32,000 nucleotides of DNA, taken from contig NC_007968.1 of assembly GCF_000013905.1 (NCBI RefSeq), forward strand, positions 9,222-41,221. The letters are read 5' to 3'. This document shows positions 1 through 32,000 of the stretch, in pieces. The stretch comes from Psychrobacter cryohalolentis K5 (GTDB lineage Bacteria; Pseudomonadota; Gammaproteobacteria; Pseudomonadales; Moraxellaceae). Numbering within the stretch: position 1 is the stretch's first letter; each line of letters starts with the position of its first letter. The notes beneath the pieces are model-generated. The model worked only from the letters and a program-made list of their open reading frames with translations, searched no databases and was not told the DNA's origin. The translations under genes and the position numbers were made by a program.

Positions 1-230
1 ACATATTTTTTCATGGTCGATATTTTAAGATCATTGCCGCGATTTTCTATAGCAGACAATGAAGGCTGTTTAATACCCATGGTTTGAGCCAGCTCTTTTT
101 GAGAGATCTCTAACTCTTCACGGATACGAGACAGCTGGTTTTCTAAAAGCAGTTGCTCTGCCAGTTGTTTAATACGCGCTTGGCTATCCAAAGAGCGCTC
201 AGCTAACATCTCTTGTAATGTCTTAGTCAT
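1..230 (-). CDS. XRE-family HTH antitoxin (HigA-like); C-terminus lies beyond the window edge
   Basis: ATG at 230-228, 1 nt after the stop of the upstream toxin ORF. My translation is MTKTLQEMLAERSLDSQARIKQLAEQLLLENQLSRIREELEISQKELAQTMGIKQPSLSAIENRGNDLKISTMKKYV, which contains a Cro/C1-type helix-turn-helix. Confidence 0.75.
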   Translation of the reverse strand, partial: MTKTLQEMLAERSLDSQARIKQLAEQLLLENQLSRIREELEISQKELAQTMGIKQPSLSAIENRGNDLKISTMKKY

Positions 231-231
231 G

Positions 232-579
232 TTATGGATCTCCTAAAGTTCTGAGGTGACACTCATACTGTTGGTCTGCAGTGGCTAGCATTTCTTTATA
301 AAAACGCTTTCTATTACCCTTATCACCAATACAAAGCACAATCGCTTGCCGCTTTGGGTCAAAGGCAAAAAAGGCTCTGAGTGGCTTGCCTCTGTGCTGA
401 ATACGCAACTCTTTCATGTTGGTAAACTTTGAATCATACACCGTATCTACTAAAGGGCGACCCAAGCTTGGACCTTGCTGTTCTAAAACCACCAAAGCTG
501 CCAGTACTTTTTCTTGCGTTGATTCGTCTTGCTGATCAAACCATTGGTTGAACAGCTCTGTTGTGATGACAGTCCACAT
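232..579 (-). CDS. RelE/HigB-superfamily type II toxin (Gp49-like)
   Basis: 115-aa ORF. The stretch KELRIQHRGKPLRAFFAFDPKRQAIVLCIGDKG is typical of Gp49/HigB-type RelE-fold toxins as I recall them. Toxin-first gene order, tightly coupled to the XRE antitoxin downstream. Confidence 0.75.
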   Translation of the reverse strand: MWTVITTELFNQWFDQQDESTQEKVLAALVVLEQQGPSLGRPLVDTVYDSKFTNMKELRIQHRGKPLRAFFAFDPKRQAIVLCIGDKGNRKRFYKEMLATADQQYECHLRTLGDP

Positions 580-685
580 ATAAAAACCAATATATAGATT
601 ATAGTCTATATTATACAGCTAATCGAGACAGTCTGCAATTATAGTGAGCAGCTCTTAACAGCCTATGCTTAGTGGCGACCATATT

Positions 686-790
686 TTCTATCGTTAACCT
701 ATACCCAAAACATAAAACCTCTAAACGATAATTTAGCTATCATTTGACTTATATTAGTAATTAAACGATAGTAATATCTTGCTATTATCA
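686..790. promoter_or_regulatory. Candidate res/operator region upstream of the resolvase
   Basis: Three copies of AACGATA: 689-695 inverted, 724-730 and 764-770 direct. The two direct copies are each followed by GCTAT(C/T)A. They lie in the 250-bp gap between the divergent toxin and resolvase genes. Confidence 0.25.
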
Positions 791-831
791 ATGAACATTA
801 ATTATTGAGTCTAAGTAATAGAGGTAGCGTT

Positions 832-1428
832 ATGACCGTTCGTATTTATGTGAGAGCAAGCACTAAGGATCAAGACGCTAAGAGAGCCTTGTCTGACTTG
901 ATTAACTTTAGCCAAAGCTATGATGATAACCATGTGGAGTACGTTGAACATTTCAGTGGTACGAAACTTGATAGACCCGCACTTACTCTATTACTCAGTG
1001 ACGCTGAAGAAGGCGATATTCTGCTGGTTGAAAGCGTGGATAGATTAAGCCGATTATCTCAAGATGATTTTTCGATTCTAAAGCAGCGTATTAAAGATAA
1101 GGGCTTACGATTGGTGGTGGCTGATCTACCAACCACACATACGATGAGTGACGGTATGACAGGTGAGATCCTAAAAGTGATTAACGATATGCTGATCGAT
1201 TTATTAGCGACCATGGCAAAGCTTGATAATGACAAGCGTAGAGAGCGCATTAAACAAGGATTGGCCAACAGTGGCTATAAACCCACTGGTAAGAAAGCCA
1301 ATACAGTGAAACACAATCGTATTAGAGCATTGGCCAGTCAAAACAATATGACAAAAGAAGAGATCGCTAAGGCGGTTGGTGTTGGCGTAGCTACCGTTTA
1401 TCGTGTCTTAAAGCAGGTTAATAGCTGA
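832..1428 (+). CDS. Serine recombinase / resolvase
   Basis: ATG 832 is preceded by GAGG (821-824), so the ORF-track TTG at 805 is less likely. N-terminal VRIYVRASTKDQD catalytic-serine motif and VESVDRLSRL. C-terminal HTH (MTKEEIAKAVGVGVATVYRVLK). Confidence 0.9.
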   Translation: MTVRIYVRASTKDQDAKRALSDLINFSQSYDDNHVEYVEHFSGTKLDRPALTLLLSDAEEGDILLVESVDRLSRLSQDDFSILKQRIKDKGLRLVVADLPTTHTMSDGMTGEILKVINDMLIDLLATMAKLDNDKRRERIKQGLANSGYKPTGKKANTVKHNRIRALASQNNMTKEEIAKAVGVGVATVYRVLKQVNS

Positions 1429-1595
1429 GGTGTTTTAAATATCGACTCAACGTGATCTTTGGGCTTTATCTAAAGGCATCACAACGTCATATAAAAATCG
1501 ATTTAATGCAATAATGCTTCATTATAATCATTATATTGCATTCATAATTGTTTTTACGCAAAATGGCTTATCTATAATCGCTTGAGCCACTCATA

Positions 1596-3176
1596 ATGAA
1601 TACCCCTACCTCAGACCCTATTGGCGCAGCATGGCTTATCCGTCATGCAAGCATCGAGCTGGTTTCCCCTTTATATGTCAGCAGCAGTATCGGTGGGCGC
1701 AGACAAACCTATAAAGACGGTGACGTCATTCATAACGCTTATCAGGAAACCGCGCGTCCACTGGACACAATCATTGCGCACTTACAATTTCACATGCGTC
1801 ATGAAGTACTGAGTTTAGAGTTACTGACTCGTCTGTTTGAGCAGATAGGGGCTGATGATGTACAAGCATGGGTAAACGCTGAGCCCACAGGCAGCTATGC
1901 CCGTAGAATGGCTTTCTTGTATGAATGGCTCATGGGTCAGCAGTTAGCAGTACCGAGTAATTTAGGCGGTAACTATGTGGACGCTTTAGATGCTAAGAAG
2001 CAGGTTACTTCAAGCCCTGCGCATGTCATCAAGAATGCTCGTTGGCGTATCAATGACAATCTAGCAGGAACCCGTCATTTCTGTCCGATACTGGTGAAAA
2101 CAGAGGCCTTTACGCAAGCAGCTGCACTCGATATTGCCATGATGGTTGACAAACTTAACGATGAATTTGGGCAAGACTTACTGATGCGTGCCTCCGTATG
2201 GATGACATTACGAGAGAGTAAAGCCAGCTTTACCATAGAAGGTGAAGGGAAAGAGTTAAAACGTATTGAACGTTTCGCCGATGTAATGGCACGGCGCACA
2301 GGCAAGGGCGATATTCCGCTTGATCCTGAGTCGCTAGCAGAGTTGCAACAAGAGATATTGGGTAGTAAAACTATTATTCAGCAGTACGGCATCCGTCAAT
2401 CACCAGTTTTTGTGTCGCATACTCAGGTCAATGGCTTTAAAGAGATTGTGCACTATATCGCGCCACCTGCTGATGACATTGCTGAAAAGCTCAAAGGGTT
2501 ACAGGCATTTATGGAAAAGACCGAGGGGCAATCGGCACTGATACGTAGTGCGGTTGCTTCCTTTGCTTTTGTATATATTCATCCGCTGGCGGATGGCAAT
2601 GGCCGTGTACATCGCTTCTTAATTAATGACGTCCTCAGGCGAGACCAGGTCATTCATGAGCCGATTATCCTACCTATATCACAAGCCATTGCTGAGCATC
2701 CCTCAGACCGTCATGCCTATGATAAAATTTTAGACCGTGTATCCGTGCCACTTATGGAGCAAATCCGTGATCATTACAGCTTTAATAAACAGGTGATTAC
2801 TTACCCTGATGGTATTCGCTCAAACTTAAATTTTGAAAACACTCACCTTATTCAACCGGCATGGCGCTTTATGGACTTAACGCCTCACGTTCAGTACTTA
2901 TCAGGATTGATTGCTCATGTTATTGAAAAAGAGATGCATAACGAGTCGCAGTACCTAAGAAAGCATGACCATGCACGACTGGCGATAAAAGAGATTGTTG
3001 AGATGCCCAACAGCTATGCCGATAGAATCATTCGCAGCATGCTACAAAATAAGGGTGTTAAAAGTAATAAGCTACTGAAGGATTATCCGTTTTTGGCAAA
3101 TAATGAGGTTTGGGACGATATTTTCTCTGTCGTTGTAGAAACTTTTAAAGATGAAGCAGATGGTTTGAATAGTTAG
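1596..3176 (+). CDS. Fic-family protein (AMPylase-type), class II with an internal inhibitory helix
   Basis: Fic motif HPLADGNGRVHR starts at 2580 (HxFx(D/E)GNGRxxR pattern). An upstream (S/T)xxxE(G/N) inhibitory motif, SFTIEG, lies at 2226-2243 in the same polypeptide. Confidence 0.9.
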   Translation: MNTPTSDPIGAAWLIRHASIELVSPLYVSSSIGGRRQTYKDGDVIHNAYQETARPLDTIIAHLQFHMRHEVLSLELLTRLFEQIGADDVQAWVNAEPTGSYARRMAFLYEWLMGQQLAVPSNLGGNYVDALDAKKQVTSSPAHVIKNARWRINDNLAGTRHFCPILVKTEAFTQAAALDIAMMVDKLNDEFGQDLLMRASVWMTLRESKASFTIEGEGKELKRIERFADVMARRTGKGDIPLDPESLAELQQEILGSKTIIQQYGIRQSPVFVSHTQVNGFKEIVHYIAPPADDIAEKLKGLQAFMEKTEGQSALIRSAVASFAFVYIHPLADGNGRVHRFLINDVLRRDQVIHEPIILPISQAIAEHPSDRHAYDKILDRVSVPLMEQIRDHYSFNKQVITYPDGIRSNLNFENTHLIQPAWRFMDLTPHVQYLSGLIAHVIEKEMHNESQYLRKHDHARLAIKEIVEMPNSYADRIIRSMLQNKGVKSNKLLKDYPFLANNEVWDDIFSVVVETFKDEADGLNS

Positions 3177-3384
3177 AACAAACCCTGCTATACGCAGGAA
3201 AGTCTGCCTTGATAATCAAGCTCAAGCTAGTATCAGTATCATCGTTGCAATAATGATTCGTTTATAAAAGATTCGGCTAACATACCGTAGCCTAAAGCGT
3301 AATTAGTATTTTTCTTGAGCCTATTTAATTTAATGAAATACTGATAGGAGGCTATTTTGATTTGACAAGCATGAATATATATAA

Positions 3385-3957
3385 TTAAAATAATTTTGAG
3401 TATTTGAGTATTTGAGTATTTGAGTATTTGAGTATTTGAGTATTTGAGTATTTGAGTATTTGAGTATTTGAGTATTTGAGTATTTGAGTATTTACCTTAG
3501 TACAAGCAATACATTGCATCTGACGGTTAAGTCCATCCTCATAGTCCTTTTTAACAATAGCAGCGAGCATATCAAGCATAATCGAATTAATGGTCTGTAA
3601 TATGCTGATCATAAATTCAATGCTACTCTCAGATTGAGGCGTCATACAAGAGATCGGCAGCTCTTTTGATACGATAGAGAGCTTTTTTTCTGATAGCATT
3701 CTTTTGAGCGTATCCCAATCAGCTTGGTTCAAACGCGCCAAGCGATCAATCTGCTCAACCAAGATAACATCGGCCTTATGAGCATCTTCAATCAGCTGCA
3801 TAAGCGTGGGTCGCACCAAGGTAGCGCCTGATTCGTTTTAGACATAGAAGGCAGCAATTTTGTGGCCATGATCGTTGGCAAATGCTATGAGTTCGCTTTT
3901 GGCACGTTTAGCATCTTGTTCTTTGGTAGACGCTCGTAGATACGCTCTGATAAACAT
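3385..3957 (-). pseudogene. Serine recombinase pseudogene (in-frame TAA plus C-terminus replaced by a tandem repeat)
   Basis: The minus-strand reading from ATG 3957 gives MFIRAYLRASTKEQDAKRAKSELIAFANDHGHKIAAFYV, then TAA at 3840-3838. It continues in the same frame as NESGATLVRPTLMQLIEDAHKADVILVEQIDRLARL. After about 130 residues the frame runs into the 8-bp repeat (NTQILKYS x4) and no HTH domain is present. Confidence 0.85.
3393..3494. repeat. Octanucleotide tandem repeat TATTTGAG, 11 perfect copies (3401-3488) plus partial flanking copies
   Basis: Read directly from the sequence. The unit length is not a multiple of 3. Confidence 0.97.
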
Positions 3958-4076
3958 AAACACCTAAAATAGTCTGTTATAAGTGGTTCCATTATACCAG
4001 TCTGTTTTAAGTGGTCTGTTAATAGGTTTGAAGGCCGAAATAACTGGTTCCCTTGGGGTATACTTTTAAGAACTGA

Positions 4077-4532
4077 CTAAGATTTATCATTTTTTAGCAG
4101 TTGCTCCGCTATTCTTTCTTCCCATTCAGTTTTAGAAAGACGACCTGTATTTTGCATCTTTATATCTTTTAAAACCTTATGATGAGCATCAAGGTGGTTA
4201 ATCATATTGATAATATTATTTTGCTGACGCTTTGTTTCAGCGAGCTTTTGGGTAATAACACTCAATTGTTTATCAACATCAATCGTGCCATCGTAATAAT
4301 CATTCAGGAATTCTTTAAATTCATTCAGATTAAACCCGATGGCTTGCGCACTCTTAATCATTTCAATACGCTCAACACATTCTGGATGAAATTCAGTGTA
4401 CAGTCTTGAGCCTGCTTGGCATTTGCGAGATTTCAATAATCCCATTTCATAGTAATGGCGAACCGTATCTTTGGTGGTGTTAGCTTGCGCTGCTAACGCC
4501 CCTATTAATAAAAAAGATGAGTGTGACGGCAT
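4077..4532 (-). CDS. MerR-family transcriptional regulator
   Basis: ATG 4532 is preceded by GGAGG (4540-4544 on the minus strand), so the ORF-track TTG at 4547 is rejected. N-terminal MerR HTH (LLIGALAAQANTTKDTVRHYYEMGLL) and a coiled-coil C-terminus. Confidence 0.85.
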   Translation of the reverse strand: MPSHSSFLLIGALAAQANTTKDTVRHYYEMGLLKSRKCQAGSRLYTEFHPECVERIEMIKSAQAIGFNLNEFKEFLNDYYDGTIDVDKQLSVITQKLAETKRQQNNIINMINHLDAHHKVLKDIKMQNTGRLSKTEWEERIAEQLLKNDKS

Positions 4533-4604
4533 AGCATAACCTCCCAAAAATGAACTTCATTTAGCTTTTACTCTTATGACCTATGTAGAAGCACTATAGA
4601 TAAA

Positions 4605-5051
4605 TTATTCAGCTAACATTACTTCTAGCTTGGGTTTAATAATAAGTGACACAATAACTGAAAACACGATGCCGATCGGTAAGGCTGCCAGTAAAGTGGT
4701 AGCCCAAACAGCAGCAAGAGAGTTCCAATCAGAGAAACCATTGGTGTTAATGGTAGTAATCACTGCCATAATGGATTCCATTGTCACTGCCATACATAAG
4801 CCAAAAATAACGTTCATTTTAACTTTTGAGATATTGGGCAATATTGCCGCTAAAGCTTTATGAATCAGCATGGCAATAATGCCACCAATGGGTGCAATGA
4901 AAACCACGCATAGCGCAAAAGAGCTTATCCAAGACGCTAAAAACCTCTCATTAAACTCTATACTTTTCCAGGTCATGACAAAAGTGAGTGTGCCACCAAT
5001 AACGATGACTATGCTGAGAATGATACCTATTTTTTTAAGAAGTTTAGGCAC
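4605..5051 (-). CDS. Small integral membrane protein (DUF2798-like, 4 TM)
   Basis: 148-aa ORF with four hydrophobic segments, lying immediately upstream of the MerR gene on the same strand. The family call is from memory of MerR-linked DUF2798 proteins. Confidence 0.55.
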   Translation of the reverse strand: MPKLLKKIGIILSIVIVIGGTLTFVMTWKSIEFNERFLASWISSFALCVVFIAPIGGIIAMLIHKALAAILPNISKVKMNVIFGLCMAVTMESIMAVITTINTNGFSDWNSLAAVWATTLLAALPIGIVFSVIVSLIIKPKLEVMLAE

Positions 5052-5286
5052 TGGACTATCCGTACTAGATGAAGGGCAGGTAGTCTAAGCTTATTTTTTC
5101 GATAAGTGCAGTCTTGTTCTTCAAGATTTTTTCTGTACAAACAACAGAAACGAGTAGAGCAGAAGGTAAGATGGAAAAATACCTCATCTAGAGATTTTAT
5201 AGTTATTAAACTCATATCTAACACTAGCAATTCGATACCTGTATAGCGCACCGATCACAAACAGAATATGTTAGGTACACTACGAA

Positions 5287-5364
5287 GTACACTGTGACTA
5301 TTTAAGTGCGCAAAACCATTGATACCATTAGCTTACAGCCGAAGATTCAAGTCCTCACTAGGGA
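5287..5364 (+). repeat. 78-bp element, copy A; inverted partner at 24343-24420
   Basis: The outer 8 bp (GTACACTG) and the inner 41 bp (36/41 identical, the last 19 bp TTCAAGTCCTCACTAGGGA perfect) are shared with the reverse complement of 24343-24420. The 29-bp middle is unrelated but of equal length. Confidence 0.9.
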
Positions 5365-5828
5365 ACCGAACCAGTGAAATTGGTTTGTCATAGGCATACT
5401 TACAATAGATTATAGTGCAATGGGAAGATAGAACTAAGACAATTAAAGAGCTGATTAAAGAACTCCAAAGTTTTGAGGATCAAAACTTGATTGTTATGAT
5501 AACTAATGATGAAGGTGAAACATTTAACTCGGTAAAGTTGGTTAGCAAAGGGTTTGTAGCTAATAAAGATGATCCTGATAAATATAAGAAAATTTATTGT
5601 GCTTTACACTTCTAAGCTTTAAGACCATCTAAGACAGTTAGTTAGTTTTTTAATCCCTAAACCCATGAAAATCGGTTGGGGGGTGATTTTTTTGCCGTGT
5701 GCAGAGAAAAGCAAGTCAAAGATTTTTTTTACTAGCTGCTTTAGCGATAACCATTATTTAAGATAATCTCGTTAAAGCAGCTATGACCTAACCTTTAAAT
5801 GTTAAAAGTTAAGGGTAAATTTGAAAAA

Positions 5829-6992
5829 TTAAGGAGTTAAAATGACTTTACGACATTCTTCTTCACGCTTTTCGAAAATTTCATAACCTTTAGCAGCGTC
5901 AGACAAATTCATACGGTGAGTAATAATAGCTTCAGGTGATAAATCACCATTTTCAATATACTCTAATAATTGTGGTAGATACTTGTGTACATGGGTTTGG
6001 CCCATTTTGAAAGTAAGCCCTTTATCAAAAGCATCACCAAATAAGAAACCATGAATGGGTCCTGCATACACACCCGGAACACTAACGACCCCGCCACGAC
6101 GCACAGCTGCAATACATTGACGTAAAGCTGCACCACTTGACCCTTCAATTTTTAAATTGGTCATTATTGTTTCTAGCATGCTGCCTTTGGCTTCAAAGCC
6201 AATCGCATCGATAACGCTGTCAACGCCGCGATGCCCTTTGGTCTGTTCAATAATAAATTCAGCAGCATCTACCTTATCGAAATTAACCGGAATAGCACCG
6301 TAGGTATCTTTCGCGTACTGCAAACGGTAGTCATTATGATCTACCACGAAGATCTGCTCAGCGCCTAACATTTTGGCACAAGCTGCTGATAACAACCCCA
6401 CAGGACCCGCACCATAAATAGCTACGGTTGAACCTTTAGTAATATTGGCATTAGTCACCGCCTGCCAAGCAGTCGGTAAAATATCTGATAAAAATAAAAC
6501 CTTCTCATCTGACAGTGAGCCATTTACTTTGAACGGATTAAAATTACCTTTAGGAACCCGTACAAATTCTGCTTGTCCACCAGGAATCCCACCATATAAA
6601 TGGCTAAAACCAAATAAAGCAGCCGGTGGCGGAATTATTTTTTTATTAATAGCAGCGCCTGGGCCTGTATTTGTAGTCTCACAAGCGGACATTAGGTCAT
6701 GCTGACAGAAAAAGCAGTTACCACATGCAATAACAAAAGGAATAACAACTCTATCGCCTTTTTTAACAGCAGTGACTTCAGAGCCTACTTCTTCAACCAC
6801 GCCCATAAACTCATGACCGAAGATATCGCCTTCCTCGGTTGCAGGCATTTTGCCACGATACAGGTGTAAATCTGAGCCACAAATTGCAGTCGCAGTCACA
6901 CGTAAAATAACATCATCTTTTTCTTGCAGTTTAGGCTCTGGGACATTGTCCACTCGCACATCTTTAGCACCGTGGTAAGTTAAAGCACGCAT
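5829..6992 (-). CDS. Zn-dependent alcohol dehydrogenase family, formaldehyde-dehydrogenase-like
   Basis: 387 aa. Catalytic-Zn motif region ([16 protein letters not shown]), structural-Zn Cys cluster (ACGNCFFCQ), Rossmann GAGPVG. Overall layout resembles glutathione-independent formaldehyde dehydrogenases. GGAG Shine-Dalgarno motif upstream of the ATG. Confidence 0.85.
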
Positions 6993-7200
6993 AATTTCTC
7001 CAATTAAGCAAAGATTGCAAAATCTCGATAAACAATAATCTGTGATAATACAAGATGAAAGTTATTAGAATCAGTGGTTTATGTTATCTAAGTTAAGTAT
7101 TACTCAATTATATTAGCACCTTGAAAAACAAGATTTATAATCAACGTGTGTTAAAAAGGTTGCGTGTTGTAAGTAAAAAATTGTAGTGGTCAACTAATTT

Positions 7201-7442
7201 AGGACACTAATAAAATTCAAACCTACATCGCCATTCCTTATAAACCTGAGTCGAGAACGGATAATAATTATAAGCGTTGGGGCAACTTTTATGACCGCCA
7301 AGATCTGTTAGTAGGTGACGAATTATGGCAGCTTGTGTCAGGTGGTCAGTTTTCACTCAATGATATGGTTGATATTTTTAGAGAGGTCGGTGCTGAGTCT
7401 AAAGAAGATATCGAGAAGGCTTTAAATACAGATCATTTTTGA
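7201..7442 (+). pseudogene. C-terminal gene remnant without a start codon (possibly restriction-endonuclease-like)
   Basis: Open frame DTNKIQTYIAIPYKPESRTDNNYKRWGNFYDRQDLLVGDELWQLVSGGQFSLNDMVDIFREVGAESKEDIEKALNTDHF, bounded upstream by TAG, with no ATG or RBS. The family resemblance is only a vague recollection. Confidence 0.3.
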
Positions 7443-7599
7443 ATCAACAGCTTAGTTATATTAAATCAGTAAATGAATCCGTCACTCTGCTCGTCTACAA
7501 TGAAAGCTTCATAATCTCATTAAAAAACTATTGTTTCTCTAGGGAATTTAGAACATATAAAAAATGCCCCCCTACTACTTGACGTAATAAGGGGGGGTA

Positions 7600-7675
7600 T
7601 AGAGCCTTTCCTAAAAAGTGTGTAACTATCATTTAGATTGTAGAAGTACTTACACGAAATTTAGGAAAGGCTCTA
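7600..7675. repeat. 76-bp imperfect palindrome (16-bp perfect outer arms)
   Basis: TAGAGCCTTTCCTAAA (7600-7615) pairs with TTTAGGAAAGGCTCTA (7660-7675). Inner GTGTAA/TTACAC also pair. Lies about 30 bp from the ColE2-type ori. Confidence 0.9.
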
Positions 7676-7704
7676 ATAAAAAGATGCCGGAAGAATACCC
7701 CAAA

Positions 7705-7740
7705 CGGCTGTTATCTGATTTAGGCTTATCCAGTGCAACT
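7705..7740 (-). other. ColE2-type origin of replication (ori)
   Basis: The minus strand reads CACTGGATAAGCCTAAATCAGATAACAGCCG. This matches my memory of the ColE2-P9 ori core, AGACCAGATAAGCCTTATCAGATAACAGCGCC. It sits directly downstream of the rep stop, as in ColE2. Confidence 0.65.
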
Positions 7741-7742
7741 TT

Positions 7743-8624
7743 TTAAAGCTTACCTAGTTTCTTATGATTATAATAAGTTCTTCTCGAAATACCTAAGTCT
7801 TCCCAAGGCTTCATAGATTGCTCTGACGTAGCTATAGGCTTACGTTTAGATACCTTACCGCCTTTACTACCCTTAAGTGCCTGCCGATAAATAAACTCAT
7901 TATAGTGATAAGCATCACGCTTCCAACAGTATTTAGCAATGCTTTTTGCAGTAGCCTTGATTTCTGAGTACGGTAACGGCTCTGAAAACATCATATTCAC
8001 GCTTTGAGCGTGCTTAAGTACTGAACTGTACCATTGATCCCAAGTCTTGCCTCGATGCTCTCTAATGGCAGAATAAGCCCAATGGCGAACGGTATCGAAC
8101 AGGGAGCAGTTCCTTCCAAGCCCATATTCTTTCTCGTTAGACGTTAAAGGTCTGAGATCTACGAACTCCGCAAGATAATTTAGCTCATAGGCTTCTTTCG
8201 TCCATACTTCGGTACGCCAATGTTCGTGCAGGGGGTTTTTGGTGATGAAATTGGTATAACCAACGTCTGCGCGACTTGCTCTGACAAGCCCTGCTTGTAT
8301 CTTAGCGAGATAATCTAAGGCTTTACGACTGCCATGCTCACTGGTACAAACAGGCGTTTTTAGCTCATAGACGATATGGGCGTGTCCGTTTGAGGGGTTT
8401 TGGCTTGTCCACCGTGGCGGTGGTAGGTATTCTTCTGCCCATCGCATAGCGCCATGCTCATGATCAATGTCTAAGCAGATAAAATGAGTCATGCAAGGGG
8501 GGTTGTGCTGGATGTACCGCATTTTGACGGCAGTTTGCCTAGGACGAATGACAAGATTACCTAAACCATCGGTGCAATAGGGCTTGTAGGGGAGTGTTTC
8601 GTATATTTCCGGTAGTAATAACAT
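7743..8624 (-). CDS. rep: ColE2/pAL5000-type replication initiator (primase-like Rep, Replicase family)
   Basis: LPYKPYCT, NGHAHIVYEL, YGLGRN, KSIAKY and KPWEDLGISRRTYY align with the ColE2 Rep sequence as I remember it. The ATG at 8624 gives 293 aa, close to the size I recall for ColE2 Rep. The ORF track extends to a GTG at 8699. Confidence 0.85.
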   Translation of the reverse strand: MLLLPEIYETLPYKPYCTDGLGNLVIRPRQTAVKMRYIQHNPPCMTHFICLDIDHEHGAMRWAEEYLPPPRWTSQNPSNGHAHIVYELKTPVCTSEHGSRKALDYLAKIQAGLVRASRADVGYTNFITKNPLHEHWRTEVWTKEAYELNYLAEFVDLRPLTSNEKEYGLGRNCSLFDTVRHWAYSAIREHRGKTWDQWYSSVLKHAQSVNMMFSEPLPYSEIKATAKSIAKYCWKRDAYHYNEFIYRQALKGSKGGKVSKRKPIATSEQSMKPWEDLGISRRTYYNHKKLGKL

Positions 8625-8713
8625 CACGCACACTTGTATTGGTGCGCCTGCTGATATAAAATGTCCGTATCGAAAAATGGGTTTTATATCTGCTGACACA
8701 GATTAAAATTCAT

Positions 8714-8747
8714 CTAACCCCCAGAGATTGCCGTCTCTGGGGGTTAG
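8714..8747. promoter_or_regulatory. Perfect 14-bp stem / 6-nt loop hairpin in the rep leader (candidate antisense-RNA target or terminator)
   Basis: CTAACCCCCAGAGA ttgccg TCTCTGGGGGTTAG, read directly from the sequence. ColE2-type rep genes are controlled by an antisense RNA against the leader. Confidence 0.5.
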
Positions 8748-8916
8748 TCGTTTCTAGCACATGAGTTTACGCTCTCATCGCACTTTCGTCAATTGTAAAA
8801 TCCTCGTAAAGCCACGCCACTTAAGGGGCGCAAAAGTTATACCTACGTTATATTACATGGCATAATTGGGCTTTAATAAGACTGTCTGGAGCGTTAGTTT
8901 TTATATACGCTGATCT

Positions 8917-8949
8917 AAAAAAGAGCCCTTTAGTCGGGGCTCTTTTTTG
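8917..8949. terminator. Bidirectional rho-independent terminator
   Basis: A-run, then the AGAGCCC/GGGCTCT stem, then a T-run. Confidence 0.7.
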
Positions 8950-8958
8950 TTAATTACT

Positions 8959-9938
8959 ACCCCACTCTCAACTTGAAATAAGCAAATCAAACTGAAGAGG
9001 CGGATTACCAAGTTTTTTGTTGAGTACAAAGCACAGATTGTGTGAAAGAATCTTACGAATCAATCGATGAGACAAATGCCATAAATCTCTTGCTCGTACC
9101 CTTTGTATATTAAATCGTTCTGATAGCTGACCAATGACTGTTTCAACGATACGGCGGGCTTTCATTAGCCGCCTTACCACAGGTTTGGGTCTATCCTCTT
9201 TCATGTTGGCTCTGAGTGGCGTTTGTAAATCCACGCCTTGAGCGTCGTAGTACGATGTCAGACTAGGGCTGATATACCCTTTATCAGCGCCAAGCAGCCC
9301 ATGAATATGAGTGGTGATTTCTGGGGCAACCGCTCTTTCATCAACATTGGCAGGAGCAAAGGTAAAGCCTTTAATCATGCCCGATAAGTTAACAAGCAAA
9401 TGGCCTTCAAAGCCATAGTACCTCTCTTGCTTAGCGGCACAGTAGCTAAAAGCTGCTAAGTCTTGATAATTCTTATGCCGATAAGCGCGTCCATAATGAC
9501 AGACGGGTATCGGAAAGCCATCCATAAAATGAATGTTGTCACGGCCTTCAATTTGACTGACTTTATCTTGTATCTGCTGTTTGACTTGCCACAGATTGGC
9601 GCAGTGCTTTGCGAAGTTAGGGTATGAGCCGATGGCTGGAAACCAGTCTTGCCAATGCTGGGTAAAGTATTGCCAAATTTGTTTTTCTTGATCTAGGTGT
9701 AAAAATTCACCGACCATCTCCATGCAAATAACCTCAGGATCACTTAGCTTTGGCGCGTAACCTGCACTTCGCAAGGGTTTGGTGACGACTATTTTGTAAT
9801 ATTGCTCTACCATTAAATAGATATTGATGATAAATTCGTCTATGGGCATCTCACAACTCCATTGTATTCTTGGTCGAAAACAATAGATTAGTGAGGTGCT
9901 CTTCTTTTTTCAATCACTTTCGAAGTTGAGAGTCGGGT
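8959..9938 (-). mobile_element. IS982-family insertion sequence, intact, with an 8-bp target-site duplication
   Basis: Terminal IRs ACCCCACTCTCAACTTGAAA (8959-) and the reverse complement of TTTCGAAGTTGAGAGTCGGGT (-9938), with 1 mismatch and 1 indel. Direct repeat TAATTACT at 8951-8958 and 9939-9946. Confidence 0.9.
8968..9849 (-). CDS. IS982-family DDE transposase
   Basis: 293-aa uninterrupted ORF filling the element. The N-terminal YYKIVVTKPLRSAGYAPKLSDPEVICMEMVGEFL pattern is typical of IS982 transposases. Confidence 0.85.
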   Translation of the reverse strand: MPIDEFIINIYLMVEQYYKIVVTKPLRSAGYAPKLSDPEVICMEMVGEFLHLDQEKQIWQYFTQHWQDWFPAIGSYPNFAKHCANLWQVKQQIQDKVSQIEGRDNIHFMDGFPIPVCHYGRAYRHKNYQDLAAFSYCAAKQERYYGFEGHLLVNLSGMIKGFTFAPANVDERAVAPEITTHIHGLLGADKGYISPSLTSYYDAQGVDLQTPLRANMKEDRPKPVVRRLMKARRIVETVIGQLSERFNIQRVRARDLWHLSHRLIRKILSHNLCFVLNKKLGNPPLQFDLLISS

Positions 9939-10239
9939 TAATTACTGTAAGTAATTATGATGGTTCCGTATAAGGAAACCCTCGTTGCTTCCATAACAGA
10001 CGTTATAAAAAATGACGTTGGATAGAAGGATTCGGTTTCATTAGCATTGGTTCTAGCGCCAGACTTTCAAAATCAATCTACAGTTACTCAGACGTTCAAA
10101 AAATTGCTCAGTTTTAGCATTAGCTAGTCGCAACAGTCTCCAAGGATCTGGGAAATCTTGTTCACATAATCATGTATATTAGGTCTTATTTGACGTACAG
10201 TAACCCTCAACACTAATAAGATTACAAGGATGTGATCAA

Positions 10240-11049
10240 ATGACTCAAGCTACCTATCAAACACCTAACGCTAAACCTCAGTTAACAGTATGCATTATCA
10301 ATTCGTCCGGAAATTCCGGTAAGACTATTAGTGGCAGATGGTTAGTTAAACCGCGCCTCCAAGATCCAAAATATTATAGAATTGGATTCAATGATAGAAA
10401 CATTAGTGGAGATGAGATTTTTGCGACTGTAGACAAACTTAGAGATGTACATGTTGAGCTAATGATGGGTACATCCGTTATTGTTGAAGTGGAGATATCT
10501 GAATTTGAGCGTACTATTGATCGGATGGATCAAATGATGGGATGTCATGAAGATTATGATTTTTTCCTGGTGCCAGTGGTTGATTCATCACCCAAATTAA
10601 TCGCAGATAGTATTGGAACGATCAAAATATTAGTCAACATGGGCGTACCGCCTCATAAAATCAGAATACTGTTTAACAGAGACCCTAGTAGACACTCTGC
10701 CTATGACTATTTTGAAGAACTGACAGATACTCTTGATGAGCTTAAAATACCTTATGATCTGAACGCTCAGTTTCAATGTTATGACTTTTACGAAAAACTA
10801 GAAGCACTAAACCTTTCTTTCGAAGATCTCACAGAACATAATTTAATAGACGCTAAGGCACACTTAAAGAAAATAAAAGAGAAAGGTAAAATCCATAGAT
10901 TAACGGATACTCAGAAGGCCGCAAAAGCATTCTATGCTCAAGTTGTGCTGGTTCAAAGAGCTGCCCTTGCCTATAAATCAGAACATGATGAAGTGTTTGA
11001 AATCTTATTTCAAAATTATCCAGAGTCTGATATGGCTGAAAGTTGTTAG
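10240..11049 (+). CDS. ParA/StbB-like P-loop protein (putative plasmid stability function)
   Basis: The N-terminal LTVCIINSSGNSGKTISGRWLVKPRL resembles the deviant Walker A (NFSGNVGKS...LL.PRL) that I associate with StbB-type proteins. The rest of the protein is not recognisable. Confidence 0.4.
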   Translation: MTQATYQTPNAKPQLTVCIINSSGNSGKTISGRWLVKPRLQDPKYYRIGFNDRNISGDEIFATVDKLRDVHVELMMGTSVIVEVEISEFERTIDRMDQMMGCHEDYDFFLVPVVDSSPKLIADSIGTIKILVNMGVPPHKIRILFNRDPSRHSAYDYFEELTDTLDELKIPYDLNAQFQCYDFYEKLEALNLSFEDLTEHNLIDAKAHLKKIKEKGKIHRLTDTQKAAKAFYAQVVLVQRAALAYKSEHDEVFEILFQNYPESDMAESC

Positions 11050-11194
11050 ACTAACTGCCCATTAAAATTCGTAGGTGAACTTCTTATTCAGGCCAGGATC
11101 ACAAAGGGTATTTCTATCTTCTAAAGAATAATAATTGCTAGCATCAAAGCAAATGTTACCATCTATGCAATTACTCATTTACTCATGTGAACAT

Positions 11195-11241
11195 ATGAGT
11201 ATATACTCATTTGAGTAAAAACTTATATGAGTATATACTCA
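11195..11241. promoter_or_regulatory. parA operator / centromere-like palindromes
   Basis: Two copies of the 14-bp perfect palindrome TGAGTATATACTCA at 11196-11209 and 11228-11241, just upstream of the parA ATG. Confidence 0.7.
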
Positions 11242-11258
11242 AATACGGAATCATTTTC

Positions 11259-11894
11259 ATGAAAGTAATAGCGGTATTAAATCAAAAGGGCGGAAGCGGC
11301 AAAACGACAATCGCTACTCAATTAGCCCGAGGTCTACAGCTGCAAGGGCATAGTGTGTTGTTAGTTGATAGCGACCAACAAGGTAGTGCGCGTGATTGGA
11401 GAGCAGTTGATGAAGATAACCCTGTGCCAGTTATTGGATTAGATAGACCAACTTTGGATAAAGATTTAAAAAACGTATCTGATAAAGAATTTGTAGTTAT
11501 TGACGGTTCTCCGCAAGCAACCACTCTTGCTATATCTGCAATTAAGGCTGCTGATTTTATACTGATACCAGTACAACCAAGTCCTTATGATGTCTGGGCT
11601 ACTAGCGATCTAGTAGATCTAGTTAAACAGCGCATCGAGATGACTGATGGTAAATTGAAGGCCGCTTTTGTGGTATCTAGGGCAATCCAAAATACCAATA
11701 TCGGCAAAGAAGTGGCAACTGTTTTATTAGATTATGGTTTGCCTGTTCTGGACACTCGGATAATGCAGCGTGTGAGTTACCCAAATAGTGCCTCATTAGG
11801 TAAAACGGTATTCGATACAGAGTCAGCTAATAGCAATGCTGTACAAGAAATGACGGCTTTGGTCAATGAAGTTAAAACATTTTTCGATGAATAA
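11259..11894 (+). CDS. parA: ParA partition ATPase (type Ib)
   Basis: Starts [17 protein letters not shown] (deviant Walker A), about 211 aa. The ORF-track start at 11211 would add 16 non-homologous residues that overlap the operator. Confidence 0.92.
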
Positions 11895-11906
11895 TGAGGT
11901 ATAGAC

Positions 11907-12110
11907 ATGAAAGCAGGTAGACCAAGTAGAGACGCCAAAAACACCTTAGATTTATCAGATGTGACTAATGCTCCGAAAAAGACAGTAAGAGTTAACTTCA
12001 ATCTAGATGAAGAAAAGTACATATTGTTAAAACAATATGCACTCAATAACCGTAAGACAGTGACTCAGCTATTAACTGATATGATCGATGAAAAAATAGT
12101 TGAACGATGA
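11907..12110 (+). CDS. Small RHH centromere-binding protein (ParG-like)
   Basis: 67 aa, immediately downstream of parA. The C-terminal VRVNFNLDEEKYILLKQYALNNRKTVTQLLTDMI shows a ribbon-helix-helix pattern. Confidence 0.75.
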   Translation: MKAGRPSRDAKNTLDLSDVTNAPKKTVRVNFNLDEEKYILLKQYALNNRKTVTQLLTDMIDEKIVER

Positions 12111-12367
12111 ATAAAATATGTCGCGAGCCACTGTTTGATTTTGTGTATGTATTTATCTAAATGGCAGTTACACAGAGTTCAGGATGGTTTCTCTAAGAGA
12201 GCAGCGCCAAGAGCAGTTGACGTTACAACGGCTAGCAGTAAAAATTGATATATCTGATAAAGATATAGAAATTTAATCATTATTTTTACCTGTTAGAATC
12301 ATGTTTCTTATTATATCCATGTATGTCGACATACCTAATATACATCTTTGACTAGATTAGAGTATTT

Positions 12368-13378
12368 ATGAGCAATTTAATAAAAAGTATTAGAATAAAA
12401 AGATTGTTTGATGAAAAAGACGTTAGTTGGGAACTAAAAAAAATTAATGTCTTAGTTGGTAAGAATGGATTGGGTAAATCTACTATTCTTAGGTTGATAA
12501 ATGCTGCCGTCACTTTAAAACAAGTTGAAGACTTAAATTTATGTGAAGAAGTAAGCGTAGTAATGAAAGATGAAGAAAAATACACTTCGAAAAAAAATAA
12601 TTTAATAGATATTGAGATGTTAAAATTAGTTATAGAGGAGCTATCAAGGTTTGAAAAAAATTCTAGGAAAGATAAAAATTCAGATAGCCATTATGTAAAA
12701 TATAAAAGATTAAGCAATGATGAACTAAAAGAATTAACGACAGATTTGTTCAAAAAAATAAATAAAAATGCAACTAACTATGAAATAGAGGATAATGATA
12801 AGAAATTAAATATCAAAAGAGATAATCAAGTTTTTAAACCTAAAAAAAAGATGCCTGTAGAGTTTATATCTACGATAAATATGAGTGCGAACTCAGTAAA
12901 TAACGTTATTGAGAGTGACGGAAATAAGACAACTTTTTTAGACGTAGAGATTGATAAGGAAGTAGAAAGACTAAATAAGGATCATAGAAACAAAGATGAA
13001 CTACAAGAAAAGTTTATGAGTTCGTTAAACAATTTTTTTGAAGAAACCAACAAAAAAGTAGAGTTTGTAGACGATAAGATAGAAATACTACTAATTAGTG
13101 GAAAGAGAATAGACTATCGCAACTTATCTTCTGGAGAAAGGCAGTTAATATTTATATTCCTAAAAATAATAAATGGCGGCGTTGATAACTCATTGATATT
13201 AATGGATGAACCAGAAATATCATTACATCTTTCATGGCAAGAAAAACTATTAACAGAGATCACAAATGCTAATAGCTCAAGCCAGATGATAATAGTAACT
13301 CATAGCCCAGCTCTAGTTATGGACGGTTGGCTAGACAACTTCATAGACATAAAAACCATAACAGAAGAAGTGTGGTGA
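12368..13378 (+). CDS. ABC/AAA_21-type ATPase (AriA-like)
   Basis: Walker A GKNGLGKST (12458-12484), ABC signature LSSGERQ, Walker B LILMDEPE, H-loop IIVTHSP. Very AT-rich coding sequence. Confidence 0.85.
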   Translation: MSNLIKSIRIKRLFDEKDVSWELKKINVLVGKNGLGKSTILRLINAAVTLKQVEDLNLCEEVSVVMKDEEKYTSKKNNLIDIEMLKLVIEELSRFEKNSRKDKNSDSHYVKYKRLSNDELKELTTDLFKKINKNATNYEIEDNDKKLNIKRDNQVFKPKKKMPVEFISTINMSANSVNNVIESDGNKTTFLDVEIDKEVERLNKDHRNKDELQEKFMSSLNNFFEETNKKVEFVDDKIEILLISGKRIDYRNLSSGERQLIFIFLKIINGGVDNSLILMDEPEISLHLSWQEKLLTEITNANSSSQMIIVTHSPALVMDGWLDNFIDIKTITEEVW

Positions 13379-13383
13379 GCGAC

Positions 13384-14370
13384 ATGTCAGAGTTTCATGA
13401 CTTCTTTACTAGTAAAAATTTTATTGGCGCTTATAACGTTTTTTCATCTGGAGATATTAAAGATAAAAATAAAGGGATTATTTATGTTGAAGATGCCTCT
13501 GATTACTCATTTTGGGAAGGGTTTATTGGCTATCATTACCCAAATGAATATATGTGCCGCCCTTCTTCAAAAGAAGGTAAAACAGTAACTGGCAAGAGGT
13601 TTTTAGAGAAAATATATAAAGATGCTAATGAAAAGATAATAATCGCAGTTGATAGTGACTATGACTACATTGCTTCTAAGGTACAAGAAGACCACATATT
13701 CAATCATAATAAATATGTTATCCATACTCATGGATTTAGTAGAGAGAGTGTCCAGATTGAAAAAGATAGTTTAGATCATTTTTTCAAGCTATGTAGGTTA
13801 ACTATCCCTAACACCGTTAACTTATCAAGCTTCTTAAATGATTTCTCTGAAATAGCTTTTAAAGGACTGGCTAAATATATTGTTATTCTCAATAGAATTG
13901 ATTACAGCAATATATATGATAGCGAATTCAATTCATGTTTCCATCTTCTTGATGAAAACATGGTTGATGAGAACTTACTAATCAGCAAATCCGGTATTGA
14001 AAAAATAGAGAAGAAAATGGACTTATTCTTCGATGATAAATGCATCTACGAAGACGATATAATAAAATCAGAATATTTCTTAAATGATATAGGAATTAAT
14101 AGGGATAATGCTTATAGGTTTATATCAGGTCATGTTCTTTTTGACTTAATCAAAAAAATACATAAAATAAATTTATCTCAGCTAATGAAACACGAGATAA
14201 AGAATATCAATAAGAATGTAACTGGAAATGAAATAAAAGACAGGGTTAATCAAGTAAAGACTCGGTTTAATGACTCCTTTAGCTTTGATACTTACTGTCA
14301 TATGCGTCAAGTAGATCTTGAAGATGAAGTCCATAAGTTCATACTCTCAGCCATTAAAAATATTAAATGA
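13384..14370 (+). CDS. DUF4435/TOPRIM (OLD-type) nuclease-like protein (AriB-like)
   Basis: The ATG at 13384 lies 5 nt after the ATPase stop. TOPRIM-like IIYVED (Glu codon 13489-13491) and AVDSDYD (DxD at 13651-13659), about 54 residues apart. The ATPase + DUF4435 pairing is the PARIS architecture. Confidence 0.7.
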   Translation: MSEFHDFFTSKNFIGAYNVFSSGDIKDKNKGIIYVEDASDYSFWEGFIGYHYPNEYMCRPSSKEGKTVTGKRFLEKIYKDANEKIIIAVDSDYDYIASKVQEDHIFNHNKYVIHTHGFSRESVQIEKDSLDHFFKLCRLTIPNTVNLSSFLNDFSEIAFKGLAKYIVILNRIDYSNIYDSEFNSCFHLLDENMVDENLLISKSGIEKIEKKMDLFFDDKCIYEDDIIKSEYFLNDIGINRDNAYRFISGHVLFDLIKKIHKINLSQLMKHEIKNINKNVTGNEIKDRVNQVKTRFNDSFSFDTYCHMRQVDLEDEVHKFILSAIKNIK

Positions 14371-14529
14371 TAAGTATCAAGTTACTCATACTGTAAATAG
14401 TCTTTGATAGGACGTTTTTTGAACTTTGAGGCGTCTTTTTGGGAGCTTCCTAAGCATTTTATAAGTGAGTGTCTAGGCTGAGTGTACACCTACATGGATT
14501 TCAGGATACTATCGACTATTCATATTTGA

Positions 14530-14826
14530 CTAATGATCTAACAAATACTCTTCTAGCGCATCGTTAATCATATCTTGGTAGTTTCCGCCGGTCTTTTTAG
14601 CCCTATCCTGGAATCTAGCAATGATACTAGGACTCACGCTACTGGCACCGACCATAGAATCACTTGGCACTACGCTGCCACGGGTCGCACTCGACCAGTC
14701 CGTCACTTCAGGCATATCAGACAAATCAATATCATGATCTAAAAGTACCGCCAATCGTTGCAAGTTTGCTTCTTGCGCAGCGCTTAAAGACGGTAACTCA
14801 TTTGCTTTATAGCTAACCTTGTTCAT
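14530..14826 (-). CDS. brnA: BrnA-family antitoxin (CopG/RHH C-terminus)
   Basis: 98 aa from ATG 14826 (GGAGG upstream). LQRLAVLLDHDIDLSDMPEVTDW and the C-terminal GGNYQDMINDALEEYL are BrnA-like. Confidence 0.8.
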   Translation of the reverse strand: MNKVSYKANELPSLSAAQEANLQRLAVLLDHDIDLSDMPEVTDWSSATRGSVVPSDSMVGASSVSPSIIARFQDRAKKTGGNYQDMINDALEEYLLDH

Positions 14827-15197
14827 AAAACCTCCTTTCAACCTTAGTGGCAGGTCGTGCTGATATGATACGAATAACCTCACCACCCTCACCATCTCTT
14901 TGAGTATGAGCAACAAAGTGCTTGAAAAAACAGTAAATGAAGCGAGAAAACAGTAAATGAAGCGAGAAAACAGCAAATGAAGCGAGAAAACAGTCCTCAA
15001 AAAAATATTGTTTTAGGGACTTTTAATAATTATTTCACCGCACTAAGCGCTTGCTACCGCTCTTCACCGTTTTCATATCGGTCTTGTTGACGCAAACACA
15101 AAGGATCAAAAAATACCCGAGCTGCTTCTTCAAAGCATAAGCCATGTTTGCGTTGATTACTGCTATTTTTCTGTTCATCCCATTCAAATTCAATCAT
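14813..15197 (-). pseudogene. brnT: brnT (DUF497 toxin) pseudogene: nonsense codon plus repeat-containing insertion
   Basis: From ATG 15197: MIEFEWDEQKNSSNQRKHGLCFEEAARVFFDPLCLRQQDRYENGEER, then TAG at 15056-15054, where the family has Trp. The C-terminal fragment HFVAHTQRDGEGGEVIRIISARPATKVERRFYEQG ends at 14813 and overlaps the brnA start. About 110 bp of foreign sequence, including the 3 x 20-bp repeats, lies in between. Confidence 0.8.
14931..14990. repeat. 20-bp tandem repeat x3 (CAGTAAATGAAGCGAGAAAA; the third copy has 1 mismatch)
   Basis: Read directly from the sequence. Located inside the disrupted brnT. Confidence 0.95.
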
Positions 15198-15394
15198 TGA
15201 TCACCGTCTTCAAGCGTATTGGTACTAGGCATTGTCTGGTAATCAAAAGACAGCGGTATGCTATTGGTTTCTGCTACCTGATGCAAAAATAACTTAATCG
15301 CCTGAGAAGGCGTTAAACCATAGCCTTCAAGCACCGAAAACGCCTTGTCTTTTAATTCTTGATCGAGACGGATATTATAATTGGTTGTGCTCAT
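15194..15394 (-). CDS. RelB/DinJ-family antitoxin
   Basis: 66 aa. NIRLDQELKDKAFSVLEGYGLTPSQAIKLFLHQV is the DinJ/RelB RHH signature. Its stop overlaps the brnT ATG (ATGA). Confidence 0.85.
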   Translation of the reverse strand: MSTTNYNIRLDQELKDKAFSVLEGYGLTPSQAIKLFLHQVAETNSIPLSFDYQTMPSTNTLEDGDQ

Positions 15395-15398
15395 AGCA

Positions 15399-15442
15399 TT
15401 ACTTATCGCTTATTTATGTACCGTCAATATAAGCGATAAGTA
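15399..15442. promoter_or_regulatory. Operator-like inverted repeat upstream of the DinJ-family gene
   Basis: Perfect 15-bp arms, TTACTTATCGCTTAT (15399-15413) and ATAAGCGATAAGTAA (15428-15442), starting 5 bp upstream of the start codon. Confidence 0.6.
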
Positions 15443-15495
15443 ACGTCAATTCAATAATTTTAGGGCTTTGGTTTTTTACGAACAATAATAATATG

Positions 15496-15756
15496 CTACT
15501 CATTCAATTCATGCAGAAAATTATCAATTCTCTGTTTTAGCTGTTTTTGTATGACGTAGAGTTCGCTCGCGCTACATTCTCTTAGCATACTTTCCTCATC
15601 TTTTAGCTCAAACATCTTTTTACGTATGCTATCGCTATGGGCTTCGTTTTCTAAACCAAAGGTGTTAAGACGCCCCATTTGACGGTAGTATTCTCGTTGT
15701 GCCTCTTCAAACATCATGAAATGGTTACTTGCTACTGATACACCTCGAATACTCAT
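15496..15756 (-). CDS. Hypothetical protein (86 aa, helical/acidic)
   Basis: ORF with GGAG upstream (AAAGGAGCAATCTATG on the minus strand). No recognisable motif. Confidence 0.5.
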   Translation of the reverse strand: MSIRGVSVASNHFMMFEEAQREYYRQMGRLNTFGLENEAHSDSIRKKMFELKDEESMLRECSASELYVIQKQLKQRIDNFLHELNE

Positions 15757-15823
15757 AGATTGCTCCTTTTTACACTAGGAAAATGTCCCTTTATGAAATT
15801 TTTATTTATCTATTATCAATAAC

Positions 15824-16225
15824 TTACCTATCAAGAAGAGATCTATTTCTTTTATTTGCTAGCTTCGCTTCGAATCTCTTCATAGCCGTATCTAATTCTT
15901 CATGTGTGGGCTGTACATAGGACTCATCATTAGGTTCTGTATTACTGTCTTGGATTGGGTCATTAGAATATAAGTCAACAAAAACTTGTTTTCTCACCTC
16001 AGGCTTAACCTCAATATCACTACTAGAATTATCTGTTGCTACAGATAAATCCTTTGATTCTTTTCTATAGCGGTAAAGATAATTGGTCAGTGTGCCAGTC
16101 GTTAGAATGAGGTCATGGCGCTCAGCTAATATCTCAACCACACCTTCATAGGTATATGAAACAGCCAGCTCTTCGATCACCTCATAAAGATCACGAAATT
16201 TGGAAAACTTTGTTCTCTTAGCCAT
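15824..16225 (-). CDS. Hypothetical protein (133 aa), possible DNA-binding protein
   Basis: ORF directly downstream of the 11-bp phased repeat array. The N-terminal basic/helical region (KRTKFSKFRDLYEVIEELA...TLTNYLYRYRK) might be an HTH. No family recognised. Confidence 0.5.
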   Translation of the reverse strand: MAKRTKFSKFRDLYEVIEELAVSYTYEGVVEILAERHDLILTTGTLTNYLYRYRKESKDLSVATDNSSSDIEVKPEVRKQVFVDLYSNDPIQDSNTEPNDESYVQPTHEELDTAMKRFEAKLANKRNRSLLDR

Positions 16226-16285
16226 AAATTACTCTCTATTTGGTTTTTAGCGGTCACTAATATGAGTACAAGGTGCTATTTATAG

Positions 16286-16424
16286 TTTGCTCATAATTTG
16301 CTAGCGAAATGCTCGCAGTTTGCTTAGTTTTTGCTTGTATTTTGCTCATAATACAGCTTTCTTATTATATTTGCTCATAATTTGCTAGTGAAATGCTCGT
16401 AGTTTGCTTAGTTTTTGCTTGTGT
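16286..16424. repeat. Two blocks of 11-bp phased iterons (consensus TTTGCTnnnnn): six units at 16286-16351, five units at 16370-16424
   Basis: TGCT cores at 16288, 16299, 16310, 16321, 16332 and 16343, then at 16372, 16383, 16394, 16405 and 16416, spaced exactly 11 bp within each block. The blocks also form a 53-bp direct repeat with 2 mismatches. Confidence 0.9.
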
Positions 16425-16434
16425 AACGCTCTTA

Positions 16435-16594
16435 TAAGCCTTTTTAGCCAAAAAGGCTTACCACAGGTAGAAAATAACCGATTTTTCTACCTGATTTTTG
16501 GTCATTAAATTATCCAATTTAATGACTACACCTTACGCACCCTCTCGGGATGAAAAAAATCGTCTTAAATCAGCAACTTACCTGATTTAAGACG
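16435..16594. other. Cluster of four perfect hairpins with a MOBQ-like nic-like sequence (candidate oriT)
   Basis: Stems: 16435-16460 (11 bp), 16464-16493 (11 bp), 16501-16526 (11 bp, GTCATTAAATT/AATTTAATGAC) and 16561-16594 (13 bp). CCTTACGCACCCTC (16531-16544) lies 4 nt after the third hairpin and resembles the RSF1010-type TAAGTGCGCCCTC nic region as I remember it. Confidence 0.45.
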
Positions 16595-16686
16595 CTCTTT
16601 TCTGTACACAAAATGTTTACAAAATAGACTTAAGTAACTGATTTTTATGATATATTTCTGTCTACAATCTGTAAACAAGGATAATC

Positions 16687-17061
16687 ATGAGCACCCCTAT
16701 CGTATCATTTAGATTAAAGCCAGAAATCTACCTAAAACTAGAAGCGATAGCCGCAGAAGCAGGGCAAACGCCTGGTGGCTACTTGAAGAAAAAATTGGAG
16801 TCAGATACCAATAACTTTCTTGAAGATCTTCAGTTTATGAAAGGAGATATTAGTGAGATTCTGCACTTATTGCAGTCAGACGATAAAGGATCAAAGGCAG
16901 TAGAGAGCACATCAAATCAGAATGAGATGATGAAGGCTTTGATGCCGATAGTGCTAGAATCGTTATTGATATTAAGAGAGGTAGCAGCCCCTAATAAGGT
17001 TTCCAATGCTCAAAGATTGGTCGATAAAGCAGGAATAAAAGCATACAATAGTTTGGATTAA
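16687..17061 (+). CDS. Ribbon-helix-helix protein (MobC-type relaxosome accessory or ParR-like)
   Basis: The N-terminal IVSFRLKPEIYLKLEAIAAEAGQTPGGYLKKKL shows an RHH pattern. Followed by a strong terminator. Confidence 0.6.
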   Translation: MSTPIVSFRLKPEIYLKLEAIAAEAGQTPGGYLKKKLESDTNNFLEDLQFMKGDISEILHLLQSDDKGSKAVESTSNQNEMMKALMPIVLESLLILREVAAPNKVSNAQRLVDKAGIKAYNSLD

Positions 17062-17077
17062 CAATTAAATGTATATT

Positions 17078-17110
17078 GCCCTTGTATCAGCTGATACAAG
17101 GGCTTTTTTT
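17078..17110 (+). terminator. Rho-independent terminator
   Basis: The GCCCTTGTATCAG/CTGATACAAGGGC 13-bp stem followed by a T7 run. Confidence 0.85.
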
Positions 17111-17517
17111 GAAAAGCTATTTGATAATAAGAGATTGATCCTTGATAGCGTAGTCATAAGAATCACTGGAATTCTAACGATCTTCCGAAGATTTTAGTTG
17201 ATATAAACAATCATGGAACTGTGCAAGCTCATATAAGCCGTCTAAGGAGGTTAAAATTTTTTTACCTAGTAACTTACCAAACGATACTTAGAACCTTATA
17301 GGGAGCTTAATACGATGTTATTAGCTATCTTTGACTAGTGCTTTGATCTCTCTTTTTAAATTATTTGAAATTACTGATATTGGATTCATTATTATTTTTA
17401 CTGGCCTTTTTTTGTCACTCTAATTATTAATAACCAAAAAGGTTTTTAATGTTTTTAAATACTTTTAAAAGCTTTTAGGTGCTCTGAATCAATTGGTATG
17501 AAAGGCCTTTAATGTTG

Positions 17518-17637
17518 ATAAAGCTACGTCTATCGACCCATAAAGCTACGTCTATCGACCCATAAAGCTACGTCTATCGACCCATAAAGCTACGTCTATC
17601 GACCCATAAAGCTACGTCTATCGACCCATAAAGCTAC
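17518..17637 (+). repeat. Iterons: five perfect contiguous 22-bp repeats (ATAAAGCTACGTCTATCGACCC) plus a 10-bp partial sixth
   Basis: Read directly from the sequence. Preceded by an AT-rich tract (17340-17510) and followed by a Rep_3-type gene. Confidence 0.95.
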
Positions 17638-17702
17638 AATTATTTTATTTGTGTAGCTTTATAGAGTATAGTACTTATATTGTTTACTATAGAGAGTATA
17701 AA

Positions 17703-18650
17703 ATGAGTAATAAGCAGTTAATTGCTAAAGACAATAAGTTAATCGGTGCTAGCTACTCTCTTGGTATACCCGAACAGCGTCTTATTTTCTTAGCAATTAT
17801 TGAAGCAAGAGAACAAAAACAATTGATTGATGCTAAAGGTGTTCTGAACATTAGAGCAAAGAGCTATCAAGAACAATTTAAGGTAGAAAAACATACTTCA
17901 TACGATGCATTGAAAAGTGCTACAAGTGGTTTATTTGATGCTCATTTTGAGTATGAAGATATTCATGAAAAAACAGGAAAACAGGCTCGCCATGTCATTA
18001 GATGGGTACAAAAAATAAGCTACATTGATGACGCTGGTATGGTTGAGCTGCAATTTACAGATGCAGTTATTCCGCTAATAACAAGACTTAGCGAGCAATA
18101 CACAGAATATGAGTTAAAACAGGTTAGCGAATTGCAAAGCGAATACTCAATCAGGCTTTATGAGTTAATGATGCAATGGAAGGCAGTTGGTAAAACTAAC
18201 AAGATATCAGTTGACGATCTACGTAGGAAATTAGGTGTTGAGCCCAAGCAATATAAGAAAATGAATAACTTCAAGGCACGAGTTCTAGACCATGCTATTA
18301 ATCAAATAAATGAACATACAGATATTCAAGCTGAGTATGATCAGTATAAAGATGGACGTGCAATTGCAGGCTTTACATTTAAATTTAAAGTGAAGAAAAA
18401 CAAAGTGAAAATTGCTGCCAAAGTTGAAGCTGATAACGTCGACAGGTCTACCATTGAAGGGCTAAACGATAAGCAGTTAGGGCGTATTGCTCGCAATCCT
18501 AGTTTTATAGCAGACTATAATGATTTAGTTAGTTCGACTAGCCCAGCTGGTCAAGATATGAATATGTGGGAATTAGAGATGATTAATCGCCTTAAGAAAG
18601 ACATTTCTCAATTTAAGAAACGTCCAATTAGAGAGTATCTTGAATACTAA
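17703..18650 (+). CDS. rep: Rep_3-family (iteron-binding) replication initiator
   Basis: Starts MSNKQLIAKDNKLIGASYSLGIPEQRLIFLAI, the canonical Rep_3 N-terminus, followed by YSIRLYELMMQW. Located next to the iterons. Confidence 0.9.
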   Translation: MSNKQLIAKDNKLIGASYSLGIPEQRLIFLAIIEAREQKQLIDAKGVLNIRAKSYQEQFKVEKHTSYDALKSATSGLFDAHFEYEDIHEKTGKQARHVIRWVQKISYIDDAGMVELQFTDAVIPLITRLSEQYTEYELKQVSELQSEYSIRLYELMMQWKAVGKTNKISVDDLRRKLGVEPKQYKKMNNFKARVLDHAINQINEHTDIQAEYDQYKDGRAIAGFTFKFKVKKNKVKIAAKVEADNVDRSTIEGLNDKQLGRIARNPSFIADYNDLVSSTSPAGQDMNMWELEMINRLKKDISQFKKRPIREYLEY

Positions 18651-18809
18651 GTCTTAAATGATGAAAAAGTGTATGGTTAAGAGGAAGCTGCAATAATGAG
18701 AGAGCAGCAACGCCAAAAATTGCAAGAGGTAAGAATAGGTAGAACTAACAAGGAAACAGAACTCTAGATTTAATTATTTGGCAACTAAGATCGCTATAAA
18801 GGACCTCTA

Positions 18810-19937
18810 ATGACAGACTTAAATAAAGAAATTGATAAAGCAAGACACAATGTTCGAACAGATAGCTATTCTATGTCTATAGGCGAACTCGCTAGTATGT
18901 ACGAAGATAATGAACTAGAAATACATCCGGCTTTTCAAAGAGTTTTTCGATGGAGTGATGAGCAAAAGAGTAATTTTATAGAATCTATATTCTTAGGTAT
19001 TCCAATCCCTTCTATATTTGTTTCTCAGCGCCAAGATGGCGTTTGGGATTTAGTGGACGGCCTTCAAAGATTATCAACCATTTTCTCTTTTATGAATAAA
19101 CTGAAGGATGAAGAAGGAAGTATTAGAGACCCATTCACTCCTGAGGCAACTAAGTATCTACCATCTCTTAAAGGAAGAAAGTGGGGAACAGAAGATTTAG
19201 ACTCTGCCGACTTACTATCGAACAATCTCAAACTCTTGTTCAAAAGACAAAAGATAGCTGTAAATATTATAGAACGTGAAAGTGACGATGATGCTAAGTT
19301 CGAGCTATTTCAGCGGTTAAACACGGGAGGATCTGCTTTATCTCCACAAGAGGTCAGAAACTGTTTATTGATAATGTTAAACAATCAGGCTTTTGATTTT
19401 ATTCAGGCTTTAACTAAAGATGAATCATTTCAAAAAACAGTCCTTGTTACAGAGGCGAAGGAAGATCAAGCATATTATTATGAACTCGTATTGAGGTTCT
19501 TTATTAACAGACATGCATCTGATGAAATACGATCAAAGCATAGTGATGTACATCCTTATCTTAACAATGAAACAATCCGATTATTTGATATTAACTCAGA
19601 TTTTGAATACAACAAAGAAAGAGAGGTGTTCAAAAATACTTTTGAGCGTATAGCTCTTGCCCTAGGAGATGATGCGTTTAAAAAATACAACCCTCAAAAA
19701 GATAGATATGAGGGGGCTTTTAGCTTACCTGTGTTTGAGGCTATATCTACAGGCATATCGTTCCTAGTAGAAAGCGATGATTATAATGAGGATGCTATAG
19801 TTGTAGTTATAGCAGCTAAGACAAAAGAGCTTATAGATAATAATGATTTTACAAACTCTTATGCTACTCGGATTAGACCTATAGACAGAACTAAGATAAT
19901 GATTGGTATAGGTCGGAGTTTGTTTTGTGAGGATTAG
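18810..19937 (+). CDS. DUF262 (ParB-like/GmrSD N-terminal) domain protein lacking a DUF1524 nuclease half
   Basis: IHPAFQRVFRWSDEQKSNFIESIFLGIPIPSIFV and WDLVDGLQRLSTI (DGLQR at 19056-19070). I see no H-N-H/His-Me pattern in the C-terminal 200 aa. Confidence 0.8.
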   Translation: MTDLNKEIDKARHNVRTDSYSMSIGELASMYEDNELEIHPAFQRVFRWSDEQKSNFIESIFLGIPIPSIFVSQRQDGVWDLVDGLQRLSTIFSFMNKLKDEEGSIRDPFTPEATKYLPSLKGRKWGTEDLDSADLLSNNLKLLFKRQKIAVNIIERESDDDAKFELFQRLNTGGSALSPQEVRNCLLIMLNNQAFDFIQALTKDESFQKTVLVTEAKEDQAYYYELVLRFFINRHASDEIRSKHSDVHPYLNNETIRLFDINSDFEYNKEREVFKNTFERIALALGDDAFKKYNPQKDRYEGAFSLPVFEAISTGISFLVESDDYNEDAIVVVIAAKTKELIDNNDFTNSYATRIRPIDRTKIMIGIGRSLFCED

Positions 19938-20577
19938 AAATCTTGAACAACTGGAAAAATCGATGGTTAGCGACTTAACTTGGCGTAGACGAGAGCTGAC
20001 TACATTGAAGTTCATGATTCAGGAAAATAGCGCTATCCATAAGAAAAATATATTACACAGAGCTGCTATAGCCTTATTGTATTCACATTGGGAAGGACAT
20101 GTTAAACATTGCTCTTTAGTTTATTTGAGTTATCTAAATAGCTTGGGTCTTCACTGTGATCAGATAGCAGATAACTTTATACAACTAAATCTAAGCTCTT
20201 ATTTTGATGTAAATCTTTCAATGAAATCTACAAAGAATCAAAAGGCCATCCATGATTACTTTTCTCGTTTGTCTGATGTTACGTTCAAAGTTGTAGAGAA
20301 TAAAACAATAGACACTAAGTCGAATTTAAACTCTGAGGTTCTTTTAAATATACTCTCGCAATTGGGCCTTCCGAGTAATGAATTTGAGTTGAAGAGTACG
20401 TTGATAGACACAGTTTTGCTAAAAAATAGAAATGCTGTGGTTCATGGAGAGATGTTGAATGCTGATGGCTTGAGAAATACATATAATGAAATAGAAGATG
20501 ATTTATTGTATTTGATCGAAACATTCCATAATCTTGTTAACAGTGCGGCAGCTAATGGTCTCTATCTAAAACAGTAG
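19927..20577 (+). CDS. HEPN-domain protein (RiboL-PSP / MAE_28990-like), predicted RNase
   Basis: GTG start with GGAG 8 nt upstream, overlapping the DUF262 gene by 11 nt. R-x4-H motif RNAVVH at 20428-20445, followed by GE. N-terminal DLTWRRRELTTLK helix. Confidence 0.7.
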   Translation: MRIRNLEQLEKSMVSDLTWRRRELTTLKFMIQENSAIHKKNILHRAAIALLYSHWEGHVKHCSLVYLSYLNSLGLHCDQIADNFIQLNLSSYFDVNLSMKSTKNQKAIHDYFSRLSDVTFKVVENKTIDTKSNLNSEVLLNILSQLGLPSNEFELKSTLIDTVLLKNRNAVVHGEMLNADGLRNTYNEIEDDLLYLIETFHNLVNSAAANGLYLKQ

Positions 20578-20591
20578 CTATCTTTTCAAAT

Positions 20592-21542
20592 CTATGGGGA
20601 GTAAGGACCAAGAAACCTTACTCCATTAAAATGAATGAGATGAGAAGGAGCATCCGCTACCCAAACTTCTGTTTCCCATGCAATTTCACTAAGATAACGA
20701 CCCATTAGAGCTCTATTCGGAAAAGCTGTCACATAAACTAGCCCAGCAGTTGATTCTGAAAACAACTTAGAAAGCTCTTCATATCTTTTTCCGTCAACAG
20801 GTCCATGGCTAGTGACAGACTCAACTAATAACAGCCAGTTTTTTTCAGTGTAGTGCAATACGACGTCAGGCATTTTACCGTGTGAACCTACATCCACATT
20901 CAGTTCTTTCAGTAGCTCTTTGTCAAAATACCCCCACTTTTTCTCTGTGTCACCGGCATAAATCAAGATACTATTTGGTGCAAAACGTTCTGCAAAATCT
21001 TCAATAATATCTTTGATAAGCTCGCTATGAATACCAGGACTCAATGTAATTTCTTTACCATCTGCAATTCTTACAGGAATACGATTTTGCTCTCGCTCTT
21101 TAGCATAACGCTCAACAAGCGATGTACGATCAGCTAAATAGCGTTCTAGGTGGCTGTGCCATGATGTAGTCCCATAAGTGCGAAGCAGGGTCAATACGTG
21201 AGGTTCGATTTGATAAACGGCCTTTGGACTATTGACGGGTCGGTCTGGCTTATCTGGATTATAAAGAGCTATACCTGCATCACAAAACTGATGCATTGTT
21301 TGGCGACGAACTGTTTCCCGTGTGTTAGGAGCATAATCTTTACTGTAATGCTCACGGGCCCAATTCATGATAGGTGTAATTCCCATTAACGGGCTTTTTA
21401 CTTGTGTCCAGCTCTTACCTGGAGAAAGGTCTAGAAGAGCTAATAAAGTTAAGGCTGAGCGTTCATTATATTGTGCAGTAGGTAGACCTAAGCAAGCTAT
21501 AATTTGTAGAGCTGCCTCAATGTGATCATCTTGTGTATTCAT
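20592..21542 (-). CDS. Type II restriction endonuclease, BsuBI/PstI family
   Basis: LGLPTAQYNERSALTLLALLDL...GITPIMNWAREHYSKDYAPNTRETVRRQTMHQF...PDRPVNSPKAVYQIEP matches the BsuBI/PstI N-terminal domain as I recall it. The start overlaps the methylase stop (TAATG). Confidence 0.8.
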   Translation of the reverse strand: MNTQDDHIEAALQIIACLGLPTAQYNERSALTLLALLDLSPGKSWTQVKSPLMGITPIMNWAREHYSKDYAPNTRETVRRQTMHQFCDAGIALYNPDKPDRPVNSPKAVYQIEPHVLTLLRTYGTTSWHSHLERYLADRTSLVERYAKEREQNRIPVRIADGKEITLSPGIHSELIKDIIEDFAERFAPNSILIYAGDTEKKWGYFDKELLKELNVDVGSHGKMPDVVLHYTEKNWLLLVESVTSHGPVDGKRYEELSKLFSESTAGLVYVTAFPNRALMGRYLSEIAWETEVWVADAPSHLIHFNGVRFLGPYSP

Positions 21543-23008
21543 TAAATTAAATCTCTAAATTGAGCATCAATGCTCTCTTGTGTGATATTTTTTTGTTCTA
21601 AAGCCCACTCACCAAGCTTAAATAAATTTTCACGGCTAGGGTACTTCATCTGCTTAAGATCTGTTGCATTGACCTGAGTATGACCACTAAACCGCCTAAA
21701 ATGCTCATCTACTGCGGTAGTGTTCAGGTATACCATAAGTCCACTTGCTAATGCCTCAGGCAAGCCGTTTTTATTGTCGTGGAATACGTTTAAGTGGTTT
21801 TCAAACCCCAGCATCGTGTATTCGCTAAAATCAGTAGGGTTTATCAAGTTTGCAACCATACGACGTTTTTCCTCCTTCGACGAAAAACGTTTCACTACAC
21901 AGTAAAATCCGTTAGGGTAAAGCCATTTCTCTGTATCGTTATTGGCTACGATTGCATTAGATTTTTTAAAGTTAGGTATAGGCCAAGTGGTTTTATATGC
22001 CTTTAAGTGGGCTGGATAAATCAATGGCACAGCCCCTTCTTCAGGCCTATCTCGTAAATACTCTTTCAATCGGAAATCAACTACTGGGCCAGTTGATAGC
22101 TTTATACCAATGTCAGCCATTGAATAACGCACAGCAGATGATAATTCGATGGCACTTTTCTCGGTCGTAGTCTGCACGTGAATAAACCGTTCTGGATCAT
22201 CTGGAAATACTATGCGCTCAAAAGGAATTTCACAGTTAGTTAGGTCAGAAAAACTATCGTCAGTAGAGGTTGAGATAGTAACAGGTCCTTGCTTTCCATC
22301 ACGTTCTAAGCAAATAATGATATTCTCTTGTAGTACCTGATCATCGCTAAAAGCTTTGCTGCGCGATTCAAACAAATGCATCTGATGTATCGCTGCCCGT
22401 TCAAGAATGAAGTCGCGGAAAGGGCGATAATAAGGGCCATTGCAGAAACTGCGTGGAATAATAGCTACCATTTGGCCACCTGGAGCCATCTCTCCCAGCG
22501 CTAATGCTATAAAAGCGGAATATAAATTAACTGTTTCAATACCAACACTACTTAAAGCTAATCGGTGCGCTGATTTACTATTGATTTTTTTATAAGGTGG
22601 ATTCAGAATTACGTGAGTGTAACCTTGATCCTGCAGACCTTTGTCTGTTGCCAGTTTGATGTAATCGTCAGAGAAAATACGAGTTGTCACATGATCGTAT
22701 GAGTTTAGATGCTGACTAAGATAGTTCGTCAGTTTCTTATCGATTTCGAAAGCGGTTACATCAACATCATTAAACCCAAACCCATTGGCCTTCCAACGAT
22801 CAAGGAACGCGCAGGTTAAAGTACCTATTCCTGCGCCTGCGTCTAATAAGCGACAGGTTTTAATATTGCTAGGTGGAAAAAGAGATGCCATAAATCGAGC
22901 TACACTTGAAGGCGTCATAAACTGCCCCAGCTCAGCTTTATGTTTTTGCGTGGTACGACGCGCTAATTTAAGGCGCACACTATCTGCAGTGTCTAACTGT
23001 TGGAGCAT
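21542..23008 (-). CDS. N6-adenine DNA methyltransferase (Eco57I/BsuBI-PstI methylase type)
   Basis: GQFMTPSSVARFMA, motif I LDAGAGIGTL, motif IV NPPY (22603-22592). Confidence 0.88.
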   Translation of the reverse strand: MLQQLDTADSVRLKLARRTTQKHKAELGQFMTPSSVARFMASLFPPSNIKTCRLLDAGAGIGTLTCAFLDRWKANGFGFNDVDVTAFEIDKKLTNYLSQHLNSYDHVTTRIFSDDYIKLATDKGLQDQGYTHVILNPPYKKINSKSAHRLALSSVGIETVNLYSAFIALALGEMAPGGQMVAIIPRSFCNGPYYRPFRDFILERAAIHQMHLFESRSKAFSDDQVLQENIIICLERDGKQGPVTISTSTDDSFSDLTNCEIPFERIVFPDDPERFIHVQTTTEKSAIELSSAVRYSMADIGIKLSTGPVVDFRLKEYLRDRPEEGAVPLIYPAHLKAYKTTWPIPNFKKSNAIVANNDTEKWLYPNGFYCVVKRFSSKEEKRRMVANLINPTDFSEYTMLGFENHLNVFHDNKNGLPEALASGLMVYLNTTAVDEHFRRFSGHTQVNATDLKQMKYPSRENLFKLGEWALEQKNITQESIDAQFRDLI

Positions 23009-23284
23009 ATTAGATCCATTTACTGATCATCAGGTGATACGCAGGCATAGCCTTACGTATAATTTATAATAGGCAGGTATACTAACACTTTTCGACAGTT
23101 CTTCTATAATTACTAGGGGTTGAAGCTGGAAAGCCTCTACCCCTAGTAGTTATAAAATATTGGTTATATAAGCTGTATCAGTTACATTTAGAATTTTCAA
23201 AACCCCCACCAATACTCAAAGTAGAAATATTACGTAAGATTATGAAATAATTACACCTTTATGTAAGTTTTACTATGGAGGAAT

Positions 23285-23761
23285 ATGGATATTAACCTAA
23301 ACCAACTATATCCGATGATACTTAGCGCTGTCGTAGCCCTTATTATTGGTAAACTGTATGAAAAACTACCTGTGCAGGAGGTGTTCACGCTTTTTGGAAA
23401 ATATCAAAAGGGATCTAGACTGAAGGAACTTATCAGGATTAAGAAGTACCGTCTTGATATGCGTCATTATCTGTATGAGCTACAAATAGCTCAAAACTGG
23501 TTTATTGCTTTAATAGTAGTAGCTGTAGTAAATTTTGTCTTTTTGCTGGGGAGTGGTTTCTTAAAGTATCCGCTCTGGTTATTTATGATAGGAATGCTAC
23601 CAACTTATACTATAGAGCTAATATGGCTGAACAAAATAAGCTACGTGGATGACCTTAAGGTTTATCAAAAAGGCAATCCTGAATGGAAAAAACGTAAACA
23701 GCGTAAAGTAGTACGTAAACAACGTGAAAAGCTGAAACAACTAGGACAAAATGGAGCTTAG
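23285..23761 (+). CDS. Hypothetical membrane protein (3 predicted TM segments, Lys/Arg-rich tail)
   Basis: GGAGG upstream of the ATG. Hydrophobic segments and a KKRKQRKVVRKQREKLK tail. A stem-loop (23761-23780) follows. Confidence 0.55.
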   Translation: MDINLNQLYPMILSAVVALIIGKLYEKLPVQEVFTLFGKYQKGSRLKELIRIKKYRLDMRHYLYELQIAQNWFIALIVVAVVNFVFLLGSGFLKYPLWLFMIGMLPTYTIELIWLNKISYVDDLKVYQKGNPEWKKRKQRKVVRKQREKLKQLGQNGA

Positions 23762-24241
23762 CACCGTTCGCAGACGGTGCAGTCCTATTTAGCATAGTTG
23801 ATCAGATCGTATGCAAGAATATACAGAAGGTCAATATTAGCATGCTGAAGTTTATTAGTAGCATAGCAAGATCATATAATGTCATTCTTCTCTTCTTATA
23901 GTTGTCAGGTTCATATGTATTTAACAAAATCAAAAACTCAGTTTTAAGCTTTCTCTTGATATCTTGCTAACATTATGACCATCAGATACAGCGCGGGTTA
24001 GATGATACTGTTCAGGTAGAGGTGCTATCGAAATTTGCTGTAAACTCTACATCGTCAATTCAGATGCATACGCACTATTCATCGTATTTTTTGCTATTAA
24101 CGTTTTAGATGTTACTAAAACAGCTCACCTTTCTATACAAAACTACTCTGATATACCTACCACCATTATGAATGCTAAAAAAATAGGCTCGTATGAGGTG
24201 TTCTAGATAGTGAAGTGACTTCATTTGCCTGAAATTAAGAC

Positions 24242-24270
24242 AAAAAAAGCCCCCAGCTGGGGGCTTTTTC
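24242..24270. terminator. Bidirectional rho-independent terminator
   Basis: AAAAAAAGCCCCCAGCTGGGGGCTTTTTC. Confidence 0.8.
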
Positions 24271-24342
24271 TTCGTGAATTCACTGGGATAAAACCGGTCT
24301 AAAATGATTTAACATAGCATCTCTTATGACAGTAAGTATAGC

Positions 24343-24420
24343 TCCCTAGTGAGGACTTGAACATTAGGCTGTATGCTATTGGTGTTAGTAGCCAAAATTA
24401 TTTATAGCAGCTCAGTGTAC
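24343..24420 (-). repeat. 78-bp element, copy B (inverted partner of 5287-5364)
   Basis: See copy A. The similarity continues (TACACT, 5 nt further out) on the far side of the IS at 25344-25351, so the IS sits inside the extended element. Confidence 0.9.
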
Positions 24421-24423
24421 ATA

Positions 24424-25340
24424 AGACCTCTTGCAAAAGTCATAAGCCAAGCTCGAAATTAACAATACTGGCGAATAGCTTCATTCTAAGATCGTAGCGC
24501 TGACGACGGTTACGATATTTATGAGCCACGATTTTGAACCGTTTGATTAAGCCTATTTTGTGTTCAACCATAATGCGAAACTTAGCGAGATACTGATTGG
24601 CTTGTTTGCAGAGCTCTAACAATTGACCCCCATGTGGCTTTTTAAAGGGGGTGAAGCTCTGTTCATGTAACTTTGCAATGCCCTGATAGCCACTATCTGC
24701 TAGTAATTTAGCATTGTCAGGAAGCCAATAAGGACAAGTGTCTTTATACAGCTTAAAATCGTGAATAGAGCCTTTGGACATTTGAACATCTAATATTAAG
24801 CCTGTTTTCCAGTGGACGATCACTTGCGCTTTTAAGGTGTGTTGTTTCTTCTTGCCGCTATAGTAGTCTCTTTGGTTTTTTTTGGACGCTCAATAGGGGT
24901 TTCGGTTGCATCGACAATGACGACTGACCAATTGATGTCGTCATCGACTCTACTAGGCAGCTTTTTAGGTAATTCAAACTTGCCTGAATTGATAAGAACA
25001 TATTCTACTTTACGAATAATACGGCTAGCAGAAGACTCATGAATACCAAAGTCCATACTGATGTGGTACAGCGTCCGGTATTCACGCCAATAAGTAAGGG
25101 CCAGTAATATTTGCGCCTCAAGACTAAGCACGCTTGGTCTACCTGGTTTGGTCTTTTGGGTTTCATGCTGCTGCTGCATGGCCTCAAGCATTTCATAAAA
25201 AGTCGCTTTATGAATACCTGTATAGCGTTTGAAGCCTGCGTTATTTTGTTCGAGTAGCTTATCTATGTTTGGCATAGTTCTTAGCCAGTTGTGAATGTAT
25301 TAGTTATTGTAAAATCCTCTGCTACTTTTGCAAGAGGTCT
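24424..25340 (-). mobile_element. IS5-family insertion sequence (Harbinger/DDE_Tnp_4-like), 917 bp
   Basis: Perfect 17-bp terminal IRs, AGACCTCTTGCAAAAGT (24424-24440 and 25324-25340). Flanking ATA at 24421-24423 and 25341-25343 is a probable 3-bp TSD. Confidence 0.85.
24440..25275 (-). CDS. IS5-family transposase in two frames joined at an A8 run (programmed -1 frameshift or indel)
   Basis: ORF1 ends ...IVDATETPIERPKKTKE. Shifting -1 at the A8 run (T8 at 24876-24883 on the + strand) gives ERPKKNQRDYYSGKKKQHTLKAQVIVHWKTG..., the continuous motif of this family. Confidence 0.75.
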
Positions 25341-25711
25341 ATAGAAGTGTAATTTTGAACATAAAATGGTGATACCTTCAGTATAAAGACGTTTAGAGTT
25401 ATCTAAGCCCCAAAAGTAGATTTCTCTTGATAAACTAGTGTTCACTAAATTGATTATATGTTTGCGATATTAAATAGTAAGTGCCTTCATCTATTTTTAT
25501 AACTTAATGACAAACGATAAAAAGAAGTAAAGGCTAATAAAAGAAGGATTTTAAGGTTATAGTTATATGAAAGCATGAGGGGTAATCTATGAGAGATAAA
25601 AGACTCATCATACGGGCAGTAGCAGTCTTTATTTTAATTATTGGACTAACAACTATAGTTATAATTCAATTCAAATTAATGTCACTCAGCATGTTTTATA
25701 GTCTTTTTTAA

Positions 25712-26575
25712 TTAGGGACTGTATAGAATTCACTAATTGAAAAAAATAAGCAACGCCTTACCCTCTTGTTTACCACAGCAAAGAAAAAAGGCGTCACTTA
25801 TGGCTCGCCCTACGCTCACTAATGAGTACTGGCACAAGCTGTCTAATATATTGCGACAAATCAACATATATACCAAGCCCAATCTAAGACTCACCGTTGA
25901 AGCGATGTTATATCGCATACGATTGAGCTGTCCATGGCGTGACTTACTGCCCTGTTTTGGCAATTGGTCTAGCGTTTATCACCAATACCGCTATTGACGT
26001 AAAACAGGTAAGTGGCAAAAACTTATGGCAATCGTAACAGTAGACTATGATAGCGAATGGTTATTTATAGGTGGCAGTATGGTCAAAGCCTATCAGCATA
26101 GTACAGGTGCAGCCAGTTGTCGTGATGAAGCTATAGTAGGAGCGTGGCCGATCATAGCAGCAAGCTGCACTTAGTGGTTGATGTTTGCGGTAACCCTATC
26201 TATGTTCAGCTGACAGGCGAACAGGTACATGACTCTAAGGTAGTCAATATATTAATTAAAAGCACGACTAAGAAACAGACTCAGACGGTAGTAGCAGGCA
26301 GAGGCTATGATAGTAGCGACATTAGAGCGTGTGACTTTAAGCAGTGTGCTGAGTCGGTCATACCGGTTAAGTCTAACTTTAAAAGCAATAACGATACCTT
26401 GGATTGATATTTATATCGCTGCCGCTATTTGGTAGAAAATGCTTTTGCTAGGTTGAAGCATTTTAGAGGCATCGCCACTTGTTATGATAAGCTTAAAGAC
26501 AGTTACGGGGCTGCGATCATACTAGCTTGTGTTTTTATTTGGTTGCCTTTGATTTGAATTCTATATTGCCCCCAA
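25712..26575 (+). mobile_element. IS5-family (IS427-group-like) element, degenerate
   Basis: IRL is TTAGGGACTGTATAGAATTC (25712-25731). The right end GAATTCTATATTGCCCCCAA (26556-26575) matches it in only 16/20 positions. Length is about 864 bp. Confidence 0.75.
25800..26557 (+). pseudogene. IS427-like transposase pseudogene
   Basis: MARPTLTNEYWHKL...CPWRDL...VYHQYRY, then TGA (25995-25997) where the family has Trp. Homology continues (RKTGKWQKL...SEWLFIGGSMVKAYQHS). There is a frame change near 26140 and a second in-frame TGA at 26405-26407, followed by YLVENAFARLKHFRGIATCYDKLK. Confidence 0.8.
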
Positions 26576-26758
26576 TCTAAGTTGTAATAAACCCAAGTTA
26601 TTAGTCCATAAAGTAATTGCTCAAGGGGTTGTTCTAAAGTGCTGAATGTCATGAGAGATTCCATGGCATTTTCGACTGCGTTTATTTCAATAAAAACCGC
26701 TAAGAAGTGGTCTGAAATAAGTTGACCATAACAAATAATTGTTTTGTATTCTACTGCT

Positions 26759-27562
26759 ATGAAGAAGAGATATCTTGTATTTACCGATTTAGATGGAACA
26801 CTACTCAATCACCAGGATTATAGTTTCGCTCCTGCAAAAGAGGCCTTAGCACTTTTAAAATATCGCTCAATTCCTCTCATTATTGCTACGAGCAAAACCT
26901 TTAGTGAAGTAGTAGTGCTTCAAAAAGAGTTAGGCATGCGGCAGCCTTTTATTGTTGAGAATGGTGCTGGGATATTTGTGCCCTCAGAGAGTGTACTTGC
27001 AAGAGAGATGGCATTTAAAGAGGAGTGGATAAAATTCTCTAAGGCGCACTCCTACACAGAACTGAGACTTTTTTTCACACACATGAAACGGAGCTACTCT
27101 ATAAAAGGTTTTGGAGATATGAGTGTTGATGAAGTAATACAGCATACAGGTTTGCCAAGAGAAGAGAGCCTAAATGCCATGAAACGTGACTTTAGTGAGC
27201 CTTTTTTGATGCAAGACGAAAGAGAGCTTGAGGCTCTTAAAAAAGAGGCAAATGAAGAGGGCTTTGATATAGTAAAAGGGGGAAGATTTTATCACCTTGT
27301 CTCACTCCTACAAGACAAAGCAAATGCCATGCTGACACTTGCTCACATGTATGAAGAGTATTACAACCAAAAGTGCACCAAGATAGCCCTTGGTGATAGT
27401 GCAAATGACTTTACTATGATAAAAAAAGCAGATATTGGTGTTTTAGTTCCCCTCTATGATGGCTCTTTTAGTGCCATAGGAAACGCAGATATAAAAAGAG
27501 CAGACTACCCAGGACCAAAAGGTTGGAATAGCTCTATACTGGAGATATTTGATGGACTCTAA
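26759..27562 (+). CDS. HAD-IIB phosphatase, mannosyl/glucosyl-3-phosphoglycerate phosphatase family
   Basis: LVFTDLDGTLL (HAD motif I), ATSKT, GDSANDFTM. Overall similarity to YedP/MpgP as I remember it. Confidence 0.75.
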   Translation: MKKRYLVFTDLDGTLLNHQDYSFAPAKEALALLKYRSIPLIIATSKTFSEVVVLQKELGMRQPFIVENGAGIFVPSESVLAREMAFKEEWIKFSKAHSYTELRLFFTHMKRSYSIKGFGDMSVDEVIQHTGLPREESLNAMKRDFSEPFLMQDERELEALKKEANEEGFDIVKGGRFYHLVSLLQDKANAMLTLAHMYEEYYNQKCTKIALGDSANDFTMIKKADIGVLVPLYDGSFSAIGNADIKRADYPGPKGWNSSILEIFDGL

Positions 27563-27860
27563 AGTGCTTGCAAGAGAGATATTTGCCGATGCACTTGAGG
27601 CGTCTTTGCTAAAAAAATTCGTCTCAAAATATGGCTAGCTTAAAGAAAATATTTTAAGTGTAGATAGCAAGAAATATGGTAACCCCTCTAAACATAAGAC
27701 TGTAGTGGCACAAATATGATAGATGTAGCGATAATAATAAAAGGTAACCGTGAAGGTTAGAGTGCCGCGCTTCGCTCGCAATGACACTTGCTGTCACTGC
27801 GAGGTTTTGAAAAATCATGGCAGTCTAGTTATATGAGATAACATCAAAAGGGAGAATAAG

Positions 27861-29072
27861 ATGTCAGATTTTTTTCAAAACGGCGTTATAACAACACTAC
27901 AAAATGTGGGAAATCGCTCCTTAGAAAGCATAGAAGAAGAATTATTGCACTTTTCAAAACGCAGAAATATGGTGCTTTTGCTTCCCGCTCTCTACTCAGA
28001 GTTTGAAACGCCAGCGATGCAGACTATTATTGATGAGCTTAAAAACGTGAAGTATCTCTATAAAATTATACTTGGACTCGACTGTGCAACTGAGGAGCAG
28101 TTTTTAGAAGTAAAGAAGCGTATGAGCATTTTGGAGTGTAGTGTTGAGGTACTTTGGAATGATGCTCCAAACATGAAAAAGATATATAAAGAGCTTATAG
28201 ATGAGGGTTTTCCTGGTTTAGACACTCCAGGAAAAGGTCGTAATGTCTGGACGATGATAGGTTATGGTCTCACAGATCAAGATAACTATGCTTTTGCCTT
28301 GCATGATTGTGACATAGTAAACTACTCACGAGCGCTTGTTGCACGGCTTTTTTACCCCATAGTACACCCAGGACTTGATTTTGAGTTTAATAAAGGCTAT
28401 TACTCTCGCGTTACAAACAAGCTCCACGGTCGTGTGACCCGTCTTTTTTATACACCACTCATAAAAGCACTCAAGATTACTTTTGGCTCAAACCACTACT
28501 TGGAGTATATGCAGAATTTTCGTTATGCCCTCTCTGGAGAGTTCGCATTTATCCGCTCTCTTGGTCGTGGTATTGCGATTTCTCCTACTTGGGGGCTTGA
28601 GGTTTCAACACTCTCAGAAGTTTATAACAACACCTCAAGCCGTCGCATCTGTCAAACAGAAATCATGAAGACTTATGAGCATAAACATCAAGACTTAGGC
28701 TCAAAAAGTGAAGGTGATGGCATTTACAAGATGGCAAACGATATAGCTAAAACTCTTTTTAGAATTTTAGCTCAAGAGGGAGTGGTTTTTTCAGAAGCCT
28801 CTTTTAAAACACTCCTTGCTTCATATTACCAGCAGTCGCGTATTGAGATTTCAAAGTACAGTGCACTCAGTAAGATAAATGCCCTTGAGTATAACCGCCA
28901 AAATGAGATAAGTGTAGTCGAAGCTTTTGAAGAGGCTATCAAAGAAGCTGCAGCTGAATTTTGTGAGGATCCAATGGGTGTTGCATCCCTCTCTCCGTGG
29001 ATTACAGTGCGTTCCGTTTTACCTGGCTTTTCCGATAGATTTAGAGCGATGGTAAAAGAGGAGTCAAAATGA
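27861..29072 (+). CDS. Glycosyltransferase, glucosyl/mannosyl-3-phosphoglycerate synthase-like
   Basis: 403 aa. The N-terminal DFFQNGVITTLQNV and the size resemble GpgS-type enzymes. Pairing with the MpgP-like phosphatase supports a glucosyl/mannosyl-glycerate pathway. Confidence 0.6.
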   Translation: MSDFFQNGVITTLQNVGNRSLESIEEELLHFSKRRNMVLLLPALYSEFETPAMQTIIDELKNVKYLYKIILGLDCATEEQFLEVKKRMSILECSVEVLWNDAPNMKKIYKELIDEGFPGLDTPGKGRNVWTMIGYGLTDQDNYAFALHDCDIVNYSRALVARLFYPIVHPGLDFEFNKGYYSRVTNKLHGRVTRLFYTPLIKALKITFGSNHYLEYMQNFRYALSGEFAFIRSLGRGIAISPTWGLEVSTLSEVYNNTSSRRICQTEIMKTYEHKHQDLGSKSEGDGIYKMANDIAKTLFRILAQEGVVFSEASFKTLLASYYQQSRIEISKYSALSKINALEYNRQNEISVVEAFEEAIKEAAAEFCEDPMGVASLSPWITVRSVLPGFSDRFRAMVKEESK

Positions 29073-29267
29073 TAGTTATAACCCCAGTTCGGAATAAGTG
29101 ATTCATTAAGCTGCTGATAGTATTGATATTTTCTATTACTCTTGAAGACCAGCTAAGTCTTTGAAGACAGGCTTCTATATAAACTACTGTCAAAAGCATA
29201 ACTTTATAAGGTCAGATAATAATTATGCAAATAGTATCAACAACTTAAGCGCTAGTCCCGAATTCAG

Positions 29268-29362
29268 GTTATGATAAGCTTAAAGACAGTTACGGGGCTG
29301 CGATCATACTAGCTTGTGTTTTTATTTAGATGCCGCTGATTTGAATTCTATACAGTCCCTAA
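29268..29362 (+). mobile_element. Solo right-end fragment of an IS427-like element (95 bp)
   Basis: 87/95 identical to 26481-26575. Its terminal 20 bp (29343-29362) are the perfect inverted complement of the IRL at 25712-25731. Confidence 0.85.
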
Positions 29363-29627
29363 AGACTTTTCTTATGATTAACGGTCTAATTCAAATCATA
29401 ACTTATACCGTCGTAACAAATCAGCGGACTTAACAATAGCTCAGCAACACTTTAAACATTCGTTGTACAGACAGCCCAATTGTGTCTCTCTATATTAGAT
29501 ATGTCAGCTTGAAGCTTAATAACTGCTGATAGCCCATTCATCAATAAAAAAAATAAAAGATGAATGAGCTTGGTATTGGTATAGATGCGTTGCCTCAAAA
29601 ACTCATAAATGGAAAAGGAAAGCCATA

Positions 29628-29903
29628 ATGGACAATCAAAATGTGAACGAAAAAAGTATGGATGAACAGTATAAAAACAATCAAAAAATGGATAATGATA
29701 TGAATAACCAAACACTAAAAGGCGAATGGAACCAACTCAAAGGTTCAGTAAAACAAAAGTGGGCAGATTTAACAGATGACGATCTAACCCATATCGAAGG
29801 TGACCGTGACAAATTGGTTGGCCGTATCCAAGAGCGATATGGTCATTCACAAGAAGATGCTGAACGAGATGTAGATGAGTGGCGTAATCAAAATAAATAT
29901 TGA
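29628..29903 (+). CDS. CsbD-family stress-response protein
   Basis: LKGEWNQLKGSVKQKWADLTDDDLTHIEGDRDKLVGRIQERYG is the CsbD signature. Confidence 0.85.
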   Translation: MDNQNVNEKSMDEQYKNNQKMDNDMNNQTLKGEWNQLKGSVKQKWADLTDDDLTHIEGDRDKLVGRIQERYGHSQEDAERDVDEWRNQNKY

Positions 29904-29940
29904 TTATTATATCTTCAATAATCATACCCTGAAAATGTAA

Positions 29941-29971
29941 AAAGCCCGTAACTATGGTCACGGGCTTTTTT
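29941..29971. terminator. Bidirectional rho-independent terminator between convergent genes
   Basis: AAAAAGCCCGT...ACGGGCTTTTTT. Confidence 0.8.
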
Positions 29972-30041
29972 AGTCAGTTTAGTTAGGACTTGATCCTTTA
30001 GCTGTTTACTATTGATACTTCGTAGTGGCTTACTGCGATGC

Positions 30042-31037
30042 TTAGGATAACATTGGAAATTGATAGATTTTTGCGTAAATCAACGTGCTAATAAATACGC
30101 CTAACCCGCTCAGCCAGATCATGTATGCATGAGAAGTTGACCACTCGACTTTCCATATGATTTTACTTTTTACGCTTAGCCACTTTGTAATACTAATGCC
30201 AAGTGTCAACCAAAATGCACCTACTAGATAACCGCCCAGTACATCGCTTAGATAATGCTGGTTCAATACAACTCTGCTCAATCCGATCAAGAGGATAAAA
30301 AGAATCGCTATTGTAAATATACGAATTTTTTGAGCAAAATCTTGGTTGAATCGAATCAGTAGGTAAGCGATAAATCCATATAACGCCATAGCGGTCGTCG
30401 CATGACCACTTGGAAACGAATAAGTTTGCACAACTAATAAGCTATTAGCAGGCCTTTCACGCTGAAATAAATATTTCAACAAAGAAGTAAATGCAGTGCT
30501 GCCTAAAGTAGCAATCAGTAACCCTACTATTATATAGCGTTGCTGCTTTACCCAGCAATTCACAGCAACAAACAAAACCACCAAAACGGCAATAGGCGTA
30601 GACGCAAAGCTGGTTATCAGGACGAAAAAACCAACAACGTCGGAATCACGTAGTAAGCTCATCTGTGCCGATATAAAATAATCGATGGAAACAATAGAAT
30701 TCAACGTAGCCACAGCTTCAGCCAATGCAATGAATAACACCAGCATGCAACCTATCACTACCCATAGAAATGTCAGTGACAGCCCATAAAAATCCCGTAA
30801 ATCAAACCGCCGAGACATTATCACATCCAGCTTGGGATACTTACCTCTGAATAGAATGATACGTTTGTTTTTTGCAAGACTCCGTTTTGTCCTCACCCAA
30901 CAGCGGATTGCTTGAGTGAAAAGCTGCTGACCATAACGAATAACCGCGTACTGCAATATCAATAAAACAGTGACCACCAGAAAAATCAGAAAACCTAAGG
31001 CGAACAATGGCTGATTTTCTGATATTAAAGATATCAT
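30042..31037 (-). CDS. PAP2-family membrane phosphatase
   Basis: KYLFQRERP, SFPSGHA and SRVVLNQHYLSDV match the three PAP2 motifs. Multiple TM segments. Confidence 0.88.
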   Translation of the reverse strand: MISLISENQPLFALGFLIFLVVTVLLILQYAVIRYGQQLFTQAIRCWVRTKRSLAKNKRIILFRGKYPKLDVIMSRRFDLRDFYGLSLTFLWVVIGCMLVLFIALAEAVATLNSIVSIDYFISAQMSLLRDSDVVGFFVLITSFASTPIAVLVVLFVAVNCWVKQQRYIIVGLLIATLGSTAFTSLLKYLFQRERPANSLLVVQTYSFPSGHATTAMALYGFIAYLLIRFNQDFAQKIRIFTIAILFILLIGLSRVVLNQHYLSDVLGGYLVGAFWLTLGISITKWLSVKSKIIWKVEWSTSHAYMIWLSGLGVFISTLIYAKIYQFPMLS

Positions 31038-31324
31038 TATTGAACCTTTTCTGAGAGTGTTCTGAACCCTGAGTAATCACTTTCTAGTTAAAGCTCTGGA
31101 TAGAACTTCTGTTTAAGTCACTAAGTCTTAGTTAGTAAACGATATTGAGTGATGCTACACTCAACAATGAAGTGATCTAGTTGTAAAGATATGATGATCT
31201 TAACCTATTAGGCATAGCTGTCTGTCTCAAGTAAATCAACCACCGATATAGTCAGAGCGATTCAAGCTGATCACAACCTTACAGAAACCCTTTAATCTTT
31301 AATGGATTGCGCGCTTTCTGATAC

Positions 31325-31648
31325 TTACTGCACTCCATCTGCTGGTGTTTGATCTAAGTTCGAGTTATTTTCATTGACAGTAACCGTATCATCAGCCTTT
31401 TGGTCATTTTCTACACTGCCATTACTAGAATAGTACGCTGTACCTCCCGCACCTTCTACATCCTCTGTGGAAGCAGGGATTTGATCTTCAGCCTCGGTTG
31501 CTGTTTGCACAGGTGTCATTTCGCTAGATTCTGTATTAGGAGCTGGCTCTTCTGTTTCACTGCTGCAAGCGCTGAGACCAAAGAAACTCACTAAAAACAC
31601 TATCCATAATTTATTTTGAAGCGACTTAGTAGGTACTGATGTTTTCAT
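31325..31648 (-). CDS. Small acidic lipoprotein
   Basis: Signal peptide with lipobox LSAC. The mature part is low-complexity and rich in E/D/T. Confidence 0.65.
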   Translation of the reverse strand: MKTSVPTKSLQNKLWIVFLVSFFGLSACSSETEEPAPNTESSEMTPVQTATEAEDQIPASTEDVEGAGGTAYYSSNGSVENDQKADDTVTVNENNSNLDQTPADGVQ

Positions 31649-32000
31649 TTTAATATCCTTATTATAATTAAGATCGAAATATTTAAAAAAACTCTAGGAA
31701 ACCATCATACAGTCATTGAGCTGAGCCAATTTAAGTACTAACGCAGACCATTTACTCTTTTTATTATTTATTGCTGTCATTCTTTTATGAAACCAAAATA
31801 ACTCTCAACTAACAAGTTAAACCTAACAGACAAATTTAATGTTTTCACGTGGTGAAAGGTAAGAGTTTGTTAGCTTGTGTGCCATATATTTTTTTAAAGA
31901 ACATATGGTTCTTATGAACACCTAAGATTTAAAGTCATAGTACAATCGCCATTGGGTGATATGGGAAAGCCATTTCCAATTCTTCACATGGCACTATAAA

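Follow-up and report, generated by a model that had tools for sequence, protein, structure and literature searches.

The PARIS system of Escherichia coli B185, which is carried by a P4 satellite (PDB entries 8UX9 and 8V45-8V49), consists of two co-oriented, tightly coupled genes, the first of which encodes an ABC ATPase, AriA, and the second a DUF4435/TOPRIM protein, AriB, in which an N-terminal TOPRIM domain is followed by a helical domain at the C-terminus. PARIS loci may also encode the two as a fusion. In AriB, K60 and K64 grip the anticodon loop. In AriA, the inter-lobe region forms a coiled-coil four-helix bundle, through which the hexamer makes its CC interface and which also provides the surface for Ocr binding (R212, R213, R244, R345 and R346). 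The trigger-binding regions differ between PARIS clades, of which the tree of Burman et al. contains 11 (PMC11464382).

The same gene order and the same domain layout of the second protein are found in a pair of genes, ORF1 and ORF2, on a plasmid of Psychrobacter cryohalolentis. The two genes very probably constitute an abortive-infection module of the PARIS family (class 4 OLD-like), ariA-ariB, which is carried by a mobile cassette of approximately 2.2 kb and belongs to a widespread compact clade.

Gene layout and nucleotide composition

The two genes (Table 1) are annotated in RefSeq (plasmid NZ_CP022042.2) as "AAA family ATPase" (ORF1) and "DUF4435 domain-containing protein" (ORF2). A preliminary description of this DNA had listed the sizes of both proteins, the 5-nt gap between the genes and several motifs, all of which are found in place: GKNGLGKST, LSSGERQ, LILMDEPE and VTHSP start at aa 31, 253, 276 and 310 of ORF1, respectively, and IIYVED and AVDSDYD start at aa 32 and 88 of ORF2.

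Table 1. Positions of the features of the ariA-ariB locus
Feature	Position	Strand	Remarks
mobA/mobL relaxase gene remnant, last 28 codons (...LREQRQEQLTLQRLAVKIDISDKDIEI, stop)	12193..12276	+	left edge of the cassette
Promoter/leader region, conserved, 91 nt	12277..12367	+	mismatches counted against L012, L009 and L006
Promoter-like TTTACC-18 nt-TATTAT	12285-12314	+	motif scan; scan sites no more numerous than in shuffles
14-bp perfect palindrome GTATGTCGACATAC	12321..12334	.	7 nt downstream of the -10-like hexamer; separated from the ATG by 33 nt
ariA-like gene, compact 336-aa ABC ATPase	12368..13378	+	PADLOC, Pfam, PDB, hhalign, Foldseek
ariB-like gene, 328-aa DUF4435-family protein	13384..14370	+	N-terminal TOPRIM, C-terminal helical domain
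Cassette 3' tail	14371..14440	+	common to the closest copy, L012, only

The GC content is 28.6% in ORF1, 29.9% in ORF2 and 28.9% across positions 12240-14400, compared with 37.8% in the window (the whole stretch of 32,000 nt that was analysed), and the ORF1-ORF2 span is the 2-kb stretch with the lowest GC in the window. The AT-rich islet perceived earlier is therefore real, but its GC content is just under 30% rather than well under this value. The deficit falls chiefly on codon positions 1 and 2 (0.37/0.23 vs about 0.50/0.35 in the neighbours) and GC3 of the pair (0.26-0.28) is near that of the neighbouring genes (0.29-0.31), so that the AT-richness largely reflects a protein composition rich in K, N, I, E and D. 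Given this similarity of GC3, low GC was downgraded as proof of foreign origin. The same plasmid encodes other defence genes, namely, a PstI-like RM system, DUF262/NsnA with HEPN, and Fic/PDC-S24. An Rfam search of the window yields no matches.

Upstream region

The leader preceding ORF1 differs from those of the related copies L012, L009 and L006 at 2, 3 and 9 of the 91 nt, respectively, and is better conserved than the four-fold degenerate sites of ORF2, 17 of 65 of which differ from L009 (Fisher p=4e-5). The predicted fold of the leader RNA is unremarkable (z=+0.59), and a 5'-UTR RNA structure was rejected. The palindrome pointed out in the preliminary description is present, but its rarity does not exceed chance, with 5 perfect 14-bp palindromes in the window vs 3.0 +/- 1.8 in composition-matched shuffles. 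Furthermore, the perfect palindrome is specific to the copy studied here because its centre is CA (GTATGTCAACATAC), and the palindrome hence imperfect, in the three closest copies (L012, L009 and L006); upstream of distant family members, it is absent. For these reasons the palindrome was rejected as evidence for a specific operator, and it is possibly a candidate operator.

Mobile cassette and genomic contexts

Comparison of the available copies delineates the ariA-ariB pair as a mobile cassette that spans approximately positions 12193-14440 and recurs in three or more contexts that are unrelated to one another, the edges of homology being sharp. In L009 and L012, the same cassette follows an intact mobA gene, and the translated relaxase gene remnant at the left edge differs only slightly from the C-termini encoded by these two genes; before position 12193, the mobA frame is broken and the homology ends. 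On the right side, homology extends to position 14440 in L012, compared with only 14372-14373 in L006-L011, and the toxin-antitoxin (TA) module backbone common to Psychrobacter plasmids starts at 14528. The 3' tail contains no convincing terminator (a scan of the + strand found none, and the fold z-score is -0.38). The variety of sharply bounded contexts and the 3' remnant of mobA support the horizontal acquisition proposed earlier. In a search for the empty site in related Psychrobacter plasmids, the parA-parG relatives proved to be only about 79% identical and not to share the junction, and a search of phage collections detected neither DNA nor protein relatives.

The gene pair is conserved across Moraxellaceae and Enterobacteriaceae, in the chromosomes of Moraxella osloensis and Acinetobacter gyllenbergii and in small plasmids of E. 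coli and Klebsiella, and the relatives keep the order ATPase-DUF4435, with gaps of 0-8 nt or overlaps. At E<=1e-10, clustering at 90% identity gives no fewer than 2,817 clusters for the ATPase family, and clustering at 50% identity gives 593 for the nuclease family. Purifying selection acts on both genes (dN/dS of 0.13-0.20 for ORF1 and 0.13-0.15 for ORF2); within ORF1, dN/dS is 0.25-0.27 in the insert (aa 77-160) and 0.06-0.08 in the C-terminal part.

These contexts also bear on the notion that the pair is mainly a plasmid-addiction (toxin-antitoxin-like) module, with ORF2 as a toxin curbed by ORF1, so that cells losing the plasmid would die or be arrested, a role that would be compatible with phage defence but that appears unlikely to be the principal one. 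The pair has the parA-parG partition module on one side and TA modules (brnT-like, RelB/DinJ) on the other, related pairs are carried as cargo by small mobilizable plasmids (adjacent to mobA in L009-L012; also in E. coli W pRK2 and ColE1-type plasmids of Klebsiella), and AriA and AriB are called antitoxin and toxin, respectively, by Deep et al. (PMC10802264). However, the family is also chromosomal as exemplified by the Moraxella copy, which adjoins pnp.

Relationship of ORF1 and ORF2 to AriA and AriB

The assignment to PARIS derives primarily from the proteins themselves. The nearest characterised relative of ORF1 is AriA. The PADLOC model PDLC04164 for AriA matches ORF1 at 2e-39, and further AriA models match it at 2.6e-22 and 1e-21. 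In Pfam, ORF1 scores 69.4 bits with AAA_15 and 66.0 bits with AAA_21, and so passes the AriA detection rule of Rousset 2022 (AAA_15 >=32 bits or AAA_21 >=27 bits; PMC9122126). A search of PDB sequences identifies AriA (8v45/8ux9) as the best match, at 5.6e-19, with the next family 12 orders of magnitude behind; an hhalign comparison of the ORF1 family profile with E. coli AriA gives a probability of 98.9%; and a Foldseek search retrieves AriA chains at ranks 1-16 (E down to 1.8e-15), with PtuA structures as the next-best fold. The catalytic motifs of ORF1 are intact: K37 of Walker A, the signature LSSGERQ (253-259), D280-E281 of Walker B and H312 of the H-loop are invariant in 28 homologues and align to E. 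coli AriA, where the Walker A and Walker B counterparts are K39 and D392/E393.

For ORF2, the nearest solved structure is AriB. The only PADLOC models that match this protein are those for AriB, PDLC04165 with 81.5 bits (1.7e-23) and PDLC02983 with 50.3 bits (7.9e-14), the latter model giving 34.7 bits for the E. coli-type AriB; no AbiLii/RloB, Toprim_Old or GajA model is matched. The PADLOC run proposed in the preliminary description thus calls both AriA and AriB. The Pfam search is less productive: ORF2 shows no match to DUF4435 at E<=1 and is accordingly below the Pfam criterion for AriB (DUF4435, PF14491, >=27 bits), neither RloB (PF13707) nor Toprim_Old (PF20469) is detected, and NCBIfam and Pfam provide no usable name. 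The preliminary description held that a second protein lacking any DUF4435/TOPRIM hit would speak against PARIS; formally, this is the case for the current Pfam DUF4435 model. The missing DUF4435 match is not discriminating because the Pfam model also misses the E. coli-type AriB and matches 11 of 21 close homologues of ORF2 (best 7.3e-17).

The five metal-binding acidic residues of the TOPRIM domain of ORF2, E36, D40, D90, D92 and E121, do not vary in an alignment of 21 sequences or in one of 40 that reaches down to 18% identity, and correspond in order and spacing to E26, D30, D88, E90 and E122 of E. coli AriB (PMC11464382), the fourth residue being Asp in ORF2 and Glu in the E. coli protein. 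An hhalign alignment places E36/D40 on E26/D30, and the context T-x-G-x-S-x-E is common to the ORF2 family and E. coli AriB. ORF2 also contains a conserved basic residue, K71, in a short helix between acidic motifs 1 and 2, which corresponds to the K60/K64 position of E. coli AriB by spacing only. The AF2 model of ORF2 (pLDDT 89), when compared with the PDB using Foldseek, yields a single notable match, AriB 8ux9_A (E 2.7e-3, prob 1.0; next match E 0.7), with a TM-score of only 0.38-0.40, that is, a poor global superposition. The structure comparison suggested at the outset therefore has AriA chains and AriB, respectively, as its top matches and, together with the PADLOC calls, the best PDB match of ORF1 and the invariant TOPRIM residues, it supports the identification of a PARIS-type module.

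Searches of the PDB with the single ORF2 sequence and with a HMMER family profile (A1) return noise and no solved AriB, and hhalign comparisons of two family profiles (A1 and A5) with the E. coli-type AriB are not significant (E 0.23 and 0.075, respectively), although they do align the catalytic E/D pair. This lack of significant direct sequence similarity to the solved AriB would be expected if the pair were another kind of OLD-like ATPase + TOPRIM system (AbiL/RloAB-like or unnamed), with a nuclease acting on DNA or on a non-tRNA substrate and an assembly unlike that of PARIS. Also in line with such a system, which we consider quite improbable, are the PADLOC matches of ORF1 to PtuA, NsnB, mad3 and ATPase-Toprim models (1e-15 to 1e-23), the compactness of the ATPase, which lacks much of the inter-lobe region, and the existence of structurally distinct ATPase + TOPRIM systems noted by Deep et al. 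(PMC10802264). Against it stand the wide margins by which AriA is the best match of ORF1 in both sequence and fold, the restriction of the PADLOC matches of ORF2 to AriB, with a PDLC02983 score above that of the E. coli-type protein, and the absence of RloB and Toprim_Old in Pfam. In particular, membership in AbiL/RloAB was rejected because ORF2 matches neither RloB in Pfam nor AbiL in PADLOC, and membership in OLD class 1/Gabija GajA because the genes are separate, Toprim_Old is absent and the ATPase-Toprim_I-B matches cover the ATPase part only.

The reading of ORF1 as the nucleotide-binding subunit of an ordinary ABC transporter, with ORF2 next to it by coincidence, is effectively refuted: the Pfam ABC_tran match (30.1 bits, above the 25-bit cutoff) is split by a 200-aa insertion, the many weak NCBIfam matches to transporter ATPases fall far under their cutoffs (best 41 bits vs 261), there is no permease gene nearby and the ORF1-ORF2 pairing is kept across genera.

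The compact ATPase, its trigger and the proposed mechanism

ORF1 has 336 aa and the solved AriA 464 aa, a difference of 128 aa that agrees with the earlier remark on the size of the ATPase. The compact form, for which a divergent subtype had been suggested, represents a large existing clade rather than being confined to the present locus. The inter-lobe region comprises 124 aa in ORF1 vs 229 aa in E. coli AriA, i.e., about 105 residues fewer, and the 4-residue insertion that carries the Ocr-contacting R345/R346 in E. coli AriA is missing. When E. coli AriA is aligned with the family using MAFFT, the missing residues are not reliably placed in the middle region. In the AF2 model, the inter-lobe region includes two low-confidence helices at 82-100 and 117-136 and two confident short helices at 190-227, with pLDDT of 31-52, which is unreliable. 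Because of the short inter-lobe region and the absence of the R345/R346 insertion, the trigger of this system is probably other than Ocr, and the fast-evolving insert at aa 77-160, which is variable and rich in K, N and E, is the likeliest sensor surface.

By analogy with the PARIS system of E. coli B185 (PMC11464382, PMC10802264, PMC12409363), an oligomer of the ATPase would dock the nuclease at the head-head interface of the ATPase and hold it as an inactive monomer. Binding of a protein encoded by the phage to the ATPase would, with ATP hydrolysis, set the nuclease free, whereupon it would dimerise and cut specific host tRNAs, such that translation stops and the infection is aborted. With some 105 inter-lobe residues missing, the AriA6:AriB3 assembly and the release mechanism may not transfer to the compact form. 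A tentative possibility is that the compact AriA, being devoid of the coiled-coil four-helix bundle to which E. coli PARIS owes its propeller-shaped AriA6:AriB3 assembly and its Ocr-binding site, holds AriB in a smaller, head-head-only complex (e.g., A2:B1) and may also sense an entirely different class of triggers via the hypervariable insert at aa 77-160. If so, small mobilizable plasmids would typically carry a minimal form of PARIS, which might respond to cues related to plasmids or conjugation in addition to those from phages.

The locus adds a plasmid-borne example from a cold environment to PARIS and draws attention to a large clade of PARIS systems with short ATPases that move on small mobilizable plasmids. 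What is reduced in these ATPases is the portion of AriA responsible for building the hexamer and for binding the only trigger that has been defined structurally, so the compact clade could serve as a natural minimal system for the essentials of AriB sequestration and release. Furthermore, detection based on DUF4435 under-calls PARIS because the current Pfam model misses both ORF2 and the type AriB.

Comparison with known systems

Septu (PtuA/PtuB), retron-PtuAB, AbiL and Gabija/OLD share with the present locus a Rad50/SMC-like ABC ATPase that serves as sensor or scaffold, but differ in the partner, which is a DUF4435 TOPRIM protein here, HNH in PtuB, RloB in AbiLii and a fused Toprim_Old in Gabija/OLD; PADLOC and Pfam searches detect no matches of ORF2 to these HNH, RloB and Toprim_Old effector families. 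The C-lobe of the ATPase is about 39% identical to that of E. coli AriA over 113 columns (hhalign). The carriage is different, with plasmids and chromosomes of Moraxellaceae here, and phages and satellites in the case of E. coli PARIS. Compact AAA_21/AAA_15 + DUF4435 pairs, no characterisation of which was found in the literature searched, are present in E. coli W pRK2, a 5.4-kb plasmid of E. coli SE11, 4.4-kb ColE1-type plasmids of K. pneumoniae, and chromosomes of Acinetobacter and Moraxella. ORF1 is 42-46% identical to the Acinetobacter and Moraxella copies, whereas the identity of ORF2 to the enterobacterial ones is no more than 24-28%. Like ORF1-ORF2, these pairs combine an ATPase of 325-335 aa with a partner of 325-337 aa, encoded by overlapping or nearly abutting genes, and the association with mobilizable plasmids is common to both.

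Identity of the two proteins

An annotation of this plasmid is available from NZ_CP022042.2 (FDAARGOS_308 plasmid unnamed1, 41,221 bp, circular), to which the window is 100% identical (record position minus 7776 gives the window position). The RefSeq coordinates of ORF1 and ORF2, the ariA-like and ariB-like genes of the pair, are identical to ours; 5 nt separate the ORF1 stop codon from the ORF2 ATG, and every motif lies where the preliminary description placed it.

The top PADLOC model for ORF1 is AriA PDLC04164 (2e-39), followed by two more AriA models and many PtuA models at about 1e-22. Pfam AAA_15 (69.4 bits) and AAA_21 (66.0 bits) both exceed the thresholds used in defining PARIS (PMC9122126). 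A sequence search against solved structures identifies the 464-aa AriA of E. coli PARIS (8V45, 8UX9) as the best match at 5.6e-19, the second-best family reaching 3e-7, and a 28-sequence ORF1 family profile matches E. coli AriA with the probability of 98.9%. In a Foldseek search started with the AF2 model of ORF1, ranks 1-16 go exclusively to AriA chains, with PtuA next. The ATPase is thus of the AriA type, as originally proposed.

For ORF2, PADLOC reports AriB models only, PDLC04165 (1.7e-23) and PDLC02983 (7.9e-14). Pfam DUF4435 gives no match to this protein at E<=1, an outcome named beforehand as evidence against the DUF4435/TOPRIM assignment; although it formally applies, it is uninformative because an AriB of the E. 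coli type, encoded by a P4-like satellite (L013), also lacks a Pfam match and 11 of the 21 close ORF2 homologues do match DUF4435 (best 7.3e-17). The copy of DUF4435 used misses both the L013 AriB (4516-5439) and ORF2 (13384-14367), and PDLC02983 catches both, scoring the former (34.7 bits) below the latter (50.3 bits); PARIS detection with the current Pfam model would overlook both. The E. coli-type PARIS locus of L013 (3126-5442, E. coli GCA_050920405.1) has an intact ariB (308 aa) together with an ariA disrupted by both a stop codon and a frameshift.

[quoted passage not shown] Its sole notable Foldseek match in the PDB is AriB 8ux9_A (E 2.7e-3, prob 1.0; next E 0.7), with a low TM-score of 0.38-0.40; by sequence alone, no comparison of solved AriB with ORF2 or its family profiles was successful. 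The active site of E. coli AriB comprises E26, D30, D88, E90 and E122 (PMC11464382, PMC10802264). In ORF2, E36, D40, D90, D92 and E121 are invariant among 21 close and 40 diverse homologues, at identity down to 18%; hhalign aligns E36/D40 with E. coli E26/D30, and the pattern T-x-G-x-S-x-E around the last glutamate is common to both proteins. The likewise invariant K71 is part of a short helix (71-76) that separates acidic motifs 1 and 2; judging by spacing, this helix may correspond to the K60/K64 helix of E. coli AriB that grips the tRNA anticodon loop (PMC12409363).

Features of the locus and of the surrounding plasmid (window positions)
Feature	Position	Strand	GC (%)	Remarks
Fic-family protein	1596-3176			526 aa; PADLOC candidate family PDC-S24 6e-176, SoFic 2e-21
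Rep	7743-8699			first replication-initiator gene; IS982 transposase beside it
TGAGTATATACTCA palindrome pair	11195-11241			copies at 11196 and 11228, 32 bp apart; overlaps listed TTG start (11211); ~13 bp upstream of RefSeq parA start (11259)
mobA remnant	12193-12276	+		last 28 codons of MobA/MobL relaxase, LREQRQEQLTLQRLAVKIDISDKDIEI*; matches intact mobA of L009-L012
Leader	12277-12367			91 nt
Leader palindrome	12321-12334			GTATGTCGACATAC; ATG 33 nt downstream
ORF1	12368-13378	+	28.6	336 aa; RefSeq 'AAA family ATPase' WP_011512346.1
ORF2	13384-14370	+	29.9	328 aa; ATG start; RefSeq 'DUF4435 domain-containing protein' WP_011512347.1
Span of the pair	12240-14400		28.9	
TA region	14528-15500			BrnT-like + partner; 93% identity with several Psychrobacter plasmids; partly unannotated in NZ_CP022042.2
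RelB/DinJ-like antitoxin ORF	15194-15394			within TA region
TGTATCAGCTGATACA	17083-17098			16-bp perfect palindrome between ORF 16687-17061 and repM
RepM	17649-18650			second, different replication-initiator gene
DUF262 gene region	18810-20577			PADLOC NsnA 1e-61, PD-T4-2_A 5e-31; HEPN-like nuclease gene follows with 11-nt overlap, no PADLOC match
PstI-like type II RM system	20592-23008			adjoins DUF262/HEPN-like pair
GCCCCCAGCTGGGGGC	24249-24264			16-bp perfect palindrome, intergenic
Whole window			37.8	

A compact AriA-like ATPase

ORF1 is shorter than canonical AriA, in line with the preliminary description. Residues 23-76 and 201-328 align with AriA 25-79 and 309-439, so that the inter-lobe segment spans 124 aa compared with 229 aa in E. 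coli AriA; the C-terminal tail is shorter by about 17 aa. In E. coli AriA, the inter-lobe segment is a four-helix bundle that provides the hexamer with its coiled-coil (CC) interface and also binds Ocr, a known trigger protein, via R212, R213, R244, R345 and R346 (PMC10802264). Of these, R345/R346 belong to an insertion of four residues with no counterpart in ORF1; a MAFFT alignment did not locate the AriA residues missing from ORF1. In the AF2 model, the variable insert contains two low-confidence helices (82-100 and 117-136, pLDDT 31-52), and two short confident helices in 190-227 adjoin the C-lobe.

The compact form is not confined to this locus: the best 120 listed ATPase homologues, of 2,817 at E<=1e-10, are all 291-357 aa long, and the ORF2 family comprises 593 50%-identity clusters at the same cutoff. 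Same-size pairs are encoded in the chromosomes of Moraxella osloensis and Acinetobacter gyllenbergii and on small plasmids (E. coli W pRK2, 4.4-kb Klebsiella plasmids).

Selection, mobility and the leader

Comparison with three cassette copies puts dN/dS of both genes at 0.13-0.20; in ORF1, the insert (aa 77-160) is faster-evolving than the C-terminal part (0.25-0.27 versus 0.06-0.08). The cassette is present in seven independent contigs at 86-96% DNA identity, its homology starting at 12192-12234 and ending at 14372-14440. In four of these (L009-L012, small metagenomic plasmids), an intact MobA/MobL relaxase gene lies immediately upstream of ariA; L006, L007 and L008 have another flank: in L006 and L007 the gene directly upstream is RelB-like, and L006 has prfC downstream. 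In the window, only the 3' remnant of mobA is found, with no trace of the rest upstream of 12193, and its match to L009-L012 indicates that the cassette entered this plasmid when it recombined with a small mobilizable one. To the right, a TA-module backbone that Psychrobacter plasmids have in common starts at 14528. Horizontal acquisition is thus borne out by the seven contigs, their differing flanks and the remnant. The AT-rich islet is also real, as nowhere else in the window is GC lower over 2 kb; however, the deficit resides mainly in codon positions 1 and 2, and GC3 (0.26-0.28) is near that of neighbouring genes (0.29-0.31). The AT-richness therefore stems largely from K/N/I/E/D-rich proteins, and low GC by itself is a poor sign of foreign origin.

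The leader shows 3/91 mismatches to L009, whereas 17 of 65 four-fold degenerate sites of ORF2 differ (p=4e-5). That the leader is far more conserved than synonymous sites implies a constrained promoter or operator region, and a regulatory role for it is supported. It contains a promoter-like TTTACC-18-TATTAT ending 7 nt upstream of the palindrome, and shows no unusual folding as RNA. The perfect 14-bp palindrome noted earlier is indeed present, but a specific role for it is not supported: the window holds five such palindromes compared with 3.0 +/- 1.8 in shuffles, and its centre is CA instead of CG in the three nearest copies.

Elsewhere on the plasmid, the TGAGTATATACTCA pair is probably a partition operator or centromere-like site, the DUF262 and HEPN-like genes are a second candidate defence pair, and the plasmid as a whole, with its two different replication initiators, resembles a mosaic or cointegrate built from two replicons.

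Comparison with known PARIS systems

The family and architecture of the pair, its intact motifs, the selection on it and its mobility are established. Homology to E. coli PARIS suggests that the ATPase would hold the nuclease sequestered at the head-head interface, that binding of a phage protein to the ATPase would set it free, and that the freed nuclease would dimerise and cut tRNA, causing translation arrest. A role as a plasmid-addiction module is plausible and compatible with defence. A separate OLD-like system acting on another substrate is unlikely given that the model and fold rankings put AriA/AriB first, and a transporter ATPase is effectively excluded by NCBIfam comparison.

For this PARIS-type pair, Ocr is probably not the trigger because the inter-lobe segment is reduced and the R345/R346 insertion is absent; trigger-binding regions differ between PARIS clades (Burman et al., PMC11464382). 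In the literature searched, the locus is unmentioned and the compact clade uncharacterised. Short-AriA systems may differ from the E. coli one in assembly and sensing. PARIS itself is a known kind of system, one that RefSeq and PADLOC annotation already suggests for this pair.

What the first reader, a model, noticed from the sequence alone, without database searches (positions are those of the whole stretch)
18810..20577. Overlapping DUF262 + HEPN gene pair: candidate uncharacterised defence / abortive-infection module
Seen in the sequence:
- A 375-aa ORF carries the DUF262 N-terminal signature (IHPAFQRVFRW..., DGLQR at 19056-19070). It lacks the DUF1524/His-Me nuclease half that completes GmrSD/BrxU/SspE-type enzymes.
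- Its last 11 nt overlap a GTG-initiated 216-aa ORF with GGAG 8 nt upstream.
- That second ORF has an R-x4-H HEPN motif (RNAVVH, 20428-20445) and an N-terminal LTWRRRELTTLK helix like RiboL-PSP / MAE_28990-type HEPN proteins.

Established knowledge: DUF262 domains act as nucleotide-dependent sensor/NTPase modules in type IV restriction and in BREX- and Ssp-associated enzymes. HEPN domains are RNases in Abi systems, Cas13 and TA toxins. Comparative genomics has noted a ParB/DUF262-HEPN association, but I know of no experimental characterisation or named system.

Inference: this is a split architecture in which a DNA/NTP sensor controls an RNase effector instead of a DNase.

Context supports a defence role. 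The pair lies between a replicon and a PstI-like R-M system (convergent stops only 14 bp apart), on a plasmid that also carries a PARIS-like pair.
Basis: partly seen in the sequence, partly recalled or inferred. Interest (0 to 1): 0.85.

Follow-up and report, generated by a model that had tools for sequence, protein, structure and literature searches.

The report
DUF262 sensor plus HEPN RNase pair
This plasmid gene pair is real and intact, but it is a divergent copy of an already named and tested two-gene phage-defence type (PD-T4-2: a DNA/nucleotide-sensing protein plus an RNA-cutting enzyme), so it is fairly ordinary, although nobody yet knows how such pairs work.

Summary
Gene A (18810-19937) is a DUF262/ParB-type protein (Pfam E=1e-27) with no DUF1524 nuclease half. 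Gene B (19927-20577, GTG start, 11-nt overlap) is a RiboL-PSP/MAE_28990-type HEPN protein (E=1e-31) with an invariant RN-x3-HG motif.

The window is a Psychrobacter cryohalolentis plasmid that also carries PARIS and a PstI-like R-M system.

The claim that no named or tested system exists is wrong. PD-T4-2 (Vassallo 2022) is a validated anti-T4 system described as "DUF262, HEPN", with the same two Pfam HEPN families. The ParB-HEPN operon link was published in 2013.

The pair is a tightly co-inherited cassette:
- 80 of 80 related genome loci keep A directly upstream of B, mostly with 4- or 1-nt overlaps.
- Divergence of A and B is correlated (r=0.92).
- No third gene is conserved.

A divergent prophage clade sits in E. 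coli P2 hotspots and is nearly always flanked by a DNA methyltransferase.

PADLOC's PD-T4-2_B model misses this clade, and gene A scores higher on Menshen NsnA than on PD-T4-2_A.

Verdict: new member of a known kind. The mechanism (DNA/NTP sensor gating an RNase) is inferred, not shown.

The parts
18810..19937 (+). Gene A: 375-aa ParB/DUF262 NTPase-type protein with a C-terminal helical domain and no nuclease domain
   Evidence: Pfam GmrSD_N E=1.2e-27. PADLOC NsnA 1.1e-61 over residues 13-352 and PD-T4-2_A 5.2e-31 over residues 23-288. The AF2 model (pLDDT 83.6) has BrxU, SspE and then ParB CTPases as best PDB matches.
18897..19370 (+). DUF262 domain of A (residues 30-187) with motif I QRxxxW (18936-18953), motif II DGLQR (19056-19070) and motif III FQRLN (19308-19322)
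   Evidence: All three motifs are invariant or nearly so in 29 homologues and in 76 A/B pairs. The motif definitions come from PMC12065111.
19377..19934 (+). C-terminal all-helical domain of A (about residues 190-375), equivalent to the NsnA-C / SspE-M / GmrSD-M 'ParBDB' DNA-binding domain
   Evidence: The NsnA and PD-T4-2_A profiles extend through this region, and SspE profiles match residues 143-254 to the SspE middle region. The model is helical from residue 179 to 372. The best structural matches are BrxU and SspE. The ParBDB concept is from PMC12065111.
19915..19937 (+). Coupling junction: GGAG (19915-19918), GTG start of B (19927), 11-nt overlap with the end of A
   Evidence: Read directly from the sequence. 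In 80 related loci the A stop overlaps the B start by 4 nt (44 loci), 1 nt (14) or 11 nt (3).
19927..20577 (+). Gene B: 216-aa stand-alone HEPN protein of the RiboL-PSP/MAE_28990 family, the predicted RNase effector
   Evidence: Pfam E=1e-31 and 1.5e-25. The family holds 2,888 clusters at 50% identity, all 210-235 aa. The AF2 model is all-alpha with pLDDT 91.7.
20428..20445 (+). HEPN catalytic motif R168-N-A-V-V-H173 (followed by G174)
   Evidence: R168, H173 and G174 are invariant in 76 of 76 pairs and N169 in 75 of 76. The motif aligns with RNxLAHG of the prophage clade.
19981..20328 (+). Other family-defining invariant motifs of B: W19-R20..E23 (19981-19995), S53-H-W-E-G57 (20083-20097), S132-N-L134 (20320-20328)
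   Evidence: Invariant columns in alignment A1 and in 76 pairs.
20592..23008 (-). Neighbour, not shown to be part of the system: convergent PstI/BsuBI-type REase (20592-21542) and Eco57I-family N6 methyltransferase (21542-23008)
   Evidence: PADLOC REase_II 3.9e-153 and MTase_II 6.8e-224. The same arrangement occurs in a second Psychrobacter contig, L002. GC is 0.40 here against 0.35 for A-B. The four closest relatives outside Psychrobacter have an orphan N6 MTase in this position.

Best explanation
This is a PD-T4-2-type two-gene anti-phage module carried on a defence-rich plasmid.

Shown:
- Gene A is a ParB/DUF262 NTPase-fold protein with an SspE/BrxU-like helical DNA-binding domain and no nuclease domain.
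- Gene B is a stand-alone RiboL-PSP/MAE_28990 HEPN protein with an intact R-x4-H site.
- The two genes are translationally coupled and are inherited as one unit across many phyla and in prophage defence hotspots.

Inferred, by analogy with SspE, GmrSD and BrxU (DUF262 senses DNA and, through NTP binding or hydrolysis, switches on an attached effector) and with HEPN RNases such as PrrC, ApeA and DARNA:
1. A and B form a complex in which the HEPN active site is held off.
2. A binds invading phage DNA, possibly recognising its modification state, and undergoes an NTP-dependent change.
3. That change releases or activates the HEPN dimer.
4. HEPN then cuts tRNA or mRNA and stops translation, so the phage fails, most likely at the cost of the infected cell.
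For: - Domain identities.
- Catalytic motifs of both proteins are essentially invariant in 76 pairs.
- Strict synteny: 80 of 80 genome loci have an A homologue directly upstream of B on the same strand. 58 of 80 have 4- or 1-nt overlaps.
- Co-divergence of A and B: r=0.92, Mantel 0 of 999.
- No conserved third gene: 157 Pfam families among 139 flanking genes.
- Same architecture and same Pfam families as the validated PD-T4-2 (PMC9519451).
- A homologous clade (hhalign 95.9%, E=6e-9) sits next to the portal gene in P2-like prophages of E. coli. That position is the P2 defence hotspot described by Vassallo et al..
- The plasmid also carries PARIS, a type II R-M system and a PDC-S24 Fic protein.
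- Structural matches of A to BrxU, SspE and ParB CTPases.
Against: - There is no experiment on this clade.
- PADLOC's PD-T4-2_B model does not match B or any of 22 family members. It gives only E=0.01 for one prophage-clade member.
- A scores higher on Menshen NsnA than on PD-T4-2_A.
- I could not obtain the PD-T4-2 sequences for a direct comparison.
- Most chromosomal relatives lie among housekeeping genes, not in recognisable defence islands.
- Complex formation, the trigger and the RNA target are all inferred.
Confidence: 0.7

Rival explanations
1. PrrC-style guard. A, rather than being an activating sensor, is itself the first-line DNA-targeting component (ParB-fold proteins were originally read as nucleases) and keeps the HEPN RNase silent. 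A phage factor that inhibits or removes A unleashes the RNase as a back-up suicide response.
For: Anantharaman et al. 2013 proposed exactly this logic for HEPN domains linked to R-M-type DNases, including ParB. Tight translational coupling and co-divergence fit an inhibitor-toxin complex.
Against: A has no recognisable nuclease domain. Its relatives SspE, BrxU and GmrSD use DUF262 as an NTPase sensor, with cleavage done by DUF1524. No anti-restriction trigger is known.
Confidence: 0.12
2. Toxin-antitoxin / plasmid-addiction module. B is a HEPN toxin and A its protein antitoxin. The main role on this plasmid is post-segregational killing next to the replicon, not phage defence.
For: The pair lies directly after repM (17649-18650) on a plasmid. 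The gene order (neutraliser first), the overlap and the co-inheritance are TA-like. Many chromosomal copies lie outside defence islands.
Against: A 375-aa protein with three invariant NTPase motifs and a DNA-binding domain is not a typical antitoxin. The same architecture gave phage defence in E. coli (PD-T4-2), and a sister clade occupies prophage defence hotspots. TA and abortive infection are not mutually exclusive.
Confidence: 0.1
3. Methylation-linked, R-M-like system. The pair works with a neighbouring DNA methyltransferase (here the PstI-type MTase) that marks self DNA. A reads the mark, or its absence, and fires the RNase.
For: In the prophage clade 70 of 76 loci have a C5 MTase directly adjacent, 60 of them convergent downstream. 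The five closest relatives of this window's pair also have an MTase beside B: L002 has the same R-M system, and L003, L004, L010 and L013 have an orphan N6 MTase overlapping the 3' end of B. A Terrisporobacter phage has an Eco57I-type MTase right after B. [quoted passage not shown] PD-lambda-5 is a ParB-HEPN fusion plus an MTase.
Against: 74 of 80 genome loci have no MTase within 3 kb. PD-T4-2 was cloned as two genes and works in K-12. Here the MTase belongs to a complete, compositionally distinct type II R-M system on the opposite strand. The viral loci are redundant (27 B clusters at 50% identity).
Confidence: 0.12
4. Plasmid maintenance ParB. A is a partition or nucleoid-associated ParB homologue serving the adjacent replicon, and B is an unrelated passenger.
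For: A has the ParB fold and matches ParB CTPase structures. It lies next to repM.
Against: The plasmid already has ParA/ParG. A lacks the ParB HTH and matches BrxU and SspE better. The A-B linkage is universal on chromosomes and prophages unrelated to this replicon.
Confidence: 0.02

Closest known systems
PD-T4-2 (Vassallo et al. 2022, E. coli ECOR65)
   Same: A two-gene system with a DUF262-only protein and no DUF1524, plus a small HEPN protein whose best Pfam matches are HEPN_RiboL-PSP and HEPN_MAE_28990. The PADLOC PD-T4-2_A model matches gene A at E=5e-31 over about 250 residues.
   Different: PD-T4-2 is more compact: 1,540 bp for both ORFs against 1,768 bp here, with the R-x4-H at about residue 120 against 168. 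The PD-T4-2_B model does not detect B. Direct sequence comparison was not possible. Host, replicon and phage range differ, and activity here is untested.
Menshen NsnA (NsnABC; Millman 2022; Li et al. 2025)
   Same: Gene A matches the NsnA profile nearly end to end (E=1e-61). It shares the ParB-DUF262 plus ParBDB two-domain layout and all three motifs.
   Different: There is no adjacent NsnB ABC ATPase and no NsnC inPIN-effector. The effector is a HEPN protein directly coupled to A, and the A/B pairs co-diverge instead of shuffling.
GmrSD / BrxU / SspE type IV restriction-like enzymes
   Same: The DUF262 NTPase domain and the following helical DNA-binding domain are shared. The best structural matches are BrxU (7p9k) and SspE (6jiv).
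   Different: These are single polypeptides with a DUF1524 His-Me DNase or nickase. Here that domain is absent and an RNase-type protein is encoded separately.
PD-lambda-5 and the 'ParB + HEPN + DNA methylase' operons of Anantharaman et al. 2013
   Same: They combine a ParB-fold domain, a HEPN domain and a DNA methyltransferase. This is the pattern seen in the prophage clade and in the nearest relatives of this pair.
   Different: PD-lambda-5A is a single ParB-HEPN fusion with a Dam-type MTase. No PADLOC PD-lambda-5 hit was obtained here. In this window the MTase is part of a complete PstI-like R-M system.
PrrC-EcoprrI and other HEPN abortive-infection RNases (ApeA, DARNA/PD-T7-3, AbiD/F)
   Same: A latent HEPN RNase is kept silent until infection, and tRNA cleavage is the documented outcome.
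   Different: Those systems use different partners and activators: a type I R-M complex, SSB-ssDNA, or an RNA antitoxin. B belongs to a different HEPN family, and no PADLOC hit was obtained to any of them.

Membership tests
PD-T4-2 | Two adjacent co-directional genes: a DUF262-only protein followed by a small HEPN protein | tested here: met
   PD-T4-2 is described as 'DUF262, HEPN' with two CDS.
PD-T4-2 | Gene A matches the PD-T4-2_A profile | tested here: met
   PDLC04027 E=5.2e-31, residues 23-288 against profile positions 39-289 of 363. The NsnA profile scores higher.
PD-T4-2 | Gene B matches the PD-T4-2_B profile | tested here: not met
   No hit for B or for any of 22 family members at E<=10. 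The profile exists (PDLC04030) and gives only E=0.01 for one prophage-clade protein. Both B and PD-T4-2B do have HEPN_RiboL-PSP and HEPN_MAE_28990 as their top Pfam matches.
PD-T4-2 | Protects against phage (T4 in E. coli) | not testable with these tools
   This needs cloning and a phage challenge.
DUF262 / ParB NTPase (GmrSD_N) | Pfam PF03235 above the gathering score, with motifs QRxxxW, DGxQR and FxxxN | tested here: met
   97.7 bits against a cutoff of 33.2. The motifs are invariant.
GmrSD / BrxU / SspE | C-terminal DUF1524 His-Me finger nuclease in the same protein | tested here: not met
   Pfam finds no such domain. The protein ends at residue 375 after an all-helical domain.
Menshen (NsnABC) | NsnA-like gene followed by an NsnB ABC ATPase and an NsnC effector | tested here: not met
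   The gene after A is the HEPN gene. The only ABC ATPase in the window is AriA of a PARIS pair, about 4.4 kb upstream of gene A. There is no conserved third gene in 80 loci.
HEPN superfamily | R-x4-6-H motif in a family-specific HMM match | tested here: met
   PF18735 at 110.8 bits and PF18737 at 91.1 bits. R168 and H173 are invariant.
HEPN superfamily | Four-helix up-down HEPN core seen by structure comparison | tested here: inconclusive
HEPN-MNT toxin-antitoxin | Minimal nucleotidyltransferase partner | tested here: not met
   The partner is a DUF262 protein.

The most novel reading that the evidence does not exclude
This clade and its prophage sister clade would together form a large family that current defence-finder models miss. 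In that family a ParB/DUF262 sensor reads the methylation state of DNA set by a linked methyltransferase (here possibly the PstI-type enzyme) and answers with RNA cleavage instead of DNA cleavage. It would be an 'R-M system whose restriction arm is an abortive RNase'.
Probability: 0.15. Interest if true: 0.6.

Novelty: new member of a known kind. Interest (0 to 1): 0.3.

Why it matters
The pair belongs to a very widespread cassette. Relatives of B form 2,888 clusters at 50% identity, and at least 587 loci in species-representative genomes encode one. A sister clade sits in P2 prophage hotspots.

The only tested representative, PD-T4-2, has no known mechanism. The PADLOC PD-T4-2_B model misses this clade, so such loci are probably under-counted in defence censuses.

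Working out how a DUF262 sensor gates a HEPN RNase, and whether the frequent methyltransferase neighbour matters, would fill a real gap. The existence and likely role of the pair are not new.

Tried and rejected
- **PD-T4-2 sequence.** I tried to get the sequence itself (ECOR65 QOYX01000002, RCO39066.1) for a direct alignment. Routes tried: paper supplements, tblastn in plasmids and phages, an IMG/VR scan and E. coli genomes. I found only related, larger P2-hotspot trios, not PD-T4-2.
- **Sequence search of the PDB** with both family profiles found nothing.
- **A conserved third gene.** None was found in the genome clade.
- **Menshen membership.** Rejected, because there is no NsnB or NsnC.
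- **RNA elements.** Rfam found none in the window.
- **Promoter and terminator scan.** There is no convincing promoter in the 159-bp gap upstream of A and no terminator after B.
- **NCBIfam.** No model matches either protein.
Full report
**What is there**

The window is 100% identical over the queried stretch (18700-20600) to plasmid unnamed1 (NZ_CP022042.2, 41,221 bp) of Psychrobacter cryohalolentis FDAARGOS_308, from permafrost. Window position equals record position minus 7776.

- A matches Pfam GmrSD_N/DUF262 at E=1.2e-27 on residues 30-187 and nothing else.
- B matches HEPN_RiboL-PSP (E=1e-31) and HEPN_MAE_28990 (E=1.5e-25) over nearly its full length.
- The stated motif coordinates are exact: DGLQR at 19056-19070, RNAVVH at 20428-20445, GGAG 8 nt before the GTG, an 11-nt overlap, and convergent stops 14 bp apart.

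RefSeq starts B at the ATG at 19963 (204 aa). Homologues of 214-218 aa align from residue 1 of the GTG form, and the closest relative uses the same GTG, GGAG and overlap. The longer form is therefore preferred.

**Anatomy of A**

In 29 homologues (48-81% identity) the three DUF262 motifs are invariant: QRxxxW (Q43, R44, W48), DGxQR (D83, G84, Q86, R87) and FxxxN (F167, N171). They stay invariant or nearly so in 76 A/B pairs from diverse phyla.

The PADLOC NsnA (Menshen) profile covers residues 13-352 (E=1.1e-61) and PD-T4-2_A covers 23-288 (E=5.2e-31). SspE profiles touch residues 143-254.

The AlphaFold2 model has pLDDT 83.6. It shows an alpha/beta N-terminal domain and an all-helical C-terminal half. 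Its best PDB matches are BrxU (7p9k, E=5.5e-4) and SspE (6jiv), followed by ParB CTPases.

This is the 'ParB-DUF262 + ParBDB' layout that Li et al. 2025 define for NsnA, SspE, GmrSD and DndB (PMC12065111). There is no DUF1524.

**Anatomy of B**

Invariant residues in 22 homologues are W19, R20, E23, Y52, H54-W-E-G57, S132-N-L134, G147, R168-N169 and H173-G174. All are retained in 76 pairs.

A profile search of 1.84 billion representative proteins found 2,888 relatives (2,147 at E<=1e-10). The 150 best hits listed are nearly all stand-alone proteins of 210-235 aa. No solved structure is detectable by sequence for either family.

**Linkage of A and B**

A scan of species-representative genomes found at least 587 loci encoding a B relative. 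In the best 80, every one has an A homologue immediately upstream on the same strand.

- The A stop overlaps the B start by 4 nt in 44 loci, 1 nt in 14 and 11 nt in 3.
- Hosts span Pseudomonadota, Chloroflexota, Cyanobacteriota, Acidobacteriota, Bacillota, Bacteroidota, Planctomycetota and Saccharimonadales.
- Pairwise identities of A and of B are strongly correlated (r=0.92; Mantel 0 of 999), so the two genes travel and diverge together.
- Flanking genes are heterogeneous. The largest neighbour cluster is in 11 of 80 loci, and 157 Pfam families occur among 139 flanking genes, many of them housekeeping.

The unit is therefore an autonomous two-gene cassette. One caveat applies: the 80 loci are the best B matches, not a random sample.

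**A sister clade in prophages**

tblastn of A found a P2-like coliphage (P2_4B2 gp44 and gp43) and a Terrisporobacter temperate phage with the same pair.

An IMG/VR scan gave 211 viral contigs. In the best 80, the gene after A forms one BLAST-connected family of about 220-260 aa carrying RNxLAH. That family is homologous to B by profile-profile comparison (95.9%, E=6e-9), with the YSHWEG, SNL and RNxxxHG motifs aligned.

In complete E. coli genomes these copies lie right after the P2 portal gene. That is the prophage defence hotspot described by Vassallo et al.. RefSeq labels them 'DUF262 | MAE_28990/MAE_18760 family HEPN-like nuclease | DNA cytosine methyltransferase'.

**Methyltransferase neighbour**

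In the prophage clade 70 of 76 loci have a C5 DNA methyltransferase directly adjacent, 60 of them convergent downstream.

In the genome clade only 6 of 80 have an MTase nearby. Five of those six are the closest relatives of this window's pair. L002 has the same PstI-like R-M system. L003, L004, L010 and L013 have an orphan ~420-aa N6 MTase whose 3' end abuts or overlaps that of B.

The Terrisporobacter phage has an Eco57I-type MTase directly after B.

[quoted passage not shown] It also echoes PD-lambda-5, a ParB-HEPN fusion plus an MTase that Vassallo et al. call a compacted RM+Abi system.

In the window the MTase belongs to a complete type II system on the opposite strand with a different GC content (0.40 against 0.35). 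A functional link here is possible but unproven.

**What is already known**

- PD-T4-2 (ECOR65) is listed as 'DUF262, HEPN'. It has two CDS. HHpred gives DUF262 for A and HEPN_RiboL-PSP/HEPN_MAE_28990 for B. It was validated against T4 on a low-copy plasmid in MG1655 and by deletion in the native strain (PMC9519451).
- Reviews list it among DUF262 systems that lack DUF1524 and call it largely uncharacterised (PMC10952713 and PMC12065111).
- No paper in the searchable library reports its mechanism.

**Membership**

The architecture, the gene content and the PD-T4-2_A profile match are all met. The PD-T4-2_B profile fails for this clade and for the prophage clade. A fits the NsnA profile better than the PD-T4-2_A profile.

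PD-T4-2 is also more compact (1,540 bp in total). A PADLOC v2.0.0-style call that needs both PD-T4-2 profiles would therefore probably not be made at this locus.

I file it as a new, divergent member of the known DUF262+HEPN (PD-T4-2-type) kind. It is not Menshen, because NsnB and NsnC are absent. It is not a GmrSD-type enzyme, because DUF1524 is absent.

**Mechanism**

Shown:
- NTPase and HEPN catalytic motifs are intact and conserved.
- Translational coupling and co-divergence are conserved.
- The pair is carried on mobile elements and sits in a defence hotspot context.

Inferred: A senses invading DNA and, through NTP binding or hydrolysis, releases or activates a HEPN dimer that cleaves RNA and causes abortive infection.

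Rivals:
- a PrrC-like guard, in which loss or inhibition of A unleashes B;
- a TA/addiction role next to the replicon;
- a methylation-linked R-M-like mode;
- a ParB maintenance role, which is very unlikely.

**Verdict**

The feature is real and probably functional, but it is a member of a published kind. Interest is modest. It rests on the unknown mechanism, on the size of a family that current models miss, and on the methyltransferase linkage.

Noticed in passing
window 19927-19963: RefSeq (WP_041753797.1) starts the HEPN gene at the ATG at 19963 (204 aa). Homologue N-termini and the closest relative support the GTG at 19927 (216 aa), so the annotation is probably 12 residues short.
   Followed up: yes
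L084-L163 (IMG/VR); L164 2423-5319; L165 2423-5319: A prophage-borne sister clade of the pair is almost always (70 of 76 loci) flanked by a C5 cytosine DNA methyltransferase, usually convergent and abutting the HEPN gene. In E. coli it lies next to the P2 portal gene.
   Followed up: partly
L003 3032-4324, L004 6637-7896, L010 6638-7894, L013 2374-3636: The four closest relatives of the pair outside Psychrobacter each have an orphan ~420-aa N6 DNA methyltransferase convergent with the HEPN gene; in L004, L010 and L013 its 3' end overlaps that of the HEPN gene, in L003 it lies 73 nt downstream. No restriction enzyme is visible beside it.
   Followed up: partly
window 12368-14370: An AAA ATPase plus DUF4435 pair matches PADLOC AriA (2e-39) and AriB (1.7e-23), so it is a PARIS system.
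   Followed up: yes
window 1596-3176: A 526-aa Fic-family protein matches the PADLOC candidate defence family PDC-S24 nearly end to end (E=6e-176).
   Followed up: no
window 7743-8624 (-) and 17649-18650 (+): The plasmid carries two replication-initiator genes: a 'replication initiation protein' and RepM. An IS982 transposase (about 8968-9849) and ParA/ParG (about 11259-12110) lie between them, which suggests a cointegrate or mosaic replicon.
   Followed up: no
one search hits H9-H53 (E. coli, Salmonella and Klebsiella conjugative plasmids): A different DUF262 protein (31% identical to residues 11-185 of A) is present on more than 500 enterobacterial, mostly conjugative, plasmids. Its partner genes were not examined.
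   Followed up: no
one search hits H80-H101: Lytic phages encode DUF262-like pieces. RB49-like T-even coliphages have a stretch about 34% identical to residues 3-101 of A, split over two annotated ORFs. Bacillus phage FADO, a phage that Menshen defends against, has a DUF262 protein. These could be decoys or counter-defence proteins.
   Followed up: no
L140 2414-4396: One viral contig has a broken copy of gene A (truncated at 339 aa, with a 230-nt gap before the HEPN gene) while the HEPN gene and the C5 MTase remain intact.
   Followed up: no

Follow-up and report, generated by a model that had tools for sequence, protein, structure and literature searches.

The window analysed here is a 32,000-nucleotide stretch of the 41-kb plasmid of Psychrobacter cryohalolentis K5, and its positions 25715–29359 form one compound transposable unit of ~3.6 kb. 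The unit comprises, in order, a decayed 858-bp IS5-family IS, a 184-bp spacer, gpgP, both ends of an otherwise deleted glycerate-kinase gene, gpgS, a 193-bp MITE and an 88-bp IS stub (Table 1). Taken together, the best explanation of its features, and a very probable one, is a compound unit that acquired its cargo from Campylobacterota, transposed as a whole and later decayed. The host plasmid comes from permafrost, and Psychrobacter serves as a model genus for life in cold, salty permafrost; the K5 plasmid is entered in a plasmid review without any description of the unit.

Table 1. Features of the compound unit and its flanking target duplication, in window coordinates.
Feature	Position	Strand	Basis
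Left TA target-site duplication copy	25713–25714		G110 (L171) empty site, in which a single TA joins 25714 to 29360
Decayed IS5-family IS, 858 bp	25715–26572	+	Fragments of Pfam DUF4096, DDE_Tnp_1 and DDE_Tnp_1_2; IRL 25715–25732; own IRR ~26555–26572, degenerate
Spacer	26575–26758		Found in every copy of the unit; directly adjoins gpgP in each Psychrobacter copy
gpgP, HAD-IIB mannosyl/glucosyl-3-phosphoglycerate phosphatase family	26759–27562	+	TIGR01486
Glycerate 2-kinase 5' remnant, 28 codons	27552–27638	+	15/27 identity to donor N-terminus
3' remnant of glycerate-kinase gene	27690–27744	+	Alignment to the final codons of the donor gene, immediately before gpgS
107-bp insertion	27745–27851		AAAGG direct repeats at flanks; 12-bp-stem hairpin inside; absent from donor loci
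gpgS, glucosyl-3-phosphoglycerate synthase-like GT-A glycosyltransferase	27861–29072	+	NF040724
MITE, 193 bp, ~50-bp terminal inverted repeats	29079–29271		97% identical copies in other Psychrobacter
Second-IS stub, 88 bp, intact IRR 29342–29359	29272–29359	+	Matches 26485–26572; IRR perfectly complementary to IRL
Right TA target-site duplication copy	29360–29361		G110 empty site

The outer boundaries are marked by an inverted repeat in which 25712–25732 and 29342–29362 are complementary at 21/21 positions, encompassing the perfect 20-bp repeat noted in a preliminary description of this DNA. A direct repeat, 26481–26575 versus 29268–29362, is identical at 87 of 95 positions (92%), exactly as first counted. 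The similarity of the right-hand block thus stands and its extent does not, as its first ~4 bases are the end of the MITE and the true IS stub measures 88 bp. MITE and stub are joined at a GTTA microhomology, and the MITE recurs in unrelated contexts, with a match in 18 of 146 Psychrobacter genomes. An Rfam scan of 25300–29700 returned nothing meaningful, including no family for the 107-bp insertion.

Throughout, G-numbers label the Psychrobacter genomes compared, among them G033 (P. maritimus), G034 (P. namhaensis), G062 (Psychrobacter sp. UBA5136) and G145 (P. vallis). The IS is confirmed to family level only, as an IS5-family member, by its transposase sequence: an intact relative in G092 scores 252.5 bits against NF033580 (IS5-family transposase; cut-off 110), and the three transposase ORF fragments in the window score 42–46 bits each. 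Intact 858-bp relatives in other Psychrobacter are 80–82% identical to the window IS, and TA flanks three of the four aligned intact single copies, the fourth having CA/TA. Within the IS5 family, the IS427 group has two ORFs joined by frameshifting in the ISfinder organisation; the intact relatives of the element, initially labelled IS427-like, are organised as a single 252-aa ORF with TA flanks. The closest named transposase family, that of the ISPa67-family IS5-like elements of Acinetobacter and others, shares ~56% identity with the intact Psychrobacter relative and is thus only a distant relative of this IS, for which a search retrieved no existing name.

In the window copy, the transposase is interrupted by two nonsense codons (W66* and W200*) and a 1-bp deletion causing a −1 frameshift near 26136, in agreement with the earlier view that it is dead. 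The right end of the IS itself, previously matched at only 16/20 positions, is degenerate here (TTGCCCCC, compared with CAGCCCCT in other copies) and was ancestrally intact, as judged from those copies. Neither another related transposase nor another copy of the inverted repeat was found in the K5 genome, so that movement of the unit would need a helper from outside, much as had been anticipated.

The same unit, bounded by the same ends, occupies three unrelated sites, bearing out the proposal of a composite-transposon or transporter-IS unit, with the outer IRL and the distal IRR acting as the ends. At the first site, on the K5 plasmid, another Psychrobacter species (G110) has the corresponding empty site, with its flanks joined via a single TA; although no unambiguous target-site duplication had been recognised earlier, this comparison identifies TA at 25713–25714 and 29360–29361. 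Two further sites came from searching for the unit in other contexts, as the preliminary description had suggested. The chromosomal copy of G034 retains IRL and IRR, both flanked by TA, and in G026 the flanks are separated by 15 bp, which is the length that one TA would give. The chromosomal copy of G062 likewise has both ends with TA flanks; in G013, G101 and G137 the sequences bordering it adjoin directly, although a 26-bp indel makes this comparison less sharp. TA also extends the inverted repeats naturally as a palindrome, and the duplication is for that reason read from cross-species, non-isogenic empty sites with flanks 89–90% identical.

These sites bear on whether the unit was ever mobile. 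Two independent IS insertions, one of them later truncated, might have bracketed a resident gene pair, the matching ends being incidental; the IS has its own, ancestrally intact right end, so it could move alone, and a related solo copy free of cargo is found in G003. Such an account is nonetheless highly improbable, given that the boundaries recur at three unrelated sites, empty or contiguous in relatives, and that the interior is identical in all copies, with the kinase deletion, the spacer and the MITE common to every one.

Recombination deserves more weight, in that copies might have spread only when larger modules recombined, by homologous or site-specific exchange between plasmid and chromosome, without transposition. 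Three species (G013, G033 and G135) carry a copy at the insertion site of the plasmid after a 256-bp right-end deletion; in G013, identity steps from 98–99% over the left flank and unit to only 83% over the right flank, and homology begins at an 80-bp repeat (24344–24423), which fits segment replacement. This process accounts for that subgroup only, however, and the copies of G034 and G062 share with the plasmid nothing but the IR-bounded unit, making spread by recombination alone quite unlikely. Occurrence of the gene pair without IS ends in close relatives had been named as an observation that would point to vertical origin; the three copies lacking the right end arose by deletion at the same site and give no evidence of such an origin.

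The remaining copies document decay. The G145 copy starts within the IS, its left end having been truncated; an empty site was sought for this copy, and the adjoining 100–245 bp are not conserved in other species. Transposase lesions differ between lineages. W200* is common to K5, G013, G145 and G097, yet the right flank of G145 differs, implying that one move was mobilised in trans, that the mutation recurred or that the copies recombined.

The cargo points to Campylobacterota. There, the gene order gpgP, glycerate 2-kinase (glyK), gpgS, GH13 phosphorylase (a GH13_18 sucrose-phosphorylase-like gene) and galU was found at ~70 donor loci; families across Campylobacterota have kept this five-gene cluster, with pgm also in synteny. 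The GpgS protein is 83–89% identical to proteins of Campylobacterota (Campylobacterales, Sulfurimonas), which, together with the syntenic cluster, substantiates the distant donor first suspected; gpgP is 69% identical to the Sulfurimonas gpgP of the same gene order. Sequence and gene order thus trace the cargo to the five-gene cluster, closest to Sulfurimonadaceae. The best DNA identity to the donor loci sampled is 78–79%, short of an exact donor, and in the tree the unit copies group as a single clade, separated from Campylobacterota by a long stem.

Traces of the missing kinase gene support the same source. The 5' remnant matches 15/27 residues at the N-terminus of the product of a Sulfurimonas locus (L058:2871-4145; DUF4147+MOFRL; NF041176 glycerate 2-kinase) and overlaps the end of gpgP by 11 nt, as in donors; the identity of this fragment had been recognised correctly, and 27552–27638 replaces the coordinates first given (27548–27637). 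The 107-bp insertion is unique in the K5 genome, and G034 lacks 80 bp of it. For the spacer (26575–26758), no match was found in donor loci (tblastx, blastn) or in the K5 genome.

Codon usage in the cargo is foreign to the host. ATA makes up 52% of its Ile codons; the chromosome has 14% (p=3e-9) and the plasmid backbone 28% (p=0.002). AGA makes up 34% of Arg codons, compared with 8% in the chromosome (p=2e-5) and 26% in the backbone (not significant); CTT+CTC are also enriched. Of the excess over the plasmid backbone originally described for both codons, that of ATA therefore holds and that of AGA does not. GC content was considered as a signal of foreignness and rejected, being the same in the unit as in the backbone.

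Vertical inheritance within Psychrobacter, or transfer in the reverse direction, found no support and was rejected, the chance of either being negligible. The gene is carried by only nine of 146 Psychrobacter species, at different sites, and the Psychrobacter copies form a tight star-like clade (dS 0.04–0.09) against host flanks that are 74–90% identical; the conserved donor cluster and the foreign codon usage argue in the same direction. In the protein cluster at ≥90% identity, all named members are from Psychrobacter.

Both cargo genes are intact, with dN/dS values of 0.13–0.48, indicative of purifying selection at the sequence level; gpgP is intact in 7/7 copies (dN/dS 0.13–0.41). The gpgP product passes the cut-off of the MPGP-family model TIGR01486 (217.4 bits; cut-off 164.75), as expected of the MpgP-type HAD phosphatase originally described, while remaining below the MpgP equivalog models (223 versus 362 bits). 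GpgS, for its part, matches NF040724 (GpgS_Meth, M. burtonii type) over its full length (3–401 of 403; E 7e-94), upholding its description as a GpgS-like glycosyltransferase. Its HDCD (DXD) motif (H148-D149-C150-D151) is invariant in 15 homologues, and the best fold match of its predicted model (pLDDT 69) is the solved mycobacterial GpgS (probability 1.0, E ~1e-5). The score of 314.8 bits lies below the NF040724 equivalog cut-off of 700, so we infer the sugar specificity from synteny. On this basis, GpgS would join NDP-glucose and 3-phosphoglycerate into glucosyl-3-phosphoglycerate, which GpgP would dephosphorylate to glucosylglycerate, a compatible solute; the K5 genome also contains a full-length GalU-like gene.

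A different product, such as mannosylglycerate or a precursor of a larger glycoconjugate, or silence of the pair in K5, is unlikely. Besides the sub-threshold score, MpgS is among the fold matches of GpgS, HAD-type GpgP enzymes are MpgP homologues, and MpgP and GpgP phosphatases are interchangeable (PMC3240985). No paper joining Psychrobacter with glucosylglycerate, or Sulfurimonas with GpgS, was found in the literature. Likewise, no convincing promoter emerged, as promoter and terminator matches were no commoner than in shuffled sequence and the promoter-like site in the spacer (26712–26739) is weak and no better than shuffled sequence. However, donor synteny with galU, pgm and the GH13_18 gene indicates glucose chemistry, GpgS provides the best family and fold matches, and purifying selection acts on both genes. 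Assembled metatranscriptome-library contigs from three studies cover gpgP and gpgS, a weak hint of expression, the dead IS being covered equally evenly.

Glucosylglycerate synthesis is also what comparison with known pathways favours. The GpgS/GpgP pathway of Methanococcoides burtonii and Persephonella marina employs the same two enzyme families (PMC3240985). Genes for GGaP are known to lie in clusters with glyK, gpgS and gpgP, in agreement with the donor gene order, and the glycerate kinase and GH13_18 phosphorylase of GGaP-containing clusters both occur in the donor cluster (PMC7178133). Unlike these clusters, the Psychrobacter copy no longer has the kinase, and neither the phosphorylase nor galU ever reached it; the pair resides on a mobile element with a predicted role in synthesis only.

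In the history proposed here, the cargo would have been cut from a Campylobacterota glucosylglycerate cluster, and an internal deletion would later have removed the glycerate kinase, leaving only the two synthesis genes. A matching transposase, when available, would pair the IRL with the distal IRR, bypassing the IRR of the IS itself, and everything between these ends would move into a TA target, duplicating the TA. The unit was probably assembled once and would then have moved between Psychrobacter species, both by transposing whole into at least three sites and by recombination of larger segments. Decay of the transposase or of an end in every lineage would have fixed the cargo in place, and the K5 unit is not expected to move unless the cell acquires a related IS.

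Among known mobile systems, the unit resembles the composite transposons Tn5, Tn9 and Tn10, with cargo between inverted IS ends, moved whole by the outermost ends and inserted with an IS-typical target duplication, here of TA. It differs from them in having one full IS rather than two, the second being a right-end stub fused to the MITE, in carrying a compatible-solute pathway instead of a resistance gene, and in lacking a functional cognate transposase. In ISEcp1-blaCTX-M units and the 'transposable modules' of ISPme1, one IS mobilises adjacent DNA via a distal right-end sequence in place of its own IRR. Those IS1380-type units use a weak surrogate end, whereas the distal end of the K5 unit, whose IS is of the IS5 family, is a genuine homologous IRR belonging to a second copy. 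Transporter IS (tIS, ISfinder) are IS-sized transposase genes with passenger genes within one terminal IR pair, normally without an internal IRR; the K5 unit, by contrast, keeps the right end of the IS itself and is for this reason structurally a compound element. It is accordingly a well-documented compound-type element, a new member of a kind already known.

Resistance or catabolic genes are the cargo of most documented compound transposons. Here, a stress-protectant biosynthesis pair would have passed by capture from one phylum, Campylobacterota, into Gammaproteobacteria of another, and comparing filled with empty sites allows its movement to be retraced base by base. A broader reading, which we put forward tentatively and at somewhat less than even chance, is that the unit is a cross-phylum 'osmolyte transposon' circulating in environmental Psychrobacter, a synthesis-only cassette repeatedly fixed by decay and supplying a solute new to the genus. 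If so, a balanced synthesis-and-breakdown cluster would have been turned into a cassette for glucosylglycerate synthesis alone, and fixation would have occurred repeatedly, through loss of the transposase or of an end after insertion. The unit may thus offer a clean natural example of cargo immobilised as the transposition machinery decayed independently in each lineage, and it predicts glucosylglycerate, a solute so far unreported in Psychrobacter, which would be relevant to life in saline permafrost brines.

The observation behind the preliminary description is confirmed. A repeat finder recovered the perfect inverted IS ends around a 3.65-kb segment (25712-25732 and 29342-29362, 21/21) as well as the two 95-bp blocks (26481-26575 vs 29268-29362, 87/95 identical). 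The host replicon is a 41,221-bp plasmid of P. cryohalolentis, which derives from Kolyma permafrost; it is 100% identical to NZ_CP022042.2, and in the K5 genome (G000) the window occupies G000:C2:9222-41221. In the Psychrobacter genome G110, at the counterpart of the plasmid's insertion site, the left flank runs as far as 25714 and the right one starts at 29360, the two overlapping by exactly TA; this places the unit proper at 25715-29359 and identifies TA as the target duplication. The earlier statement that no unambiguous duplication could be seen is thereby overturned, TA standing on both sides of the unit and singly in G110.

Features of the unit, with positions in the window where available
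Feature	Position	Size	Remarks
TA target duplication	25713-25714 and 29360-29361		G110 comparison
Spacer		184 bp	between IS and gpgP
gpgP product		267 aa	HAD-IIB; above cut-off of MPGP-family model TIGR01486
Kinase 5' remnant	27552-27638	28 codons	15/27 identical to glycerate 2-kinase start, same position, Sulfurimonas locus
Insertion bounded by AAAGG repeats	27745-27851	107 bp	12-bp-stem hairpin; just upstream of gpgS ribosome-binding site
gpgS product		403 aa	M. burtonii-type GpgS model NF040724, whole length, E 7e-94
MITE	29079-29271	193 bp	~50-bp terminal inverted repeats; starts 3 bases past gpgS stop

The GpgS gene was found in nine of 146 Psychrobacter species genomes. P. namhaensis (G034) and UBA5136 (G062) retain both the IRL and the distal IRR, each adjoined by TA, within outside DNA unrelated to the plasmid. 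In G026 the two flanks of the G034 site are separated by 15 bp, and their combined length is that of the G034 flanks plus one TA. In G013, G101 and G137 the flanks of the G062 site are contiguous, with a 26-bp indel. P. vallis (G145) has the precise right end against yet another flank and a truncated left end. Judged from these junctions, the unit evidently moves as one whole. The filled sites with their matching empty or contiguous flanks, together with the empty site of G110, bear out the proposed transporter-IS or composite-transposon remnant, and the transposable-unit interpretation is supported and now sharpened.

The IS pieces in the window encode IS5-family domains (DUF4096 and DDE). 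Related elements (80-82% identical, 858 bp) are found across many Psychrobacter genomes, frequently as multiple copies; an intact relative has one 252-aa transposase ORF scoring above the IS5-family model cut-off, and three of four aligned intact copies have TA on both sides (G016 has CA on one side). Relative to the intact element, the K5 copy carries W66*, a 1-bp deletion and W200*, so that the transposase is dead, as had been proposed, and no second homologous transposase or extra terminal-repeat copy was found in the K5 genome. The internal IRR was ancestrally intact, its mismatches in K5 being lineage-specific. W200* is common to K5, G013, G145 and G097 and absent from G034, and G145 has a different right flank. 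This distribution suggests a move after inactivation with a helper acting in trans, a mutation that arose more than once, or recombination among the copies.

In G013, P. maritimus (G033) and G135 the unit occupies the plasmid-type site and has lost 256 bp (29123-29378), including the stub and 19 bp outside it (the right-hand TA and 17 bp of flanking DNA); these copies therefore descend from a K5-like arrangement. Across the left flank and unit G013 is 98-99% identical to K5, against only 83% in the right flank, so its copy was probably acquired through recombination involving a larger segment. Plasmid homology to chromosomal contigs of G013 and G033 starts abruptly at an 80-bp segment (24344-24423, 100% identical) with relatives elsewhere in the window at 29980-30014 and 5324-5379; this segment and the drop from 98% to 83% suggest exchange of a module comprising a small ORF, the unit, csbD and PAP2. 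G013 (L014:5991-6131), G033 and G135 also carry a 141-bp palindromic MITE-like insertion at TA between gpgP and gpgS, which K5 lacks. The G013-like form of the IS with both genes is covered by contigs assembled from four metatranscriptome libraries of three studies, which is not proof of transcription. In runs X15-X17 and X19 (compost, tick, sediment) the IS-gpgP-gpgS segment is 95-99% identical with the right end deleted, and from these assemblies the deleted variant seems to be the common environmental form.

A second, unrelated IS (24424-25340; 917 bp, 17-bp perfect inverted repeats, HTH_Tnp_4 and DDE_Tnp_4 ORFs) is missing from the otherwise 98-100% identical G013/G033 segment with a 3-bp junction overlap (ATA), and is therefore a recent insertion into the K5 plasmid that made a 3-bp duplication. 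A hydrophobic 40-codon ORF (25589-25711) stops right at the insertion site of the unit. Its retention beside csbD in empty-site species (G110, G142 and G056, ~82-89% DNA identity; G072, ~74% overall) indicates that it predates the insertion, and it may be a real small gene.

The closest non-Psychrobacter proteins (83-89% identical) belong to Campylobacterales, Sulfurimonas and Arcobacter, where ~70 loci share the order gpgP, glycerate 2-kinase, gpgS, GH13 sucrose-phosphorylase-like gene and galU, often accompanied by a divergent pgm. The same gene association has been published for clusters with glucosylglycerate phosphorylase (PMC7178133). Identity and shared gene order uphold the suggested distant donor; DNA homology with donor loci spans ~26746 to 29063. 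In the tree, the Psychrobacter copies fall into a single star-like clade, separated from the Campylobacterota sequences by a long stem, with G135+G013+G033 as sole internal group. The foreign codon usage claimed for the passengers holds against the chromosome (ATA 52% vs 14%, AGA 34% vs 8%, CTT/CTC enriched); against the plasmid backbone AGA shows no difference, and the GC content of the unit is not foreign. The gpgP-glyK-gpgS-GH13 core also occurs in Flavicella/Bacteroidota (L085, L086, L087) and a Spirochaetota MAG (L115), with GpgS 65-75% identical and no galU detected downstream, indicating that the cluster crossed phyla more than once. A distant GpgS homologue (43% identity; L012/L022, G081:C46) that bears no relation to the unit sits on a 4-kb contig of one Psychrobacter genome.

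The kinase N-terminal fragment was correctly recognized, with coordinates off by four; it shares 11 nt with the end of gpgP, exactly as in donors, ~1.1 kb of the gene is gone and the final codons remain at ~27690-27744. The adjoining 107-bp insertion, of which G034 lacks 80 bp, could affect gpgS expression. MITE copies 97% identical lie in unrelated contexts in the genus (L144:4464-4662, L145:2951-3149, L146:3472-3676); the family (~193-200 bp) has matches in 18 of the 146 genomes, and no candidate partner transposase was found. The MITE meets the 88-bp IS stub at GTTA microhomology. Internal features common to all copies indicate that the unit was put together once.

In the public annotation the passengers are simply 'HAD-IIB family hydrolase' and 'glycosyl transferase', and the IS is missing. 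GpgS scores 315 bits against NF040724, under the 700-bit equivalog cut-off; its DXD-type motif HDCD is invariant in the homologue alignment, and its AlphaFold model (moderate, pLDDT 69) is closest to solved structures of mycobacterial GpgS, followed by MpgS. GpgP enzymes of the HAD type are homologous to MpgP, with which they are often interchangeable (PMC3240985). gpgP is intact in 7/7 copies examined and gpgS in 6/7 (internal stop in G135), with no indels and dN/dS of 0.13-0.48 at dS of only 0.04-0.09, far under host divergence. The literature searched contained nothing linking Psychrobacter with glucosylglycerate. K5 has a full-length GalU-like gene; neither a cluster-type glycerate kinase nor a GH13 phosphorylase was found there, so the cassette's predicted role would be synthesis-only. 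The unit is a compound transposon or IS-mobilised unit of a known kind, whose cargo is unusual and whose history is well resolved.
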